Source: an uncultured Clostridium sp.
Lineage (GTDB): Bacteria; Bacillota; Clostridia; TANB77; CAG-465
DNA: 64,000 nucleotides
Assembly: GCA_964481385.1 (NCBI GenBank)
Contig: CAYZTN010000001.1
Location: 255-64,254, forward strand
Direction of reading: 5' to 3'
Both the position numbers and the translations under genes were made by a program. Positions 1 to 64,000 of this stretch are shown here, piece after piece. Numbering within the stretch: position 1 is the stretch's first letter; each line of letters begins with the position of its first letter. The notes beneath the pieces were generated by a model, which was given only the letters and a program-made list of their open reading frames with translations, was not told the origin of the DNA and searched no databases.

Positions 1-1161
1 TTGCTCAACATACTCTGCAACCTTTTCCATCATTTCTGCTAAGTCTGTTTTCATACCAGTGTTTACCATCTGTATTACAATAGATGGTAAAGCTTTTTCA
101 GCTTCAAACGGTGTAAGCCATGAACCACCAGCAAGCAAGTCGGCTTTTCCAAGCTCAACTAATGATAAGAAGTAATAGTTATCTGTAACAGTTTTAGCAA
201 CATCTAAAGCGTCTTGAATTCTCATTCCGTTTTTAATGTTTAACAGCATCGCTTTAAAAAATTTGTTTACAATTATTTTTAAATACAGTGTACCGAACAC
301 AGGAAACTTAACTTTTACTTTATCTATTTGATATCTTCCCATAGGCGTTTTTATATATGCCCAAAAAGCAAGTATAATACCGGCAATCACCGTAATCACT
401 ACATACCAATACTGTAAAATCCACTCTGATACTTTCACAGCTATTTGCGTTGCTTTTGGCAACTCTTTTGTAGAACCAAACATATCATAAACATTTTGTA
501 TTAAAGGCGTACCCCACAAAAGTGCCACAATGGTAACAATAAGTATTAACACAAACAACAAAATTTTTGGCAATAAAATGCCTTTTATTTGCTTTGTTAA
601 CTTCATGTTGCTTTCTGTATAATCTCTAGCATAAAGCAAAGCTGTATCTAATGCCCCTGACTCCTCTCCTACTTTTACAAAATTAACATATACTGATGGA
701 AAGACTTTAGGATAAGCTAACATCATTTGGTGTATTGTAGAACCACCTTCTATTCCTATCAAAATATCATCTATTATATCTTTCATTTTAGGATTTTCAA
801 TAGTGTCATATAATGTTTCAAAAGCATCTATATTATTGAACTTAGCTTTTTTTAAAATATATAAACTGTTTGTAAATGTAAGCAAGTCTTTTTGTGTTAC
901 TCCACGTCCAACGTCAGATAATAACAAGGAAGTAAGTGTCCTTTTAGCAGGAGCTCTTCTAGAAGCACTTGCCCTATTTTTTTCCACATCTTGTTGAATT
1001 ACTTTTAACTTTTTTGTATCTATTTTATTATTTGTAATTCTAATTTCCTTTTTGGCAGAGACTCTTATTGGCTGAATTCTTGATAGTTTCAACTTTTTTA
1101 TGAGCTCCCTCTTATTTCTTGCTGTCATTGTTCCTCTAACATATTTACCATTTTTAAGCAT
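1..1161 (-). CDS. pilC: Type IV pilus platform protein PilC / GspF family (3' end beyond window)
   Basis: Hand translation of the reverse strand gives MLKNGKYVRG... with a GspF-like architecture: three TM segments, the repeated T2SS_F domain, the motifs GEESGALD and LTPFEAEKALPSIVIQMVNTG. RBS-spaced ATG at 1159-1161. Not in the ORF track because its stop lies outside the window. Confidence 0.8.
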   Translation of the reverse strand, partial: MLKNGKYVRGTMTARNKRELIKKLKLSRIQPIRVSAKKEIRITNNKIDTKKLKVIQQDVEKNRASASRRAPAKRTLTSLLLSDVGRGVTQKDLLTFTNSLYILKKAKFNNIDAFETLYDTIENPKMKDIIDDILIGIEGGSTIHQMMLAYPKVFPSVYVNFVKVGEESGALDTALLYARDYTESNMKLTKQIKGILLPKILLFVLILIVTIVALLWGTPLIQNVYDMFGSTKELPKATQIAVKVSEWILQYWYVVITVIAGIILAFWAYIKTPMGRYQIDKVKVKFPVFGTLYLKIIVNKFFKAMLLNIKNGMRIQDALDVAKTVTDNYYFLSLVELGKADLLAGGSWLTPFEAEKALPSIVIQMVNTGMKTDLAEMMEKVAEYVEQ

Positions 1162-1184
1162 GCCTCTATAATTGAATTCTGGCA

Positions 1185-2279
1185 CTATTTATCACTCCCC
1201 ATCATATTTAAAATCAAATTATAACTATCTGCTTCAACATACTTTTTCACTAATTCTAAATCAATTACATTACTGTTTATAAGATTTACAAAAGCTTTTT
1301 CATAACTTTGCATTCCGATCTCGCTTCCCCTATGTATTGCATCTTTTATTTCAGAAACGCTAAATGATTCTTGACGTATAAGTGCTCCCATTGTTGCATT
1401 TACAACCATTATTTCGGGAACCATAACAATATTACCATCTAACCCTTTAACTAGCTTTTGAGAAATAATACATTTCAATATATTAGATATTGTATATTTT
1501 ATAGCCCTCTGCTCATTTGGCGAATACATAGAAAGTATTCTTTCTATTGTTTCTCCTCCTGACCTAGTATGCATTGTTCCTATTACGAGTCCTCCTGCTT
1601 CCGCTAAATCTATAACTGCATCCATAGTTTTCCTATCCCTTATTTCTCCTACAATCGCAATATCAGAGTCCTCTCTCAAAAGATTTATTACACCATCATA
1701 ATATGTTGGTATATCAGCAACTGTATTTACCTCTTTTTGAATTACGACACTCTTTTTAGATTTGTGTACATACTCAATAGGTTCTTCTAACATAACAATT
1801 TTCTTGTTTTGTGTATGATTTAATTCTTGTACAAAAGCATTAAGTGTAGTGGTCTTTCCAGAATTTACACTTCCTGTAATTAGTACTAATCCTGAATTAT
1901 ATTGTTTTAATCTATCTATTACTTCTACAAGTTTTAACTTTTCTATATCTATACTCTCGTTACGTATAATCCTTATTGAAAACGTAGGAATACCATTAGC
2001 CATACTTGCATTTATTCTAAGTCTTACATTTTCATTTATTTCATACGGAAGGTCTAAACATTTTTTTTGCTCAAATTTCTCAACTAATTCTAAGCTATCT
2101 CCTACAATCGCCTCCATTAGGCTTTCAAGATCAAATCTATTCATTAGATCTATTCTATTATCTCTCACTAAAGTTTTATTTATTCTTAACAATGGTGGCA
2201 AACCGTCAGCCAAATGAATATCTGTCGCTCCCATCTCAATCGCATTTGATACTATAATTAAAAATTTTTCCATACGCAC
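1185..2279 (-). CDS. pilT: Twitching-motility ATPase PilT (type IV pilus retraction ATPase)
   Basis: 364 aa. Walker A GSVNSGKTTTL, Asp box, His box TMHTRSGGETIERI. Size and motifs are typical of PilT. Confidence 0.85.
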   Translation of the reverse strand: MRMEKFLIIVSNAIEMGATDIHLADGLPPLLRINKTLVRDNRIDLMNRFDLESLMEAIVGDSLELVEKFEQKKCLDLPYEINENVRLRINASMANGIPTFSIRIIRNESIDIEKLKLVEVIDRLKQYNSGLVLITGSVNSGKTTTLNAFVQELNHTQNKKIVMLEEPIEYVHKSKKSVVIQKEVNTVADIPTYYDGVINLLREDSDIAIVGEIRDRKTMDAVIDLAEAGGLVIGTMHTRSGGETIERILSMYSPNEQRAIKYTISNILKCIISQKLVKGLDGNIVMVPEIMVVNATMGALIRQESFSVSEIKDAIHRGSEIGMQSYEKAFVNLINSNVIDLELVKKYVEADSYNLILNMMGSDK

Positions 2280-2291
2280 CTCTTCTTTTGT

Positions 2292-3932
2292 TTATATAAC
2301 TATTTTCTTCTCTATTTCAGGAATTGTTGTTCTTCCATCCAAACACTTCTTAGCTGCATCAGCTATCAACGGTTTATATTCCGTATTTTCCATTGCGTAA
2401 CGTCTTAAGTCTATGGCTGAAGCTCCTTCAGCAATCATTTCTTTCATTTTCTCATCCACACAAAGAATTTCAAACGCACCAGTCCTTTCAAAGTATCCGG
2501 TGTTGTTGCACTTTTTACATCCAACCGGCTCATACATTGTTGCTTTTTGTAAATCAAATTTCACACCTGCATACTTTTCAACTTTTTCAAAATATGATTT
2601 GTCTGCTTCAGTCATTTGGTGTGGCTTCTTACAATTAGGACATAATTCCCTTATAAGTCGCTGAGATACAATTGTTACAACCGAAGATGATACATCATAA
2701 TCACTTATTCCCATTTTCCTAATTCTTGTAATCGCCTCTATTGCATCTATTGTATGTATTGTTGTTAACACCAAGTGACCTGTTTGACCAGCTTCTATTG
2801 CAGTTTTCGCAGTCTCTGCATCTCTTATCTCACCTACAAGTATAATGTTAGGATCCTGTCTTAAAACAGTTCTTAATGCGCCAGCAAAAGATACATTGTG
2901 TCCGATTTCTACTTGATTCGCTTCCGGCATTCTAATTTCTACCGGATTTTCTATTGTTACAACGTTTATATCTGGTCTATTTAAATAATCTAATATTGAA
3001 TATAAAGTTGTAGTTTTACCTTCGCCAGTTGGAGCACACATTACAATTAGACTTGAACGTTTATCAAACGCTTTTCTCATAAGTTCTTCGTCCTTTGGAA
3101 AACCTAAATCAAATAGCTTTCTAACACTACCATTTTTCTTAAGCAAACGTAAAACAAATTTTTCACCATTTATGTTCTTTTGTGTAGATACACGAATACT
3201 GTAGTTTTCATAATCATTTATTCTACCATCTTGGTCCGTAGAAATCTCTTGGTGCATATTAGAAATAGATTTAATTCTTCCTGTAAGCATTGCCTGTCTA
3301 GATTTAGGAAGTTCTGAAACTGTAACTAAATCTCCATCTATTCTATAACGAATTCTTACTCTATTCTCCATTGGTTCAATATGAATATCACTAGCTCTTT
3401 GTTTAATTGCTGTTAATATGATATTATCAACCAATACAGTTGTATCTTTTTCATCAGTATTTACATATTTGTCTTGTACATTTTTTACGTTTTTTACTTG
3501 ATTCATTATCATAGAATAAAGTGTTACGTATTTTTCCATTTCTAATCCTTTGGCTAAAAGTTGCAATCTTACCGTATCTACCGCTTCTAAATTACCAGGA
3601 TCAGCAAAAGCCACTTTAATGACATTACCAGAAACAGAGAATGGAAATGCTTTACTATTTATAACTGTATCTCTTGACATATATGCAGCATAATCAATTT
3701 CCACATTATTCTCAAGTATTACAGCTCGTTCTCCTAGCTTTTTAGCTAAAATTTCCAATAACGCTTCTTTTGGACAAAGATTTAATATATCTACTATTTC
3801 ACCTATTTTTAAATCTGGGTGTTGCTTTTGATACCTTAATGCTTGATCTATCCCTTCTTGTGTAATTACACCTGCATTTACAAGTTCAACACCTAAAGGA
3901 TTTTTCTTGTTTTTAATATTTTCAAACATCAA
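2292..3932 (-). CDS. pilB: Type IV pilus assembly ATPase PilB / GspE family
   Basis: 546 aa. N-terminal GSPII_E_N-like domain, Walker A PTGEGKTTTLYS, C-terminal tetracysteine zinc motif CPNCKK...CKKCNNTGY. Confidence 0.9.
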   Translation of the reverse strand: MMFENIKNKKNPLGVELVNAGVITQEGIDQALRYQKQHPDLKIGEIVDILNLCPKEALLEILAKKLGERAVILENNVEIDYAAYMSRDTVINSKAFPFSVSGNVIKVAFADPGNLEAVDTVRLQLLAKGLEMEKYVTLYSMIMNQVKNVKNVQDKYVNTDEKDTTVLVDNIILTAIKQRASDIHIEPMENRVRIRYRIDGDLVTVSELPKSRQAMLTGRIKSISNMHQEISTDQDGRINDYENYSIRVSTQKNINGEKFVLRLLKKNGSVRKLFDLGFPKDEELMRKAFDKRSSLIVMCAPTGEGKTTTLYSILDYLNRPDINVVTIENPVEIRMPEANQVEIGHNVSFAGALRTVLRQDPNIILVGEIRDAETAKTAIEAGQTGHLVLTTIHTIDAIEAITRIRKMGISDYDVSSSVVTIVSQRLIRELCPNCKKPHQMTEADKSYFEKVEKYAGVKFDLQKATMYEPVGCKKCNNTGYFERTGAFEILCVDEKMKEMIAEGASAIDLRRYAMENTEYKPLIADAAKKCLDGRTTIPEIEKKIVI

Positions 3933-3941
3933 TTTTACCTC

Positions 3942-4148
3942 CTATAAAACATCTGCGATATAATTATACTCCATTTCATATAAATTTTGTATATTTGTAT
4001 AATATTTTTCGTGCATTTTCTTTAAATGTAATATATCTGTATAAGCAGAAGCAATATATACTAAAAAAACTACTGCAGTTACAATAATTGTAACTGTCGC
4101 TGACCCTTTTTTCATGTTATACTTTGAATTAAAATTATATACTCTCAT
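3942..4148 (-). CDS. Small pilin-like protein (prepilin-type N-terminus MKKG|SATVTIIV)
   Basis: The ORF-track start at 4157 is a GTG placed directly on the RBS. The ATG at 4146-4148 has AGGAGA 9 nt upstream. Leader MRVYNFNSKYNMKKG, then a 20-aa hydrophobic helix. No E at +5. Confidence 0.4.
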   Translation of the reverse strand: MRVYNFNSKYNMKKGSATVTIIVTAVVFLVYIASAYTDILHLKKMHEKYYTNIQNLYEMEYNYIADVL

Positions 4149-4153
4149 ACAGT

Positions 4154-4573
4154 TCACTCTCCTACGTATATAATGATTTTTCTTTCCATATTATGTGTAT
4201 ACCTTTTTAAGGTTACATCGATATCTACTAAGTTATTTTCTACATCACCTATACTAAAACTTGAAATGTTTTTGCATAACACACCATCATTCATTTTCAA
4301 CTCTTTTTTATCCGCATCGTACAAAAAAATATCGCCATTTGAAAACGTAATAGACTTTGTGCTATTAACAGTAACTGAACTACTTTCTAACGCACTCTTA
4401 TTTAAATAATACATAATCTTTTCATAATGTGTCATATCTTGAGCAATACCTTTATCAGCAAAAACTGTATCTGACAAATTATTTGAAATTACCAAAGCGA
4501 TACCCGTAAATGCTACAAGTAACATTATGTAGACTACCACAGACATCATTGTTAAACCTCTCTTCTTGCTCAT
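4154..4573 (-). CDS. Minor pilin-like protein (N-terminus KRG|LTMMSVVVYIMLLVAF)
   Basis: 139 aa. Basic leader, Gly, then about 20 hydrophobic residues and a periplasmic domain. Overlaps its neighbours by 4 nt (operon). Confidence 0.45.
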   Translation of the reverse strand: MSKKRGLTMMSVVVYIMLLVAFTGIALVISNNLSDTVFADKGIAQDMTHYEKIMYYLNKSALESSSVTVNSTKSITFSNGDIFLYDADKKELKMNDGVLCKNISSFSIGDVENNLVDIDVTLKRYTHNMERKIIIYVGE

Positions 4574-5433
4574 AAAGTCTCCTCCATCTTAAGTGCATCT
4601 AATGATACATTATATGTTTCGCCATTAACTAAATAGCTTACTGTCACATTTATATTCTTTGCATTATCTATTATTTCTTCGCTTCCTTTTAGCTTATCTG
4701 TAATTGTTACTGCATATGTGTAAGTTATATTGTCTAACTTTTCAGTTCCGCTGCTGTTTTCTAAACTAACATAGGCTTTCGCCTTTTGTACATTCATAAG
4801 ATTTAAACATAAACCCGTCGCATCAATTTTCCTTTTATATACAGATAAGTTGTTTGAATAATTTGCAATCGTGTACACCGCAACTAAAAAGAAAAACATG
4901 AATATCACTATAGCAACAACTATATCAACATTTAAACCGCCTGCTTTTTTATTTGCTTGTTCCTTTTTTTCTTTTCTATTCTTTTTGCTTTCTTCCTTAT
5001 CTTTTTTCCTTTTCTCAACAACTTTTTGTACTTCTTTCTTTTCTTCTTCAGTCATTTTAGCTTCCATTATATCAGAACCAATAACTAAAAATAAATAAAC
5101 AAAACATACAATAAGTACTAAAGCCTGCCATGAGATACCACAAATCATGAATATAAATAAAAATACAAAACCTGTAAATAATTCTATTAGCGGATACCTA
5201 ATGCTTATTTTTTGGCAACAATACTTGCACCTTCCAACAGTAGAAATATAGCTCAAAACTGGGAAACAATCGAAAAAGCCTAAACGATGTTTACACTTAG
5301 GACAATACGACCTAGTGTGAGTTATATCTTGTTTTCTTGGAATTCTATATATAGCAAGTGTAAAAAAGCTTCCAAATAACAACCCTACAACAAATACGAA
5401 AATTGCATATATCAAATAAATAGTCTCATTCAT
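4570..5433 (-). CDS. Atypical prepilin-peptidase-like membrane protein (DiS-P-DiS zinc-finger N-domain + lysine-rich insert)
   Basis: N-terminus GSFFTLAIYRIPR...CPKCKH...CKYCCQKISIRYPLIEL is the Peptidase_A24 N-terminal (PF06750-type) CxxC...CxxC domain. Then come TM helices and a 40-aa K/E-rich segment EEEKKEVQKVVEKRKKDKEESKKNRKEKKEQ. The canonical GGGDVK second-Asp motif is absent; GGLNVDI sits in its place. Confidence 0.6.
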   Translation of the reverse strand: MNETIYLIYAIFVFVVGLLFGSFFTLAIYRIPRKQDITHTRSYCPKCKHRLGFFDCFPVLSYISTVGRCKYCCQKISIRYPLIELFTGFVFLFIFMICGISWQALVLIVCFVYLFLVIGSDIMEAKMTEEEKKEVQKVVEKRKKDKEESKKNRKEKKEQANKKAGGLNVDIVVAIVIFMFFFLVAVYTIANYSNNLSVYKRKIDATGLCLNLMNVQKAKAYVSLENSSGTEKLDNITYTYAVTITDKLKGSEEIIDNAKNINVTVSYLVNGETYNVSLDALKMEETL

Positions 5434-5514
5434 ACCTTACCTCCACATATAAATACTTAGTTCAAAAAATCATTCTCAACTAAATATTTAATTTATTTAT
5501 AATATATAATACTT

Positions 5515-5547
5515 AGGACATATACATTATCTTCATGCATATGTCCT
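5515..5547 (-). terminator. Perfect 9-bp-stem hairpin immediately downstream of the candidate major pilin gene (possible attenuator/terminator)
   Basis: aggacatat-N15-atatgtcct. A stem-loop after the major pilin gene is common in pilus operons. On the minus strand it is followed by AU-rich sequence, not a clean U-run. Confidence 0.3.
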
Positions 5548-5582
5548 TTGTTTTCATTCGTATCAGATTATACAATTTTAAA

Positions 5583-5924
5583 TTAATCAGTTGCAACTGT
5601 AGGTCTTCCTGTATCTTCGTCGAAGGCTACAATTAATCCACTAACTTTGAAACCTTGATCTGACAATATTTTCTCATAATCCGCTTGTTTCATAATAGTT
5701 GTGCCATCTTCTTTATATGCTTTTCCATCTGTTCCTCTTGCAACAGCAGCAGCATACTCCATAGCAATAACATTACTTGCGTTTGCTCTATCTGCTTTTT
5801 TTACAGCACTATTAGCTTGTTCTATAACATTTGTGCTAGATAAGCTAACTATTATTGCACCTGCAAGAATCGCTAACACAATTATTGTTATTACCAATAC
5901 AATTAATGATATACCTTTTTTCAT
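5583..5924 (-). CDS. Pilin-like protein, candidate major pilin (MKKG|ISLIVLVITIIVLAILAGAIIV)
   Basis: 113 aa. Short basic leader plus Gly, a 22-aa hydrophobic alpha1-like helix, then a globular domain. Sits in the pilus operon between the pilMNO genes and the peptidase-like gene. Confidence 0.55.
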   Translation of the reverse strand: MKKGISLIVLVITIIVLAILAGAIIVSLSSTNVIEQANSAVKKADRANASNVIAMEYAAAVARGTDGKAYKEDGTTIMKQADYEKILSDQGFKVSGLIVAFDEDTGRPTVATD

Positions 5925-5991
5925 ACATAATTCCTCCTATTTTAAATTTATATTACATCACGCAAAAGGTTAATGCGTGCTATAACCCAAT

Positions 5992-6378
5992 CTACTTTCC
6001 GGTAATAGGTTTACTACTACCTGTACCACTTGTTGAGCCACTACCTGTAGCATCTGTTCCTATAATAGCACTAGGCTCATTATAAATTGTTACATCTCCT
6101 TTCGGAGTAAACGGATTTATATTTCCTGGTTCATATTGTCCTTTTACTTGCCCATCTCTTACCTGAGACGAGTTAGTCTCATGCATCTCCCAATTCTCCT
6201 CTTTTTGAGGATCATACTTAGTATCTTCATACGTAAAATCAGTTTTTTTCACCTTATCGTACGTAATCCCTGTAATATATGATTGGGATTGAGGTATCAA
6301 TATAAGCATAAGAACTAATGCTAGAGATACCAATACAACAACTATACTAATTAACGTAATCCATGCATTTTTACTCAT
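5992..6378 (-). CDS. Membrane-anchored protein with Gly/Ser/Thr-rich C-terminus (possible PilP-like pilus component)
   Basis: 128 aa. One N-terminal TM (ITLISIVVVLVSLALVLMLILI). C-terminal low-complexity GTDATGSGSTSGTGSS. Called only from its position inside the pilus operon. Confidence 0.3.
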   Translation of the reverse strand: MSKNAWITLISIVVVLVSLALVLMLILIPQSQSYITGITYDKVKKTDFTYEDTKYDPQKEENWEMHETNSSQVRDGQVKGQYEPGNINPFTPKGDVTIYNEPSAIIGTDATGSGSTSGTGSSKPITGK

Positions 6379-6396
6379 GTTAGTTCCTCCTATTCT

Positions 6397-6984
6397 TTAA
6401 AATAATACCTCCATATTAAGAACATCAAACGTAGCACTTACTTTATTGTCTCCGCTATATTCCATCAGCATATTGTCCAATTTAAATTTTAAATCGTTAT
6501 CACTTTCAACCTCAAATACAAAATTTGCTATATCTGAGTACCTTCCAACAAGGTTAATTTTAATAGTTCCATTCGCAGAAGCTTCGCCGCCTTGTCTTGG
6601 ATCTTTAATAGTTAGCGCTAAGCTATTACTATCTGCATATCCCCCCAACACAATCCACAACCAATCTATATAATAATGCTCTTCTCTAGTTGCTTCTTTT
6701 ATTGTGTTTAATTTTTCTTCACTTATACTACTATACTCATTTTTTGCTTTCTCATATGCTTTTTTCGCAGTTTCTAAATTTGAGTTTGCAATATCATATT
6801 GCTTTTTAGCGACATCCAACTCTATCGTAGCCGTTTCTAGTTCTACATCTTTAATCTTCATATCAGTGATAGACAATGTTTTAATCTTTCCTAAATCTAC
6901 CGTTTTCAAAGTAACATATGTAAGACCAGCTATAAGCAAAATTAATACCAAAGCTAAAGTCCCTGTTATTATATATTGCTTCAT
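6397..6984 (-). CDS. PilO-like inner-membrane pilus alignment protein
   Basis: 195 aa. N-terminal TM, a coiled-coil segment and a periplasmic domain. Located directly downstream of the pilMN fusion. Confidence 0.4.
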   Translation of the reverse strand: MKQYIITGTLALVLILLIAGLTYVTLKTVDLGKIKTLSITDMKIKDVELETATIELDVAKKQYDIANSNLETAKKAYEKAKNEYSSISEEKLNTIKEATREEHYYIDWLWIVLGGYADSNSLALTIKDPRQGGEASANGTIKINLVGRYSDIANFVFEVESDNDLKFKLDNMLMEYSGDNKVSATFDVLNMEVLF

Positions 6985-8627
6985 GGCAAATCACCACCTA
7001 TCGTTACTGTTATTACAGTATCATGTGTAACAGCTGTAGTTCTAACGCTAGAAGCAGCTAATACACCTTCTAATTTTAGCTGTGACACAAAATATCCTAA
7101 CTTAGCATAGGAATCTGATGTAGCAACTATAGTTACGTGTTTCGAAGAGTCTGACTTAATAGATTTTAGTGTCACACCATCAGGTATATATTTAGACACT
7201 TTTAACATAAATAACGCAACATTATATGTTGAATACTTTCCTATTTCGCCATTAGTTATCTTTCTTATAGTCTCATTTACATAACTTACATAATTGCTAT
7301 ATTTTTCTTTATTAGAATTAATATATGCTATATCAGAATTAACCAACAATGTACTGTCTGTAACTTTTGCCTTTTCCTCTAAAACATTTGATATCTGTTT
7401 ATCCATCTGAGCATTATATATACCAGTAAATACGGAATACAACAAAAGTAGAGTGAAGATTATTACATTTGCAAATATAAGTACAGACTTTATCTTTTCG
7501 ATATTTATATTACCAATAAACACATTTTCATTTCTATTTAACTTAGACTTTAATTTTTGTTTATCTTTAATTTCTCGAGCACCAACACTTTTTTGCTTAG
7601 TGGTTTTTGAAAATATGCTTCCAAATTTTTTATTCTGTCTCAAGAAATCCAGCTCTGTTCTTTCCATCATCAACGCTTCATACGCCAATGCAAAAGCTTC
7701 ATTCGCTTCAAATATCTCTGCTAAATTAATACTAGAATCTCTAGTATCTATAAAAGCCGGTTTAAGTTTCTCGGATGGTATATCAAAGTATTGCTCAAAT
7801 AACATTTCGCTATTTATAAACAAAGTTATCATTCCACTTAAATATATTTTATCCACGTTTACTTTTAGCTCATTAATTTTGTTTTGAATTCTATTTAATG
7901 CATCTTGCAACACCGGTTCAATTATCTGTTCTAGTTCAGGATTATTAGCATTACTATTATCAGAAAAAATATTTATAGTTTTACATGTATCATATGCTTT
8001 TTGATAAGAGCCTAATATTTCCGGGAAAGTATCTAATATTTTTCTCATTCCCAACTCCATATTTACTATATCTAACAATTTCCCGCCATTTACAAATATT
8101 AAATTAGTGTCTTCATTCATGTCTATTATCAAATAATTACTCTCTGATTTTGGAGCAATTTCATCCAATATATATGGTACAGGATACATAGACGTAACCG
8201 GAGAATTTGCATTGTCAAGATACTTGCTAACATCTGGTCTATCTTTGACAATTATATTAGCAGTATAATTGTCATGTGACACCAGAGAATCTAGCAATGT
8301 ATATTTATATATACAGCTTCTTTCACTCTTATCTTCATTACCAGTAAAATCAACCACTTCTAGGTCTATCAGGCTCTCTAAGTCATTTTTGCTTATTATT
8401 CTTAGTACTTCTGTTTTATGTATTTTATCGTTAACCGAATTTATGCACACAGGAACACCTTCACTGCCAGTTGCAGTGACAATGCTATTAATTACATCTG
8501 ATTTATTTCCTAGGTGAATTTTTGTCCCGTAAGTTACTGCTTTTATTCCAGATGAGTTGTCATCTTTTACTAATTTAGCATACTTTACGACTTTATCACC
8601 AATATAAATACCTAAACAGCTACTCAT
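6981..8627 (-). CDS. pilMN: PilM-PilN fusion protein (actin-like ATPase domain + TM + PilN-like periplasmic domain)
   Basis: 548 aa. N-terminus LGIYIGDKVVKYAKL resembles the PilM GxDIGxxxIK start. Central TM IKSVLIFANVIIFTLLLLYSVF. PilM-N fusions are known in Clostridia. It is the first gene of the operon. Confidence 0.6.
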   Translation of the reverse strand: MSSCLGIYIGDKVVKYAKLVKDDNSSGIKAVTYGTKIHLGNKSDVINSIVTATGSEGVPVCINSVNDKIHKTEVLRIISKNDLESLIDLEVVDFTGNEDKSERSCIYKYTLLDSLVSHDNYTANIIVKDRPDVSKYLDNANSPVTSMYPVPYILDEIAPKSESNYLIIDMNEDTNLIFVNGGKLLDIVNMELGMRKILDTFPEILGSYQKAYDTCKTINIFSDNSNANNPELEQIIEPVLQDALNRIQNKINELKVNVDKIYLSGMITLFINSEMLFEQYFDIPSEKLKPAFIDTRDSSINLAEIFEANEAFALAYEALMMERTELDFLRQNKKFGSIFSKTTKQKSVGAREIKDKQKLKSKLNRNENVFIGNINIEKIKSVLIFANVIIFTLLLLYSVFTGIYNAQMDKQISNVLEEKAKVTDSTLLVNSDIAYINSNKEKYSNYVSYVNETIRKITNGEIGKYSTYNVALFMLKVSKYIPDGVTLKSIKSDSSKHVTIVATSDSYAKLGYFVSQLKLEGVLAASSVRTTAVTHDTVITVTIGGDLP

Positions 8628-8691
8628 TTTTTCTCCTTATTCCATATAAATATTGCCATTATCCTTAGTACTTCAAATTCTATACTTCAAA

Positions 8692-8721
8692 TAATTTATC
8701 ACATTTTTTTACACAGGTCAA
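8692..8721 (-). promoter_or_regulatory. Candidate sigma-A promoter for the pilus operon (TTGACC-18-TAAATT)
   Basis: Read on the minus strand upstream of pilMN. RBS AAGGAGA precedes the ATG at 8627. Confidence 0.3.
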
Positions 8722-8811
8722 CAAATTTCTTGTGCTTAATATAAATGTATCAAAACTGTAATATTTTTGTAATATTTTGTGCGCTTTTTTCAAGATTATG
8801 AAAGAGGACCT

Positions 8812-8843
8812 ACAAAAAAGGACTTGCAAAAAGTCCTTTTTTA
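8812..8843. terminator. Bidirectional rho-independent terminator
   Basis: aaaaaAGGACTTgcaaaAAGTCCTtttttatt. An 8-bp stem flanked by an A-run and a T-run, immediately 3' of the asp23-like gene. Confidence 0.7.
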
Positions 8844-9302
8844 TTACTCATCAATTGAAGTCTTTTTTTCTTTATCAAAAGTAACACCCTGTACATTAAT
8901 ATTAACTGCTTTTACATTTAAGCCAGTCATGCTCTCGACTGAGCTCTTAACTGAATTTTGAATCGAAAAAGCAACATCAGGAATTTTAACTCCATATTTT
9001 ACTATTACATACAAATCAATTGTTACATCGTTACCTTCGAGCTCTATTTTTACTCCTTTTGTATATTTCTTGTTGTTTCCCAACATTTGGTTTATTCCAT
9101 CAACAAAACCCAAAGTCATACCTGAAACGCCTTCAACTTCAGCAGCAGCTAATCCAGCAATTATTCCAATTACTTCTTCTGAAATCGTGAGATTACTTGC
9201 AATTTCCACGCTAGCACCCATGCTTTCTGAAACTCCAACGATTTCATTATTTAACTCAACTTTATTCTTTTCTCCCATAAAATCAAATCCTTTCTTTTTC
9301 AC
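8844..9302 (-). CDS. Asp23/Gls24 family alkaline-shock protein
   Basis: 152 aa. VEGVSGMTLGF...VNINVQGV matches the Asp23/DUF322 family pattern. Confidence 0.8.
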   Translation of the reverse strand: MKKKGFDFMGEKNKVELNNEIVGVSESMGASVEIASNLTISEEVIGIIAGLAAAEVEGVSGMTLGFVDGINQMLGNNKKYTKGVKIELEGNDVTIDLYVIVKYGVKIPDVAFSIQNSVKSSVESMTGLNVKAVNINVQGVTFDKEKKTSIDE

Positions 9303-9372
9303 AAGTATAAAACTAGTATATCAAAACAAATTTAAAATTCAAGCTATTCATATAATTTCACACAAACAAAAC

Positions 9373-9834
9373 TCATTTTAACTCATCTGTCACCCTATAA
9401 TATATTTTATCGTTATATTTAAAACCTCTAACGTAATATAAAGTTCCATCATTAGACAAACCATAATAATCTGTTTCAGTATCTCCGCTACCAGTGGTTA
9501 CTTCATCATACCCTAACAAAGACACATCAATTACTGTCAATTCTAATCCAATAAGCGCTTCTCCGAATTTATCGCCAAATTGCAGTTCGTCAGCTTCATC
9601 GTCAGCCACCAACACTATTGTACTATCAACATTATTTTGTTTTTTTATAGGATATGTTTGATTATTATCGTAATACCTTCTAACGGCCGTTTCAACTAAC
9701 ATATAATCTGCTACAAATCTAGATTTTTCTGCATTTTTAAAATACTGTGTACTATTTATTACAACTATACTTGTTATTATACTAAATATTATCAATACAA
9801 TTCCTAATGTTACAAGAGATATTCCCTTTTTCAC
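9373..9834 (-). CDS. Pilin-like protein (MKKG|ISLVTLGIVLIIFSIITSIVV)
   Basis: The ORF track starts at a TTG at 9849. A GTG at 9832-9834 with GGAGGG 5 nt upstream gives MKKGISL, matching the paralogs. The following segment AVRRYYDNNQTYP resembles the pilin alpha1 C-terminal region. Confidence 0.5.
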   Translation of the reverse strand: MKKGISLVTLGIVLIIFSIITSIVVINSTQYFKNAEKSRFVADYMLVETAVRRYYDNNQTYPIKKQNNVDSTIVLVADDEADELQFGDKFGEALIGLELTVIDVSLLGYDEVTTGSGDTETDYYGLSNDGTLYYVRGFKYNDKIYYRVTDELK

Positions 9835-9855
9835 TTTTTCCCTCCACAAAATATA

Positions 9856-10947
9856 CTATTCAATGCTTACTGTTTTAACCAGGCTTGCATTGCCTGCATT
9901 GTCTACTACAACAAATTGCACTTCTGCAACCGCTAAATCTAATTTAATTTTGTAAGTTTCGCCTTTACTTCCGGCACTTATCAGTTGTGTAGCGGTATAA
10001 TCTATATCACTAACACCATAGTAACTGCATGCCACTCCGCTTTTATCGTCAGTTGCATCAGAAAATTTGACTATCACACAATCATTTTGCCTAACAATTA
10101 CAGGATCACCAATTGTTGGTGAAATTATGTCCAAATTTTCAACGTTAACACTAGTTTTAGCTATAACTTTTCCGTTTTCATCTTCTTTTTGAAAAATAAC
10201 ATCATTCATCTCAGACAGTTCACTAAACATTTCCGAATTTGTTGTTATCGTATCATAAGACAATTTTAATGTATATGGCAACGTTTCTGCAATTGGCGTC
10301 TTTACATCTCCAACTATATAATATAACGTCTCATCATCTTCTAATTTAGTATTAACAGTCAATTCCAAGCTATTAGTCCATTTGTCTGTACTTTTTAAAA
10401 CAGAAATTCTGCTTGTGATAAACACTGATTGTACATCTTCATTTGTATTTTTAGACAAATCTTCATCATTAATTTGGCTTATTTTACTTGTAAGTGAAAA
10501 ATATACAACGCCATCTATTTCCACACCTAAAGGATAGTATACAAAATTTCCATCTTCACTAATCACATAAAAATCCGCTTCATTATCATTGTTTCCATAA
10601 AAACCCTCGGTTTTTGCAATTTTGCTTAACTCTATCCTATAATACTTTGTTGCTATATCTTGATTAATTTCAAACTCCTCTTGTAACGCTTGAGAATTGA
10701 TAGAAATTCCGAGTAAGTCTGACTTTGTATAACTCACACTTTCATCAACAGGATATTTACCATTTTGTAAATAATATGATTGAGCTGCTTCATGTATCTC
10801 TTTCAGTTCAACTGCAAAAGCAACTTCTTTTGAATCATCTATCGAATCACTTAAAGTAATTACAATCGTAAATGCTAGTATACTCATTATAATTAATATG
10901 ACTGTTAATAATACTAACGAGATTCCTTTCTTTCCCATATTTCTCAC
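9856..10947 (-). CDS. Large pilin-like protein (MRNMGKKG|ISLVLLTVILIIMSIL), possible minor pilin or adhesin
   Basis: 363 aa. Same KKGISL N-terminus, then EAAQSYYLQNGKYP. Large C-terminal domain. Confidence 0.5.
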   Translation of the reverse strand: MRNMGKKGISLVLLTVILIIMSILAFTIVITLSDSIDDSKEVAFAVELKEIHEAAQSYYLQNGKYPVDESVSYTKSDLLGISINSQALQEEFEINQDIATKYYRIELSKIAKTEGFYGNNDNEADFYVISEDGNFVYYPLGVEIDGVVYFSLTSKISQINDEDLSKNTNEDVQSVFITSRISVLKSTDKWTNSLELTVNTKLEDDETLYYIVGDVKTPIAETLPYTLKLSYDTITTNSEMFSELSEMNDVIFQKEDENGKVIAKTSVNVENLDIISPTIGDPVIVRQNDCVIVKFSDATDDKSGVACSYYGVSDIDYTATQLISAGSKGETYKIKLDLAVAEVQFVVVDNAGNASLVKTVSIE

Positions 10948-11096
10948 CTTTTGTTATTTTATATCAAAAAACATAAATTATCAACGGTGAATTTAAAATT
11001 TACAAACTTCATCGCTTCAATATAATAAATATAAGATACACAATTATTAAAATTACTAGAGAAATTAAAAACTTACTTCTTTTATTCAAACCTAAT

Positions 11097-11924
11097 TCAC
11101 CTTCCGTTTTTTATATAATAATATGCAGTCACTATAATATACAACACTATATATATTGGAAACAAATATGACGCAATAAACCTAAAGCGCCCCATTGGGC
11201 TATACACTTTACCTAAAATATTTGAATAACAAACATAAATCAAAGCACACGCTAATACATTATAGGCACTAGCTTTTCTCGAAATAACAGCATTCAAATT
11301 ATATATCACATTTGCTGTTACTATAGTTCCTGCTAAAATTACAAAAGCAAAATTAAGTATTGTACTAAACTTTAGCTTATTTCTTTTCAAAACGAATTCC
11401 TTTACCCTAAACTTTGTAACCTTTTTTCGCAAGCTATTACTTAACTCAAAGCTTTGTAAATTCACTTTCTTTACATAAAGCTCTTCTTTTTTTAAACAAA
11501 CAAAATAATGAGAATATATATCTTCTTTTCTTAACATTTGAATATAGTTCATACAAGCCGCCATAAATTTAAACAATACATCTTTTATTTTTCTAGACTT
11601 TTTTTCGAAGTAAAATAAAGCATCAAATCCACAAGGGCTCTCATTTGCTAGTATAAAGTTATACAACACTATATCTATTTGATTTTTTGAAACACTTTCG
11701 CTTTTTGACAGCAATATATACTCTGACTTTGCATTCTTCATTTTATTTGTAATTTCTTTATGCAACAAACCTTTTGTACATATACATTCTAAATTATTTC
11801 TGATATACTGCATTTTTTTTAAATCTTCTTCTGATATATTTTTCTCATCATAACGCATCACTTGCTTTTTTTGAATTAAAAAAATGACCACTATAACGAG
11901 AATGAATATTGCTAAATAATTCAT
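11097..11924 (-). CDS. Hypothetical membrane protein
   Basis: 275 aa. N-terminal TM and multiple C-terminal TMs. No recognisable motif. Confidence 0.3.
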   Translation of the reverse strand: MNYLAIFILVIVVIFLIQKKQVMRYDEKNISEEDLKKMQYIRNNLECICTKGLLHKEITNKMKNAKSEYILLSKSESVSKNQIDIVLYNFILANESPCGFDALFYFEKKSRKIKDVLFKFMAACMNYIQMLRKEDIYSHYFVCLKKEELYVKKVNLQSFELSNSLRKKVTKFRVKEFVLKRNKLKFSTILNFAFVILAGTIVTANVIYNLNAVISRKASAYNVLACALIYVCYSNILGKVYSPMGRFRFIASYLFPIYIVLYIIVTAYYYIKNGR

Positions 11925-12008
11925 AAACTCCCCTTATACATGATCATATTATCACAAAAAAATATTAAATTAAATTTATATTACACCTCTATACATTTTT
12001 CGACATTA

Positions 12009-12791
12009 TTAGAACAAAGCGCTAAACCAAGGCTCAACTAAAGATATATGATAAACAGTAAGTACAACTAAAATTCCAAGCAACGCACTAAATATTAAAT
12101 GCAAATACGAAACATTGTCTTTTTCTTTTTTTAAAGAAGATATCATAAATGCTAAAAATAAAGCAATACCTCCTACCAAAAAGCTTTTAGTTATAATATA
12201 CAAATATATTGAAAGTGCAAAACTTACTGCAACTCTTGTACTTGGAAACGCTTCAACATAATTTTCTTTCTTTTTATTCATAATTCCTTTTATCACAACA
12301 GTAAGAAGAACAAGCACAAACAAAATTGTAACCAAAAGATGAGCCCTAGAACTTAGAATACTAGTAAGCATCGTCGTTGAAGCATGCGATAGCTTATCCA
12401 CAAACAAAAAATAAGCAACTATAACTGAAATTCCACCAGATATAAGTACGCCACCAGCTGCAATATCTTTAGCCGCCTTAGCATTTTCATTGTATTCCTG
12501 TGTAATTAAATCTACTATATACTCAACTGTTGTGTTTATCATTTCTGAAAATATAACAAAACCAATTGTTAATATTAAGCATATCATTTCAGTTTTTGAA
12601 AAGTCAAAAAACAAACTACATACAAGTACAAGCGCACCTATAATATAATCTATTCTTAAATTTCTCTCGGTCTTAAAGGCGTGAATTATGCCATTTAAAG
12701 CATAACGCATAGCACCCACAAGACTTTTGTTCTTATTTATGTTTTTTACCTCTTTTTTCTTTTTTTTATTTTCGCCCTCAGAATTATTCAA
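12009..12791 (-). CDS. dgkA: Diacylglycerol/undecaprenol kinase DgkA-like domain fused to an extra ~125-aa polytopic membrane domain
   Basis: Residues 25-135 match the DgkA pattern (AMRYALNGIIHAFKTERN...EMINTTVEYIVDLITQEYNENAKAAKDIAAGGVL). The C-terminal extension carries 3-4 TM helices. Conserved ybeY-dgkA synteny. Confidence 0.65.
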   Translation of the reverse strand: MNNSEGENKKKKKEVKNINKNKSLVGAMRYALNGIIHAFKTERNLRIDYIIGALVLVCSLFFDFSKTEMICLILTIGFVIFSEMINTTVEYIVDLITQEYNENAKAAKDIAAGGVLISGGISVIVAYFLFVDKLSHASTTMLTSILSSRAHLLVTILFVLVLLTVVIKGIMNKKKENYVEAFPSTRVAVSFALSIYLYIITKSFLVGGIALFLAFMISSLKKEKDNVSYLHLIFSALLGILVVLTVYHISLVEPWFSALF

Positions 12792-12792
12792 A

Positions 12793-13293
12793 TTAATTGC
12801 ACCCTTCCAATATTTTCTCTTCCAACGCTCTCATTTCACGTTTTTCTTCTTCTACTTCGTGATCATAACCTAGCAGATGGCATATGCCATGTACAATCAT
12901 ATAAAGCATTTCCCTATTAAAACCAGTACCATACTCAACACTATGCTCTTCTATAACATCCATGCATAATACTATATCCCCTAATGACATCTCTTCATCA
13001 TTTTTGCTTTTTTTCATTTCCGCAAGTTCTTCTCTAGAAAATATTGGAAAAGACAAAACATCGGTCTTTCTATCAACGTTTCTAAACTCACTGTTTAATT
13101 TCTGTATTTCGGGTTCTGTAACAACTCCAATTCCTACATAAACATTTGGCAAATGAAACCCTTCTAACTCAAAAGCTCTTCTTATTAAACCATCAATCTT
13201 GTCTTTGTATTCTGATATAAAGTCGTTGTACTTCCTAATAGCTTCTTCTTGTTCATAATTTGTATAATAATCTACGCTTATTCCCATAGTCAT
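12793..13293 (-). CDS. ybeY: rRNA maturation endoribonuclease YbeY
   Basis: 166 aa. Zinc motif HGICHLLGYDH. Confidence 0.9.
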   Translation of the reverse strand: MTMGISVDYYTNYEQEEAIRKYNDFISEYKDKIDGLIRRAFELEGFHLPNVYVGIGVVTEPEIQKLNSEFRNVDRKTDVLSFPIFSREELAEMKKSKNDEEMSLGDIVLCMDVIEEHSVEYGTGFNREMLYMIVHGICHLLGYDHEVEEEKREMRALEEKILEGCN

Positions 13294-14474
13294 TCTCCTA
13301 TCTCAACAAATTTTCCTATTTCTTCATCCATAACATACTGCATATTGTATATTATTCCATCCTTGTTTTCAACAACTTCTGTAGTGTGACTTATATATTT
13401 TTTCCCTTCACTCTCTAAAGTGCATAAAAAATTAGCCGAATCTCTTTCACCTTGTTTTAACAATTCTTCTTTGGTTTTTACTACAGATTTGTCGGAATAC
13501 TCTGTATAATTTTCAAAAACAAGTTTTAGTCTTAGGCCAAATATATTGAAAACTTTTTCTTCATTACTTATATCATATTTATACCCTTTTGGCAAACATT
13601 TTGCTACAATTTTTTTATTATTTATACCAATTCCTATTCCATGCTTCACTTCTCCGGTATATTCCTTTTGATTTTCAATATAATAATACTCTTTTGAAAA
13701 TTCATACTCTGTCTTTCCTCTTAACTCACCAGTTGCATGAACTTCTTTTGATACCTCACCATTTGCATAAAGCTTCCCCTCTATCGCAACACTTCCTTTT
13801 TCAATAAAGCTTTCAAGCTTATATAAGGCTGTTCCATTTTCGGCCACTATCTTTGTTATTACAGCGTCTTTCATTGCAACAATATTTCCCACTTTTTCGT
13901 TATTTTCCTTTTCTTCTGATATTACTTTTTCCACTATTTGCACATTCAGTGTTGTACCATGAATATTTACACCCGCCCACGCTACTTCATAAAACGAAGC
14001 CCTTAGCACATCACTTATTCTACTTTCCGAAATACCAAGTTTGTTTTTTCCTTCATACACATCGACTTCTCTAAGAACTTTCAATATATCTTCAGTAGCC
14101 ACGCTTTCATTTCCTTCCACATTTATATTCCATAAAAAAGTAGACGCAATATATATTCCAATTAAAAGTATAACAAAAAAAATAAATGCAATTCTTCTTT
14201 TCTTGTACTTTAACAATTTATAGTACGCGCCTTGCTTTTTTACAACCTTTAGCTTGCACTTTGTCCTGTTTAAAAGCGTTTCCATTTTTTTTAACTCCTT
14301 AGGCGTTGTATAAAAACAAATTTTTCCTGAATTTATATTTTTTATACTCCAAACATTCACTTTATTTATTATACATAAGTTTATAAACCTCTCGACAAAG
14401 TATCCTTCAACTTCCACTTTTATTGTTGTTTTTATATAATTTGAAATGTTGCTTATCTTCATTATACCCCCCAT
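13290..14474 (-). CDS. yqfD: Sporulation protein YqfD
   Basis: 394 aa. N-terminal ~90-aa domain, single TM, large C-terminal domain. Conserved yqfC-yqfD-(phoH)-ybeY order of endospore formers. Confidence 0.6.
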   Translation of the reverse strand: MGGIMKISNISNYIKTTIKVEVEGYFVERFINLCIINKVNVWSIKNINSGKICFYTTPKELKKMETLLNRTKCKLKVVKKQGAYYKLLKYKKRRIAFIFFVILLIGIYIASTFLWNINVEGNESVATEDILKVLREVDVYEGKNKLGISESRISDVLRASFYEVAWAGVNIHGTTLNVQIVEKVISEEKENNEKVGNIVAMKDAVITKIVAENGTALYKLESFIEKGSVAIEGKLYANGEVSKEVHATGELRGKTEYEFSKEYYYIENQKEYTGEVKHGIGIGINNKKIVAKCLPKGYKYDISNEEKVFNIFGLRLKLVFENYTEYSDKSVVKTKEELLKQGERDSANFLCTLESEGKKYISHTTEVVENKDGIIYNMQYVMDEEIGKFVEIGE

Positions 14475-14475
14475 A

Positions 14476-14832
14476 TTAGTTAAAACTAATAGTTAAAATA
14501 TCTCCTTCTATTACTAGCTCACTATCCTCCATTCCTCTTATTTCCATATTTTTTCCATCTATTATTATTATGTGTTTGCCTGTTTTTACTTTTATAAAGT
14601 GGCTATAATAGTCCTCAATTTTGTTTTTACCTTCCAAAAATATCATCTTATTTTCTACGATAGACATACGTGTTCCATCACCCACTAATTCTTGTGGTAT
14701 CTCTAAAAATCTAGTTACTTTTTCCTTGTATTTGTCTTTGATCTTCCCTATTTTTTTCATTTTTCTAAAATTAATTATTCCTTTATGCTTTTTTGAATTC
14801 ATTAGTACCTCCTCGCTAATAATTCTATTCAT
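14476..14832 (-). CDS. yqfC: Sporulation protein YqfC
   Basis: 118 aa, beta-rich; FLEIPQEL...IENKMIFLEGKNKIEDY...IEGDILTISF resembles the YqfC family. Located upstream of yqfD. Confidence 0.6.
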   Translation of the reverse strand: MNRIISEEVLMNSKKHKGIINFRKMKKIGKIKDKYKEKVTRFLEIPQELVGDGTRMSIVENKMIFLEGKNKIEDYYSHFIKVKTGKHIIIIDGKNMEIRGMEDSELVIEGDILTISFN

Positions 14833-14991
14833 ATTGTCTACTATTTATTCAAAATATTTTTAACAAAATGTAATTAAAAGTTTTACAAAATACATGTATA
14901 ATTTTACACACTGACAGATTGTAAAATTAAACTTGAATTAAACTGCTTTTGATTATAACATATAAACGTTACTGAAACGGAGCGGATAAAT

Positions 14992-15666
14992 ATGGTGAAA
15001 ATTGGTCTTTGTGATGACGATATAAATAGTCTTAAATACACTTCAAAAATTATTGAAGCGCAAATTATCGACATGAATCTTGATGCTGAAATAAGTGTAA
15101 TTACAAATGACCAAGAACTCATTAAACAAAAGATTATAAATCACGAAATAGATGTATTGTTCTTAGATATTGAATTTAAATCTGATGGCAAAAATGGCAT
15201 CGCATTCGCCAACGAATTAAGAACTTTAAACAAAGATTTTTCTCTCATATTCGTAACGGCATTTTTTGAATATTCAATGCTCGCATATCAGTGTAAAACA
15301 TTTGGTTATGTGTTAAAACCAGTAACCGTGCAATCTATTGCACCTATTATGCTTAGATTGCAATCTGAGTTTTTCCAAGAACCAAATAATTTTATACAAT
15401 TAAACAAATCAGAATCTATAAGAGCTAAGGATATTCTTTTTATTGAAAGAAATAAATCTAAAACAAAAGTATATACAGCTTGCGATACCTTTGAGACCAA
15501 TTATTCTCTAAACAATATGCAGGAATTTTTGCCAAAAGATTTCGTAAGAGTGCACCGTTCTTATATTGTTAATCAGAACAATATACAAGGAATTAACAAG
15601 AACGAAAAAGTAATTTTGTTTGAAAATAAACTTAGCTGTCCACTTGGGCAGCTTAAATCATTTTAA
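14992..15666 (+). CDS. LytTR-family response regulator (AgrA-like)
   Basis: 224 aa. Receiver domain (DVLFLDIEF) and C-terminal LytTR DNA-binding domain (FVRVHRSYIVN). Confidence 0.85.
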   Translation: MVKIGLCDDDINSLKYTSKIIEAQIIDMNLDAEISVITNDQELIKQKIINHEIDVLFLDIEFKSDGKNGIAFANELRTLNKDFSLIFVTAFFEYSMLAYQCKTFGYVLKPVTVQSIAPIMLRLQSEFFQEPNNFIQLNKSESIRAKDILFIERNKSKTKVYTACDTFETNYSLNNMQEFLPKDFVRVHRSYIVNQNNIQGINKNEKVILFENKLSCPLGQLKSF

Positions 15667-15683
15667 GGAGGAAACATACTACT

Positions 15684-17012
15684 ATGGAAATACTACATAC
15701 AACTTTTTATTACGTTGCAATATATATCGAAGCTGTTACAATTGCATATATGTTGCGTGCACTATCTTGTATAGTAACAAGAACCTTTGATACAAAAAAA
15801 TACAAAGAAGGCTTTTTCCTTAGCTTAATAATTTTCGTAATTCATGTAACAACAAATTACTTCATAGAACTTACATGGTTACGTTCCCTCATTAGTATTA
15901 TTGTATTTTCACTTGCAACCAAATTAATATACAAGATAAAACTCATACCTGCATTGCTTTCAACCATAATTGTTATGACCGCGTTTGCTTTATTTGAACT
16001 ATTAACAGTAGTAACGATCAAAAGTTTAGGCTTCGAACCTCAAAATATAAAAGCAAATGATATGTATAATGTACTTATTGTAATAATAATGTCATTAACT
16101 TGCTTTGTATTAACATATTTCTTATTTAAAATATATGTTAAAAAAGTATTTAATGTACATCAAGAAAACAAACTCGGAAAATACATTGTTCCACAATGTG
16201 TCGCGCTTATTATTTGCCTTATACCTTCCATGGCATTACTTATAAAAAACGATTTTGATTATTCTAATACAATAATAATGGCAAATATCATTCAGCTATG
16301 CGTTATATCTAGTGTAAGTATATGGAGTATTAGAAATTCAATAAAACAAAAAGAAACCGAAATGCAACTTGAAAACACAATTATACACAATCAAACATTA
16401 ACAAAAGTAAATGAAGGCGTTAGGGGTTTTAAACACGATATGGGTAATATCGTCCAAGCAATTTTAGGATATATAGCACTGAATGACACAGAAGGCGCAA
16501 AAGCATTCTGTCAAAATTTGGTGATTGGCTTTAATGATATAAATGTATTATCAATTCTATCTCCGAAAGTTATAAACGATCCTGCAATATACGGGGTTGT
16601 AGTAAACAAAATTTTAGTTGCAAGAGAAAAGAATATGAAACTTACATTAGATGTTGCAGCCGACGTAACAAATATAAACTTCCCAAAGTTTGAACTTTCG
16701 AGAATTTTAGGAATTCTGTTAGATAATGCTATTGAAGCTGGCATAAAAACCGAACCAAAAGAACTCATTTTAACAATTCATACATCACCAGATAACTTAT
16801 ACGATGAAATTATTATATCAAATTCCATACTAAGTCCAGACATACCACTAAACAAAATATTTACTAAAGATTATTCTTCAAAAGAAAAACCATCTGGTTT
16901 TGGGTTATATGAGGTAAATAATATTTTCAACAAATACACTCAAGGAATACTATCCACATCTATAGACAAAGAAAAATTACTATTTACACAAAGAATTAAA
17001 ATATTTAAATAG
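15684..17012 (+). CDS. AgrC/ComD-like membrane sensor histidine kinase (HPK10 family)
   Basis: 442 aa. Six or seven N-terminal TMs, then FKHDMGN (H-box) and LLDNAIEAG...GFGLYEV (GHKL ATPase). Follows the regulator by 18 nt. Confidence 0.75.
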   Translation: MEILHTTFYYVAIYIEAVTIAYMLRALSCIVTRTFDTKKYKEGFFLSLIIFVIHVTTNYFIELTWLRSLISIIVFSLATKLIYKIKLIPALLSTIIVMTAFALFELLTVVTIKSLGFEPQNIKANDMYNVLIVIIMSLTCFVLTYFLFKIYVKKVFNVHQENKLGKYIVPQCVALIICLIPSMALLIKNDFDYSNTIIMANIIQLCVISSVSIWSIRNSIKQKETEMQLENTIIHNQTLTKVNEGVRGFKHDMGNIVQAILGYIALNDTEGAKAFCQNLVIGFNDINVLSILSPKVINDPAIYGVVVNKILVAREKNMKLTLDVAADVTNINFPKFELSRILGILLDNAIEAGIKTEPKELILTIHTSPDNLYDEIIISNSILSPDIPLNKIFTKDYSSKEKPSGFGLYEVNNIFNKYTQGILSTSIDKEKLLFTQRIKIFK

Positions 17013-17070
17013 GACAAAGGTAGAGAACTAGTTATATATGTCTCTACCTTTAATTTTATATACTTCTATT

Positions 17071-19668
17071 TTATAATTTGACTATGCTCTCGTTTATTTT
17101 AGAAATAAGCTCAGTATACTTTTTTACCTTTTCTTTTTCCGCGTCTATTAAAGCAGCTGGTGCTTTTGATACAAATCTTTCATTTGAAAGCATACCTTCA
17201 GCTCTTTTTAATTCAGCTGTTGCTTTCTTTAACTCTTCATTTAATTTTGCTAATTCTTCATCTTTATTTACAGCACAAGACATATCTACTTTTACGTCAA
17301 TATTTTGAGTGTGCAATGCTGAGCCTGCGTTTGTTGAAACTTCGCCAACACTTACTTTTTCTGCTCCACATAGTTTTTCAATCATTGGAATAGACATGTT
17401 TAATTCTTCTATGTATATTTTACTATCTAAATATATGTCTATTTTTTTAGAATTTGTAATTCCAGCATTTGCACGCATATTTCTTATTTGACGAACTACA
17501 TCAATTAACTCTTCTTCAAACTTAAAGTCATCTTCAAATTTAAATTTAGCTTCTGGATATTCTGCTATAATTAAAGCTTCCGCATCTTTTTTTAGATTGC
17601 TATATATTTCTTCAGTAATATATGGCATATATGGATGTAACATTTTTACTATGTTATTTAATACATAATTTAATGTTTGCGCAGCCGCCATGTAACCTTT
17701 AGATTCTTTGTTATATAGTCTTGGTTTTGCCATTTCTATATATAGGTCACAAAAGTCTGACCATGCAAAGTCATAAATGATTCCTAGCGCTACACCTATT
17801 TCATAGTTTTCAATGTTTTCTCTTACAGACTGCACTGTATTACTTAGTTTTGTAAGTATCCATTTATCCTCAGGCATTAGCTCTTGTTCGTTTATCGTTA
17901 GACCATCCACATCCCCTATATAATTTAAACTAAATCTTGCTGCATTCCATAGTTTATTTGCAAAGTTACGTCCTGCTTCAACTTTTTCAGGTACATATCT
18001 TATATCATTTCCCGGAGCAATATTTTGAATTAGTGAAAATCTTAACGCGTCTGTTCCATATTCTTTTATAACTTCTAATGGGTCAATTCCATTTCCTAAA
18101 GATTTAGACATTTTTCTTCCTTGTGCGTCTCTTACTAGGCCATGTATAAACACATCTTTAAATGGTACTGTACCAGTATGTTCAATAGCACTAAATATCA
18201 TTTTAGATACCCAGAAAGTTATAATATCATAACCCGTAACTAAAAGTGATGTTGGGTAAAAATATTCAAAGTCTTCAGTTTTATCTGGCCAACCTAATGT
18301 TGAAAATGGCCATAGTGCTGAGCTAAACCATGTGTCTAATACGTCTTCGTCTTGTACAAAATGTCCTCCACATTCGCACGTGTCTGGCTTATCCATAGTG
18401 ACAACCATTTTTCCACATTTGTCACAGTAATATGCAGGAATTCTATGTCCCCACCACAACTGTCTTGAAATACACCAATCACGAATGTTTTCCATCCAGT
18501 TCATATATGTCTTTTCAAATCTTTCAGGTACAAATCTTACTTCCTTTTCTTTTACTGCTTTTATTGCAGGTTCTGCTAACTCCTTCATCGCAACAAACCA
18601 CTGCTTTGAAGCATAAGGCTCAACTGTTGTATGACATCTATAGCATTTTCCAACATTGTGTGAATAATTTTCTGTCTTTACTAAGCTTCCACAAACCTCT
18701 AAATCTTTTACAATTTCTGCTCTTGCTTCTTCACGAGTAAGTCCACTATACTTGCCATATCCATCTACAATTATACCTTTTTCATCTATTACAGATATAA
18801 CTTCTAGGTTGTGGCGCGCTCCTACTTCATAGTCATTTGGATCATGTGCTGGAGTAATTTTTACTGCGCCCGTTCCAAATTCTTTTTCAACATATTCATC
18901 AGCAATAATTGGTATGCGTCTTCCAACTAAAGGAAGTACAACACACGTTCCAACTATATCTTTGTATCTCTCATCTTCTGGATTTACCGCTATTGCTGTG
19001 TCTCCTAACATTGTTTCAGGACGTGTTGTAGCAACAATTATACTACGACTTCCGTCTTCTGTTTTGTATTCAATGTGCCATAAATGTGATGCTTCTTCTT
19101 CATACTCAACTTCGTTATCTGAAATAGAAGTACCACAATTTGTACACCAGTTAACTATTCTCTCACCTTTGTATATTAAACCTTTTTCATATAGCTTAAC
19201 AAATACATATTCTACAGCACGAGACAAGCCTTCGTCCATAGTAAATCTTTCGCGCGACCAGTCACATGAAGCTCCAAGCTTCTTTAATTGATTTACTATT
19301 CTATCGCCATAAAGTCTTTTCCATTCCCAAGCTTCTTTTAGGAAACCTTCTCTACCAAGTTCTTCTTTAGTCTTTCCTTCACTCGCTAACTTTGCAACAA
19401 CCTTTACCTCTGTTGCAATACTTGCATGGTCTGTTCCTGGTACCCAAAGTGTAGGAACTCCTTTCATTCTGTTGTATCTTATAAAGACATCTTGTATAGT
19501 TTCATCTAAAGCATGTCCCATATGAAGTTGTCCCGTTACATTTGGTGGTGGTATAACAACTACGAAAGGTTTCTTTGACTTATCTACCTTTGGTTTAAAA
19601 TATTCCTTTTCTTCCCACTCTTTATATATTCTTTCTTCGCATTCTTGCGGATTAAATCTACTTTCCAT
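17071..19668 (-). CDS. valS: Valine--tRNA ligase
   Basis: 865 aa. HMGHA (HIGH), KMSKSLGN (KMSKS), C-terminal coiled coil. Confidence 0.95.
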   Translation of the reverse strand: MESRFNPQECEERIYKEWEEKEYFKPKVDKSKKPFVVVIPPPNVTGQLHMGHALDETIQDVFIRYNRMKGVPTLWVPGTDHASIATEVKVVAKLASEGKTKEELGREGFLKEAWEWKRLYGDRIVNQLKKLGASCDWSRERFTMDEGLSRAVEYVFVKLYEKGLIYKGERIVNWCTNCGTSISDNEVEYEEEASHLWHIEYKTEDGSRSIIVATTRPETMLGDTAIAVNPEDERYKDIVGTCVVLPLVGRRIPIIADEYVEKEFGTGAVKITPAHDPNDYEVGARHNLEVISVIDEKGIIVDGYGKYSGLTREEARAEIVKDLEVCGSLVKTENYSHNVGKCYRCHTTVEPYASKQWFVAMKELAEPAIKAVKEKEVRFVPERFEKTYMNWMENIRDWCISRQLWWGHRIPAYYCDKCGKMVVTMDKPDTCECGGHFVQDEDVLDTWFSSALWPFSTLGWPDKTEDFEYFYPTSLLVTGYDIITFWVSKMIFSAIEHTGTVPFKDVFIHGLVRDAQGRKMSKSLGNGIDPLEVIKEYGTDALRFSLIQNIAPGNDIRYVPEKVEAGRNFANKLWNAARFSLNYIGDVDGLTINEQELMPEDKWILTKLSNTVQSVRENIENYEIGVALGIIYDFAWSDFCDLYIEMAKPRLYNKESKGYMAAAQTLNYVLNNIVKMLHPYMPYITEEIYSNLKKDAEALIIAEYPEAKFKFEDDFKFEEELIDVVRQIRNMRANAGITNSKKIDIYLDSKIYIEELNMSIPMIEKLCGAEKVSVGEVSTNAGSALHTQNIDVKVDMSCAVNKDEELAKLNEELKKATAELKRAEGMLSNERFVSKAPAALIDAEKEKVKKYTELISKINESIVKL

Positions 19669-19682
19669 TTATCTTTCTCTCC

Positions 19683-19889
19683 TTAACTCAAACCATATTT
19701 AAAACTTAAAAAATATATTACACATAGCGCCACTATGGCGACGACTACCCCAAGTAACCTTGCCACTCGAATAACTTTAACTTTATTCTTAACTTTCAAT
19801 CTTTCTACTATGTCTTTTGCAAAAAACACACCTACCAGTCCCATATTTAATATCAAAAGACATATTATATATATAACGTATTGCTTCAT
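19683..19889 (-). CDS. Small 2-TM membrane protein encoded in the valS leader
   Basis: MKQYVIYIICLLILNMGLVGVFF... with RBS GGAGAAA and a promoter immediately upstream. valS follows with its own RBS. The ORF-track start at 19913 is less likely. Confidence 0.35.
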   Translation of the reverse strand: MKQYVIYIICLLILNMGLVGVFFAKDIVERLKVKNKVKVIRVARLLGVVVAIVALCVIYFLSFKYGLS

Positions 19890-19916
19890 TTTTATTTCTC
19901 CAATATCACACATAAT

Positions 19917-19944
19917 ATATTACCACAAAATAGCAGTTTGTCAA
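19917..19944 (-). promoter_or_regulatory. Sigma-A promoter (TTGACA-16-TGgTAATAT, extended -10) for the small ORF and valS
   Basis: Read on the minus strand. Consensus -35 and extended -10. Confidence 0.55.
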
Positions 19945-20203
19945 GGTAGGAAAAGATGTATGCTTGACAAGATCCTAGATTTTATGTATAATGTTATAGA
20001 CATAAGTCATTAAATCTAAAAATAATTATTTTGGAGGTAAACTATTCAATTTAACGATATTACTTAACATTTTTTTAAACCCAACTTTTTAGAATTCAAA
20101 TTTACAAGGAGAAAAAAATGAAACAAAAAACGACTTAACTTTTTTAGAATGGTATGTCAAAAAAGAGCAAGAAACAAAAACAATTCTTTTAAATGACAGT
20201 TAT

Positions 20204-20659
20204 ATGGTCTGGCTTGAACAGTTCACCAAAACTTATCCAAATTTTAATGACTCAACTTGGCTGTATTGTCCAGAAAAAATTAGTGAAGAAGATTACGATA
20301 ACGTAACCAAACTTAGCTCTCTATTCGAAGCGTTAGAACGCTATGCTGGTGCGAACTATATTTCGGCTGGCAAATCTGAATTTGGAGCATTTTATACTAT
20401 TGCTTTTAATAATGCAGCTTACAAAATAGGAGTGGCTGTCGGGCAAGGAACAATATTTTATTGCGAACGCTTGAAAAACTCTCTCCAAGCTATTAGCTTT
20501 GATGATATTTCCCAAAACAAACGCCCATCAAATGTCTGTGAAATTGACGCCATTTTTAACATTGTTTATCAAGATTTGTCTCGTCTAAATACCGAATTTT
20601 CTATCCCTTGGGATACCATTTTGAACAAAATATCCGAAATTATTAAAAAAAATAGTTAA
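20204..20659 (+). CDS. Hypothetical protein (5' end probably disrupted or mis-phased)
   Basis: 151 aa with no RBS at 20204. The frame stays open upstream as ...NDLTFLEWYVKKEQETKTILLNDSY. A perfect RBS plus ATG at 20118 is out of frame by one base across an A6 run. Confidence 0.5.
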   Translation: MVWLEQFTKTYPNFNDSTWLYCPEKISEEDYDNVTKLSSLFEALERYAGANYISAGKSEFGAFYTIAFNNAAYKIGVAVGQGTIFYCERLKNSLQAISFDDISQNKRPSNVCEIDAIFNIVYQDLSRLNTEFSIPWDTILNKISEIIKKNS

Positions 20660-20662
20660 AAT

Positions 20663-20701
20663 TAAATAGTGTCATTTGGGACGTTTTCAAATGACACTAT
20701 T
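20663..20701. repeat. Palindromic intergenic repeat, copy 1 (AAATAGTGTCATTTG-ggacgtttt-CAAATGACACTATTT)
   Basis: Perfect 15-bp inverted repeat around the GGACGTTT core, between convergent genes. Confidence 0.8.
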
Positions 20702-20749
20702 TAATTGTTTCTCAATTAAAAAGCGACCCCAATGGGTCATTTTTTATTT

Positions 20750-21199
20750 TTATTCTTCTTCAGCTTCATCTAATATTTTTATCTGTGCTTCCATCATAGA
20801 TTTTATCTTAATTTTATATATTTGAACTTGTTTTTTTAATTCTTCAAACTCAAGCTCTTTTTCCCTAATCTTTCCTTCATATTCTGCAATTTTGTTTTGG
20901 AAGTTAATCTCCTGACTAGCTTTAAGGTTGCTTGCCTCTTGAAGTGCTACTTCTTTTATTTTGTCTGCTTGCTCTTTAGCGTTAGATATTGTTTGTTCTA
21001 TTCCTTGTTCAAGAGACTTGTAATATCTAACTGATTCCTGCAAATTCTCGCATTTATCGTTTAACTCTGTGTTTTCTTTTGTCATTGCTTCATAATCTAC
21101 AATAAGTTTCTCTAAAAATTCCTCAACGTCTTTTATATCATATCCGCCTATTTTAGCTTTTTTAAACACTTTGTTTTCTATATCTTCTGGTGTTATCAT
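20750..21199 (-). CDS. divIVA: DivIVA-domain cell-division protein
   Basis: N-terminus MITPEDIENKVFKKAKIGGYDIKDVEEFLEKL is the DivIVA signature. Coiled-coil remainder. Confidence 0.85.
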   Translation of the reverse strand: MITPEDIENKVFKKAKIGGYDIKDVEEFLEKLIVDYEAMTKENTELNDKCENLQESVRYYKSLEQGIEQTISNAKEQADKIKEVALQEASNLKASQEINFQNKIAEYEGKIREKELEFEELKKQVQIYKIKIKSMMEAQIKILDEAEEE

Positions 21200-21265
21200 A
21201 TAAATACATCCTCCTTTAAAACATCAAAAGTGGCAATTCTTCCTCACTGCCACTTACTTTCAAAA

Positions 21266-21754
21266 CTATTTCATCCATGTAAATGGAAGTTTATTTCTAT
21301 ACTGCGCTCTTTCTATGTCATTTTGAATTTCTATCGTCTTTGGTGTTATTAAATATATCAAAGATGATATCTTTTGTACACTTCCGTCCAACACAAACGT
21401 TGCACCACTTATAAAGTCAACTATTCTTCTATGATCTTCTTTATTAACTGTCTCAAGATTTACTATCACAGATTTTTTGCTCTTTAAATGTTCACCAATC
21501 TCTTTGACATCGTCAAAACACGCCGGTTGAGTTATCACCATTTTAGAACCAGAAACACTACTACTCATAGGCAGTATCTTAGGCTGTTTTGATACAACCT
21601 CTTCTGATTTATCCATATTTCTACGAGCAAAGTACCCAGCTCTTGTAGGCTTTTCTGGTTCTTCTATAACCTCTTCTGTATCTTCATACTCTTCTTCATA
21701 TTCGTTATCATTTGTGCTCAAACCTAATAGTCCCATGCATTTATCTAATATCAT
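21266..21754 (-). CDS. sepF: Cell-division protein SepF
   Basis: 162 aa. Acidic N-terminus and conserved C-terminal domain SVIVNLETVNKEDHRRIVDFISGATFVLDGSVQKIS. Confidence 0.8.
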   Translation of the reverse strand: MILDKCMGLLGLSTNDNEYEEEYEDTEEVIEEPEKPTRAGYFARRNMDKSEEVVSKQPKILPMSSSVSGSKMVITQPACFDDVKEIGEHLKSKKSVIVNLETVNKEDHRRIVDFISGATFVLDGSVQKISSLIYLITPKTIEIQNDIERAQYRNKLPFTWMK

Positions 21755-21909
21755 GGTCAGTCCTCCTATACTCTCTTACAACGTAATAATACTATATAGT
21801 TATTTCAATTGCAAGAGTTTTTTGCATATTTTGTATATTTTTTAACAAAATTATCTTGAAGCTTTTATATTCTCTTACTTAAGGTTTATCATTATTTTAA
21901 CACTAAACT

Positions 21910-23973
21910 CTATTTTATGTAAAGCGCTGGACGAAAAACATAATAAGCTCTCACTTTATTCGCAGGCTGTTCAAGTCGAGATGATGCAGGAGAGTTCGCA
22001 CCATTTCGTCCTACATCACCACCTCGTATAACACGGTTCTCCGAAGTATATATCTCCATTGTCCACTCCCAGACATTACCAGCTAAATCATATATATTCT
22101 TTGCTTTCCAAGCTTCATTTTTCCCTGTTGTATAATCCATATTTGAACTTCCACTACCAGTAAAAGCAGTTCCTTGTGAATTACTGTAGTTTCCCCAATT
22201 GCGCGAATCTTCTATGCTAGTTTCCGCATCAGATACAAAATTCATTATAGCATCCCACTGTACTCCATAACATAATGTTGATACCACAGATTTATGATTT
22301 TTGTACATATTCTGTGACAAATATACTGCGCCTTTTGTACCTTTTTCTGCCATTGACTCTCCCCAACTAACATAGTTATATACATATACATTCTTTTTGC
22401 TTACTACTGTGTGAGCTTCTGTTTCCCCGGTTCTTGGCTTAGTTGCCGTAGCATCTCCAGCCTCAAAACGTGCTATATAGAACCCTTTATATTTTCTTAC
22501 TGATGCGCACATTTTATTATATTCTTCTATTTCCCATTCACTTGACTCATATGGCTCTTTAAAATTATCATCTAATTTACCCGTCATTTTGTATATCTTA
22601 GAACCACTATAAGTCTCTGTTGCTATTCCTCTTACAAATTTAGTATAATCTTCTACCGGCACCCATACAAACTGGTTACCTATACATATGTCGTCCTCGC
22701 CAACGCCTCTATTTGCATCTTCTTGATTATCTGAAATAACCAACCCTGTACTTTTTAAGCCACCAACATAATAGAAGCCCTCTGGTACCATGCTTGTATT
22801 TATACTTTTTTTACATATTATTTCAATATTACTTGTTACATTATCTATATTGACTATGTCGGTTTCTTTGTTATATGCTGATTTTGTTATATCTAAATTA
22901 TTCATTATGACTGAAACAGACTCAAACACATAATCGTCGCTCAAGTTAAGCTTTGTTTCATAACTTTTTCCGTATTGTATATTCATAGCAACGTTAGAAG
23001 CAGTTGCTCCATCAAGGTCGTATGTTATGCTATACACATTTGCTGTTGCACTAGCTGTAATTATTACATCTCCTGTTACGCTTAATATATTGATCTCTCT
23101 TGTTGCTTCATTGTATACAGTAGCTGTTACATCTACCCCTGCCATTGTTACTTCTACGCTTGTTAACGTGTGACCTATTTTTGCCGTAAGTGTTGTTGTG
23201 TAACTTGTCCCCCATTTTAATGTATATGCTGTATTTGAACTTACTACTTCTGTTAAGCTTGGAGTTATTGTATATGTATTTGCTTCTGTTGTTGCTGTTA
23301 TTATTACATCGTCTGTTACTTTGTCTATTGTTATTGTTTTATTTGAGTCGTTATATGCTAAATCTGTTATATTTACTCCACCCATTACTACTATTACTTT
23401 TTGTAATGTATATCCTGCATCTACGGTTAATGTTGCTGTATATCTTGAATCATTTGCTATTGTTGTGGCCACGTTGTTTGTTGTACAATGAACCAATCTG
23501 TTTCTTATTTTTATCTCATCTGGTATCATTCCTAAACTTTCTATTATTTCTAGTTCACTTTCGTTTTCTGTTATATAAACCAGTTTTCCTTTTATTATTC
23601 TTAATCCTTCTTTATATTTATCTGGCACACTACCAAATATATCTAAATACGCGGCATCCTTGTATGTCATATTAAGCTTCGTTTCATCAAATGCTCTGTC
23701 TTGTAATATTCTGTTCGCTAAATATATGTCGTATATTTGACTGTATGTAGACATATTTAGCTTAAATACTGTCTTTTGAGTTTCACTTATCATATTTGTA
23801 GTACTTAAACTTATTACTACTGTTGTAGCAAGTATACTTAAAACAAGTATTGTTATTACAAGTACTACGATAGTTATTCCGTTTTTTCTATTTACGTTTT
23901 GTGGAACAAATAAATCAAACTTTCTATTGCTTGTGGGAATACTATTTAGAAGGCTTTTTTGCCCCCCCCCCAT
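21910..23973 (-). CDS. Large pilin-like protein: prepilin-type N-terminus + 3 tandem ~75-aa Thr-rich repeats + C-terminal FGE-sulfatase (SUMF1/DUF323) lectin-fold domain
   Basis: N-terminus ...RKNG|ITIVVLVITILVLSILATTVVISL. Repeats (YT..L....GYTL..V.V.M.GV..T...YN...) at aa ~175-400. C-terminus carries GNVWEWT, RVIRGG, YVSWGE, LCYGVQWDAIMNF, the FGE-domain hallmarks. Confidence 0.6.
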   Translation of the reverse strand: MGGGQKSLLNSIPTSNRKFDLFVPQNVNRKNGITIVVLVITILVLSILATTVVISLSTTNMISETQKTVFKLNMSTYSQIYDIYLANRILQDRAFDETKLNMTYKDAAYLDIFGSVPDKYKEGLRIIKGKLVYITENESELEIIESLGMIPDEIKIRNRLVHCTTNNVATTIANDSRYTATLTVDAGYTLQKVIVVMGGVNITDLAYNDSNKTITIDKVTDDVIITATTEANTYTITPSLTEVVSSNTAYTLKWGTSYTTTLTAKIGHTLTSVEVTMAGVDVTATVYNEATREINILSVTGDVIITASATANVYSITYDLDGATASNVAMNIQYGKSYETKLNLSDDYVFESVSVIMNNLDITKSAYNKETDIVNIDNVTSNIEIICKKSINTSMVPEGFYYVGGLKSTGLVISDNQEDANRGVGEDDICIGNQFVWVPVEDYTKFVRGIATETYSGSKIYKMTGKLDDNFKEPYESSEWEIEEYNKMCASVRKYKGFYIARFEAGDATATKPRTGETEAHTVVSKKNVYVYNYVSWGESMAEKGTKGAVYLSQNMYKNHKSVVSTLCYGVQWDAIMNFVSDAETSIEDSRNWGNYSNSQGTAFTGSGSSNMDYTTGKNEAWKAKNIYDLAGNVWEWTMEIYTSENRVIRGGDVGRNGANSPASSRLEQPANKVRAYYVFRPALYIK
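22780..23470 (-). repeat. Three tandem ~225-bp coding repeats inside the FGE-pilin gene
   Basis: Visible in the DNA and in the protein (TYTITPSLTEVVSSNTAYTLKWGTSYTTTLTAKIGHTLTSVEVTMAGVDVTATVYN and its variants). Confidence 0.6.
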
Positions 23974-24037
23974 TTACATATTTTTCCATAAGATGTTATC
24001 ACTCCCCTTTATTTTGCTAGTTTAATACCGAAGTCTA

Positions 24038-24460
24038 TTATCTATGATATATAACTCCATCATATTCTATACCTTTTAAGTAATACACATTGTTTGTATT
24101 TTCACAAATCACAAACACATCGCCATCGTTTACTGTTCCTCTACCTATATCCACAGTTGTATCTAACTTTTTTAAATCTACTACCATAAGCATATTATCA
24201 GTATCACCATTATATGCTAGTTCTGCACTAAAATTAGCATCCAAAGTATTTTTACCAACCACTTCCCCTGTTACAGGTAACGTTTTTTTTGTAGTTATAT
24301 ATTCTAAAGTTAAATCAGAAACTTTATCCACCTTACCTTTAAACGTCTCATAATTTGCTCTAGAAATACTTTTTACCCCAACCACACTTACTGTACTTAT
24401 TACAATAATCATTACGCTTACAACTACAATCAATAATGAAATCGTTATTCCTCTTTTCAT
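24038..24460 (-). CDS. Pilin-like protein (MKRG|ITISLLIVVVSVMIIVISTV)
   Basis: 140 aa. Same KRGIT/KKGIS N-terminal architecture. Directly upstream of the FGE-pilin. Confidence 0.45.
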   Translation of the reverse strand: MKRGITISLLIVVVSVMIIVISTVSVVGVKSISRANYETFKGKVDKVSDLTLEYITTKKTLPVTGEVVGKNTLDANFSAELAYNGDTDNMLMVVDLKKLDTTVDIGRGTVNDGDVFVICENTNNVYYLKGIEYDGVIYHR

Positions 24461-24470
24461 ACTTCCTCCT

Positions 24471-25688
24471 CTATTTTATAACAATGGTATCATATATTTT
24501 TAATTGATACTCTGTAGTTATGTTTTTTTCTTTCAATTCGTCATCACTTAAATTCTCAACAATTGAATTTAATCCATTACTTCTTGTAACTTTTACAGGT
24601 ACTTCTACATTTTTACCATATTTTAATATATTAACATAAGATACATCATTTCTCTCATATACTGCAGCGACTGGTACATATAGTCCAGTGTTTGTCCACC
24701 ACACAATTTCTAATTCTGTATTCCTAAATAAAGCCACTTGCTCTATACCATTTTCAACTTCAAATACTACATCCAAAGTGTTTTTCTCCTTATCTATATA
24801 ATATGAAACAAGCTTTGCTTTTAGTGTGTTTTGACTATCCCCTACCACTCTTAATTTATAGTTTGAGCCAATTTTCAAATACTCTTCATTTATAATTTCC
24901 GTTCTAGAATATATACAACAATAAAAATTATCTATAACTTTTATATTACTCTCAGTTACCTTTTTGCTTGCTAATTCTTTTATTCTATCAAACGTAATAT
25001 TTGTTATATCATTTGCTATAAGGCTTTTTTCTAAACCGTCTGTTGTATACGCAACTATCCCTTGTGCTGTTGCCACAACATTGTCACTAGAATTTTTCAT
25101 GTTCTCTTCGAACTTATTTCTCTCGTTAATAAGTTTTACAATTTCTTGACCAGAAGGACTAAGCTCAGATACTACAATTGCTCTTCTATTTATTAGTTCG
25201 TTTATATCATTTATATGATTTTGCATTTCAACATATGATGTTGTGCCTATCGCACTTTTTAGTTCTGCTCTAATTTGATTTTCAACCGACTCAATTTCAC
25301 TTGAATATACCACTGGTAAATTTTGCATAAGGCTTAATATTTCTGTATCCATCTCTTCTAGTTTTTCCAACTTTTTATCGTACTCAGCGTTTTTATATGT
25401 TGCAATTATTCCACCTTTAGCTGTTTTCTTACCTTCTGCTATGACTGGCACTAAACTTTTTGTGGTATCTCGTTCGATTATAGTTTCGTTTTTTATTATG
25501 TAAGACTCAGCAAGCGAACTAAATTCCAAAGTGCCTTTTTCAACCAAATAAGTTGTTTCACTATTTCTAACTATATTTGTAAATGTAATAATTAAAGCGA
25601 AAAATGCAATTATTACGATTATATACACAAACATCTTGTTCTTTGTACCATCTAAATCTAAATCAAACTTTTTAAGTTTTATTTTCAT
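24471..25688 (-). CDS. HlyD-like membrane-fusion / periplasmic adaptor family protein
   Basis: 405 aa. Short cytoplasmic N-terminus, one TM, a lipoyl-like segment (VPVIAEGKKTAKGGIIATY), a long coiled coil and a C-terminal beta-domain (GLYVPVAAVYERNDVSYVNIL...VEVPVKV). RBS AAAGGAG. No ABC transporter nearby. Confidence 0.45.
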   Translation of the reverse strand: MKIKLKKFDLDLDGTKNKMFVYIIVIIAFFALIITFTNIVRNSETTYLVEKGTLEFSSLAESYIIKNETIIERDTTKSLVPVIAEGKKTAKGGIIATYKNAEYDKKLEKLEEMDTEILSLMQNLPVVYSSEIESVENQIRAELKSAIGTTSYVEMQNHINDINELINRRAIVVSELSPSGQEIVKLINERNKFEENMKNSSDNVVATAQGIVAYTTDGLEKSLIANDITNITFDRIKELASKKVTESNIKVIDNFYCCIYSRTEIINEEYLKIGSNYKLRVVGDSQNTLKAKLVSYYIDKEKNTLDVVFEVENGIEQVALFRNTELEIVWWTNTGLYVPVAAVYERNDVSYVNILKYGKNVEVPVKVTRSNGLNSIVENLSDDELKEKNITTEYQLKIYDTIVIK

Positions 25689-26604
25689 AATACTCCTTTA
25701 TAATTTCAACGAGTTCGCGTTTAGGAAGTGTTCCGTCTACTACGATTTTATTCTCTAGCTTTTTGAACCAAGTAATTTGCCTTTTTGCATAGTGTCTTGT
25801 GTTAACTTTTAATATATCCACACATTCTTCAAGCGTTTTAGTTCCTTTAAAATAATCAAAAAACTCTTTGTATCCTATTGCTTGAGTTGCTGTGAAACTT
25901 TCTTTGCTCTGCATGTTATATAGCATTTTTGCTTCTTCTAGTACACCCTCTTCGACCATTTCGTCTACTCTTTTTTCTATTTTATCATATAACAAACTTC
26001 GTGGCATATCAATATATATTGTAATAAATTCGTAAGGGCTATCCGCTTTTTTCCACAAATTGTTTTCTGAACTATCCAAAGACTTTCCTTGCATTGCTAA
26101 GTACAATGCTCTTTCTACCCTACGTCTATTTTGTTTATCTACCACCTCTGCTCTTTTTATATCCAAACTTTGCAAAAGCAGAAAAAGCTCCTCTGTTGTT
26201 TTGGTCTTGCTAAGTTCATTAAACTTATCTTTTAATTTAGTATCAACTTCGTCAGTTGTAGGAAAGTCAACGTTATTTACCACCGCATTTATGTACAGTC
26301 CTGTACCTCCAACAATTATTGGCACTTTTCCTTTAGCTAGCACTTCTTCTATCTTCTCATAACACGCTTCTTTATATGTTTTTGCGTCATACTTTTCAGA
26401 AATGTCACAAATATCTATCATGTAGTGAGGTGTTCGTTTCATTTCTTCTTTTGTTGCTTTAGCAGTTCCTATATCAAGCTTTCTATATATCTGCATTGAA
26501 TCTGCAGATATAATAGCACCATTTAAAACATCTGCTACAGCCAGTCCTAAGCTACTTTTTCCAGAAGCTGTCGGCCCTATAATTACAATTACTTTCTTTT
26601 TCAT
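25672..26604 (-). CDS. miaA: tRNA dimethylallyltransferase
   Basis: 310 aa. P-loop IIGPTASGKS, and DSMQIY. Confidence 0.9.
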   Translation of the reverse strand: MKKKVIVIIGPTASGKSSLGLAVADVLNGAIISADSMQIYRKLDIGTAKATKEEMKRTPHYMIDICDISEKYDAKTYKEACYEKIEEVLAKGKVPIIVGGTGLYINAVVNNVDFPTTDEVDTKLKDKFNELSKTKTTEELFLLLQSLDIKRAEVVDKQNRRRVERALYLAMQGKSLDSSENNLWKKADSPYEFITIYIDMPRSLLYDKIEKRVDEMVEEGVLEEAKMLYNMQSKESFTATQAIGYKEFFDYFKGTKTLEECVDILKVNTRHYAKRQITWFKKLENKIVVDGTLPKRELVEIIKEYYENKT

Positions 26605-28517
26605 TATTTACGTGCAAATCGCCTTTCTATTTCATATTTAGATATTTCATATGCAGTAGGACGTCCATGCGGACATGTAAATGGTCTATCTAATTTTACC
26701 ATTTCATCCAAAAGTGCAATATGTTCCTCACGAGTTAATTTCATATTTCCTTTTACTGCAGCTTTACAAGCCATAGTATATACAAATCTTTTTTCTTTTT
26801 CTTCCGTTGTAGTTTTTGTACTGCCATTTAACTCGTCTAGCAAATCTGTAAACATTTCTTGGTAATCTACTTCAAACCTTACATTAGGAATACCAGCAAT
26901 TTTTACTGCATTATCTCCAAAATCTTCTATTACAAAACCAGCTTTTTCAAACATTTCCATGTTTTCATTTAAAAGCTCTTTTTCGCTATTTTTAAGTTCT
27001 ACTACTTCTGGAATTATTAACATCTGAGTTTCTTTTTCCTTAGCATAATATCTCGTCTTTATCTGTTCATACAAAAGTCTTTCATGTGCTGCGTGTTGGT
27101 CAATAATATATAACTTATCATTTATCTCTATTAGTATATAGGTATCAAAAAGTCCACCGATATATTTATATTTTACAGTAGTATCATATTTTGCCACTTC
27201 TTCTCTGGCCTGAATAATTTGGGCATCAGACAATTCTTGTTCAGCATTTTTTATTAAACTCTCACTTACAATATCTTTTATTTCAATTTCAGATTCATTT
27301 TTCGTATAATATACGGGTTTAAATGCATTTACTTGTGAAAGTTCAGGTGTACTACTTGCCTCTTGAATAGTTTCTAAAGGCATCTTTACGCTTTCGCTAT
27401 CATTCCCAATTAGACTTTCAGCTTGTTTTCTCGTATCTTCTTTCTTGTATTCAAAAGCTGTTACACTACTTGGTACATACTCCTCACACTCTTCTGAAAG
27501 ATTTTGAGCAAATGGACTTGTGCTTCTATGATAAGCTAATATAGCTGACTTAATAGCATAATATACTGCATCAAAAATCTTAGTTTCATTTTCAAATTTT
27601 ACTTCTAACTTTGCTGGGTGTACATTCACGTCAACTAAACTTGGGTTCATATCTACATTTATTACTGCAAAAGGAAATTTACCAATATTCAAATTTTGCT
27701 CAAAAGCACGTTCAATTGCAGCTGTTATAGTTTTGTCTTTAACAAATCTTGTATTTATATATGTGAATTCGTGTTGTCTTGAAGAACGTGACACTTTTGG
27801 ACTTCCAACAACGCCAGTAACTTTTATACCATCTTGTTCGTAAGACACACTTTGAAGCTCTTCATATATTTCTTTTCCAAATATGTTATATACAACAGTT
27901 TCTACCTTTCCATCTCCAGTTGTATTTAATACTCTTTTTCCATTAGACACAAATTTAAAAGCAACGCCTGGATTAGACAAGCTTAAGCGTGTCATTACAT
28001 CTTCAATATATCCCGCTTCCGTGGAATCTTTTTTTAAAAACTTAAAACGTGCTGGCACGTTATAGAAGACATTTTCTACCGTTATGCTTGTACCTTTGTT
28101 CCATGCAATTTCTTCAAACTCTTTTTCATTTCCGCCTTCTATTACATACTTGGTACCTGTATATTCGTCCGCTTTCTTTGTATCTAACGTAACTTTTGCT
28201 ATACTTGCAACAGACGCCAAAGCTTCTCCTCTAAATCCCATAGATGTTATATTTAAAATATCAGTTTCTTTTCTAATTTTACTTGTGGCATGTCTCTCAA
28301 AAGCAAGTTTTACATCATCACGAGCAATACCTGAACCATTATCTGTTATGTTTATGTAACTTATACCACCGTTTCTAATTTCTACACTAACTTGAGTTGC
28401 TCCTGCATCTATTGAGTTTTCCACTAATTCCTTTACAATAGAGGCTGGTCTATCCACAACTTCCCCAGCTGCAATTTTGTTTATTGTTATTTCGTCAAGT
28501 ATTGCTATTTGTCCCAT
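26604..28517 (-). CDS. mutL: DNA mismatch repair protein MutL
   Basis: 637 aa. GHKL ATPase N-terminus (ELVENSIDAGAT), C-terminal dimerisation domain. Confidence 0.95.
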   Translation of the reverse strand: MGQIAILDEITINKIAAGEVVDRPASIVKELVENSIDAGATQVSVEIRNGGISYINITDNGSGIARDDVKLAFERHATSKIRKETDILNITSMGFRGEALASVASIAKVTLDTKKADEYTGTKYVIEGGNEKEFEEIAWNKGTSITVENVFYNVPARFKFLKKDSTEAGYIEDVMTRLSLSNPGVAFKFVSNGKRVLNTTGDGKVETVVYNIFGKEIYEELQSVSYEQDGIKVTGVVGSPKVSRSSRQHEFTYINTRFVKDKTITAAIERAFEQNLNIGKFPFAVINVDMNPSLVDVNVHPAKLEVKFENETKIFDAVYYAIKSAILAYHRSTSPFAQNLSEECEEYVPSSVTAFEYKKEDTRKQAESLIGNDSESVKMPLETIQEASSTPELSQVNAFKPVYYTKNESEIEIKDIVSESLIKNAEQELSDAQIIQAREEVAKYDTTVKYKYIGGLFDTYILIEINDKLYIIDQHAAHERLLYEQIKTRYYAKEKETQMLIIPEVVELKNSEKELLNENMEMFEKAGFVIEDFGDNAVKIAGIPNVRFEVDYQEMFTDLLDELNGSTKTTTEEKEKRFVYTMACKAAVKGNMKLTREEHIALLDEMVKLDRPFTCPHGRPTAYEISKYEIERRFARK

Positions 28518-28670
28518 TTCTATACCCCATTTCTGCTGTTATTATACTATAATTTTTTTATTAATAAAAGGGGAAATGGAAAAATATTAAATAGAAAAAA
28601 CAAGGCCATCATAAAGTAAATACTTAATGATGATAGTCTTGCTTCTATTCAATATTTATTAACAATGTAT

Positions 28671-29447
28671 TTATCCATAAATCATTTGTTTATATTGTTC
28701 TGCTATTTGCTCCTCTACACATGCAATTTGCCTTCTCACACCTTTTAAAGTAACACAAACATCTAAAATTTTAGAATTATTTTTAGTTTCGATATTCTTT
28801 GTAAATTCACTCTCATAATTCTCTAAAAACTTTTTAAATTTATTTTTTCCAGACATCTTATTGGAGATTATTCTTCTAATTTTGGTAAATATGTCTTCTT
28901 TATATACTTGCAATTGAGACGAACTAATTACAAAAACAGTATCTATATCTGCTCGTACGCTTTCTATACACCAATTAATTCGTGCTTTGCATTCTTCTAC
29001 AATAACAGATAAATTTAATTTTTTCTGAGCACAAGCCATGATTTTATTTTGTATATTAAGTCTCTCTTCACTATCAAGCTCATCATTTTGCAAACTTTGT
29101 ACTAATCTGATCATATCCGCTATAACAAGTTTTTGAGTGTTCATCGTGTCTTGCATCATTTTAAATATGCTAACATACGTATTGTTATATGCGGTTATTA
29201 GCTTCTCCATCTGCAACTTATACACATCTACTTTATCTTCTATTTCGAACTCACACTTTTCTGTTTTTTGATTATACAATTTAGCCTGACGTTCAAAATA
29301 GTCTCTTAGCTCATCAATTTTTCTCTCTTTTACTTCCTGAATGCTTTTTTCGTACATTGCTAATTGCACCTTAGAAATCTGTCTTTCTATATTATCTAGA
29401 TTTTGTATATTCTGATTTAAATCTTCAAATAATTGAACTTTATCCAT
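28671..29447 (-). CDS. Hypothetical coiled-coil protein
   Basis: 258 aa, predicted mostly helical. No recognisable motif. Confidence 0.4.
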   Translation of the reverse strand: MDKVQLFEDLNQNIQNLDNIERQISKVQLAMYEKSIQEVKERKIDELRDYFERQAKLYNQKTEKCEFEIEDKVDVYKLQMEKLITAYNNTYVSIFKMMQDTMNTQKLVIADMIRLVQSLQNDELDSEERLNIQNKIMACAQKKLNLSVIVEECKARINWCIESVRADIDTVFVISSSQLQVYKEDIFTKIRRIISNKMSGKNKFKKFLENYESEFTKNIETKNNSKILDVCVTLKGVRRQIACVEEQIAEQYKQMIYG

Positions 29448-29462
29448 AGTTTTCTCCTATAA

Positions 29463-29879
29463 TTATCTAAAAAAGTTATCTACTCCTCGCTGATATTTTT
29501 CTCCTAATTTTCTTGTCCCCTTGTCGATAGCGCCTAGCAGTGGGTTCCCTATTACATTCATAACACCTCTAGTTACACAGCTACCCTTATCCAATATTTC
29601 GTTTATTTCAGCCATCATTCCCTTGTTTTTACCTAACGCTTGATCCATGCCATACTTTAACAAAGCTCCGCTCAGTGCTGCAACACCTACGCTTGGAATC
29701 GCTACAGACGCTGCTAGCAATGCGATTTTCTGAACCTCAGGATTGTTAGCTACCTTTTTTACAGTTTTTACTGCAGTATGTCCTAGCATTTCAGTTCCTT
29801 TTCCCAAGCCTTTCAATGTATATTTCCCTGCCTTCTTTCCTGCGTTTTTAATAAATCCTGTTATTTTTTGTTTATTCAT
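29463..29879 (-). CDS. Hypothetical Lys/Gly-rich amphipathic protein with a central hydrophobic helix
   Basis: 138 aa. KNAGKKAGKYTLKGLGKG...IALLAASVAIPSVGVAALSGALL. Confidence 0.35.
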   Translation of the reverse strand: MNKQKITGFIKNAGKKAGKYTLKGLGKGTEMLGHTAVKTVKKVANNPEVQKIALLAASVAIPSVGVAALSGALLKYGMDQALGKNKGMMAEINEILDKGSCVTRGVMNVIGNPLLGAIDKGTRKLGEKYQRGVDNFFR

Positions 29880-29899
29880 AATAATAGATCCCCTTATCC

Positions 29900-30070
29900 T
29901 TATTGTTCTATTAATTGTGACAAATACTCATTTTGCTGGGTTATAAGTTGTACACGCTTTTTCTCCAACTTTTCCAAATATTTATCAAAATCAGAAGTTT
30001 TAATTTTATCAATTTCAATACACATACCATCAATATTTATATTGCCGTATTTACTTTCTAAGTTAAACAT
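29900..30070 (-). CDS. Small hypothetical protein (56 aa)
   Basis: MFNLESKYGNINIDGMCIEID... with RBS GGGGGAAAG 7 nt upstream. Under the ORF-track size cutoff. Confidence 0.25.
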   Translation of the reverse strand: MFNLESKYGNINIDGMCIEIDKIKTSDFDKYLEKLEKKRVQLITQQNEYLSQLIEQ

Positions 30071-30545
30071 TTAACTTTCCCCCAGACATTTTCGAATGAC
30101 AAAACATATAATTTCTTACATGCTTTATAAAATTCTAATACTTCCGTATCACTTACTCATATTATATTATGTTTTTTTACTTTTTCAATATGCAAGTAAA
30201 ATTTTTCAAAAATTTTTCAAAAACTTAACTTTACCAATTTTTGTCATTTTGTTCTGACAGAAAAGCCAAATTTTATGTATTTATTATACTCAAAACGTCA
30301 AAATAGATACTAAGCTTAAACTGTTTACTGTTTCTGATATATACTTTAACACGTTAAAACATCTCAGTCAACAACAATCGTGTGACCATATTCGACAAAA
30401 ATTCTTGACCCTAACTTAAGCTTCCTGTTATTAAATAACTATATCGTGTAAATATACAAAAAACATTTTTATATTTTATCCATCCTCACACTTAATGTTT
30501 TTACATAGAAAGCAAGTTTATTTGTGCATTTTTAAAAAATACTGA

Positions 30546-30586
30546 ACGAAAAAAGCAAGATATACAATTTCTCTGTAATCTTGCTT
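30546..30586 (-). terminator. Rho-independent terminator of the DUF2207 locus
   Basis: AAGCAAGAT-N16-ATCTTGCTT followed by a U-run on the minus strand. Confidence 0.6.
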
Positions 30587-30609
30587 TATGCTCATTATAT
30601 TTGCTAGTT

Positions 30610-32443
30610 TTAGAAGCCTCCGCCTCCGCCACCTCCGCCGCCAGAACCTCCTCCGCAAGAGAAGCCACCACCAGAATCTGAAATTGGAGGAGTAAAAGCA
30701 GTATTCGTCGCGCTACAAAACATACTATTAAACGTAGAAAATGTACTAATATCTCTACAGAAACTCATAATTGCATAATCCGTATATAAATTTATATTTG
30801 TTTCCGCTAATTCCCTAGGATATTTTACCTTTAATTGTTCGATTACTTTCTTAGCTTTCCCAAGAGCTACCGCATATACCAAATAATGTTCCCACAAAAC
30901 AAGAGACTGTACAGTACAATCTTTCATTTTACTAAAGTCATCTAAAAACTTTGAAAATGCATTCCACATAGCTTTATGTGTTATTCCTTTCCTAGTGCAT
31001 CTTAAATTACCCGACACTTTACCATAAGCCATACCAGCCGTCAATAAATATGTGAAGCTCAATACTAAACCACTATCATATACATCTTCGAAAAGATACA
31101 ACCTACCATATACAATAGTTATAACTAACATAAACGCAGGTATTAAAATTAACCCGCCAGCATCCTTTAAACGGACTTGTTTTAGATCTAATTAAACCTC
31201 GTGCCTTTGCATCTTCTTTTATTTTCTTTTGCCAAATGTCTTTTTTATCAACTGCAGCACTTTGTTCCGAACTCGTGCTAAATCTTTTTTTGAAATCCTC
31301 TAAAGCAAACTTAGTTTCTCTATCAAACAATATGTTTAACGCAAAATATCTCTCATTATCCATAACAGTTTCATCTTTTTCTAATTCTTCTTTATCTATC
31401 AACTCTAATTCAAAATCTTGTACGTTATCTTTATCGTTTTTTATTTCTGTAATTTTAATATGACCTTTTCTTGCTAAATTCATTATTATAGCTGGTCCTA
31501 CTCTAGTATCTTCCATGATACCTAACAGCTCTGCCATTACCGCTGGGCCATAATCTTCAGGAATTTTTCTGTAATACTCTCCATCAAAGTCTGATGCTTC
31601 AAACTCTTTTTTCTTTTTTCTATACCAAATAATTGGGCAGACAATTATCAAAAAAGTATCTATTATTATTAAATATACAGCGATTTTAGCCATGTCTTTT
31701 TTATCATTCGCCTGTTTCGCAAGATTTTCCTCTTCTTTTAAAATATCTTCTAAACCATTTGTTTTGTACGTCTTTTTTACATTACCAAAAAGAGAAGCAT
31801 CCATTAACATTCTTGCTGTAACCTCTGTACCAGCACTTACGTCAGTTACGCTTAATACTAGCGTATCTCCATTTTTAACATCTGTTATTCAATTTAATGG
31901 TCCATGCCCCCAACCTTTTAAGTCTTTTGAAACTCCTGGCGCGGTTATTTTAATATTTACACTACTTATTTTAAACTTCCATCCACTACCTATAAAATTC
32001 CAATGAAGTTCTGCTACATCTGCATATTTTAAAACAACATCGTGCAATATATATGTAATTTTTAGATTTTTTGATTCATAACTACTTGGAGTAAATACTT
32101 TAACTTGTTTTCCACCGTTAATACTGTTCAAGTTATACTTCCCCTCTGTACCAACTGGTAGTTCAAGAGCTGAATAAGTATATTTTTTCCCATTTACTTG
32201 TACATCAGCAACACTAATACCACTTGCACCATACTTATCATTGCTAGCTAATATAATGTCTCTATACAAACCATCAAGCGAACCAGATATTCTAAAATTC
32301 AAATCTTCGGTAACCTGCATATCTCCATTTTTTAAAATTACGGCATCTATGTTTATGCTGTTTAATTTTGCTTCTGCTGCAAAAATAGTTGCAGTAAGCA
32401 TCACTGGTATAATACACAAAAGTATTTTTAATAATCTTTTCAT
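30610..32443 (-). pseudogene. DUF2207-family membrane protein, disrupted (one in-frame TGA + one frameshift)
   Basis: Three ORFs: 31889-32443 (signal peptide + DUF2207 N-domain), 31103-31810, and 30610-31131 (TM + Gly-rich tail SGGGFSCGGGSGGGGGGGGGF typical of DUF2207). The first two are in the same frame, separated by a TGA at 31889-31891. The last is shifted near 31105-31160. Confidence 0.6.
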
Positions 32444-32461
32444 AAGTGCGTTCCCTCTTAT

Positions 32462-35056
32462 TTATTCCATTTTTTCTTTTAATTTATACAATGTGTCTAA
32501 CGCATCTTTTGCAGTTAGTTCGTCAAGACACAATTTATCTAATATACGTCCTACTTCTACTAATTTGTAATTAAACATATCTACTTGCATTGTCTTTGAG
32601 TCTATTGGTTTTACCGTATTTTTGTTTGCTTCTTTTAATGTAGAATGTTTTTCCAAATCATTTAATATTACCTTAGCCCTGTTTACTATCGTGTTTGAAA
32701 TCCCTGCAAGACGTGCTACATATATACCATATGAGCCGTCAGCTGCTCCTTCTACTATTTTTCTTAGAAAAATTACGTCTTCGCCTTTTTCTTTTACTGC
32801 AACTGAGAAATTCTTTACACCATCTAGCTCTTGTTCTAAATCTTTAAGCTCGTGATAGTGTGTTGCAAATAACGTTTTAGCACCTAGCTTTTCCTTGTTT
32901 GCAATATGCTCTACCGTAGCCCACGCTATTGCCATACCGTCATATGTAGAAGTTCCTCTTCCTATTTCGTCTAGTATTACAAGTGACTTGTTTGTTGCAT
33001 TATCTAATATATTCGCAAGTTCACTCATTTCAACCATAAATGTAGATTCTCCGCTAGCTAAGTCATCACTTGCACCAACACGTGTAAATATTCTATCTAC
33101 AATTCCTATTTCCGCTTCATTAGCTGGTACAAAACTTCCTATTTGAGCCATATATGTAATTAATGCAACCTGTCTCATATATGTAGATTTACCTGCCATA
33201 TTAGGCCCAGTTATAATATGGAAACGGTAATCATTGCAGTTTAAAAATGTATCGTTTGGTATAAACGGTGCATTTACATTCTTTTCAACAACCGGATGTC
33301 TACCTGAAACAATTTTAATTTCATCTGTATTAGTAATTTTAGGCATTACATAGTTGTTATCTGTTGCAACTGTTGCAAAGCTACAAAGTGTATCTAGTAC
33401 CGCTATTGCTTCAGCAGACTTTTGTATTCTTACAACTTCTTTTGAAATTGTATCTCTTATTTCTGTAAATAATTTATACTCTAAATCCACTAATTTATCT
33501 TCGCTGCCTAAAATCTTATCTTCTATTTCTTTTAACTCTGGAGTTATAAACCTCTCTTTGTCTGCAAGAGTTTGCTTTCTAATATATCTTCCTTCTGGTA
33601 TATCTTTGTAATTAGATTTAGTTATTTCTATATAATATCCAAATACTCTGTTATATCCAATTTTCAGTCCTTTAATACCAGTTTCTTCACGTTCCCTCGC
33701 TTCTAAGTTCATAATCCAACTTTTTCCGTCACGACTTGCACTTCTTAGTTCGTCCACTTCCGTATTAAACCCAGATTTAATTAACCCGCCTTCTTTAATA
33801 ACTAGTGGTGGTTCTTCTTCTATTGCTTTTTCTACTAATTCAAATATATCTTGAAGGTCGTCAATATTTGTTTCTACTTTTCTTAAAAGCCTCGTTCCAT
33901 CTTTATCTTTTTTTTCAATTAACGCTTGCAAACTTTTTTTAATTGCAGGAAATACTGCAAATGAGTTTTTAAGACATATAAGGTCACGGCCATTACAATT
34001 ACCATTAGTAAGCTTAGTTGTAATACGTTGCGTATCTCTTACACTTTTTAAAAGCATTACAAGTTCGTCTTTTGCAAACATATTGTTATTTAAAACACTT
34101 ACAGCATTTAATCTTTCTTCAATTTCGTCCTTATTAAGAAGTGGATTTTCTACCCAATTTCTTAACTTTCTTGCTCCCATTGCAGTAACAGTTTTATCTA
34201 GCACCCATAAAAGACTTCCTTTTTTTGTTTTTTCCCTATTAGATTCCACAATTTCAAGATTTCTTCTTGTATTTGCGTCTAGCCTCATACAACTTTCTAT
34301 GCTATACTTCTTTATATCATTTATCTGAGATACAGTATTTTTTTGAGTTTCAAATATATAATTTAAAAGAAGTACCAAACTCTTTGTTTCTGCTATGTTA
34401 TATTTATCTTTTAATATATTTAATTCATTTAGTTTTTCAACACTTTCATTTAAATATCTAGATACATATATTTTATCTCGTTTTATAACATTATCTATGA
34501 TATATTTATCACTTAAAACGCTATCTTCTAATACAAGCTCTTTTGGTCTTAGTTTTAACACTTCGTCAATTAGCTTATATGGTGCGTTTATATCGTCACT
34601 ACTTGTAACAAAACATTCACCAGTTGAAATATCAGCATAACTTAATGCGTATGTTCTGCCAAGCTCATATATATTTGCTACAAAGTTATTTTGCGTTTCG
34701 TCTAAGAGCTCATTTTCTGTAATAGTTCCAGGTGTTACGAGTTTAGTTATTTCTCTTTTAACAAGTCCTTTTGCTAAAGCTGGGTCCTCTACCTGCTCAC
34801 ATATGGCTACTTTATATCCTTTTTCTATAAGGCGAGCAACATACATATCTGAACTATGAAATGGAACGCCACACATTGGCGCACGTTTTTCTAAACCACA
34901 ATCTCTACCTGTAAGTGTTAAGTCAAGCTCACGACTTACAAGCTCAGCTTGGTCAAAAAACATCTCATAAAAATCTCCAAGTCTAAAAAAAAGAATTGCG
35001 TCTGAATACTTTTCTCTCATTTCCATATATTGTTGCATCATAGGTGACAATGCCAT
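32462..35056 (-). CDS. mutS: DNA mismatch repair protein MutS
   Basis: 864 aa. Walker A GPNMAGKST, DEIGRGTST. Confidence 0.95.
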   Translation of the reverse strand: MALSPMMQQYMEMREKYSDAILFFRLGDFYEMFFDQAELVSRELDLTLTGRDCGLEKRAPMCGVPFHSSDMYVARLIEKGYKVAICEQVEDPALAKGLVKREITKLVTPGTITENELLDETQNNFVANIYELGRTYALSYADISTGECFVTSSDDINAPYKLIDEVLKLRPKELVLEDSVLSDKYIIDNVIKRDKIYVSRYLNESVEKLNELNILKDKYNIAETKSLVLLLNYIFETQKNTVSQINDIKKYSIESCMRLDANTRRNLEIVESNREKTKKGSLLWVLDKTVTAMGARKLRNWVENPLLNKDEIEERLNAVSVLNNNMFAKDELVMLLKSVRDTQRITTKLTNGNCNGRDLICLKNSFAVFPAIKKSLQALIEKKDKDGTRLLRKVETNIDDLQDIFELVEKAIEEEPPLVIKEGGLIKSGFNTEVDELRSASRDGKSWIMNLEAREREETGIKGLKIGYNRVFGYYIEITKSNYKDIPEGRYIRKQTLADKERFITPELKEIEDKILGSEDKLVDLEYKLFTEIRDTISKEVVRIQKSAEAIAVLDTLCSFATVATDNNYVMPKITNTDEIKIVSGRHPVVEKNVNAPFIPNDTFLNCNDYRFHIITGPNMAGKSTYMRQVALITYMAQIGSFVPANEAEIGIVDRIFTRVGASDDLASGESTFMVEMSELANILDNATNKSLVILDEIGRGTSTYDGMAIAWATVEHIANKEKLGAKTLFATHYHELKDLEQELDGVKNFSVAVKEKGEDVIFLRKIVEGAADGSYGIYVARLAGISNTIVNRAKVILNDLEKHSTLKEANKNTVKPIDSKTMQVDMFNYKLVEVGRILDKLCLDELTAKDALDTLYKLKEKME

Positions 35057-35170
35057 AATAATTCCCCCAAATTCTGTGACAAATTATATCACGTAAATGC
35101 ATAAAAAACAAGAAAAAATTTATGTCTCGCTTTCAAGATTTTACGACAAATAAAAAAACAAGCCAAAGTA

Positions 35171-35455
35171 TTAAACCTTAACTTGTTTATCTCCGTCAAT
35201 TAAAATAAGTGAATAAAAATCTGTGTGATAACCAATATTTTCCGCATTAAATCTCTTGCAATTTTTTATTCTGCTTTCAAAAAAAGGTATTGTAGTTTCT
35301 TGCATTTCTTCTTTCAGCAAATTCAAAATTCTTTCTCCATTTTTTTCAAGCAACATAATTTTATCTTTATCTGGAACATATACATAAGTATTTTCTTCAA
35401 TAGTCAACTCCCCGATCTTCTCATTTTTATATGCAACAACATACTTCTCTACCAT
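35171..35455 (-). CDS. HipS-like protein (HipA N-terminal-subdomain-like small protein)
   Basis: 94 aa. KYVVAYKNEKIGELTIEENTYVYVPD ... IPFFESRIKN resembles the HipA N-subdomain-1 / HipS pattern. Confidence 0.4.
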   Translation of the reverse strand: MVEKYVVAYKNEKIGELTIEENTYVYVPDKDKIMLLEKNGERILNLLKEEMQETTIPFFESRIKNCKRFNAENIGYHTDFYSLILIDGDKQVKV

Positions 35456-35539
35456 GTGCGCATTCTCCTTTCATTTCATTAGAAATGTAATATATTTTTC
35501 AACAAGTGAAATTATATCACATTTTTGTAGTTATGTCAA

Positions 35540-36529
35540 CTATCTTGTCTGTCCTATATCTTCTGGCTCATACCCCATACACATAACTTTGTCTATTTCT
35601 TTTTTTCTAGAATTAAATGACATAAGTGCAACCGCCCTAACATGTTCAGGAATTTTAGCATTAATCCTAGTCTCAACGCTATCCATTGCTTGCTCTATAT
35701 CCAAATTTTCATAGCAATCCATCATAAAATCATAAATATCATCATCTGTACAAAGCTCATCCAAAGTATATTTCCAAAGTGAAACCTGTTCACCATCAGT
35801 CGGCAAAACGCTAATTTTGGGATCTACCTTATCCATACTACGTTTTACTCCTACTGGATTCTCAGCTAATCTTTTTAGCAAATCATTATCCATATCTAAC
35901 ATAAGACTATGCTCATTGTCATACAACGGAGCTAGACGCAATTTCCCGTTTTCGTCAGATATAAGACTGATATTTTCGGTATGCCTATCCGCCTCACCAA
36001 CAAACATATCAAAAGCTAATATTTTTTCTATGCCCGTAACAAAGCTTCTTGTTTCTTCTTTCGAAAGGCCTTCCTTTTTCATACTAGCAATAGTCTTTTT
36101 TAACACATCTACAGCATCAACTACATCTATATAATCTGGGTTATCACAAGTGTTACCTATAAAAGAATCTAAACTATATAATTGCTCATTATCTTTTAAC
36201 ACGCTATATGATAGAATTCCGTTTTTTCCATCTTTTTTTACCAAATCGCAATGAGCACACTCTATACCAGCTTGACGTGCCAATTCTTCAACAATAAGCT
36301 CTGAATAAGCACTTGCATTTGGAACATCATCTAACATCATAGTTTCCTTATACAACGCTTTTGTGCCATTTAAATCTAACCAGTTTTTATCTCTAAACTC
36401 TGTACCCATCATTTCTCTAGATCCTTTTGGGAATAGTATATTTAACTTATCTAAATTAATATATCCTTCTTCGTCTCTAAAAGTTTCTAAATTCTCAGGA
36501 CTTGTATTTGTTATAGCATATTCTGCCAC
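35540..36529 (-). CDS. HipA/HipT-family serine/threonine kinase-like protein
   Basis: 329 aa. Catalytic-loop-like FDMFVGEADRHTENISLI (D-x-H-x-x-N) and LAPLYDNEHSL (the HipA APxYD motif). Size matches HipT (~335 aa). Confidence 0.5.
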   Translation of the reverse strand: MAEYAITNTSPENLETFRDEEGYINLDKLNILFPKGSREMMGTEFRDKNWLDLNGTKALYKETMMLDDVPNASAYSELIVEELARQAGIECAHCDLVKKDGKNGILSYSVLKDNEQLYSLDSFIGNTCDNPDYIDVVDAVDVLKKTIASMKKEGLSKEETRSFVTGIEKILAFDMFVGEADRHTENISLISDENGKLRLAPLYDNEHSLMLDMDNDLLKRLAENPVGVKRSMDKVDPKISVLPTDGEQVSLWKYTLDELCTDDDIYDFMMDCYENLDIEQAMDSVETRINAKIPEHVRAVALMSFNSRKKEIDKVMCMGYEPEDIGQTR

Positions 36530-36561
36530 TTTAACTCACCTCTTATGTTTATTGTATATAT

Positions 36562-37620
36562 TTATTCTCCTGCTTGCAATCTTTCTGCTTTATCAAAAGC
36601 TTGAAGTGCCTCTAGTAATTCTTCAATATTTCCATTCATAAAGCTTTCTAATTGATATATTGTATAGTTAATTCTGTGGTCAGTAACCCTGCCTTGTGGA
36701 TAGTTATACGTTCTTATCTTTTCACTTCTTGCACCACTTCCAACTTGAAGTTTTCTTGTAGAAGCAATTTCGCTATTTTGTTTTTCTTTCATATAATCAT
36801 ATAGTTTAGCCTTAAGCATTCTCATACAAGACTCTCTATTTTGTATCTGTGAACGTTCAGTCTGACAAGATACAACAAAGCCTGTTGGAATATGCGTAAT
36901 TCTTACTGCAGAATCAGTTTTGTTTATGTGCTGTCCGCCAGCTCCACTTGCTCTATATGTATCAAATTTTAAATCTGCTGGGTTAATCTCCACTTCTATA
37001 TCTTCAACCTCAGGTAGCACCGCAACTGTTACAGTTGAAGTATGTATTCTTCCGCTTGCTTCAGTTTCTGGAACACGTTGTACTCTATGAACTCCGCTTT
37101 CAAACTTTAACTTACTGTACGCCCCTTTTCCTTTTATCATAAAAGATATTTCTTTAATGCCACCAAGTTCAGTTTCGTTTAAATCCATAACTTCAACTTG
37201 CCAATGCATAAGGTCTGCATACATCGAATACATTCTGTACAAATTATATGCAAAAAGTGTAGCTTCTTCTCCACCTGCTCCACCACGTATTTCAATAATT
37301 ACGTTGCTATCGTCTGCCTCGTCTTTTGGAAGTAGCATTATTTTTAATTCTTCTTCTATTTCTCCAAGTTTTTCCTTGTTTTCATAATACTCTACTTCAG
37401 CCATTTCTTTCATTTCAGCATCGCTCATAAGTTCCTCGGCCTCGTCCATATTTTGCTTAGTCTTTTTGTATTCTCTATACTTTTCAACTATCTCAGTCAA
37501 ACCAGAATGTTCTTTCATGTATTTTTTAAATGTATTTGTATCTGCAATTACTGCTGGATCAGATATAAGCTGATTTAATTCCTCATATCTTGCTTCTACT
37601 TGTTCTAACTTTTCTAACAT
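36562..37620 (-). CDS. prfA: Peptide chain release factor 1
   Basis: GGQ motif ([12 protein letters not shown]) and PxT motif (PETEAS). Start reassigned to [15 protein letters not shown] with RBS GAGGTAAGG; the ORF-track start is 37668. Confidence 0.95.
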
Positions 37621-37698
37621 TTTCCTTACCTCATATATTATTTTAACATGTATACTAAAATTTTTCAAGACATATATTGTTATATGAAGGAGGGAATC

Positions 37699-37818
37699 TT
37701 GGTTTCATTAGTGTCATGCTGTCATTGGGGACGTTTCTCTTTGACACTGCATATATAATTTTAAGGTTTGTGTCAAAGAGAAACGTCCCCAATGACAGCA
37801 TGACACTAATGAAACCAA
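37699..37818. repeat. Palindromic repeat, copy 2 (120 bp, ~49-bp perfect arms containing GTCATTGGGGACGTTTC)
   Basis: TTGGTTTCATTAGTGTCATGCTGTCATTGGGGACGTTTCTCTTTGACAC ... exact reverse complement. Sits in the divergent prfA / GT2 intergenic region. Confidence 0.85.
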
Positions 37819-37831
37819 ATAACAAAATATT

Positions 37832-38920
37832 ATGATTTCGCTTAGCGTTTGTATGATAGTCAAAAATGAAGAAAAAGTTCTCGAACGATGTCTTACCTGC
37901 ATTAAAAAAACTGCTGATGAAATAGTTATTGTAGATACTGGTTCAACTGATAAAACTAAAGAAATTGCTAAAAAATTCACAGATAAAATATACGATTTTG
38001 AATGGATAGACGATTTCTCTGCTGCCAGAAACTATTCGTTTTCAAAAGCTACAAAAGAATATATTATGTGGCTTGACGCCGATGATGTTATACTAGAAAA
38101 AGACCAACAAAAGTTACTTGAACTAAAAGAAACTTTAGATGGAAATATAGACATGGTGCTTTTAAAGTATAACACAGGATTTGACGAAAATGGCAACGTC
38201 ACTTTCTCATACTACAGAGAACGTATTTTAAAAAAAGCTGTAGGTTACACATGGCTTAGTCCAATACACGAAGTTATACCCATTTCAGGGAACACGCTAT
38301 ACAGTGACATTTGTATAACCCATAAAAAGTGTGGTGTATCTAACCCTAAACGAAACCTAGAAATATTTGATAACATGTTAAAAAAAGGAATTAAACTAGA
38401 CCCTAGGCAACAATTTTATTACGCTCGTGAACTTTATTATACCAAAAGGTACACTGAAGCTATAACTAACTTTAATGCTGTTCTAGACAATGAACAAGCG
38501 TGGATTGAAAATAAAATAAACGCATGTCTAGATTTATATAACTGCTATATTGCTTTAAACGATAAAACAAATGCATTTCTTGCGCTTACTCATAGTTTTA
38601 TATATGACTTACCTAGAGCCGAAATATGCTGTGAGCTTGGAAGTTTTTTCATGGATAACAACAAATATGATCTAGCTTCACATTGGTATAAACAAGCTTT
38701 AAACTGTAAACTAGACACAACTCGCGGTGGTTTTTATATGCTTGACTGCTATAAATATATACCATATATAGAGCTTTGTGTATGCAGTTTTAGGTTAGGA
38801 GATATTTCTCAAGCAATTAAATATAACGAACTGGCAGGAGTTGAAAAGCCTACTAGCAAAGAATACCTATATAACAAGGAGTTTTTTGAAAAACAAAATA
38901 CACAAAACAAATCAAATTAA
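37832..38920 (+). CDS. Family-2 glycosyltransferase with C-terminal TPR-like repeats
   Basis: 362 aa. N-terminus ISLSVCMIVKNEEKVLERCL...DEIVIVDTGSTDKT...WLDADDV is GT-A/GT2. The helical repeat C-terminus resembles spore-surface glycosyltransferases. Confidence 0.8.
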   Translation: MISLSVCMIVKNEEKVLERCLTCIKKTADEIVIVDTGSTDKTKEIAKKFTDKIYDFEWIDDFSAARNYSFSKATKEYIMWLDADDVILEKDQQKLLELKETLDGNIDMVLLKYNTGFDENGNVTFSYYRERILKKAVGYTWLSPIHEVIPISGNTLYSDICITHKKCGVSNPKRNLEIFDNMLKKGIKLDPRQQFYYARELYYTKRYTEAITNFNAVLDNEQAWIENKINACLDLYNCYIALNDKTNAFLALTHSFIYDLPRAEICCELGSFFMDNNKYDLASHWYKQALNCKLDTTRGGFYMLDCYKYIPYIELCVCSFRLGDISQAIKYNELAGVEKPTSKEYLYNKEFFEKQNTQNKSN

Positions 38921-38989
38921 CATTAAATAAACACTTTGCATAAAATATATAGAATTAAGTTTTAAACATATATATATAAGGAGGCGTTT

Positions 38990-40054
38990 ATGAATAATTG
39001 TTTTAACCCTTGCTGTCCACCTAAACCATGTGTATTAGTTGGGCCTCAAGGTATTCAAGGTTGCCAAGGCATTCCCGGACCTATAGGTCCTACTGGCCCA
39101 CAAGGTGTTCAAGGTATTCAAGGAATGCAAGGACCATGCGGACCAACAGGTGCAACAGGTGCTACTGGAATAACCGGTCCAACAGGAGCTACTGGAGCTA
39201 CTGGACCAACTGGAGAAACTGAAACCATAACTATCGCAAATACTGTTACAGGCGAGCCCGGTACAGAAGCAGCAGTAAACGAAAGAAAAGTAGGAAATGA
39301 ACACATATTGGAATTTGTAATACCACGTGGAACTGACGGAACTAGTGTGCAAATATTAGGCAGCTACCCTAGTTTACAAGAATTAGAAGAAAACGAGCCA
39401 ATTGGCCAAAAAGGAGACGCATATATAATAGATAAAGACTTATACGTATGGTCAGATAACGACAACAGATGGGTTAATGCAGGCGAAATAAAAGGACCTC
39501 AAGGAGAACCTGGAGAAAAGGGAGACCAAGGAGAACAGGGCATTCCTGGGCCTACACTAATTAGAAATGCATATCTTCTAACCTACAATGACGGGACATC
39601 TGAAGATGGAGTTCCTGTACCTACAAAAACTAAACTACCTATTGACAGAACCGAAATTAATATAGGAAATATTATAACATTAGATCCAAACGAAGAAACA
39701 GTTAAGTTTAATCTTATTGGACATTACAAAGTAACTTTTGTAGTCTCAGCTTATTCACAAAAGACAGATACAGATTTTGTGCCAGAAAAAGACTTTGTAT
39801 CGCTTGGTTTTAGGCAAGTAGGCACAGATAATATATATATTGGAGCAAGTAGTTGGAATTATGACGAAATTGCTATACAAGTAACTGGTCAAGGAATATT
39901 AGCAATTAATGATACTTCTCAGCTATATGAATTAGTAAATCTAGGACCAGAAACTATATATCTGCATTCACCAGATTTAAAGTATATTGATTCTAATTCT
40001 TACTTTACTAATCCACTTGTAAATATTTTAATTGAATATTTAGGTAGAGAATAA
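38990..40054 (+). CDS. Collagen-like (G-X-Y) triple-helix repeat protein, BclA-like exosporium/surface glycoprotein candidate
   Basis: 354 aa. Cys-rich N-terminus [14 protein letters not shown], about 25 GXY triplets ([14 protein letters not shown]...[13 protein letters not shown]), an interruption, more GXY ([20 protein letters not shown]), and a ~170-aa beta-rich C-terminal domain. Locally GC-rich. Confidence 0.85.
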
Positions 40055-40062
40055 TAATTAAC

Positions 40063-40212
40063 CAGTGTCATTAGAAACGTCCGGGACTGCTGAAAAAGTG
40101 AATTTATGGTAAACTTAAAATCTAAAAACCATTGATTTAAATGTTTGAATTTTTTAAAATATCGATTTTTTCAGTGCTCCCGAAACGTCCTAAATGACAC
40201 TGATTAATTATT
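40063..40212. repeat. Palindromic repeat, copy 3 (composite: CAGTGTCATTAGAAACGTCC... / ...GAAACGTCCTAAATGACACTGATTAATTA with ~70-bp insert)
   Basis: Outer arms CAGTGTCATT/AATGACACTG; inner arms GGGACTGCTGAAAAA / TTTTTCAGTGCTCCC. Same terminal CACTGATTAATTA as copy 5. Confidence 0.7.
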
Positions 40213-40259
40213 TTCCAATAAAAAATCCCAACACATGTTGAGACCTTTTATATATTATA

Positions 40260-41075
40260 TTACACTGCTGCCCTATTTGGCTGCATAGACTCTAATCTTA
40301 TCTTATCTGCAATCATTGCAATAAATTCCGAGTTTGTTGGCTTACCTTTGTTAGAATTTACAGTATAACCAAATATTTTATCATGCATAGCAATTTCTCC
40401 ACGGTTCCATGCTACTTCTATTGCATGCCTTATCGCACGTTCTACTCTTGATGGAGTAGTCTTATACTTCTTAGCAAGCAACGGATACATTGTCTTTGTG
40501 ATAGCATTTATTATTTCTTCATTCTCCACTGAAATAATTATTGCTTCCCTCAGATATTGATATCCTTTAATATGAGCTGGCACACCTAGATCATGAATTA
40601 TATTTGTCACTTTCACTTCCACAGGTTCACCTTTTTGCATAGGCGCATGTGCTGTAACATACTTTGTGCCTTTGTTTTCATAAAACACAGCTGGCTCGTT
40701 ACTTAACATTTCTTTTAACCTGTTTGTTAATGTTTCCAAGTCGAAAGGCTTTATAACATAATATGCTGCGCCAAGCGCTATCGCCTTTCTCGTTATTTTT
40801 TCTTGTCCTATTGCGGACATTACAACAGTAAACGGTTTCTTTTCCAATACTGTTTCATTTAGTTCTTCTAAAACAACCAAGCCATCTTTTTCTGGCATTA
40901 TTATATCTAGCAATAAAATATCTGGTCTTAGCTCTTTAATCTTAGGAATTACGTTTGTACCATCGTTTAAGCTACCTACTACTTCCATACCACTTTGGGC
41001 ATTAATATACATCGTTATTAGTTTGACAAATTCTGCGTTATCATCTACAATCATTACTTTCAATTTTTCTTCCAT
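40260..41075 (-). CDS. spo0A: Sporulation master regulator Spo0A
   Basis: 271 aa. Receiver domain (MIVDDNAEF...LLLDIIMP) and the Spo0A-specific C-terminal DNA-binding domain ([16 protein letters not shown]...[15 protein letters not shown]). Confidence 0.9.
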
Positions 41076-41218
41076 TTTTCCTCCTAATTTTTTCCAGCCG
41101 ACAATTATATTTTACTCTCCAAAAGCTCAGTTTTCAAGCTTTTTTAGCGGAAAGTTTTGTATATTTGTGTCGATTTTAAGAAAAGAAAATCGAAAATTTT
41201 TAAATATAAATTTACACT

Positions 41219-41768
41219 TTATTTTTCCGGCATATTAACCGTTATTTTTATTTTTTCTGCATACTCAACACTCACTATTTTTCCATTATTTTTTTGTATT
41301 TCTCTTAAAGTGTCTTTTTCTTTATCGTAATCTACAGTAATTTCTTTTTTAACATATTTTACATATTCTTCTTTTATACATTTTTGGACAGCATCTGTTG
41401 AAACGCCAAGATATGCTCGTGTAAGTGGACCAGTTCCAAGCAATACTCCACCAAAATATCTTACAACTATTATTAATGTATTTACCAAGTTTTCTTTTTC
41501 CAGCATTGCATATATGGGTTTTCCTGCTGTACCTGATGGCTCTTTATCGTCTGTGAATCTTCCGTGTATTCTCTAATTTATATGCATAAACAATATGTTT
41601 CGCTTCTTTATTTGAAACCCTAATATTATCTAATATTTTATATATTTGCTCCACATTTTGCACATTGTACACATAAGCTATAAACTTTGACTTGTTTATA
41701 ACCATTTCGCTTTTTGAGAGTAACACCTCATATTCACCTTTTAATGAGTATTTTTTATCCATATACAC
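41219..41768 (-). pseudogene. yigZ: YigZ/IMPACT-family (UPF0029) protein, frameshifted
   Basis: ORFs 41544-41768 and 41219-41506. The second frame reads upstream as FTDDKEPSGTAGKPIYAMLEKE...VVRYFGGVLLGTGPLTRAY, the conserved YigZ core. A single-base frame change lies within 41515-41545. Confidence 0.65.
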
Positions 41769-41777
41769 AATTCTCCT

Positions 41778-43022
41778 TTAAACGTTCAAACCTGCTAAAT
41801 ATCCCGTAGAAAATGCTATCTGCAAGTTAAATCCACCTGTATATGCGTCTATGTCTATAACTTCACCTGCAAAATACAAGCCAGAAATACGCTTTGACTC
41901 CATAGTTTTAGGGTTTATCTCTTTTACGGATACTCCTCCACTAGTAACAATTCCTACATATATGCTGCCAAGAGATTTTATACAAAAATCAAGAGACTTT
42001 AATATACTTACAAGCTTTGTTTTTTCTTCTTTAGTTATACTATTTACATGCTTTGTTTCTTCAATTTCACTTCTTGCTATAACAAGTGGTATAAGGCTTT
42101 TTGGGAGAAGGTCCGTTAACGAATTCTTAAATTCTTTGTTTTTGTACTTATCAAAATCACGAGTTACCCTTTTATATAGCTCCTCACAAGTTAAAGCTGG
42201 TTTTAAGTCAAAAGATATTATTAACTTTTTATCTTGCATTAACTCTTTTACGCTCTTTATTTTAGTTAATTTACTACTTGCACTTAAAACAATTGGACCG
42301 CTAACTCCATTTGCAGTAAATAATGCCTCGCCAAATCTTTCATCAATTACTTTACCATCTTGCTTTATCTTTAGAGAAACGTTTTTAAGAGCAAGTCCTT
42401 CTGCCATTTTACATTCTTTTTCTTCATACACTATAAGAGGTACTAACGCTGGTTTTGGCTCTACAACATTATGTCCTAATGCTTTGGCTAGGTCAAAACC
42501 ATCTCCTGTACTTCCTGTTCCAGGATAACTTACTCCACCAGTTGCAATTATTACTCTATCTGCAGCTATGTTTTTACCAGTTGTTGTAATAACTCCTGTA
42601 ACTTGTCCGTCACGCACTGCTACTTCTTTTACACTGGTATTATACAAAATATTTGCATTTAATCTTTTTAATTCTTTTTGAAGTGCTAACGTTAATTCGT
42701 GTGCATTATCCGAAGCTAGAAACACTCTATTTCCTCTTTCTGTTTTTAACTTAACTCCTAACTCATTTACAAACTGTATTAAATCTTGGTTATTAAACGT
42801 ATTTATACTGCTCATAAGGAACTTAGGATTAGTAACAACATTGTTAAAGAAATATTCATTATCGCCGCTATGCGTTAAATTACATCTGCCTTTCCCTGTA
42901 ATGTCTAGCTTTTTACCCACAACGTTATTTTTTTCAATTATTACTACATCATGTCCATTACGTCCAGCAGTTATGCCAGCCATCATTCCAGCTGGTCCTG
43001 CCCCTATTATACAAACTTTCAT
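41778..43022 (-). CDS. FAD-dependent oxidoreductase, HI0933/YhiN (aminoacetone oxidase-like) family
   Basis: 414 aa. N-terminal Rossmann CIIGAGPAGMMAG...IIEKN. Family-typical length. Confidence 0.8.
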   Translation of the reverse strand: MKVCIIGAGPAGMMAGITAGRNGHDVVIIEKNNVVGKKLDITGKGRCNLTHSGDNEYFFNNVVTNPKFLMSSINTFNNQDLIQFVNELGVKLKTERGNRVFLASDNAHELTLALQKELKRLNANILYNTSVKEVAVRDGQVTGVITTTGKNIAADRVIIATGGVSYPGTGSTGDGFDLAKALGHNVVEPKPALVPLIVYEEKECKMAEGLALKNVSLKIKQDGKVIDERFGEALFTANGVSGPIVLSASSKLTKIKSVKELMQDKKLIISFDLKPALTCEELYKRVTRDFDKYKNKEFKNSLTDLLPKSLIPLVIARSEIEETKHVNSITKEEKTKLVSILKSLDFCIKSLGSIYVGIVTSGGVSVKEINPKTMESKRISGLYFAGEVIDIDAYTGGFNLQIAFSTGYLAGLNV

Positions 43023-43027
43023 AAACC

Positions 43028-44311
43028 CTATTCACCTAACATATTAGATATTGCTATACATATTGCAATAGTCGCACTTTCATAAGTTATACCGCCTTGC
43101 ATATACGCCATATATGGTGGCCTTATTGGTGCGTCTGCAGAAAGTTCAATACTTGCACCAGATACAAAAGTACCTGCTGCCATTACGACCTCGTCAGTAT
43201 ATCCAGGCATTGCCCAAGGTTCTGGCCTTACAAAGCTATCTATTGGACTGGCTGCTTGTATTCCTTGTATAAATTTAACAAGCTTGTCCTTATCATTAAA
43301 GGTTACTGATTGGATTATATCTGTTCTGTCTTCCCAAGCTGCAGGAGATACAGCATACCCTAGCTTTTCTAGCATAGCTGCTGTTATACAAGCTGTCTTT
43401 ATAGCATTTTCAACTATACTTGGTGCCATAAATAGTCCTTGTAATATTTCTTTATTTTTACCTAGTGTTGCTCCACATTCTTTTCCAATTCCAGGAGCTG
43501 TAAGACGCTCTGCTGCATGCTCCACACACTCTTTTTTACCAGCTATATATCCACCAGTTTCACAAATGCTTCCGCCTATATTTTTAATTAAAGACCCTGC
43601 AATTATATCTGCCCCAACATTCGTTGGTTCTAACTTTTCAACAAATTCGCCATAGCAATTATCTACCATAACAAGAGTGTCTTTATCTATTCCTTTTACA
43701 AAATCTATAGCTTGCTTAATCTTCTCTATTGTTAAAGACTTTCTTGTAGAATAACCTCTTGACCTTCCAATAAACACTAATTTTATTTTTTTACCTTCCA
43801 TTTTTTCACGAATTGCTTCAAAATTGAAAGAGTTATCCACTAAATCCACTTGTTCATAGTGTACACCCAAGTTTATTAGCGACATTTTATTTTCAACAAT
43901 TCCAATGCTCTCCGCCAAAGTATCATAAGGTTCACCTGTAATACTAAGCATAGTGTCTCCTGGAAGCAAATTGCCAAACAACGCAGTAGATAAGGCATGT
44001 GTACCGTTTACAAATTGAATTCTTACCATAGCGTCTTCCGTACCAAAAATTTCCGCATAAATTTTCTCTATTGTTTCACGCCCCATATCGTCATAACCAT
44101 AACCTGTCGTTGCTCTAAAATGCGTTTCGCTAAGTTTATTATTCCAAAATGCTTTCATAACCTTTGCAGTATTATGCATTGCTATTTCTTGTATTTCATT
44201 AAATCTTTCTCCTAATTCTTGTTCACACTCATTATATAGCGTCAAAATTTCTTCTTTTATCCCTAAATTACTTGCTAATTCTTTTTGCATAATTTTACCC
44301 TCCATATACAA
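43028..44311 (-). CDS. PLP-dependent Cys/Met-metabolism family protein (YnbB / aluminium-resistance, methionine gamma-lyase-like)
   Basis: 427 aa. TTGYGYDDMGRE and a PLP-lysine region consistent with the YnbB family. Confidence 0.7.
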   Translation of the reverse strand: MYMEGKIMQKELASNLGIKEEILTLYNECEQELGERFNEIQEIAMHNTAKVMKAFWNNKLSETHFRATTGYGYDDMGRETIEKIYAEIFGTEDAMVRIQFVNGTHALSTALFGNLLPGDTMLSITGEPYDTLAESIGIVENKMSLINLGVHYEQVDLVDNSFNFEAIREKMEGKKIKLVFIGRSRGYSTRKSLTIEKIKQAIDFVKGIDKDTLVMVDNCYGEFVEKLEPTNVGADIIAGSLIKNIGGSICETGGYIAGKKECVEHAAERLTAPGIGKECGATLGKNKEILQGLFMAPSIVENAIKTACITAAMLEKLGYAVSPAAWEDRTDIIQSVTFNDKDKLVKFIQGIQAASPIDSFVRPEPWAMPGYTDEVVMAAGTFVSGASIELSADAPIRPPYMAYMQGGITYESATIAICIAISNMLGE

Positions 44312-44340
44312 TATATTATACTACACTCGGTCAATAGGTA

Positions 44341-44440
44341 AAGTGTGAGGTTGCTATGTTGCTGTGTTGCAGTGTCATTGGGGACGTTTCTAAATGACAC
44401 TGCAACACTACGACACTACGACACCATGACACTCACACTT
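44341..44440. repeat. Palindromic repeat, copy 4 (100-bp imperfect palindrome with perfect core GCAGTGTCATTGGGGACGTTTCTAAATGACACTGC)
   Basis: Outer ends AAGTGTGAG / CTCACACTT are exact reverse complements. Core at 44369-44403. Confidence 0.8.
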
Positions 44441-45381
44441 CAAATGTTGTTTCGTCTATAAATCTGTAATTTGTTTTATATTTTAATTCTCTTACAAGTC
44501 TAAATAACGCGTCATCTTTTGCTTTTACTTCAAGCATTATGTCCAATCTACTAAAAAAAGGTTTTACATCTTCTAGAAATGCTATAAACGCATTCGAATC
44601 TATGTATTCACTGTGACTTCTAATTTCTTTTTTTAACTTGCTCTTCGGACTTGAAAAATGCACTTTAGGTGTCTTGCCGATTCCAAGTAGCAAATATTCT
44701 CTCGTAGTACTTATCTATACATATTCCATCACTTGCACCGTTACATATATGGTGGTGATAATCTAATACCATCGGTCTTTTTATGCTTTCACAAAGTTCT
44801 AACGTATCTTTTGCATTAAATATTTTGTCATCGTTTTCTATAACTATGCATTCTCTAATATATTCTGGCAACTGATTAAAGTTATTTTTAAACCTTGCTA
44901 TTGAGTTTTCTTTTCCAAATGTACTACTTCCAACATGAACAACTAATACTTTTTCTTGGAGCTCTAAAGCCTCAAAAAGAATATAATGATAATTTAAAAT
45001 TGCAAGCGAACTTTCAAAAACGTCTTTTTTGGTTGAGTTTATTACACAAAACTCATCTGGGTGAAAGTCCACTCTCATTTTACTTTTCTTTATCTTATCT
45101 CCAATACTTAAATACTTACCTTTAAAACACGTAACATAGTCCATGTCTACGTCTTTCTTTGTTGCAAGCGGTATTAAACTCGAGGTTATTCTAAAAAAGT
45201 GAATATTGTTTTTAACGTTATATTCTAAAATATTTTCTAAAGCTTCAAGATTTTTAGATATAACCGAATTTAGTTTTTCTTTTCTATTTTCATTTTTTAA
45301 ATAATTTGTATAACTCACTGTATGTGAACATGTATCGTTTAAAGCTTTACTTATACACGCATAACCTAATCTTACTATCAT
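44433..45381 (-). pseudogene. uvsE: UV-damage endonuclease UvsE (UVDE), frameshifted
   Basis: ORF 44665-45381 carries RLGYACIS...VHVGSS...IENDD...LDYHHH, the UvsE core. ORF 44433-44693 carries the C-terminus (GKTPKVHFSSPKS). The frame change is within 44690-44700 (tggaatcgg). Confidence 0.7.
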
Positions 45382-45451
45382 AACACCACCATATATGGTG
45401 TGAGTAAATTTCTATTGTTTTATACATATAACTGTTCTTTTTAATTAAAGT

Positions 45452-45491
45452 ACAAAAAAGAGAAAATCATTTTCACAATTTTCCCTTTCAC
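45452..45491. repeat. Direct repeat A flanking the yefM-yoeB cassette
   Basis: ACAAAAAAGAGAAAATCATTTTCACAATTTTCCCTTTCAC. 37/38 identical to repeat B at 46119-46156. Confidence 0.85.
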
Positions 45492-45509
45492 TATTTAAAA
45501 TTTTAGTAG

Positions 45510-45800
45510 CTAAATATTCTCATAATGCGTCCACATACTTAATATTTGTACTATATGTTCCTCTTCTTTTACTTTATATACTAATCTATGCTGTATATTT
45601 ATTCTTCGTGAATATATGCCTTTTAAATCACCTATTAATTTTTCATAAGGCGGTGGCGTCTTGAACGGATCTAACCTTAACATTTCTATTAACCTTTTAG
45701 TTTTAGTATCTAATTTAGATTCTTTAAGCTTTTGAATATCTTTTAGAGCTTTCTTGTTATATGCAATTTTATACAATTTACCATTCCACCTCTTCTTCAC
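45510..45800 (-). CDS. yoeB: YoeB/Txe-family type II toxin (mRNA interferase)
   Basis: 96 aa. DPFKTPPPYEKLIGDLKGIYSRRINIQHRLVYKV...ILSMWTHY is the YoeB signature. Confidence 0.85.
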   Translation of the reverse strand: MKKRWNGKLYKIAYNKKALKDIQKLKESKLDTKTKRLIEMLRLDPFKTPPPYEKLIGDLKGIYSRRINIQHRLVYKVKEEEHIVQILSMWTHYENI

Positions 45801-46026
45801 TTACGAAGTCCTCATCTAAATCATTAGCCCTTTCAATAATTTCGTCTTTTAGATTTGGTACAGACATGATATATAACGTCTCCATTAAGCTGTTATAATC
45901 CTCTTCAGACAACACTACAGCATTTCCATTCTTTGTTGATATACTTATTGGCTCATTAAAATTTATGGTTTGTTCTAGCAAAGAATATATATCTTTTCTA
46001 AAATTAGTAACATTTACAGTTGTCAC
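45778..46026 (-). CDS. yefM: YefM/Phd-family antitoxin
   Basis: 82 aa. VTNFRKDIYSLLEQ...ISTKNGNAVVLSEEDYNSLMETLYI. Overlaps yoeB by 23 nt. Confidence 0.8.
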   Translation of the reverse strand: MTTVNVTNFRKDIYSLLEQTINFNEPISISTKNGNAVVLSEEDYNSLMETLYIMSVPNLKDEIIERANDLDEDFVSEEEVEW

Positions 46027-46118
46027 TTCTTACACCTCCTAAAAAATATTATACCATACGTTTTAACGTACGTCAATATTATTATATTATTATTTGCCTC
46101 AATATATTACTTTATACG

Positions 46119-46156
46119 CAAAAAAGAGAAAATCATCTTCACAATTTTCCCTTTTA
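46119..46156. repeat. Direct repeat B flanking the yefM-yoeB cassette
   Basis: GCAAAAAAGAGAAAATCATCTTCACAATTTTCCCTTTT. Confidence 0.85.
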
Positions 46157-46178
46157 TATATTTTAACCATATATTTGT

Positions 46179-46349
46179 TTATTCTTCGCTTGGTGCTCCT
46201 ACTGGGCAAACAGATGCACAAGTACCACAATCAATACATTTTTCTGGATCTATTACAAATCTGTCGTCTCCGGCACTAATTGCTCCTACTGGGCATTCTG
46301 CTGCACACGCTCCACATGATATACATTCTTCAGATATTCTATATGCCAT
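46179..46349 (-). CDS. 2x[4Fe-4S] ferredoxin (56 aa)
   Basis: Hand translation gives MAYRISEECISCGACAAECPVGAISAGDDRFVIDPEKCIDCGTCASVCPVGAPSEE. Two CxxCxxCxxxCP motifs. RBS GGAAAGAGGTG. Absent from the ORF track because it is under 60 aa. Confidence 0.7.
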   Translation of the reverse strand: MAYRISEECISCGACAAECPVGAISAGDDRFVIDPEKCIDCGTCASVCPVGAPSEE

Positions 46350-47202
46350 TTTCTTCACCTCTTTCCGCTTTTTTGTTTATTCTTTTAATATTTTCTACAC
46401 TATCTACTACAAATCTTTCTTCTCCGGGCTCGCCAATCTTTAACTTTACTTTTTGTCCTAATATATCTTCTCCCACAACTTTAGCTTTTTCACCCTCATA
46501 TTCAACTGTCTCGTTCATTTTAGGCATTGTTTTAATCTTTTCTTTATATGCTTCTTCTTCATATTTTATACAACATTTAAGTTTGCCACAGCAACCAGAT
46601 AGCTTTTGCATATTTATTTGTAATCCCTGTTCTTTTGCTGTTTTTATAGTTACACCATCAAACTCTTGTAAAAATGCTCTGCAACATAGTTCTCTACCAC
46701 AAACTCCTAATGTTGGATATTCTTTTACTTCGTCTCTTGCGCCAATTTGTCTTAATTCAATTCTTGTTCTAAATTCAATTGCAAGTTCTCTTACCAACTC
46801 TCTAAAATCCACTCTTTCTTCTGACGCGAAGTAAAAGATAAGCTTTGTCTCATCTAAAGTATATGTAGCATTTATTAGTTTCATGTTTAATTTTAAGTTT
46901 TTTATCTTCTCTTTGCATATTTTAAATGCGTCTTTCGCTTGTTCTTTTAATCTTTTGGCATTCTCCATATCACTTTTGGTAGCTGGTCTAATTACTTCTT
47001 TTATTTCTTTATCTTTTATTTTGCTGTCTTCTGCGTCTAATTTAGAAACGACTCTTGCAAGTTCCACGCCTCTTTCTGACTCTGCTACTACCATGTCTCC
47101 TACATTAAACAAGTATTTTTTAGGACTTAAGTAACAAAGCTTTCCAGTAGATAGAAATCTTACACATAATACTTTTGGTTCCAATAAATTCACCTCACTC
47201 AC
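46339..47202 (-). CDS. ricT: RicT/YaaT (PSP1-domain, stage 0 sporulation / RNase Y regulator)
   Basis: 287 aa. Cys-rich PSP1 C-terminal domain LCCRAFLQEF...LSGCCGKLKCCIKYE. Conserved holB-yaaT synteny. Confidence 0.85.
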   Translation of the reverse strand: MSEVNLLEPKVLCVRFLSTGKLCYLSPKKYLFNVGDMVVAESERGVELARVVSKLDAEDSKIKDKEIKEVIRPATKSDMENAKRLKEQAKDAFKICKEKIKNLKLNMKLINATYTLDETKLIFYFASEERVDFRELVRELAIEFRTRIELRQIGARDEVKEYPTLGVCGRELCCRAFLQEFDGVTIKTAKEQGLQINMQKLSGCCGKLKCCIKYEEEAYKEKIKTMPKMNETVEYEGEKAKVVGEDILGQKVKLKIGEPGEERFVVDSVENIKRINKKAERGEENGI

Positions 47203-48019
47203 ATAGTTTTATTGCTAATTTCATTTTTTGCATATCTTCGTTTGCATTGCTATTTACTGCTTTCCTTGCGTCTTCTAACAGTGGTAAAGCACCGTACATA
47301 GCATTTTTTAACATTAAATATTCAATATACTTAAAGATTAATTCGTCCTTTAAACTTACATCTTTTAATAGATTTATAACTGAAATTTTATCTTTTGCTT
47401 TTATATCCTGTATAATATTAGAAAGGTTTTCTAGAATTTGCTTGTTGCTTTCATCTGCTGCCTTAAGTAACGTACTAATTGAGCCTTCCGCAAACTGTAC
47501 AAGTTCTTCGTTTACCTCTATCTTATTTAATGCAATATACTTCTTAATTTCACTTTCGTCTAACGGCTCAAAATATATATTAGTTGTTCTAGATAGAATT
47601 GTACCAAGAAGTCCGTCAATATTACTTGTAACAAGTATTATTATTACGCTTTTAGGCGGTTCTTCTAGCGTCTTAAGCAGTGCATTTTGAGAAGAATCAT
47701 TCATTTTGTCCGCCTCGTCTATTACATATACCTTGTACTTTGAAGTAGCTGGTGCTATGTACACATCTGCTATAACTTCGTCTCTTATTTGCTCTACCAA
47801 AATGTTTTGTTTATCTGGCATACGCTCAACATATTTAAAGTCAATATTACCATCTAAATTATTCGTCTTAAACACAGCCTTTGCAAATTCTTTTGCAACC
47901 AAACTCTTTCCAACGCCTTCTTTTCCGTAAAACACATAAGCGTGTGATGGTGTATCTTTTTCTACAGTTGTCTTTAACTTTTCTAATATATCTTTATGTC
48001 CTAGAACATTTTCAAACAT
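47195..48019 (-). CDS. holB: DNA polymerase III delta' subunit
   Basis: 274 aa. HAYVFYGKEGVGKS (degenerate Walker A of the clamp-loader delta'). Confidence 0.8.
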   Translation of the reverse strand: MFENVLGHKDILEKLKTTVEKDTPSHAYVFYGKEGVGKSLVAKEFAKAVFKTNNLDGNIDFKYVERMPDKQNILVEQIRDEVIADVYIAPATSKYKVYVIDEADKMNDSSQNALLKTLEEPPKSVIIILVTSNIDGLLGTILSRTTNIYFEPLDESEIKKYIALNKIEVNEELVQFAEGSISTLLKAADESNKQILENLSNIIQDIKAKDKISVINLLKDVSLKDELIFKYIEYLMLKNAMYGALPLLEDARKAVNSNANEDMQKMKLAIKLCE

Positions 48020-48020
48020 G

Positions 48021-48647
48021 TTATATTTCTCCTATTTTATTTAATGGCCAAACTCTAATACCTACTATTCCTTCAACTCTTTCTAGTGGTACTACTCCAA
48101 ACTCTCTGCTATCTCTGCTTGCTGCTCTATTATCTCCCATTACAAAAACACAGCCCTCAGGCACTTCTAGTGAGTAATATGCTCCTGTAATTGGTGTTAC
48201 AGTACCCTCTGGTAAATATGTTTCCTCTAGCACTTCGCCGTTTAGTAAAACAGCTCCTTCTTCTGTAATTTCTATAGTATCTCCGCCTACAGCGATTACT
48301 CTTTTTATATAGCTTTTTTTACCAAATTCTAGCACGTTATATGCAAAGTAACTAAAACCATGACGCTCAATATATCCAGCTTTTACATTACCGTCCGTAT
48401 TATCTGTATAGTCTGGTGCTGTAATAGTTACAATCTGGCCTCTTTTTACTTCGTGGTTATATAACACACGTCTACCCACCAAAACTCTTTCACCTTCTTT
48501 GGCTGTAGGAAACATGGAAGTTTGCTTAATTCCAGCAATTGTTCCAAGAAAATAATTTATACAAACATATATTACGTATGCTATTACAAAGCAAACTACC
48601 CATTCAAATATCTCATTTACCACTTTATTCTTAAATAATTGTTTCAA
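48021..48647 (-). CDS. lepB: Signal peptidase I
   Basis: 208 aa. N-terminal TM, SMFPT (Ser box), GDNRAASRDSREFG (box E). Confidence 0.85.
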   Translation of the reverse strand: MKQLFKNKVVNEIFEWVVCFVIAYVIYVCINYFLGTIAGIKQTSMFPTAKEGERVLVGRRVLYNHEVKRGQIVTITAPDYTDNTDGNVKAGYIERHGFSYFAYNVLEFGKKSYIKRVIAVGGDTIEITEEGAVLLNGEVLEETYLPEGTVTPITGAYYSLEVPEGCVFVMGDNRAASRDSREFGVVPLERVEGIVGIRVWPLNKIGEI

Positions 48648-48664
48648 GTTTTCTCCTCTTTTCT

Positions 48665-50599
48665 TTAGTGTATGCTTTCACCAAGTGGAACCGCATCATC
48701 TACAAACAATACTTTCACCGTATCTCCATCGCCTGCAGCAAGAAGCATTCCATTTGACTCTATTCCTCTTAATTTTGCAGGTTTTAAATTGCTTACTAGT
48801 GCTACTTTTTTACCCACTAATTCTTCTTCTTTATAATATGGAACAAGTCCAGATACAACGGTACGTTTCTCATATCCTAAATCCACCTCAAGTTTATACA
48901 ACTTCTTAGCGTCAGGAATACGTTCTACAGATAGTATCTTAGCTACTTTAAGTTTTACTTTATCCACATCGTCTATTGTAATTTCTTCGTCTTTTTCAAC
49001 ATTTTCCACTTTTGTTTGCTCCTCTTCTTTCACATTTTTTGAAGCAAGTTCCTCTAATTTTTTTGCAGCGTCTATTCTTGCAAATAACACTTCTGCAGTT
49101 CCAACTTTTGTACCGGCTTTCATTTTGCCAAATGAATTAATACTTTCGATATCTGCACTTTCTGCGTTTATTTGTTTAATAATCTTTTCTGCAGTTTCTG
49201 GCATAATGCATTTTAACATTACAGCTATTATTCTTATTGCCTCAATTAAATTGTATAACACAGTTTTTAAAGTTTCTTTACCTTCTTCAGTCTTTGCAAG
49301 TACCCAAGGTGCTGTTTCGTCAATATATTTATTGCTACGTCTTGCAGCTATCATTATTTGTTCAATAGCTTCTGCTACATGTATATTTTCCATTTTTTCA
49401 ATATACGTTTTTGCAGCGTCAGTAACACACGCTTTTAAATCTTTGTCTATGTCGCTTTCTGCTCTTGGCATGAAAAGCTCACCGTCAAAATATTTATTTA
49501 CCATTGTTACTGTTCTGTTTACAAGGTTGCCTAATGTATTTGCAAGGTCTGTATTGTATTTTTCAATTACACCTTCATAAGTAATGTTTCCGTCTTGTGC
49601 ATAAGGCATTTCAGACAAGCAAAAATATCTTACTGCGTCTACGCCAAATTCCTCTGCTAGTTCGTCAGCATATATAACATTACCTTTAGATTTGCTCATT
49701 TTGTCACTGCCAAATAACATCCAACCATGTGCATATATCTTTTTAGGGAGTGGTTCACCTAGTGCCATCAAAATTATTGGCCAATATATAGCGTGAAATC
49801 TTAAAATATCTTTTCCTATTACATGTAAATCTGCTGGCCAGTTTTTATTATATAATTCTGACTTGTTATCGCACTCGTAACCTAAAGCAGTTATATAGTT
49901 AGTTAAAGCGTCTATCCATACATAAACTACATGGCCTGGGTTAAAATCTACTGGTATTCCCCAAGTAAAAGATGTTCTAGATACACATAAATCTTGAAGT
50001 CCTGCTTTTAAGAAGTTGTTCATTATCTCTTTTTTTCTAGATTCAGGCTCAATAAAACCTGGATGAGACTCAATGTATTCAATTAGTCTATCTTGGTATT
50101 TGCTACATTTTAAGAAATATGCTTCTTCTTTAGCTTTTTTTACTTCACGACCACAATCTGGACATTTTCCATCAACTAATTGTGTATCTGTAAAGAAAGA
50201 TTCACATGGTGTACAGTAATTTCCTTCATATTCTCCAAGATAAATATCTCCTTGCTCATATAGCTTTTTAAATATTTTTTGAACTGTTTTTTCGTGGTAA
50301 TCGTCAGTTGTACGGATAAACTTATCAAAAGTTGTATTCATACCTTTCCATATCTTTTTAACTTCTCCTGCTACTCCGTCAACATATTCTTTTGGAGATA
50401 TGCCAGACTTTTCAGCTATTTCTTGTATTTTTTGACCATGCTCATCTGTTCCAGTTAAAAAGTAAACGTCTTTTCCCATTAAGCTATTAAATCTTGCAAT
50501 TGCGTCTGTTAATATAATCTCATAAGTATTACCAATATGCGGTTTTCTTGATGTATATGCGATTGCTGTTGTTATATAAAACTTCTCTTTTTCGTTCAT
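48665..50599 (-). CDS. metG: Methionine--tRNA ligase (with C-terminal tRNA-binding domain)
   Basis: 644 aa. HIGNTYE (HIGH), KMSKSKGN, zinc knuckle CPDCG, C-terminal EMAP-like domain. Confidence 0.95.
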   Translation of the reverse strand: MNEKEKFYITTAIAYTSRKPHIGNTYEIILTDAIARFNSLMGKDVYFLTGTDEHGQKIQEIAEKSGISPKEYVDGVAGEVKKIWKGMNTTFDKFIRTTDDYHEKTVQKIFKKLYEQGDIYLGEYEGNYCTPCESFFTDTQLVDGKCPDCGREVKKAKEEAYFLKCSKYQDRLIEYIESHPGFIEPESRKKEIMNNFLKAGLQDLCVSRTSFTWGIPVDFNPGHVVYVWIDALTNYITALGYECDNKSELYNKNWPADLHVIGKDILRFHAIYWPIILMALGEPLPKKIYAHGWMLFGSDKMSKSKGNVIYADELAEEFGVDAVRYFCLSEMPYAQDGNITYEGVIEKYNTDLANTLGNLVNRTVTMVNKYFDGELFMPRAESDIDKDLKACVTDAAKTYIEKMENIHVAEAIEQIMIAARRSNKYIDETAPWVLAKTEEGKETLKTVLYNLIEAIRIIAVMLKCIMPETAEKIIKQINAESADIESINSFGKMKAGTKVGTAEVLFARIDAAKKLEELASKNVKEEEQTKVENVEKDEEITIDDVDKVKLKVAKILSVERIPDAKKLYKLEVDLGYEKRTVVSGLVPYYKEEELVGKKVALVSNLKPAKLRGIESNGMLLAAGDGDTVKVLFVDDAVPLGESIH

Positions 50600-50635
50600 T
50601 TTGTTCCTCCGATTTTTCCAATTTTCCTAGATATA

Positions 50636-50664
50636 ATTATATGACACAAGTAGCCGTTTGTCAA
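50636..50664 (-). promoter_or_regulatory. Consensus sigma-A promoter of metG (TTGACA-17-TATAAT)
   Basis: Read on the minus strand. Perfect hexamers at 17-nt spacing. The leader is only ~35 nt, so there is no T-box. Confidence 0.6.
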
Positions 50665-50751
50665 CGAAAACAAAGAACTCAATTTTAATATTGTGGGTTG
50701 TTATTTTTTTAAAACTGTAATATACTATGTATTGTATAAGGAAGTGAAAAA

Positions 50752-52167
50752 ATGAACACAAAATTAGAAAAATTTAAAAATACAATAAAGGGTAAAAAAG
50801 TAGGAGTAATAGGAATTGGGATTAGCAATATTCCAGCAATAAAATATTTAGCAAGTATGGGAGCTAAAGTTACTGCATTAGACAAAAGAGAAGCTTTAGA
50901 TATACCCACAGAAGATTTAGAAAATTTAGGTGTGCAGTTTGTACTTGGCGAAAGCTATTTATCTAATTTAAACGGTTTTGATTATATACTTCGTTCACCT
51001 GGTGTAAAACCTTTCACACCAGAATTAGAAAAAGCAGTAAACAGCGGAGTTAAACTTACATCAGAAATTGAACTTTTAATGGAACTTGCACCATGTAAAA
51101 TAATCGGAGTTACTGGGAGCGACGGAAAAACTACAACTACCACTTTAATTTCAATGTTTTTAAAGGAGGCTGGCTTTAATGTATGGCTTGGTGGAAATAT
51201 TGGTACACCATTATTTAGCAAGTTAGATGAAATGAAAGATACGGATATTGTAGTTTTGGAACTAAGCAGTTTTCAACTTATGACTGCTAAGCAAAGTCCA
51301 GATATTTCTGTTGTTACAAATATATCTCCTAACCACCTAGACTACCATAGAAGTTATGACGAATATATTGAGGCTAAAGAAAATATATTTTTACACGAAA
51401 GTAATAATACTGTAGTGTTTAACGCAGACGATGGTATGACAGAAAAGTTTTTGAAAGACATTGAAAAAAATGAGATTAGTAAAAGTGTTAAATATTTTAG
51501 CCTAAATAAAATGGAAAAAATAGGGTGTTTTTTCAAAGATGGTTTTATATACTACAATAACGGTAAAACAGTAGAAACAATAGAAAGTAAAGAAAACATT
51601 AGGTTAGTCGGAATGCATAACATCGCTAATATATGTGCGGCAGCTTCTGCAGTAATAGACCTTACAGGAATTGAAGCCATAGTACGTGTTATAACTACAT
51701 TTAACGGTGTAAAACACCGAATGCAACATATTGCTACAATAAACGGTGTAAAATGGTACAATGATTCAATTGGAACGAGCCCTTCAAGAACAATGGCTGG
51801 TTTAAACTCTTTTGATAAAAAAATAATACTTATTGCTGGTGGATATGACAAACACATTCCATACGATGTTTTAGGTGAACCTATTTTAAATAAAGTAAAA
51901 CACTTGGTTTTACTTGGTGCAACCGCTCCTAAAATTGAAAACGCAGTAATAGATGCAGCGGAGAAACTCAACAAAAATCACACTGATTTTTTAACAATTA
52001 CAAATTGTAATTCACTAGAAGAATGTGTTAATTATTGCAATTCAATTGCGAGTAGTGGCGATATAGTTGTAATGTCTCCGGCTTCTGCTTCTTTTGATAT
52101 GTACAAAAACTTTGAACAAAGAGGAGAACACTTCTACAGATTAGTAGATAACTTAAAAGACGCGTAA
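50752..52167 (+). CDS. murD: UDP-N-acetylmuramoylalanine--D-glutamate ligase
   Basis: 471 aa. GVTGSDGKTTTT ATP-binding motif; Mur ligase domain organisation. Confidence 0.9.
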   Translation: MNTKLEKFKNTIKGKKVGVIGIGISNIPAIKYLASMGAKVTALDKREALDIPTEDLENLGVQFVLGESYLSNLNGFDYILRSPGVKPFTPELEKAVNSGVKLTSEIELLMELAPCKIIGVTGSDGKTTTTTLISMFLKEAGFNVWLGGNIGTPLFSKLDEMKDTDIVVLELSSFQLMTAKQSPDISVVTNISPNHLDYHRSYDEYIEAKENIFLHESNNTVVFNADDGMTEKFLKDIEKNEISKSVKYFSLNKMEKIGCFFKDGFIYYNNGKTVETIESKENIRLVGMHNIANICAAASAVIDLTGIEAIVRVITTFNGVKHRMQHIATINGVKWYNDSIGTSPSRTMAGLNSFDKKIILIAGGYDKHIPYDVLGEPILNKVKHLVLLGATAPKIENAVIDAAEKLNKNHTDFLTITNCNSLEECVNYCNSIASSGDIVVMSPASASFDMYKNFEQRGEHFYRLVDNLKDA

Positions 52168-52178
52168 TGCGTCTTTTT

Positions 52179-52508
52179 TCATTCTGTAAAATTATCTCTA
52201 AATTCTTTAACCATTTTCTTTAATACAGCTAGTTGTTTATCTGTTAAATACACATCTGCAACTTCGCTGGCTGGTATAGTTAAAGAATCCGCAAACATAG
52301 TATCTAAACTCATATTTAAAACATTTGCAAGTCTTATTGCAGTTGTTACGCTTGGAGCTTTTACTCCTCTTTCAATATCTCCTAGGAAATTTTGAGATAC
52401 CCCTATTTCTTCAGCTAATGCATATTGAGTCATATCTTTACTAAGTCGACCCGCTCTTACCCTTTTACCCAACATGTTTAAATTCAAATATTTTGACATT
52501 ATTTTCAC
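52179..52508 (-). CDS. XRE-family helix-turn-helix transcriptional regulator
   Basis: 109 aa. LSKDMTQYALAEEIGVSQNFLGDIERG is an HTH_3 motif. Confidence 0.7.
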   Translation of the reverse strand: MKIMSKYLNLNMLGKRVRAGRLSKDMTQYALAEEIGVSQNFLGDIERGVKAPSVTTAIRLANVLNMSLDTMFADSLTIPASEVADVYLTDKQLAVLKKMVKEFRDNFTE

Positions 52509-52578
52509 CTCAGGTAAAATATATAGTAATAGCGTTTAAAACTGAACAAACCTTAAGTTTTAATATAAACACTTGGTG

Positions 52579-52971
52579 TTAAGTTTTTATAGAAACTACT
52601 GCATTTGCCACAGCAACTTTCTCTATGTGAGATATACTAACGTCTATAATGATAGTTTTTTCCTGTTGCGCCAAATCTAGTTTTGTGTTATTTAAAATTA
52701 CATACGGCCTATTTAAGCATGTGTTATCATTTAAAATTTCTATATCCCCTAACCAAATTGTGTCTCCATACTTTGCTGATAACGCTTTATACACGGCCTC
52801 TTTTGCTGCAAACCTTCCGGCATAATACTGGTATTTTATGCTTTCCGACTTTTTTTCCCCTACCTCAATTTCTTTCTCTGTAAATACTTTTTCTTTAAAG
52901 CCAACTGTATCTTGTATGGCTTTCTTTACTCTTTCGACTTCAATTATATCTGTTCCACAAAACTGTAACAT
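52579..52971 (-). CDS. acpS: Holo-[acyl-carrier-protein] synthase
   Basis: MLQFCGTDIIEVERV... with RBS GGGGAGAG directly upstream of the internal ATG. The ORF-track start at 53007 has no RBS. Confidence 0.85.
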   Translation of the reverse strand: MLQFCGTDIIEVERVKKAIQDTVGFKEKVFTEKEIEVGEKKSESIKYQYYAGRFAAKEAVYKALSAKYGDTIWLGDIEILNDNTCLNRPYVILNNTKLDLAQQEKTIIIDVSISHIEKVAVANAVVSIKT

Positions 52972-53050
52972 ACTCTCCCCCAAAAACTTACACATAAATT
53001 TTAACACAAGTATTGCTTTTTTTCAAATTATGTATTATAATAATTGTGTT

Positions 53051-53126
53051 ACGGGGCGTAGCTCAGTTGGTAGAGCGCGTGGTTTGGGACCATGAGGTCG
53101 CAGGTTCGGGTCCTGTCGCTCCGACC
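53051..53126 (+). tRNA. tRNA-Pro (anticodon TGG)
   Basis: Hand-folded cloverleaf. Acceptor CGGGGCG/CGCTCCG, D-arm GCTC-AGTTGGTA-GAGC, anticodon stem CGTGG/CCATG with loop TTTGGGA, T-arm GCAGG-TTCGGGT-CCTGT, discriminator A, encoded CCA. 76 nt. Confidence 0.85.
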
Positions 53127-53412
53127 ATATTAACGAAAAATTCTAAGTTTTGTTACTTAGAATTTTTTTATGCTTTCTTTTTTAATAAACTTCCATCGGA
53201 TTTTTTATTTACTCCTATAAAGCTTGTTTCACTCACATTCACTAAAATGTCCTTTATGTCTGATAGTTGTTACCTCTGTCCCTTAAATTGGTCAAAACCG
53301 TCCATGACCATTTAGTCACTTAGTTTATCTTTCTTCAATTGATTTGCTATATATTCATTTGATTTCTTGGTATTCTTGCTAGCTCCACAGACTATCTAGT
53401 TATTTGTACAAT

Positions 53413-53453
53413 CAGTGTCATTTGAAAACGTCCCAAATGGCACTGATTAATTA
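53413..53453. repeat. Palindromic repeat, copy 5 (CAGTGTCATTTG-aaaacgtccc-AAATGGCACTG + ATTAATTA), inverted orientation
   Basis: The loop is the reverse complement of GGGACGTTTT. It abuts the polC stop codon. Confidence 0.8.
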
Positions 53454-56400
53454 CAAATTATCAAACAAGCTTACTTGAAGTGAGTTTGGCATTCCTTTTA
53501 AACAGCCATAGCTTTCCAAAAGTTCCATTCCTGACTTTCCAAGCTTCGCTCTTCTCATCAAATCTTCTTTTGAGTTAAATTGCTCTTCTTCTCTTGCCTT
53601 TAACACATTTTCTGCGTTAACTTCACCAAAGTTTGGTATTGCAGATAGAGGTGGTCTTAAGCTTCCATCTTCTATCAAAAATTTCTTGGAATGAGATTTA
53701 TACAAGTCTATTGGTAAGAAGTTTATATGTCTTTTATTCATTTCAAGCACTATCTCCAAGATTGGATACATGCCTTTTTCTTTCTGACTCGCTTGATTAC
53801 CAAGCATATCTATTTCTTTCATTTTCTCTAAAACTTTTGTCTCTCCGTAAAGCATGGAATCTGCATCAAATTCGTCAGCACGTATTGAGAAAAATGCTGC
53901 ATAATATGCTTCTGGAATATGTACTTTAAACCACGCAATTCTAAACGCCATTGTAACGTATGCTACAGCATGGGCTTTTGGGAACATGTACTTTATCTTT
54001 TTACATGAGTCTATATACCAATCTGGAACACCATGTTCTTTCATCTGCGTCTCATAATCTGGCCACTTTGGCTCTTTTCCTTTAGCTACTTTTCCTTTAC
54101 GCACACTTTCCATTATTTTAAATGCCGTGTTTGGCTCAAGTCCTTTATCCATAAGATAAATCATTATATCGTCACGAGTACAAATAGCTTCACTAAGTGT
54201 TGCTCTTCCTTCTTCAATAAGGGTTTGTGCATTGTTTAGCCACACGTCTGTACCATGTGACAAACCAGAAATACGAATTAGTTCCTCAAATGTAGTAGGT
54301 TTCGTATCTACAAGCATACCTCTAACAAACTTTGTTCCAAACTCTGGCACGCCGTATGTTCCTACTTCAGAGTGTATTTCCTCTTTTGTAACGCCTAATG
54401 CGTCAGTTGAACTAAATATGGACATGGTGTCTTTATCGTCTAGTGGTATTGTTTTTGGGTCTACTCCTGTTAAATCTTGCAACATACGAATAACCGTTGG
54501 GTCATCGTGTCCAAGTATATCTAGCTTTAGTAAGTTTTTATCTATTGAGTGGTAATCAAAATGAGTTGTAACTATTGTCGAATGAGGATCATCGGCTGGG
54601 TGCTGTACAGGACAAAACTCATATATTTCCCTTCCTTTTGGTACAACTATAATTCCACCAGGGTGCTGACCTGACGTCCTTTTAATACCAGTACAGCCTC
54701 TTGCAATTCTATTTATCTCAGGTGTAAGCATTTTTTTATTACGTTCTTCCAAGTATTTTAATACAAAACCATAGGCTGTTTTATCTGCAACCGTACCTAT
54801 TGTTCCAGCTTTGTATGTAGTTCCTTTTCCAAATATTACTTCTGTATATCTATGTGCTTTTGCCTGGTAATCTCCTGAGAAGTTAAGGTCAATATCTGGC
54901 TCTTTGTCTCCATTAAAACCTAGGAACGTCTCGAATGGAATATCCATTCCGTCTTTTTCAAGTTTTTCACCACACACTGGGCAATCTTTATCCGGTAAGT
55001 CAAAGCCATTTTTTACGCCATGGTCTGAAAAATCTGAATACTTACACTTTTTACATCTATAGTGTGCTTTTAAAGAGTTTACCTCAGTAATACCAGTCAT
55101 GTTTGCAACAAATGACGAACCAACAGAACCTCTGGAACCAACTAGATAACCATCTTCATTAGACTTCCAAACAAGTTTTTGAGCAATGATATACATTACG
55201 GAGAAGCCGTTTTTAATAATTGAGTCTAGCTCTTTTTCAAGTCTTTCTTTTACTATGTCAGGAAGTGGGTCGCCATAAAGTTCATGCGCCTTGCTTTCTG
55301 CAATATTTCTAATAGTTTCCTCACAGCCATCAATGTGTGGCGGACACTTTTCATCAGATATTGGAGTAATTCTGTCGCACATATCTGCAACTAAGTTTGT
55401 GTTCGTTACAACTATTTCATATGCTTTCTCTGGTGGCAAGTAATCAAACTCTTTTAACATTTCTTCCGTTGTTCTAAAGTATAGCGGTGCTTGTTCATCT
55501 GCGTCACTAAAGCCCATTCCAGCCATTATTATCCTTCTATATATCTCGTCTTCTGGGTTTAAAAAGTGAACGTCACACGTTGCAACAACGGGCTTATTTA
55601 ACTTTTCTCCCAAGTTTACTATATCTACATTTATCTGTTTTAATTCTTCTTCACTTAAATATACTAACTCGCCTTTTTTGTTTTCTCTACCACTACGCGT
55701 ATAGAATCTGTTGTTGCCTAAAGGTTGTACCTCTAAATAGTCATAGAAGTTTGCAATAGCTTCAATTTGCTCTGGGCTTTCTTTTTCAAATATTGCTTGG
55801 TAAAGCTCGCCACTTTCACACGCACTTCCAATAAGCAAACCTTCTTTGTACCTATTTAACATTGACCTAGATATTCTAGGACGTTTATTAAAATATGTAA
55901 CATGTGAGTAGGATATAAGGCGGTAAAGATTTTTAAGTCCCGTGTAATTTTTAGCAAATATTATTATGTGGTAATATGGCAGACGTTTCATATCTTCAAT
56001 CTGACTCGAATATACATAACCTGTAATGTCTATTCCGCGAGACACTGCATCTTCCAACATTTTAAGCATGACATGAACAGTAGCTCTTGTGTCGTTTATT
56101 GCTCTATGTGCTCCTTCAAGTGTTACGCCTAAATTTTCTGCAAGTGTTCCAAGTTTGTGATTTTCAAATGTTGGATAAAGTTCACGTGCAATAACTAATG
56201 TATCCATAACATAAGGTGTCATTTTATCCCAGATTTTTTGTTCTTCTGCATTATGACGTATAAAACCCACATCGAACTTGGCATTATGTGCAACAAGTAC
56301 ACTTCCAGATATAAAGTCCAAAAATTTTGGCAAAACGTCCTCTATTGTTGGTGCGTCTTTTACCATATCTGGAGTAATATGCGTTAACTCTTGTACTTCT

Positions 56401-57854
56401 TTTGGAATTATACACTCTGGGTTAACAAAAGTTGCAAATTCATCCACTATTTCCCCAGCTTTAACTTTACATGCTGCAATTTCTGTTATTTTACAAGTTC
56501 TTGCGTCAAGTCCCGTTGTTTCAATATCGAAAACAACATATGTATCTGGCATTTTAAAGTCAGGCTCTATATCCTGTACAAGATAGCCCTCAACACCATA
56601 CAAAACCTTTATTGGAGCTGCGTCTAATACCTCTTGCGTTGTAGGATAACCAGATTCTTTTTTTACAAGTGAAGTAAAATTATCCATTATTACGTGGTGT
56701 GCTTCGGGGAATGCTTGTACTACTCCATGGTCTGTTATAGCAACAGCTTTATGCCCCCACTTAATTGCATTTTTAATAATGCTTGTACATGAACTTACAC
56801 CATCCATCGCACTCATCTGTGTATGCATGTGAAGCTCCACACGTTTATTTTCCGCATTGTCCATTCTTCCCTTTGGTTTTTCCCATTCAATAAGGTTATT
56901 TAAAAGCATTGTAAGCTCTTTAGCATATGGGTCATATTGTGCTTTACCAGATGCCTTAACGTACGTGCCCTCTTTCACACGCGATTTAATCTTAGCAAGT
57001 TTTTTATCATCTAAAAACATCTTTGTAGCAATAGTACTTGTCCTATCACTAATGTCCAAGGTTAAAAGCTTTTTGCCAGATTTGAGTTCTCTTTCCTCCA
57101 TAAGTTCAACACGTCCTGCAATGCAGGCTTTATCATAATCGGTATTTAAATCCTCTATGTTGTCTATTTTTTCTTTGGTAATATCTCTACCATATATTAC
57201 AACCGAATTTTCCTCTGCGTCATCTTCTGCGGGCTTTTCAAAATTTTCCTTTGGAGCAGGAGTAAAACTTGGTACACTCGCATTATTGCTTTCTTTCTGC
57301 TTTTGTTTTTCCTGTACGTCTTGAGTTGACACAGTTGCGATATCTTCTCTTTTTACCACAAATTCCATTGGTGAAGTTTCTGTTTTAAATGCTGGATTAT
57401 CTGCTATATTTACTTCTTTTTCTTCACCAAAAAAGCCTTTTATGCAACTAGAAATTAACTCGTCCACTTTTTTAAGTCTTAAAAAACCGCTCTGGTTGTT
57501 TTTTAATTCTATAGTAACTGTTTCTTCTCCAACGACTATATTTCCGTTATCAAAAACCTGAGATAAATATGGTCTTGTGTGTTTTAAATATTCAATTATA
57601 TTAAATACATCTTGTTCTTCAATGCCTAAAGGCGAAGGGCAACTAAACTTTAGCTTAAAGTCATTTAGGCTAAAACACGTTTTTGCATTATCTGTAAAGT
57701 CTGAAACATCGACAGGATTTATCTTTCTGTCTATATTTATGTACATTATAGCGGTATTTGCTTTTTCTGAAAACTTTATTTCTTGCAACTCTAACTCTGC
57801 CAAAGTACTATTTTCACTTAAAGCTTTACCAAACAACTCCTTTATTTTTCTCAT
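53451..57854 (-). CDS. polC: DNA polymerase III PolC-type (Gram-positive replicative polymerase)
   Basis: PHP domain, DnaQ-like 3'-5' exonuclease (VVFDIETTGL), zinc finger CKKCKY...CPVCG, polymerase core. Start reassigned to the ATG at 57852-57854 with RBS GGGGGT; the ORF-track start is 57890. Confidence 0.95.
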   Translation of the reverse strand: MRKIKELFGKALSENSTLAELELQEIKFSEKANTAIMYINIDRKINPVDVSDFTDNAKTCFSLNDFKLKFSCPSPLGIEEQDVFNIIEYLKHTRPYLSQVFDNGNIVVGEETVTIELKNNQSGFLRLKKVDELISSCIKGFFGEEKEVNIADNPAFKTETSPMEFVVKREDIATVSTQDVQEKQKQKESNNASVPSFTPAPKENFEKPAEDDAEENSVVIYGRDITKEKIDNIEDLNTDYDKACIAGRVELMEERELKSGKKLLTLDISDRTSTIATKMFLDDKKLAKIKSRVKEGTYVKASGKAQYDPYAKELTMLLNNLIEWEKPKGRMDNAENKRVELHMHTQMSAMDGVSSCTSIIKNAIKWGHKAVAITDHGVVQAFPEAHHVIMDNFTSLVKKESGYPTTQEVLDAAPIKVLYGVEGYLVQDIEPDFKMPDTYVVFDIETTGLDARTCKITEIAACKVKAGEIVDEFATFVNPECIIPKEVQELTHITPDMVKDAPTIEDVLPKFLDFISGSVLVAHNAKFDVGFIRHNAEEQKIWDKMTPYVMDTLVIARELYPTFENHKLGTLAENLGVTLEGAHRAINDTRATVHVMLKMLEDAVSRGIDITGYVYSSQIEDMKRLPYYHIIIFAKNYTGLKNLYRLISYSHVTYFNKRPRISRSMLNRYKEGLLIGSACESGELYQAIFEKESPEQIEAIANFYDYLEVQPLGNNRFYTRSGRENKKGELVYLSEEELKQINVDIVNLGEKLNKPVVATCDVHFLNPEDEIYRRIIMAGMGFSDADEQAPLYFRTTEEMLKEFDYLPPEKAYEIVVTNTNLVADMCDRITPISDEKCPPHIDGCEETIRNIAESKAHELYGDPLPDIVKERLEKELDSIIKNGFSVMYIIAQKLVWKSNEDGYLVGSRGSVGSSFVANMTGITEVNSLKAHYRCKKCKYSDFSDHGVKNGFDLPDKDCPVCGEKLEKDGMDIPFETFLGFNGDKEPDIDLNFSGDYQAKAHRYTEVIFGKGTTYKAGTIGTVADKTAYGFVLKYLEERNKKMLTPEINRIARGCTGIKRTSGQHPGGIIVVPKGREIYEFCPVQHPADDPHSTIVTTHFDYHSIDKNLLKLDILGHDDPTVIRMLQDLTGVDPKTIPLDDKDTMSIFSSTDALGVTKEEIHSEVGTYGVPEFGTKFVRGMLVDTKPTTFEELIRISGLSHGTDVWLNNAQTLIEEGRATLSEAICTRDDIMIYLMDKGLEPNTAFKIMESVRKGKVAKGKEPKWPDYETQMKEHGVPDWYIDSCKKIKYMFPKAHAVAYVTMAFRIAWFKVHIPEAYYAAFFSIRADEFDADSMLYGETKVLEKMKEIDMLGNQASQKEKGMYPILEIVLEMNKRHINFLPIDLYKSHSKKFLIEDGSLRPPLSAIPNFGEVNAENVLKAREEEQFNSKEDLMRRAKLGKSGMELLESYGCLKGMPNSLQVSLFDNL

Positions 57855-57948
57855 ATTTACCCCCACATAGAAATTAAAAACCCAAAGCACACGTAATATT
57901 TGTACATTTTGGATTTTTAATTTTTCTTTTGTTTTTCTTATTATTTAG

Positions 57949-59205
57949 TTATATTATTCGTATTATATCTTTTATAGTTACATATATAGTGAGCGCTATC
58001 AAAAGTACAAAACCTATACCACTTAATACCAATTCTACTTTTTCTGGCACACGTTTTCTTGTTACTCCCTCTACCGCTACTAACACTATTTTACCACCAT
58101 CAAGCGGTGGGAATGGCATAATGTTTGCCATACCAATAGCAAGTGAAATTGTTGCAACCAAGCTTAGTAATTCCATAATTCCATCTGCTTTAGAGACCAT
58201 TTCTCCTACGCCAACTATTCCAGACATTTGTGTAAGTTTTACTTTACCTTTAAATAAATCTACGTACGAATTAACCACTCTAATTACAGTATTAACAGAT
58301 TTATACCATGAGTATTTAAATGTTGTAGGTGTAACATCTACACTAGTTATACCTAGATTAACATACTCTGTTTTTGCTGGTGTTATTTTTAAATTTTTAG
58401 TTTCACCGTTTCTTGAAACTACAATGTCTACTTCTTGTTCAACATACTTTGTAACATTAGATATTACTTCTGCAGAGTTTTGAACGTTAACGCCACCTAC
58501 ACTAATTACTGTATCTCCAGCTTTAATTCCAGCTGCTTCTGCTCTTGATCCAGGCTCTACAATGTTTATAACTGGTTTAATTGTTCCATCTTCATTTAGC
58601 AAAGTGGAATCAAAATACGTTCCTATATATCCTTTTGTACTTACAACGCCCTTAACTACAGCAGTCTTTTTTTCACCATTAGAAATATATTCTACTTCTA
58701 CATCTTTTTCAGTTATATCGTCATAAAGTGCAATATCTTGATATATATGTGTTGAAATGCTACCAATCTTTGTAACTACATCACCATCACGAAGTCCTGC
58801 TTCATATAGCACGCTCTCTTCTGGTAAATTTCTTAATGCAGTTGTATATGTATCTGTTCCAAAGTTTATACCCAGCATTATGCAAATTCCAAGTATGAAG
58901 TTAAATACAACACCTGCTACTAGTACCAATATTCTTTGCCAGCAAGGCTTATTGCTAAATGAATTCTCGGATTTTGTACTACCATCTTCACCTTCAATAT
59001 CTACATAACCACCAAGTAATACTAATCGAAAAGAGTAAGTTGTACCTTTAAACTTTTTTTGCCAAAGTGCTTTACCAAAACCAATACTAAATTCGTTTAC
59101 CGTCATTTTAAACGCTTTTGCAACCATAAAATGACCAAATTCATGTACTATGGCAACAACAGATAATACTATTATTAGTTCCACTACAGTAATTAAAAAA
59201 CTCAA
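57949..59205 (-). CDS. rseP: RIP metalloprotease RseP/RasP (site-2 protease)
   Basis: 418 aa. HEFGHF (HExxH), PDZ domain, LDG motif (PFPPLDGGK). Confidence 0.9.
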   Translation of the reverse strand: MSFLITVVELIIVLSVVAIVHEFGHFMVAKAFKMTVNEFSIGFGKALWQKKFKGTTYSFRLVLLGGYVDIEGEDGSTKSENSFSNKPCWQRILVLVAGVVFNFILGICIMLGINFGTDTYTTALRNLPEESVLYEAGLRDGDVVTKIGSISTHIYQDIALYDDITEKDVEVEYISNGEKKTAVVKGVVSTKGYIGTYFDSTLLNEDGTIKPVINIVEPGSRAEAAGIKAGDTVISVGGVNVQNSAEVISNVTKYVEQEVDIVVSRNGETKNLKITPAKTEYVNLGITSVDVTPTTFKYSWYKSVNTVIRVVNSYVDLFKGKVKLTQMSGIVGVGEMVSKADGIMELLSLVATISLAIGMANIMPFPPLDGGKIVLVAVEGVTRKRVPEKVELVLSGIGFVLLIALTIYVTIKDIIRII

Positions 59206-59237
59206 AACTCATCTCGACCTTTCTTAAACTTAATTTA

Positions 59238-60050
59238 TTATATGTATAATTTTATAAAAATATATACTATTGGTGCAACAAACATTAAACTATCAAAACG
59301 ATCTAATATTCCACCATGTCCTGGCATAATCTTGCCAGAGTCTTTAATTTTACAATATCTTTTAATTGCAGATTCTGTTAAATCTCCAAATTGACCCGCT
59401 ACTGCTGCAACAAGTGCAACAAATATCCAATAAAAGATATTTACATTTATATTAAATGCGTATCTTCCAATAAGTGCTAATATCATAAATGCAATTAGCA
59501 CTCCAATTATTCCGCCAATAGATCCTTCAACTGTTTTATTCGGGCTTATATCTGGTGCAAGTTTTGTCTTTCCTATTTTAGAACCCACCAAAAATGCACA
59601 CGTGTCGCTTATAAACGCACCGCAGAACACAAACAATATGTAGAATCTACCATAAGGCAGGGCTAATATTAACTTAATAAATGATAAAGTAAATGGTATG
59701 TATAGTATTCCAAGTATTGTTATAGCAATATCTTTCATGCTTCTTTTTACATTTGATAACGTTATATAAGCAAACGAACCTATCAAAACTAAAGGGAGCA
59801 GTATTTTAATCATCATTATCCTGTATGCCTCAGGCATAAGGCCACCTGTTAAAATTATACAAAGGCAACCAAGATAAGATATCCAAGATATTGGTTTACA
59901 ACCAATTCCTCTAAAAGCTCTTAGATATTCAAACATCGCTATAACAGAAATTGCAACTACTGTTATTGTGTCAAACCATCTATTGTCTATAACAAGTACT
60001 GCAACCCAAAGAAGTACAAACACTACCGATGATACTATCCTTTTTTTCAT
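59238..60050 (-). CDS. cdsA: Phosphatidate cytidylyltransferase
   Basis: 270 aa polytopic protein. C-terminal signature SGKIMPGHGGILDRFDS. Confidence 0.9.
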   Translation of the reverse strand: MKKRIVSSVVFVLLWVAVLVIDNRWFDTITVVAISVIAMFEYLRAFRGIGCKPISWISYLGCLCIILTGGLMPEAYRIMMIKILLPLVLIGSFAYITLSNVKRSMKDIAITILGILYIPFTLSFIKLILALPYGRFYILFVFCGAFISDTCAFLVGSKIGKTKLAPDISPNKTVEGSIGGIIGVLIAFMILALIGRYAFNINVNIFYWIFVALVAAVAGQFGDLTESAIKRYCKIKDSGKIMPGHGGILDRFDSLMFVAPIVYIFIKLYI

Positions 60051-60053
60051 AAT

Positions 60054-60602
60054 TTATACTTCCATTATTTCCTTTTCTTTTTCAGCAACTTTAGTTGATA
60101 CCAAATCAACGTATTTATCCGTTAGCTTTTGAATCTTTTCTTCCTCGCTACGGCGTTCATCTTCGCTCATTTCTCCATCTTTTTCAAGTTTTTTTGCTGT
60201 ATCCATAGCGTCTCTTCTAATATTTCTTATTGTAACTTTAACATTTTCTCCAAGCTCTCTGATATCTTTTGCAAGTTCTTTACGTCTTGCTTCAGTTAAC
60301 TCAGGAAACATCAAACGAATTCCCGATGCATCTTGAAGTGGGTTTATACCGATATCTGCTTTAGTTATTGCCTTAGCAATTTCAGGTATAAGATTTCTAT
60401 CCCAAGGTGTAATTAAAATTTGTCTTGGCTCCGGTACAGAAACTGAAGCTAATTGATTTACTGGAGTAACCGCTCCATAATATTCTACTTTAACCTTATT
60501 TAATATTTGTGGGTTTGCACGTCCTGCACGAATATTTCCAAGCTCCTCTTCTAAGTATTCTATTTTCTCTTTCATTTTAATTTCAAAGTCATTTAAATCC
60601 AT
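60054..60602 (-). CDS. frr: Ribosome recycling factor
   Basis: 182 aa. Typical RRF sequence (LNKVKVEYYG...RNIRRDA). Confidence 0.95.
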   Translation of the reverse strand: MDLNDFEIKMKEKIEYLEEELGNIRAGRANPQILNKVKVEYYGAVTPVNQLASVSVPEPRQILITPWDRNLIPEIAKAITKADIGINPLQDASGIRLMFPELTEARRKELAKDIRELGENVKVTIRNIRRDAMDTAKKLEKDGEMSEDERRSEEEKIQKLTDKYVDLVSTKVAEKEKEIMEV

Positions 60603-60646
60603 ATATTTTTCTCCTCCTAAACACTTAATAATTATACTATATTTAC

Positions 60647-60683
60647 AGAAAAAAGCAAGTCTAAACTAAAGTTTGACTCGCTT
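60647..60683 (-). terminator. Rho-independent terminator after the isolated pilin gene
   Basis: GCAAGTC-N13-GACTCGC (one mismatch) followed by a U-run on the minus strand. Confidence 0.4.
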
Positions 60684-60721
60684 ACTTTAAATAACACATA
60701 AAATCACATTTTCTGTTTGAC

Positions 60722-61201
60722 TTACTTGCGTACAGTCTCTACATCCAACGCAAAATATATATCCTCACCTGCTTTGAATCCTGCTATATAATATACACAC
60801 GTCCCCATGTCGTTTATATACAATACATCGCTTTCTTGCGTTATATCATACACCGCTTTTTGCACATTTAATTTTTCTATGTCTAATGCATAAAACTTGC
60901 CTGTATCGTCACCATTTTTAGTGATTTGTGCAGATAACGCTTGACTTTTATCTGTTGTAAGATTTGCTTTAGTCAGAAGCTGTGTTTTGGTCAAAGCCGT
61001 TGCTCCCGTCTTCACTGGGAGTATGCCACGTGTCGCATAATACTCAACTGCGGCATCTTGTATCCTTGCCATATTTGTTTTAAAATTTCCTTCTTTTGAT
61101 ATATCTATTGCATCCTTAGCAGAAAACACAGTTATGCCCGCTAGTATAGATAAAATAATCATTATTATTACAAGTATCATAAGAGAAATTCCTTTTTTCA
61201 T
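60722..61201 (-). CDS. Pilin-like protein (MKKG|ISLMILVIIMIILSILAGITVF) inserted between tsf and frr
   Basis: 159 aa. Same N-terminal family. The segment after the helix, QDAAVEYYATRGILP, parallels the other paralogs. Confidence 0.5.
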   Translation of the reverse strand: MKKGISLMILVIIMIILSILAGITVFSAKDAIDISKEGNFKTNMARIQDAAVEYYATRGILPVKTGATALTKTQLLTKANLTTDKSQALSAQITKNGDDTGKFYALDIEKLNVQKAVYDITQESDVLYINDMGTCVYYIAGFKAGEDIYFALDVETVRK

Positions 61202-61277
61202 TTATTAGTCCTCCAACTTTTCTTTAATTATACTAAAAGAAGAGTTCACATGCAACTATTACATGTGAACTTTATAA

Positions 61278-61922
61278 TTATCCTTTAACTTGTTTCATTA
61301 CTTCTTCAGCAAAATTTTCGTTTTTCTTTTCTAGTCCTTCGCCTCTTTCAAATCTTACAAATCTTCTTATTACAAGATTTTCTCCAATTGTTGCAATCTT
61401 TTCATTCAATAAATCTTTAATCTTTTTGTCAGGATCTTTTACAAATGGTTGTTCAAGCAAACAAATTTCCTCGAAAAATTTATTTAATCTTCCCTCTACC
61501 ATTTTTTCAACAACAGCTTCTGGTTTTCCTTCATTTAAAGCTTGTGCTTTAAGTGTTGCTTTTTCAGCTTCTACAACATCGGCTGGAACCTCTTCTTTAG
61601 AAACATATTTTGGAGATGCTGCAACGATATGCATTGCAATATCTCTTACAAAAGTTCTGAACTCTTCGTTTTTAGCAACAAAATCCGTCTCAGAGTTAAC
61701 CTCTACCATCGCACCATACTTACCACTATGTATGTATGCTTCTACAAGACCTTCAGATGCTATTCTTCCAGCTTTCTTAGCAGCTTTTGCAAGGCCTTTT
61801 TCTCTCAATAATTCTACTGCCTTATCCATATTTCCGTCTGTTTCTACTAGAACTTTTTTGCAGTCCATTACGCCTGCACCAGTCATTTCTCTTAATTCTT
61901 TAACTTGTTCAGCTGTTACCAT
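61278..61922 (-). CDS. tsf: Elongation factor Ts
   Basis: 214 aa. N-terminal UBA-like [24 protein letters not shown]. Confidence 0.9.
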
Positions 61923-61925
61923 AAA

Positions 61926-62783
61926 CTATTCCTCCTTTGCAGTTTCTGCGTTTTCTTCTACTTTTTCCTCATTATTTTTCTTATAATTTCTTCTATCTTG
62001 TGGTTTTGTTTGTTTTCTTTCAATTTTGTCTTCGCCCATAACTTTCACTAGTTCTGCCATAGACTCAACATCTTCTTGAACTTCAAGTTCGCCTACAGGT
62101 TCACCATTTTTACCATGTAAAACAGCATCTGCCATTTTTGCAGTTATAAGTTTTACTGCTCTTACGGCATCGTCATTTCCTGGAATAGCTAAATCAACAT
62201 CATTAGGGTTACAATTTGAATCGATTAAACCAATTGTAGGTATTCCTAACTTCCTAGCTTCCTTAGTACAAATTAGTTCTTTCTTAGAATCTATCAAGAA
62301 TATTAAAGAAGGTAGTTTTTCCATTTCTTTAATACCGCCAAGATTTTGATTTAATTTGTCTTTCTCAGCTCTTAATTTAATTACTTCTTTTTTAGGTAGA
62401 ACTTCAAAAGTTCCGTCATTTTCCATGTTTTCAAGTTCAACAAGTCTTGCTATTCTTGATTTTATAGTTTTGAAGTTTGTTAAAGTTCCGCCTAACCATC
62501 TGCTGTTAATGTAGTACATACCACATCTTGTAGCTTCTTCAGCTATTGTATCAGCGATTTGTTTTTTAGTACCAACAAATAGTACTGTTCCACCAGCTTC
62601 AACTGTTGATCTTACTTTCTCGTAAGCTTCAGTTACTTGCTCTAGTGTTTTTTGTAAATCTAAGATATATATTCCGTTTCTTGCAGTGAATATATATGGA
62701 GCCATTCTTGGGTCCCATCTCTTAGTTTGGTGTCCAAAGTGCACACCTGCTTCTAGCAATGATCTCATAGGTATAATTGCCAT
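61926..62783 (-). CDS. rpsB: 30S ribosomal protein S2
   Basis: Start reassigned to [23 protein letters not shown] (RBS AGGGAGG). The ORF-track start at 62933 adds 50 non-homologous residues. Confidence 0.9.
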
Positions 62784-62954
62784 TTTATTCATCCTCCCTT
62801 TAAAATCCTCCACAAATACTTTAAACTTTGTTTTACCTCTTTCGAGGAAAGGCCAACAAAATATATTTGTGTGTGTATTTGTTGCACAAATCAGCAACGT
62901 AATTATTTTAACACATTGATAACTCAATTTCAAGTAAATTATGTAAATTTTCTA

Positions 62955-63965
62955 TCACCTGGCCATTATTCCGTTGCCGTTTTCTAGTAAATGGATATAT
63001 TCTAATGCCTTACCAGTGCCTTGTGCAACACACTCTATTGGCTTATCTGGTATTCGTGTCTTTAATCCAAGTTTTTCGAATATCAATCTATCAACGCCAT
63101 CAATCAAACTACCACCACCAGTTATATATACTGTATTTTCTTTAATATCAGCTGCTAATTCCGGTGTAATATCTTCCAACACTTCTCTAACCGCAAACAA
63201 AATTCTTGATGCAAGAGGCATAAATATTTCATAAATCTCATCTGACGTCAATTCAATTCCTTTTGGGAAGCCAGTAAGTATATCTTTTCCTCTTATCTTA
63301 ATTTTTTGCACAACTGTTTTCCTATATACAGCTCCTATTTCAATTTTAACTTTCTCCGCTGTCTTCTCACCTATAATCAATGAATATTTACTTTTAACAT
63401 ACTTCATTATTTCATTATTAAACGCATTTCCAGCAATTTTTATAGAACCCGACTTAACTATTCCACCCAACGAAATTACCGCTATATCTGTCGTTCCACC
63501 TCCAATGTCTATAACAAGTGTACCTCGAGGTTTCATTATATCTACACCTGCTCCTATTGCTGCAGCAAGTGGCTCTTGAATAATATTTACACGTCTTGCC
63601 CCAATAAGCAACGCTGCATCTATTACAGCTTTTTTTTCAAGATTTGTAACTCCAGACGGAACACATATTACCAAGCTAGGATTTATAACCTTTTGGTCAG
63701 ATACTACTGCAATATAATGCTTGAGCATTTTTTCTGTTATTTTATAATCAGATATAACACCATCTTTTAAAGGATATATTGTTTCTATATTTTTTGAAAC
63801 TCTACCTACTAATTTTTCCGCTTCTTTTCCGTATGCAACAATTTCGCTATTTGTTTTGTCTATAGCAACAACCGATGGCTCATTCAAGACAATCCCTTTG
63901 TCTTTTATATATATTAAAACAGTAGTTGTCCCTAAATCTATACCTATCTCCTGAGATAATTTCAT
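62955..63965 (-). CDS. mreB: MreB/Mbl-family actin-like rod-shape protein
   Basis: 336 aa. IGIDLGTT (phosphate 1), VIDIGGGTTDIAV (phosphate 2). Confidence 0.85.
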   Translation of the reverse strand: MKLSQEIGIDLGTTTVLIYIKDKGIVLNEPSVVAIDKTNSEIVAYGKEAEKLVGRVSKNIETIYPLKDGVISDYKITEKMLKHYIAVVSDQKVINPSLVICVPSGVTNLEKKAVIDAALLIGARRVNIIQEPLAAAIGAGVDIMKPRGTLVIDIGGGTTDIAVISLGGIVKSGSIKIAGNAFNNEIMKYVKSKYSLIIGEKTAEKVKIEIGAVYRKTVVQKIKIRGKDILTGFPKGIELTSDEIYEIFMPLASRILFAVREVLEDITPELAADIKENTVYITGGGSLIDGVDRLIFEKLGLKTRIPDKPIECVAQGTGKALEYIHLLENGNGIMAR

Positions 63966-64000
63966 ATTTACGCCCCTCTTTTGTTCTTACAATTATATTA

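Follow-up and report, generated by a model that had tools for sequence, protein, structure and literature searches.

Downstream from the release factor gene prfA, an uncultured Clostridium sp. carries two genes, for a 329-aa kinase of the HipA family and a 94-aa partner protein, which together form a divergent member of a known, bioinformatically predicted layout, that of the bicistronic hipJS modules. We think that the two genes probably make up a type II toxin-antitoxin or abortive-infection pair. The module reveals no new principle; the family to which it belongs adds about 30 kinase loci to the hipJS-type modules, previously defined from two examples, and supplies natural kinase-HipS fusions and a dedicated promoter for the HipS-like gene.

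Organization of the locus

The four genes prfA, kinase, small gene, and mutS follow one another in this order on the minus strand (Table 1). The kinase ORF begins with GTG, preceded by AAGAGGTGAG, and starts 32 nt past the prfA stop codon, the distance given in the preliminary description of the sequence. The small ORF starts 84 nt past the kinase stop; the gap reported there is thus present, at one nucleotide less than the 85 nt first counted. The upstream neighbor was identified as prfA by a TIGR00019 match (2.6e-157) together with the PCRF and RF-1 domains. In the ORF list it runs over 36562-37668 from a TTG; the ATG at 37620, which gives a protein of 352 aa, is likely the real start and is the one chosen by gene callers at loci L001 and L003. 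At the other end of the module, the terminator-like hairpin has the same sequence in L003.

Table 1. Features at the prfA-mutS locus (window coordinates)
Feature	Position	Strand	Remarks
Promoter-like site	37668..37640		
prfA (peptide chain release factor 1)	36562..37620	-	Upstream neighbor of the kinase gene
329-aa HipA-family Ser/Thr kinase core, putative toxin	35540..36529	-	Lacks N-subdomain-1
Predicted internal promoter (sigma-70/sigma-A) of the small gene	35511..35539	-	TTGACA, 17-nt spacer, TGATATAAT
94-aa small protein, putative antitoxin or regulatory lid	35171..35455	-	Predicted HipS/HipA-N-subdomain-1-like fold
Terminator-like hairpin and T-run	35156..35188	-	Overlaps the small-gene stop; end of module, before mutS promoter
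mutS	32462-35056	-	Downstream of the small gene

The kinase and small ORFs are real genes, as seen from their paired homologs in about 30 loci and from dN/dS ratios of 0.12-0.15 (kinase) and 0.26-0.28 (small gene); both evolve far faster than prfA, yet under purifying selection. Between mutS and the divergent glycosyltransferase gene, the ORF list holds no further nonoverlapping ORF of at least 50 aa, so that no HTH or HipB gene adjoins the module, in agreement with the preliminary description. An Rfam search of positions 34900-38000 returned only sub-threshold matches to miRNA hairpins, located at the palindrome.

The kinase

By sequence profile and by structure prediction, the 329-aa protein belongs to the HipA-fold family. 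It matched Pfam HipA_C (PF07804), the profile first proposed for recognizing it, with a score of 39.2 bits (cut-off, 30.5; E = 8e-10), and an hhalign comparison with a HipA alignment (92% probability, E = 5.8e-7) paired kinase residues 40-211 with HipA positions 161-333. Because the alignment starts only at HipA position 161, the first 150 or so residues of HipA have no counterpart and N-subdomain-1 is missing, as had been proposed. The D-x-H-x-x-N loop and the APLYD motif noted earlier are present as D181-R-H-T-E-N186 and A200-P-L-Y-D204, and residues E77, D181, H183, E185, N186, Y203, and D204 are invariant in 27 members of the kinase family. K61, at the position of the ATP-binding lysine, is conserved in at least 90% of the 27 sequences; in the hhalign alignment, K61, E77, D181/H183/N186, and D204 coincide with catalytic residues of HipA. 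The stretch corresponding to the Gly-rich loop, S37-R-E-M-M-G42, is atypical in having a single Gly, and the HipA_C match begins only at residue 55. S37 is mostly, not always, conserved across the family, and neither the 27-sequence alignment nor hhalign placed an SxS autophosphorylation motif in the loop.

The AF2 model of the kinase (pLDDT 89.6) was matched by Foldseek in the order CtkA (1.9e-10), HipA (1e-7), and HipT (1e-6), all with probability 1.00; the fold match to CtkA had TM scores of 0.61-0.75 at a sequence identity of about 16%. CtkA was also the best match of the kinase in a sequence-profile search of the PDB (9.4e-5). The label "HipT-like" that the kinase had been given thus fits its size and architecture, whereas its sequence profile and fold lie nearer to CtkA and HipA. 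In the defense-system libraries, the best match of the kinase was to PADLOC model PDC-M03A, from a HipA + HIRAN candidate system (1.9e-21).

The small protein

The 94-aa protein is predicted to have a fold like those of HipS and HipA N-subdomain-1. The 18 top matches of its AF2 model (pLDDT 85.7) in a Foldseek search of the PDB were all to HipA N-subdomain-1 or HipS, with TM scores of about 0.5-0.58 and E-values of only about 0.1; the best were 7czo (HipA-N; probability 0.99, TM 0.58), 8ezr_A (HipS Lp; probability 0.94), and 7ab3_E (HipS Ec; probability 0.91). The segment I56-P-F58-F59 of the small protein is invariant.

Searches at the sequence level gave a different picture. The single sequence had no significant match in Pfam, NCBIfam, or PADLOC, and a profile of eight small-protein sequences recovered neither HipS nor HipA from the PDB. 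Compared by hhalign with 11 HipA N-subdomains, the protein aligned over 30 residues with a probability of 6%. The Couple_hipA profile, by which the relationship was to have been recognized, matched one of 42 members of the small-protein family with a nonsignificant E-value of 0.16, and none of the 42 matched a PADLOC model or the HIRAN Pfam domain. Run exhaustively in HMMER, the profile of the small protein brought up small proteins encoded on their own, spurious repeats within very long proteins, and two C-terminal fusions; no full-length HipA matched at its N terminus. Since all sequence tests for homology to HipS were negative or marginal, the resemblance to HipS suggested in the preliminary description is one of predicted structure and does not extend to the sequence profiles. 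Evidently, HipS-like partners can drift out of reach of sequence searches, so that surveys based on sequence probably undercount such modules.

Conservation of the pair and its internal promoter

Among uncultured gut Clostridia, about 30 loci were found to have the kinase and small gene as a pair, and their neighborhoods are of several unrelated kinds. In every family locus with downstream sequence, a small-family gene lies directly downstream of the kinase gene, and reverse look-ups starting from two of the small proteins (P0062 and P0076) again led to a family kinase upstream. Two proteins, P0136 and P0183, contain the kinase and the small domain fused as one polypeptide. In gut Clostridia, the family as a whole comprises about 150 clusters of small proteins, against about 30 loci with the kinase.

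Several loci depart from the simple pair. L027 carries tandem paralogous copies of the module. L028 has lost the catalytic core of the kinase through an in-frame deletion (about 444 bp). In a near-identical variant, the kinase is frameshifted in an A7 tract. The small gene is intact in both. Synteny is kept inside subclades, which indicates limited mobility, and a tblastn search of phage and plasmid collections with the kinase gave no match. In the subclade with kinases of 371-393 aa, a conserved gene for a protein of 108-125 aa, with no Pfam domain and no homolog in the window (the whole 64,000-nt stretch analyzed), abuts the kinase gene.

The predicted promoter in the spacer between the two genes agrees with the consensus at 12 of 12 positions and has in addition the TG of an extended -10 element. 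A near-consensus extended -10 promoter with a spacer of exactly 17 nt occurs in the kinase-small gene spacer of 19 of 20 loci, and each of the 19 outscores its own shuffles; it is kept even where kinase identity falls to about 31%. Such a conserved, strong promoter for the HipS-like gene suggests how a Hip module might be balanced without a DNA-binding autoregulator.

Comparison with known Hip systems

The layout of kinase first and no HipB, which the preliminary description presented as a reversal of the usual order, is present; it is not novel, being that of hipJS, for which Gerdes, Baerentsen & Brodersen (2021) predicted a HipJ kinase and a downstream HipS-like putative antitoxin (PMC8262856). 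Their prediction was bioinformatic only and was based on two examples (PMC8262856). As in hipJS, the module is bicistronic: its first gene encodes a short core kinase without N-subdomain-1, its second a HipS-type protein of about 100 aa, and there is no DNA-binding partner. The kinase appears to be related to the clade XI type, indirectly via its PDC-M03A match; the likeness of the module to hipJS is one of layout. [quoted passage not shown]

In the hipBST systems of E. coli O127:H6 and Legionella pneumophila, HipA is likewise split in two: HipT (about 335 aa) is the core kinase, and HipS (about 103 aa), which has the N-subdomain-1 fold, neutralizes it. [quoted passage not shown] With canonical hipBA the module has in common the kinase fold, the catalytic motifs, and the presence of an N-subdomain-1 fold; in hipBA, however, this subdomain forms the N-terminal part of the kinase polypeptide, and an upstream gene encodes the antitoxin, the HTH protein HipB. 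The module shares with hipIN/PDC-M03 (a kinase and a HipS-like-HIRAN protein) the PDC-M03A kinase match and the downstream position of the partner gene, and the fusion proteins P0136 and P0183 mimic the kinase-then-HipS-like order of HipL, a kinase-HipS-like-HIRAN fusion. Unlike hipIN/PDC-M03 and HipL, the pair contains no HIRAN domain, and none of the PADLOC models is matched by its small protein.

Proposed function of the module

In the function that we propose, the 329-aa protein would be a catalytically competent HipA-fold Ser/Thr kinase, as its fold and the conservation of its residues suggest. The 94-aa protein, predicted to adopt the fold of the missing subdomain, may bind to the kinase in the way that HipS does to HipT and keep it inactive. 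HipT is neutralized when HipS inserts Trp65 next to the Gly-rich loop (PMC10627512). The inhibitory role of the small protein is proposed from this analogy, the strict pairing of the genes, and the natural kinase-small domain fusions. As there is no HTH autoregulator, it is probably transcription that balances the two proteins: the kinase gene would, in this genome, be read through from prfA, and the small gene has its own conserved near-consensus promoter, which, if its sequence reflects its activity, should keep the inhibitor in excess. Loss or displacement of the small protein might then free the kinase to arrest growth by phosphorylating an essential substrate, which by analogy would be an aminoacyl-tRNA synthetase.

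Features reminiscent of toxin-antitoxin systems are the varied neighborhoods, the tandem copies in L027, the deletion in L028, the A7-frameshift variant, and the evolution of both genes, much faster than that of prfA yet under purifying selection. Other features go against a toxin-antitoxin function, namely, the atypical SREMMG loop, the absence of homologs in the phage and plasmid collections, the limited mobility, the description of CtkA, the nearest solved relative, as a secreted effector and not a toxin, the lack of significant sequence similarity of the small protein to HipS or HipA N-subdomain-1, and its Foldseek E-values of only about 0.1. N-subdomain-1 is structural in HipA and not an inhibitor, so the natural fusions fit a noninhibitory lid equally well, which counts against the inhibitor reading.

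Alternative explanations

The last point leads to a somewhat unlikely alternative, in which the pair is a split HipA-like enzyme: the small protein would be an obligatory lid that completes or activates the kinase, and the whole would act as a lineage-specific signaling kinase of gut Clostridia that does not arrest growth. Within HipA, the homologous N-subdomain-1 is an integral part of the enzyme (PMC10627512), and the fusions, the purifying selection on both genes, the synteny kept in subclades, the neighbors, which are genes for housekeeping or sporulation and not mobile elements, and the failure to find phage or plasmid copies are all compatible with such a role. However, the dedicated small-gene promoter at 19 of 20 loci argues for an excess of the small protein over 1:1 stoichiometry, variants with a deleted or frameshifted kinase keep an intact small gene, and HipS neutralizes HipT in both split systems characterized so far.

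The neighborhood of prfA bears on two further explanations. No terminator-like site was found in the 32-nt gap between prfA and the kinase gene, so that the two are likely cotranscribed, and the arrangement is retained in a related species, whose RF1 is 98% identical. Adjacency to prfA is, however, restricted to the closest relatives, with kinases at least 70% identical; more distant members of the family adjoin nth/HAD/spoVG, an ABC transporter, the S10 operon, sleB-ypeB/pcrA, or spoIIGA-sigE. The module was found at none of 80 other, metagenomic prfA loci. When an empty prfA-mutS site was sought among these 80 loci, the nearest (75% identity) had a different gene downstream. The preliminary description had the module standing in place of prmC; this is not supported, since the nearest prfA relatives found, at 75% identity, have no adjacent prmC and no module either. 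Among ORFs of 180 aa or more in the 64-kb window, none carried the NPP[YFW] motif of prmC. Five prmC candidates of 270-290 aa in the window proved to be other genes or had no family match.

It is very unlikely that the module is a domesticated, HipB-independent split-HipA signaling kinase of gut Clostridia in which the HipS-like subunit, from a family outside Pfam, serves as a promoter-dosed regulatory lid, the kinase is deliberately cotranscribed with prfA so that its dosage tracks the translation apparatus, and the substrate is a translation factor beyond the known aminoacyl-tRNA synthetases. Slightly less probable still is a module wired to translation termination, which would have replaced prmC in the prfA operon and whose kinase would act on or with RF1. 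The probable cotranscription with prfA and its retention beside a nearly identical RF1 would fit such wiring, as would the fact that HipA-family kinases act on translation components (PMC8262856), but prfA adjacency confined to the closest relatives with at least five unrelated contexts elsewhere, the 80 prfA loci without the module, the 75%-identity relatives already lacking an adjacent prmC, and the absence of an NPPY (PrmC-like) ORF from the window all speak against it. The tie to prfA and translation control that had been suggested is thus not borne out: the position of the module next to prfA is an incidental, lineage-specific accident, and our finding does not establish that Hip kinases are connected with release factor 1.

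Of the solved structures, that of CtkA (JHP940) from Helicobacter pylori comes closest to the kinase, which CtkA resembles as a HipA-like core of 325 aa without N-subdomain-1; it differs in being described as a proinflammatory effector kinase delivered via the ICE-encoded Tfs3 type IV secretion system. That the module encodes a similar effector kinase, secreted or injected, for which the small protein would be a chaperone or immunity factor, is very unlikely despite the leading rank of CtkA by both profile and fold, given the low identity, the lack of nearby secretion-system or ICE genes and of an evident signal peptide, and the HipS-like predicted fold of the partner, which points to Hip toxin-antitoxin systems.

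Gene organization at the prfA locus

Four consecutive genes lie on the minus strand in the order prfA, a 329-aa HipA-family kinase, a small gene encoding a 94-aa protein, and mutS. The prfA ORF is extendable to a TTG at 37668, and gene callers assign it 352 aa in identical or related contigs; the kinase starts at a GTG preceded by AAGAGGTGAG and carries DRHTEN at residues 181 to 186 and APLYD at 200 to 204. Both ORFs and the kinase motifs are as given in a preliminary description of the locus, apart from the second intergenic gap, reported there as 85 nt. No further independent ORF or HTH gene lies between mutS and a divergently transcribed glycosyltransferase gene, and the reported absence of HipB beside the module therefore stands.

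Features around the kinase and small gene in the window
Feature	Position	Strand	Remark
Split DUF2207 membrane-protein gene	30610-32443	-	just downstream of mutS
mutS	32462-35056	-	after terminator-like hairpin 3' of small gene
Small gene, 94-aa ORF	35171-35455	-	84-nt gap after kinase
Promoter TTGACA-17-TATAAT, extended -10 TG	35539-35511	-	perfect match, within kinase-small gene spacer
Kinase, 329-aa ORF	35540-36529	-	32-nt gap after prfA
A7 tract	36227-36240		kinase codons ~98-100
prfA	36562-37620	-	TIGR00019 at 2.6e-157
Inverted repeat, two arms	37699-37747, 37770-37818		perfect, 49 nt, 22-nt loop
Glycosyltransferase and collagen-repeat genes	37832-40054	+	
spo0A	40260-41075		

A HipA-fold kinase with a predicted HipS-like partner

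The 329-aa protein has the fold of a HipA kinase without being a HipT in particular. Pfam HipA_C scored 39.2 bits (cut-off, 30.5), and hhalign of a 27-sequence family alignment against seven HipA sequences out of Gerdes Table S1 gave 92% probability (E = 5.8e-7), pairing K61, E77, D181/H183/N186, and D204 with the ATP-binding, catalytic, and Mg-binding residues of HipA; K61 is at least 90% conserved among the 27 sequences, and the other five residues are invariant. The AlphaFold model was confident (pLDDT 89.6, pTM 0.90). Because kinase residue 40 aligned to HipA position 161, where the match begins, nothing in the kinase corresponds to the N-terminal ~150 residues of HipA, and the claimed lack of N-subdomain-1 held up along with HipA-family membership. 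The narrower likeness to HipT did not: H. pylori CtkA ranked first in a Foldseek search of the PDB with the model (1.9e-10, TM 0.61 to 0.75; below it HipA at ~1e-7, Legionella HipT at ~1e-6, and E. coli HipT at ~1.6e-5) and in a PDB sequence-profile search (9.4e-5; HipT(Lp) second at 0.0067), and the expected Gly-rich loop, S37-R-E-M-M-G42, lacks the SxS motif of the HipT loop.

For the small protein, the proposed resemblance to HipS was supported by predicted structure, whereas sequence tests were all negative or marginal. The protein had no significant match in Pfam (including Couple_hipA, the model of HipA N-subdomain-1), NCBIfam, or PADLOC, and profile searches of the PDB returned nothing relevant; when 42 family members were scanned singly, none matched PADLOC and one matched Couple_hipA (E = 0.16). 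Against 11 HipA N-subdomain-1 sequences, hhalign aligned only the first 30 residues (P = 0.006, 6% probability), a beta-hairpin bearing the I-G-x-L motif. To judge from these searches, the family is not covered by the existing Couple_hipA model. [quoted passage not shown] E-values were weak (~0.1); for this predicted structure, so exclusive a ranking among 350,542 PDB chains cannot be chance, and we accept that the modeled fold is HipS-like.

Conservation of the pair

The kinases form a small family (34 clusters when grouped at 90% identity), and its genome matches were all uncultured gut Clostridia MAGs (rabbit, roe deer, goat, human). HMMs of both families placed a small-family gene directly 3' of the kinase wherever downstream sequence exists, except beside the three most distant kinases, and the reverse search from two small proteins (P0062, P0076) likewise led to a kinase of the family immediately 5' of each. 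When 1.84 billion representatives were searched exhaustively with the small-protein profile (HMMER), ~150 clusters emerged, almost all of them proteins of 77 to 110 aa that stand alone. The search also returned two single-chain fusions (P0136, 421 aa; P0183, 424 aa) in which a charged linker of ~30 residues joins the kinase to a C-terminal HipS-like domain, Rosetta-stone evidence that the partners interact physically. Purifying selection acts on both genes (dN/dS 0.12 to 0.15 for the kinase, 0.26 to 0.28 for the small gene), and both diverge far faster than prfA, the RF1 protein being 98% identical where the kinase is 70%. It is very probable that the HipA-family kinase and its HipS-fold partner form one functional module.

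Several variants were seen. L027, the locus of one of the three most distant kinases, has two distant kinase paralogues in tandem (4965-8344), each followed by a 105- to 116-aa ORF with the HipS-like N-terminal beta-hairpin motif, and an extra 78-aa ORF of the same kind between the kinases. In a subclade of 371- to 393-aa kinases, a conserved gene of 108 to 125 aa precedes the kinase start with little or no gap (L007, 5647-6000; L013, L015, L018, L020, L021, and L022); it has no Pfam domain or recognizable HTH and no counterpart in the window, and may supply a third component in that subclade. In one MAG (L028, 3678-4705, compared with L007, 6001-7472), an in-frame deletion of ~444 bp removes kinase residues ~138 to 285, the whole catalytic core including the motifs for catalysis and Mg binding. 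The small gene is intact, and it and the flanks are 97 to 100% identical to L007 (the flanks 100% and 97%), so that the locus reads as a kinase disarmed in nature whose partner has been kept. In metagenomic data, a variant sharing more than 90% identity with the window kinase carries a frameshift in its A7 homopolymer tract (GTAAAAAAAGATGG) that breaks it into products of 110 and 236 aa (P0229, P0231); the cause is either inactivation by slippage or an error in sequencing.

Relation to known Hip systems

A classification of 1,239 Hip kinases by gene organization describes, beyond hipBA and hipBST, clade XI with the short core kinases HipG, HipI, HipJ, and HipM and putative antitoxins encoded downstream (Gerdes, Baerentsen and Brodersen, mBio 2021, PMC8262856). 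In that scheme, hipIN pairs a kinase with a HipS-like-HIRAN protein, HipL is a kinase-HipS-like-HIRAN fusion, and hipJS, known from two modules only, has a kinase and HipS alone without a DNA-binding protein (PMC8262856). No clade XI system has been tested experimentally, and we found no later paper on hipJS. The organization of hipIN corresponds to PDC-M03, a candidate two-gene defense system that combines a HipA protein with one carrying a HIRAN domain (PMC13245101), and PADLOC matched the window kinase to PDC-M03A models at 1.9e-21. P0136 and P0183 share the domain order of HipL but lack its HIRAN domain.

Since the window has the hipJS layout, a kinase followed by a HipS-like protein without HipB, the novelty seen in this reversed order was overstated, as was the connection to prfA and prmC discussed below; the kinase family, HipS-like fold, and missing HipB stand. 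The module is a new, divergent member of a known but so far only predicted kind. What it adds is a partner family that sequence searches miss, fusions that occur naturally, and a conserved promoter dedicated to the small gene.

Transcription and possible mode of action

The promoter in the kinase-small gene spacer recurs in 19 of 20 loci, several of them close relatives, so that independent lineages number nearer ten; the -35 and -10 boxes are always 17 nt apart, usually with TG, and scores are 11 to 13 of 13, each above its own shuffles (P <= 0.017), at kinase identities down to ~31%. In other genomes a terminator lies upstream of the kinase gene, which has a promoter to itself; in the window the gene lies 32 nt after prfA with no terminator between them and is probably transcribed by read-through. 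The small gene should then be served by two promoters and the kinase by one, a layout that would be expected if the small protein were needed in excess.

We think it somewhat better than an even chance that the module works as a toxin-antitoxin or abortive-infection pair, with the small protein as inhibitor of the kinase. The conserved promoter, the L028 deletion, and the A7-tract frameshift are hints in this direction, the last of which could be a sequencing error. In hipBST, HipS neutralizes HipT with Trp65 wedged into the pocket of the ejected Gly-rich loop (PMC10627512); by analogy, a comparable role may fall to I56-P-F58-F59, an invariant segment of the small protein. The main rival explanation, less likely but of appreciable probability, is that the small protein is the required lid of a split enzyme, the part that N-subdomain-1 plays in HipA.

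Position beside prfA

The preliminary description had the kinase in place of prmC and suggested that its position next to the release factor gene may tie the module to translation control. The prfA-kinase-small gene arrangement occurs only in the closest relatives (kinase 70 to 100% identical), with mutS 3' of the module where the contig extends far enough, in the identical-strain contig L001. In other family members the surroundings differ: nth on one side and HAD/spoVG/uvrC on the other in L006 and L011; an ABC transporter upstream in the L007 group; the S10 ribosomal operon downstream in L010 and, judged solely by similar downstream sequence, probably in L024; sleB-ypeB upstream and pcrA downstream in L111, with the pcrA side also found in L025; and spoIIGA-sigE upstream in L114. 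Neither gene was present at any of 80 metagenomic prfA loci; the nearest of these (74 to 75% RF1 identity) likewise have no prmC behind prfA, prmC reappears beside prfA only at <= 61% RF1 identity, and the PrmC NPPY motif was in no ORF of at least 180 aa in the window. Given these varied contexts and nearest relatives, replacement of prmC by the module is not demonstrated, and the position beside prfA looks lineage specific and incidental.

Neighboring features

The split DUF2207 gene comprises three consecutive, partly overlapping ORFs, a DUF2207 N-domain and two DUF2207_C pieces, and is either a pseudogene or the product of two frameshift errors; the DUF2207 gene of L114, directly 3' of the kinase-small gene module, is intact. 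The inverted repeat, unique within the window, sits in the promoter region from which prfA and the glycosyltransferase gene diverge and gave only subthreshold miRNA-hairpin matches in Rfam. It looks like an insertion, as this spacer is 211 nt in the window versus 80 nt in the related species of L003, or is possibly an assembly artifact. The family-2 glycosyltransferase with TPR repeats and the following collagen-triple-helix-repeat protein are kept beside prfA in the related species (L003, L004), a pair that we take to be reminiscent of the BclA-type exosporium glycoprotein loci of spore formers; spo0A lies just past it.
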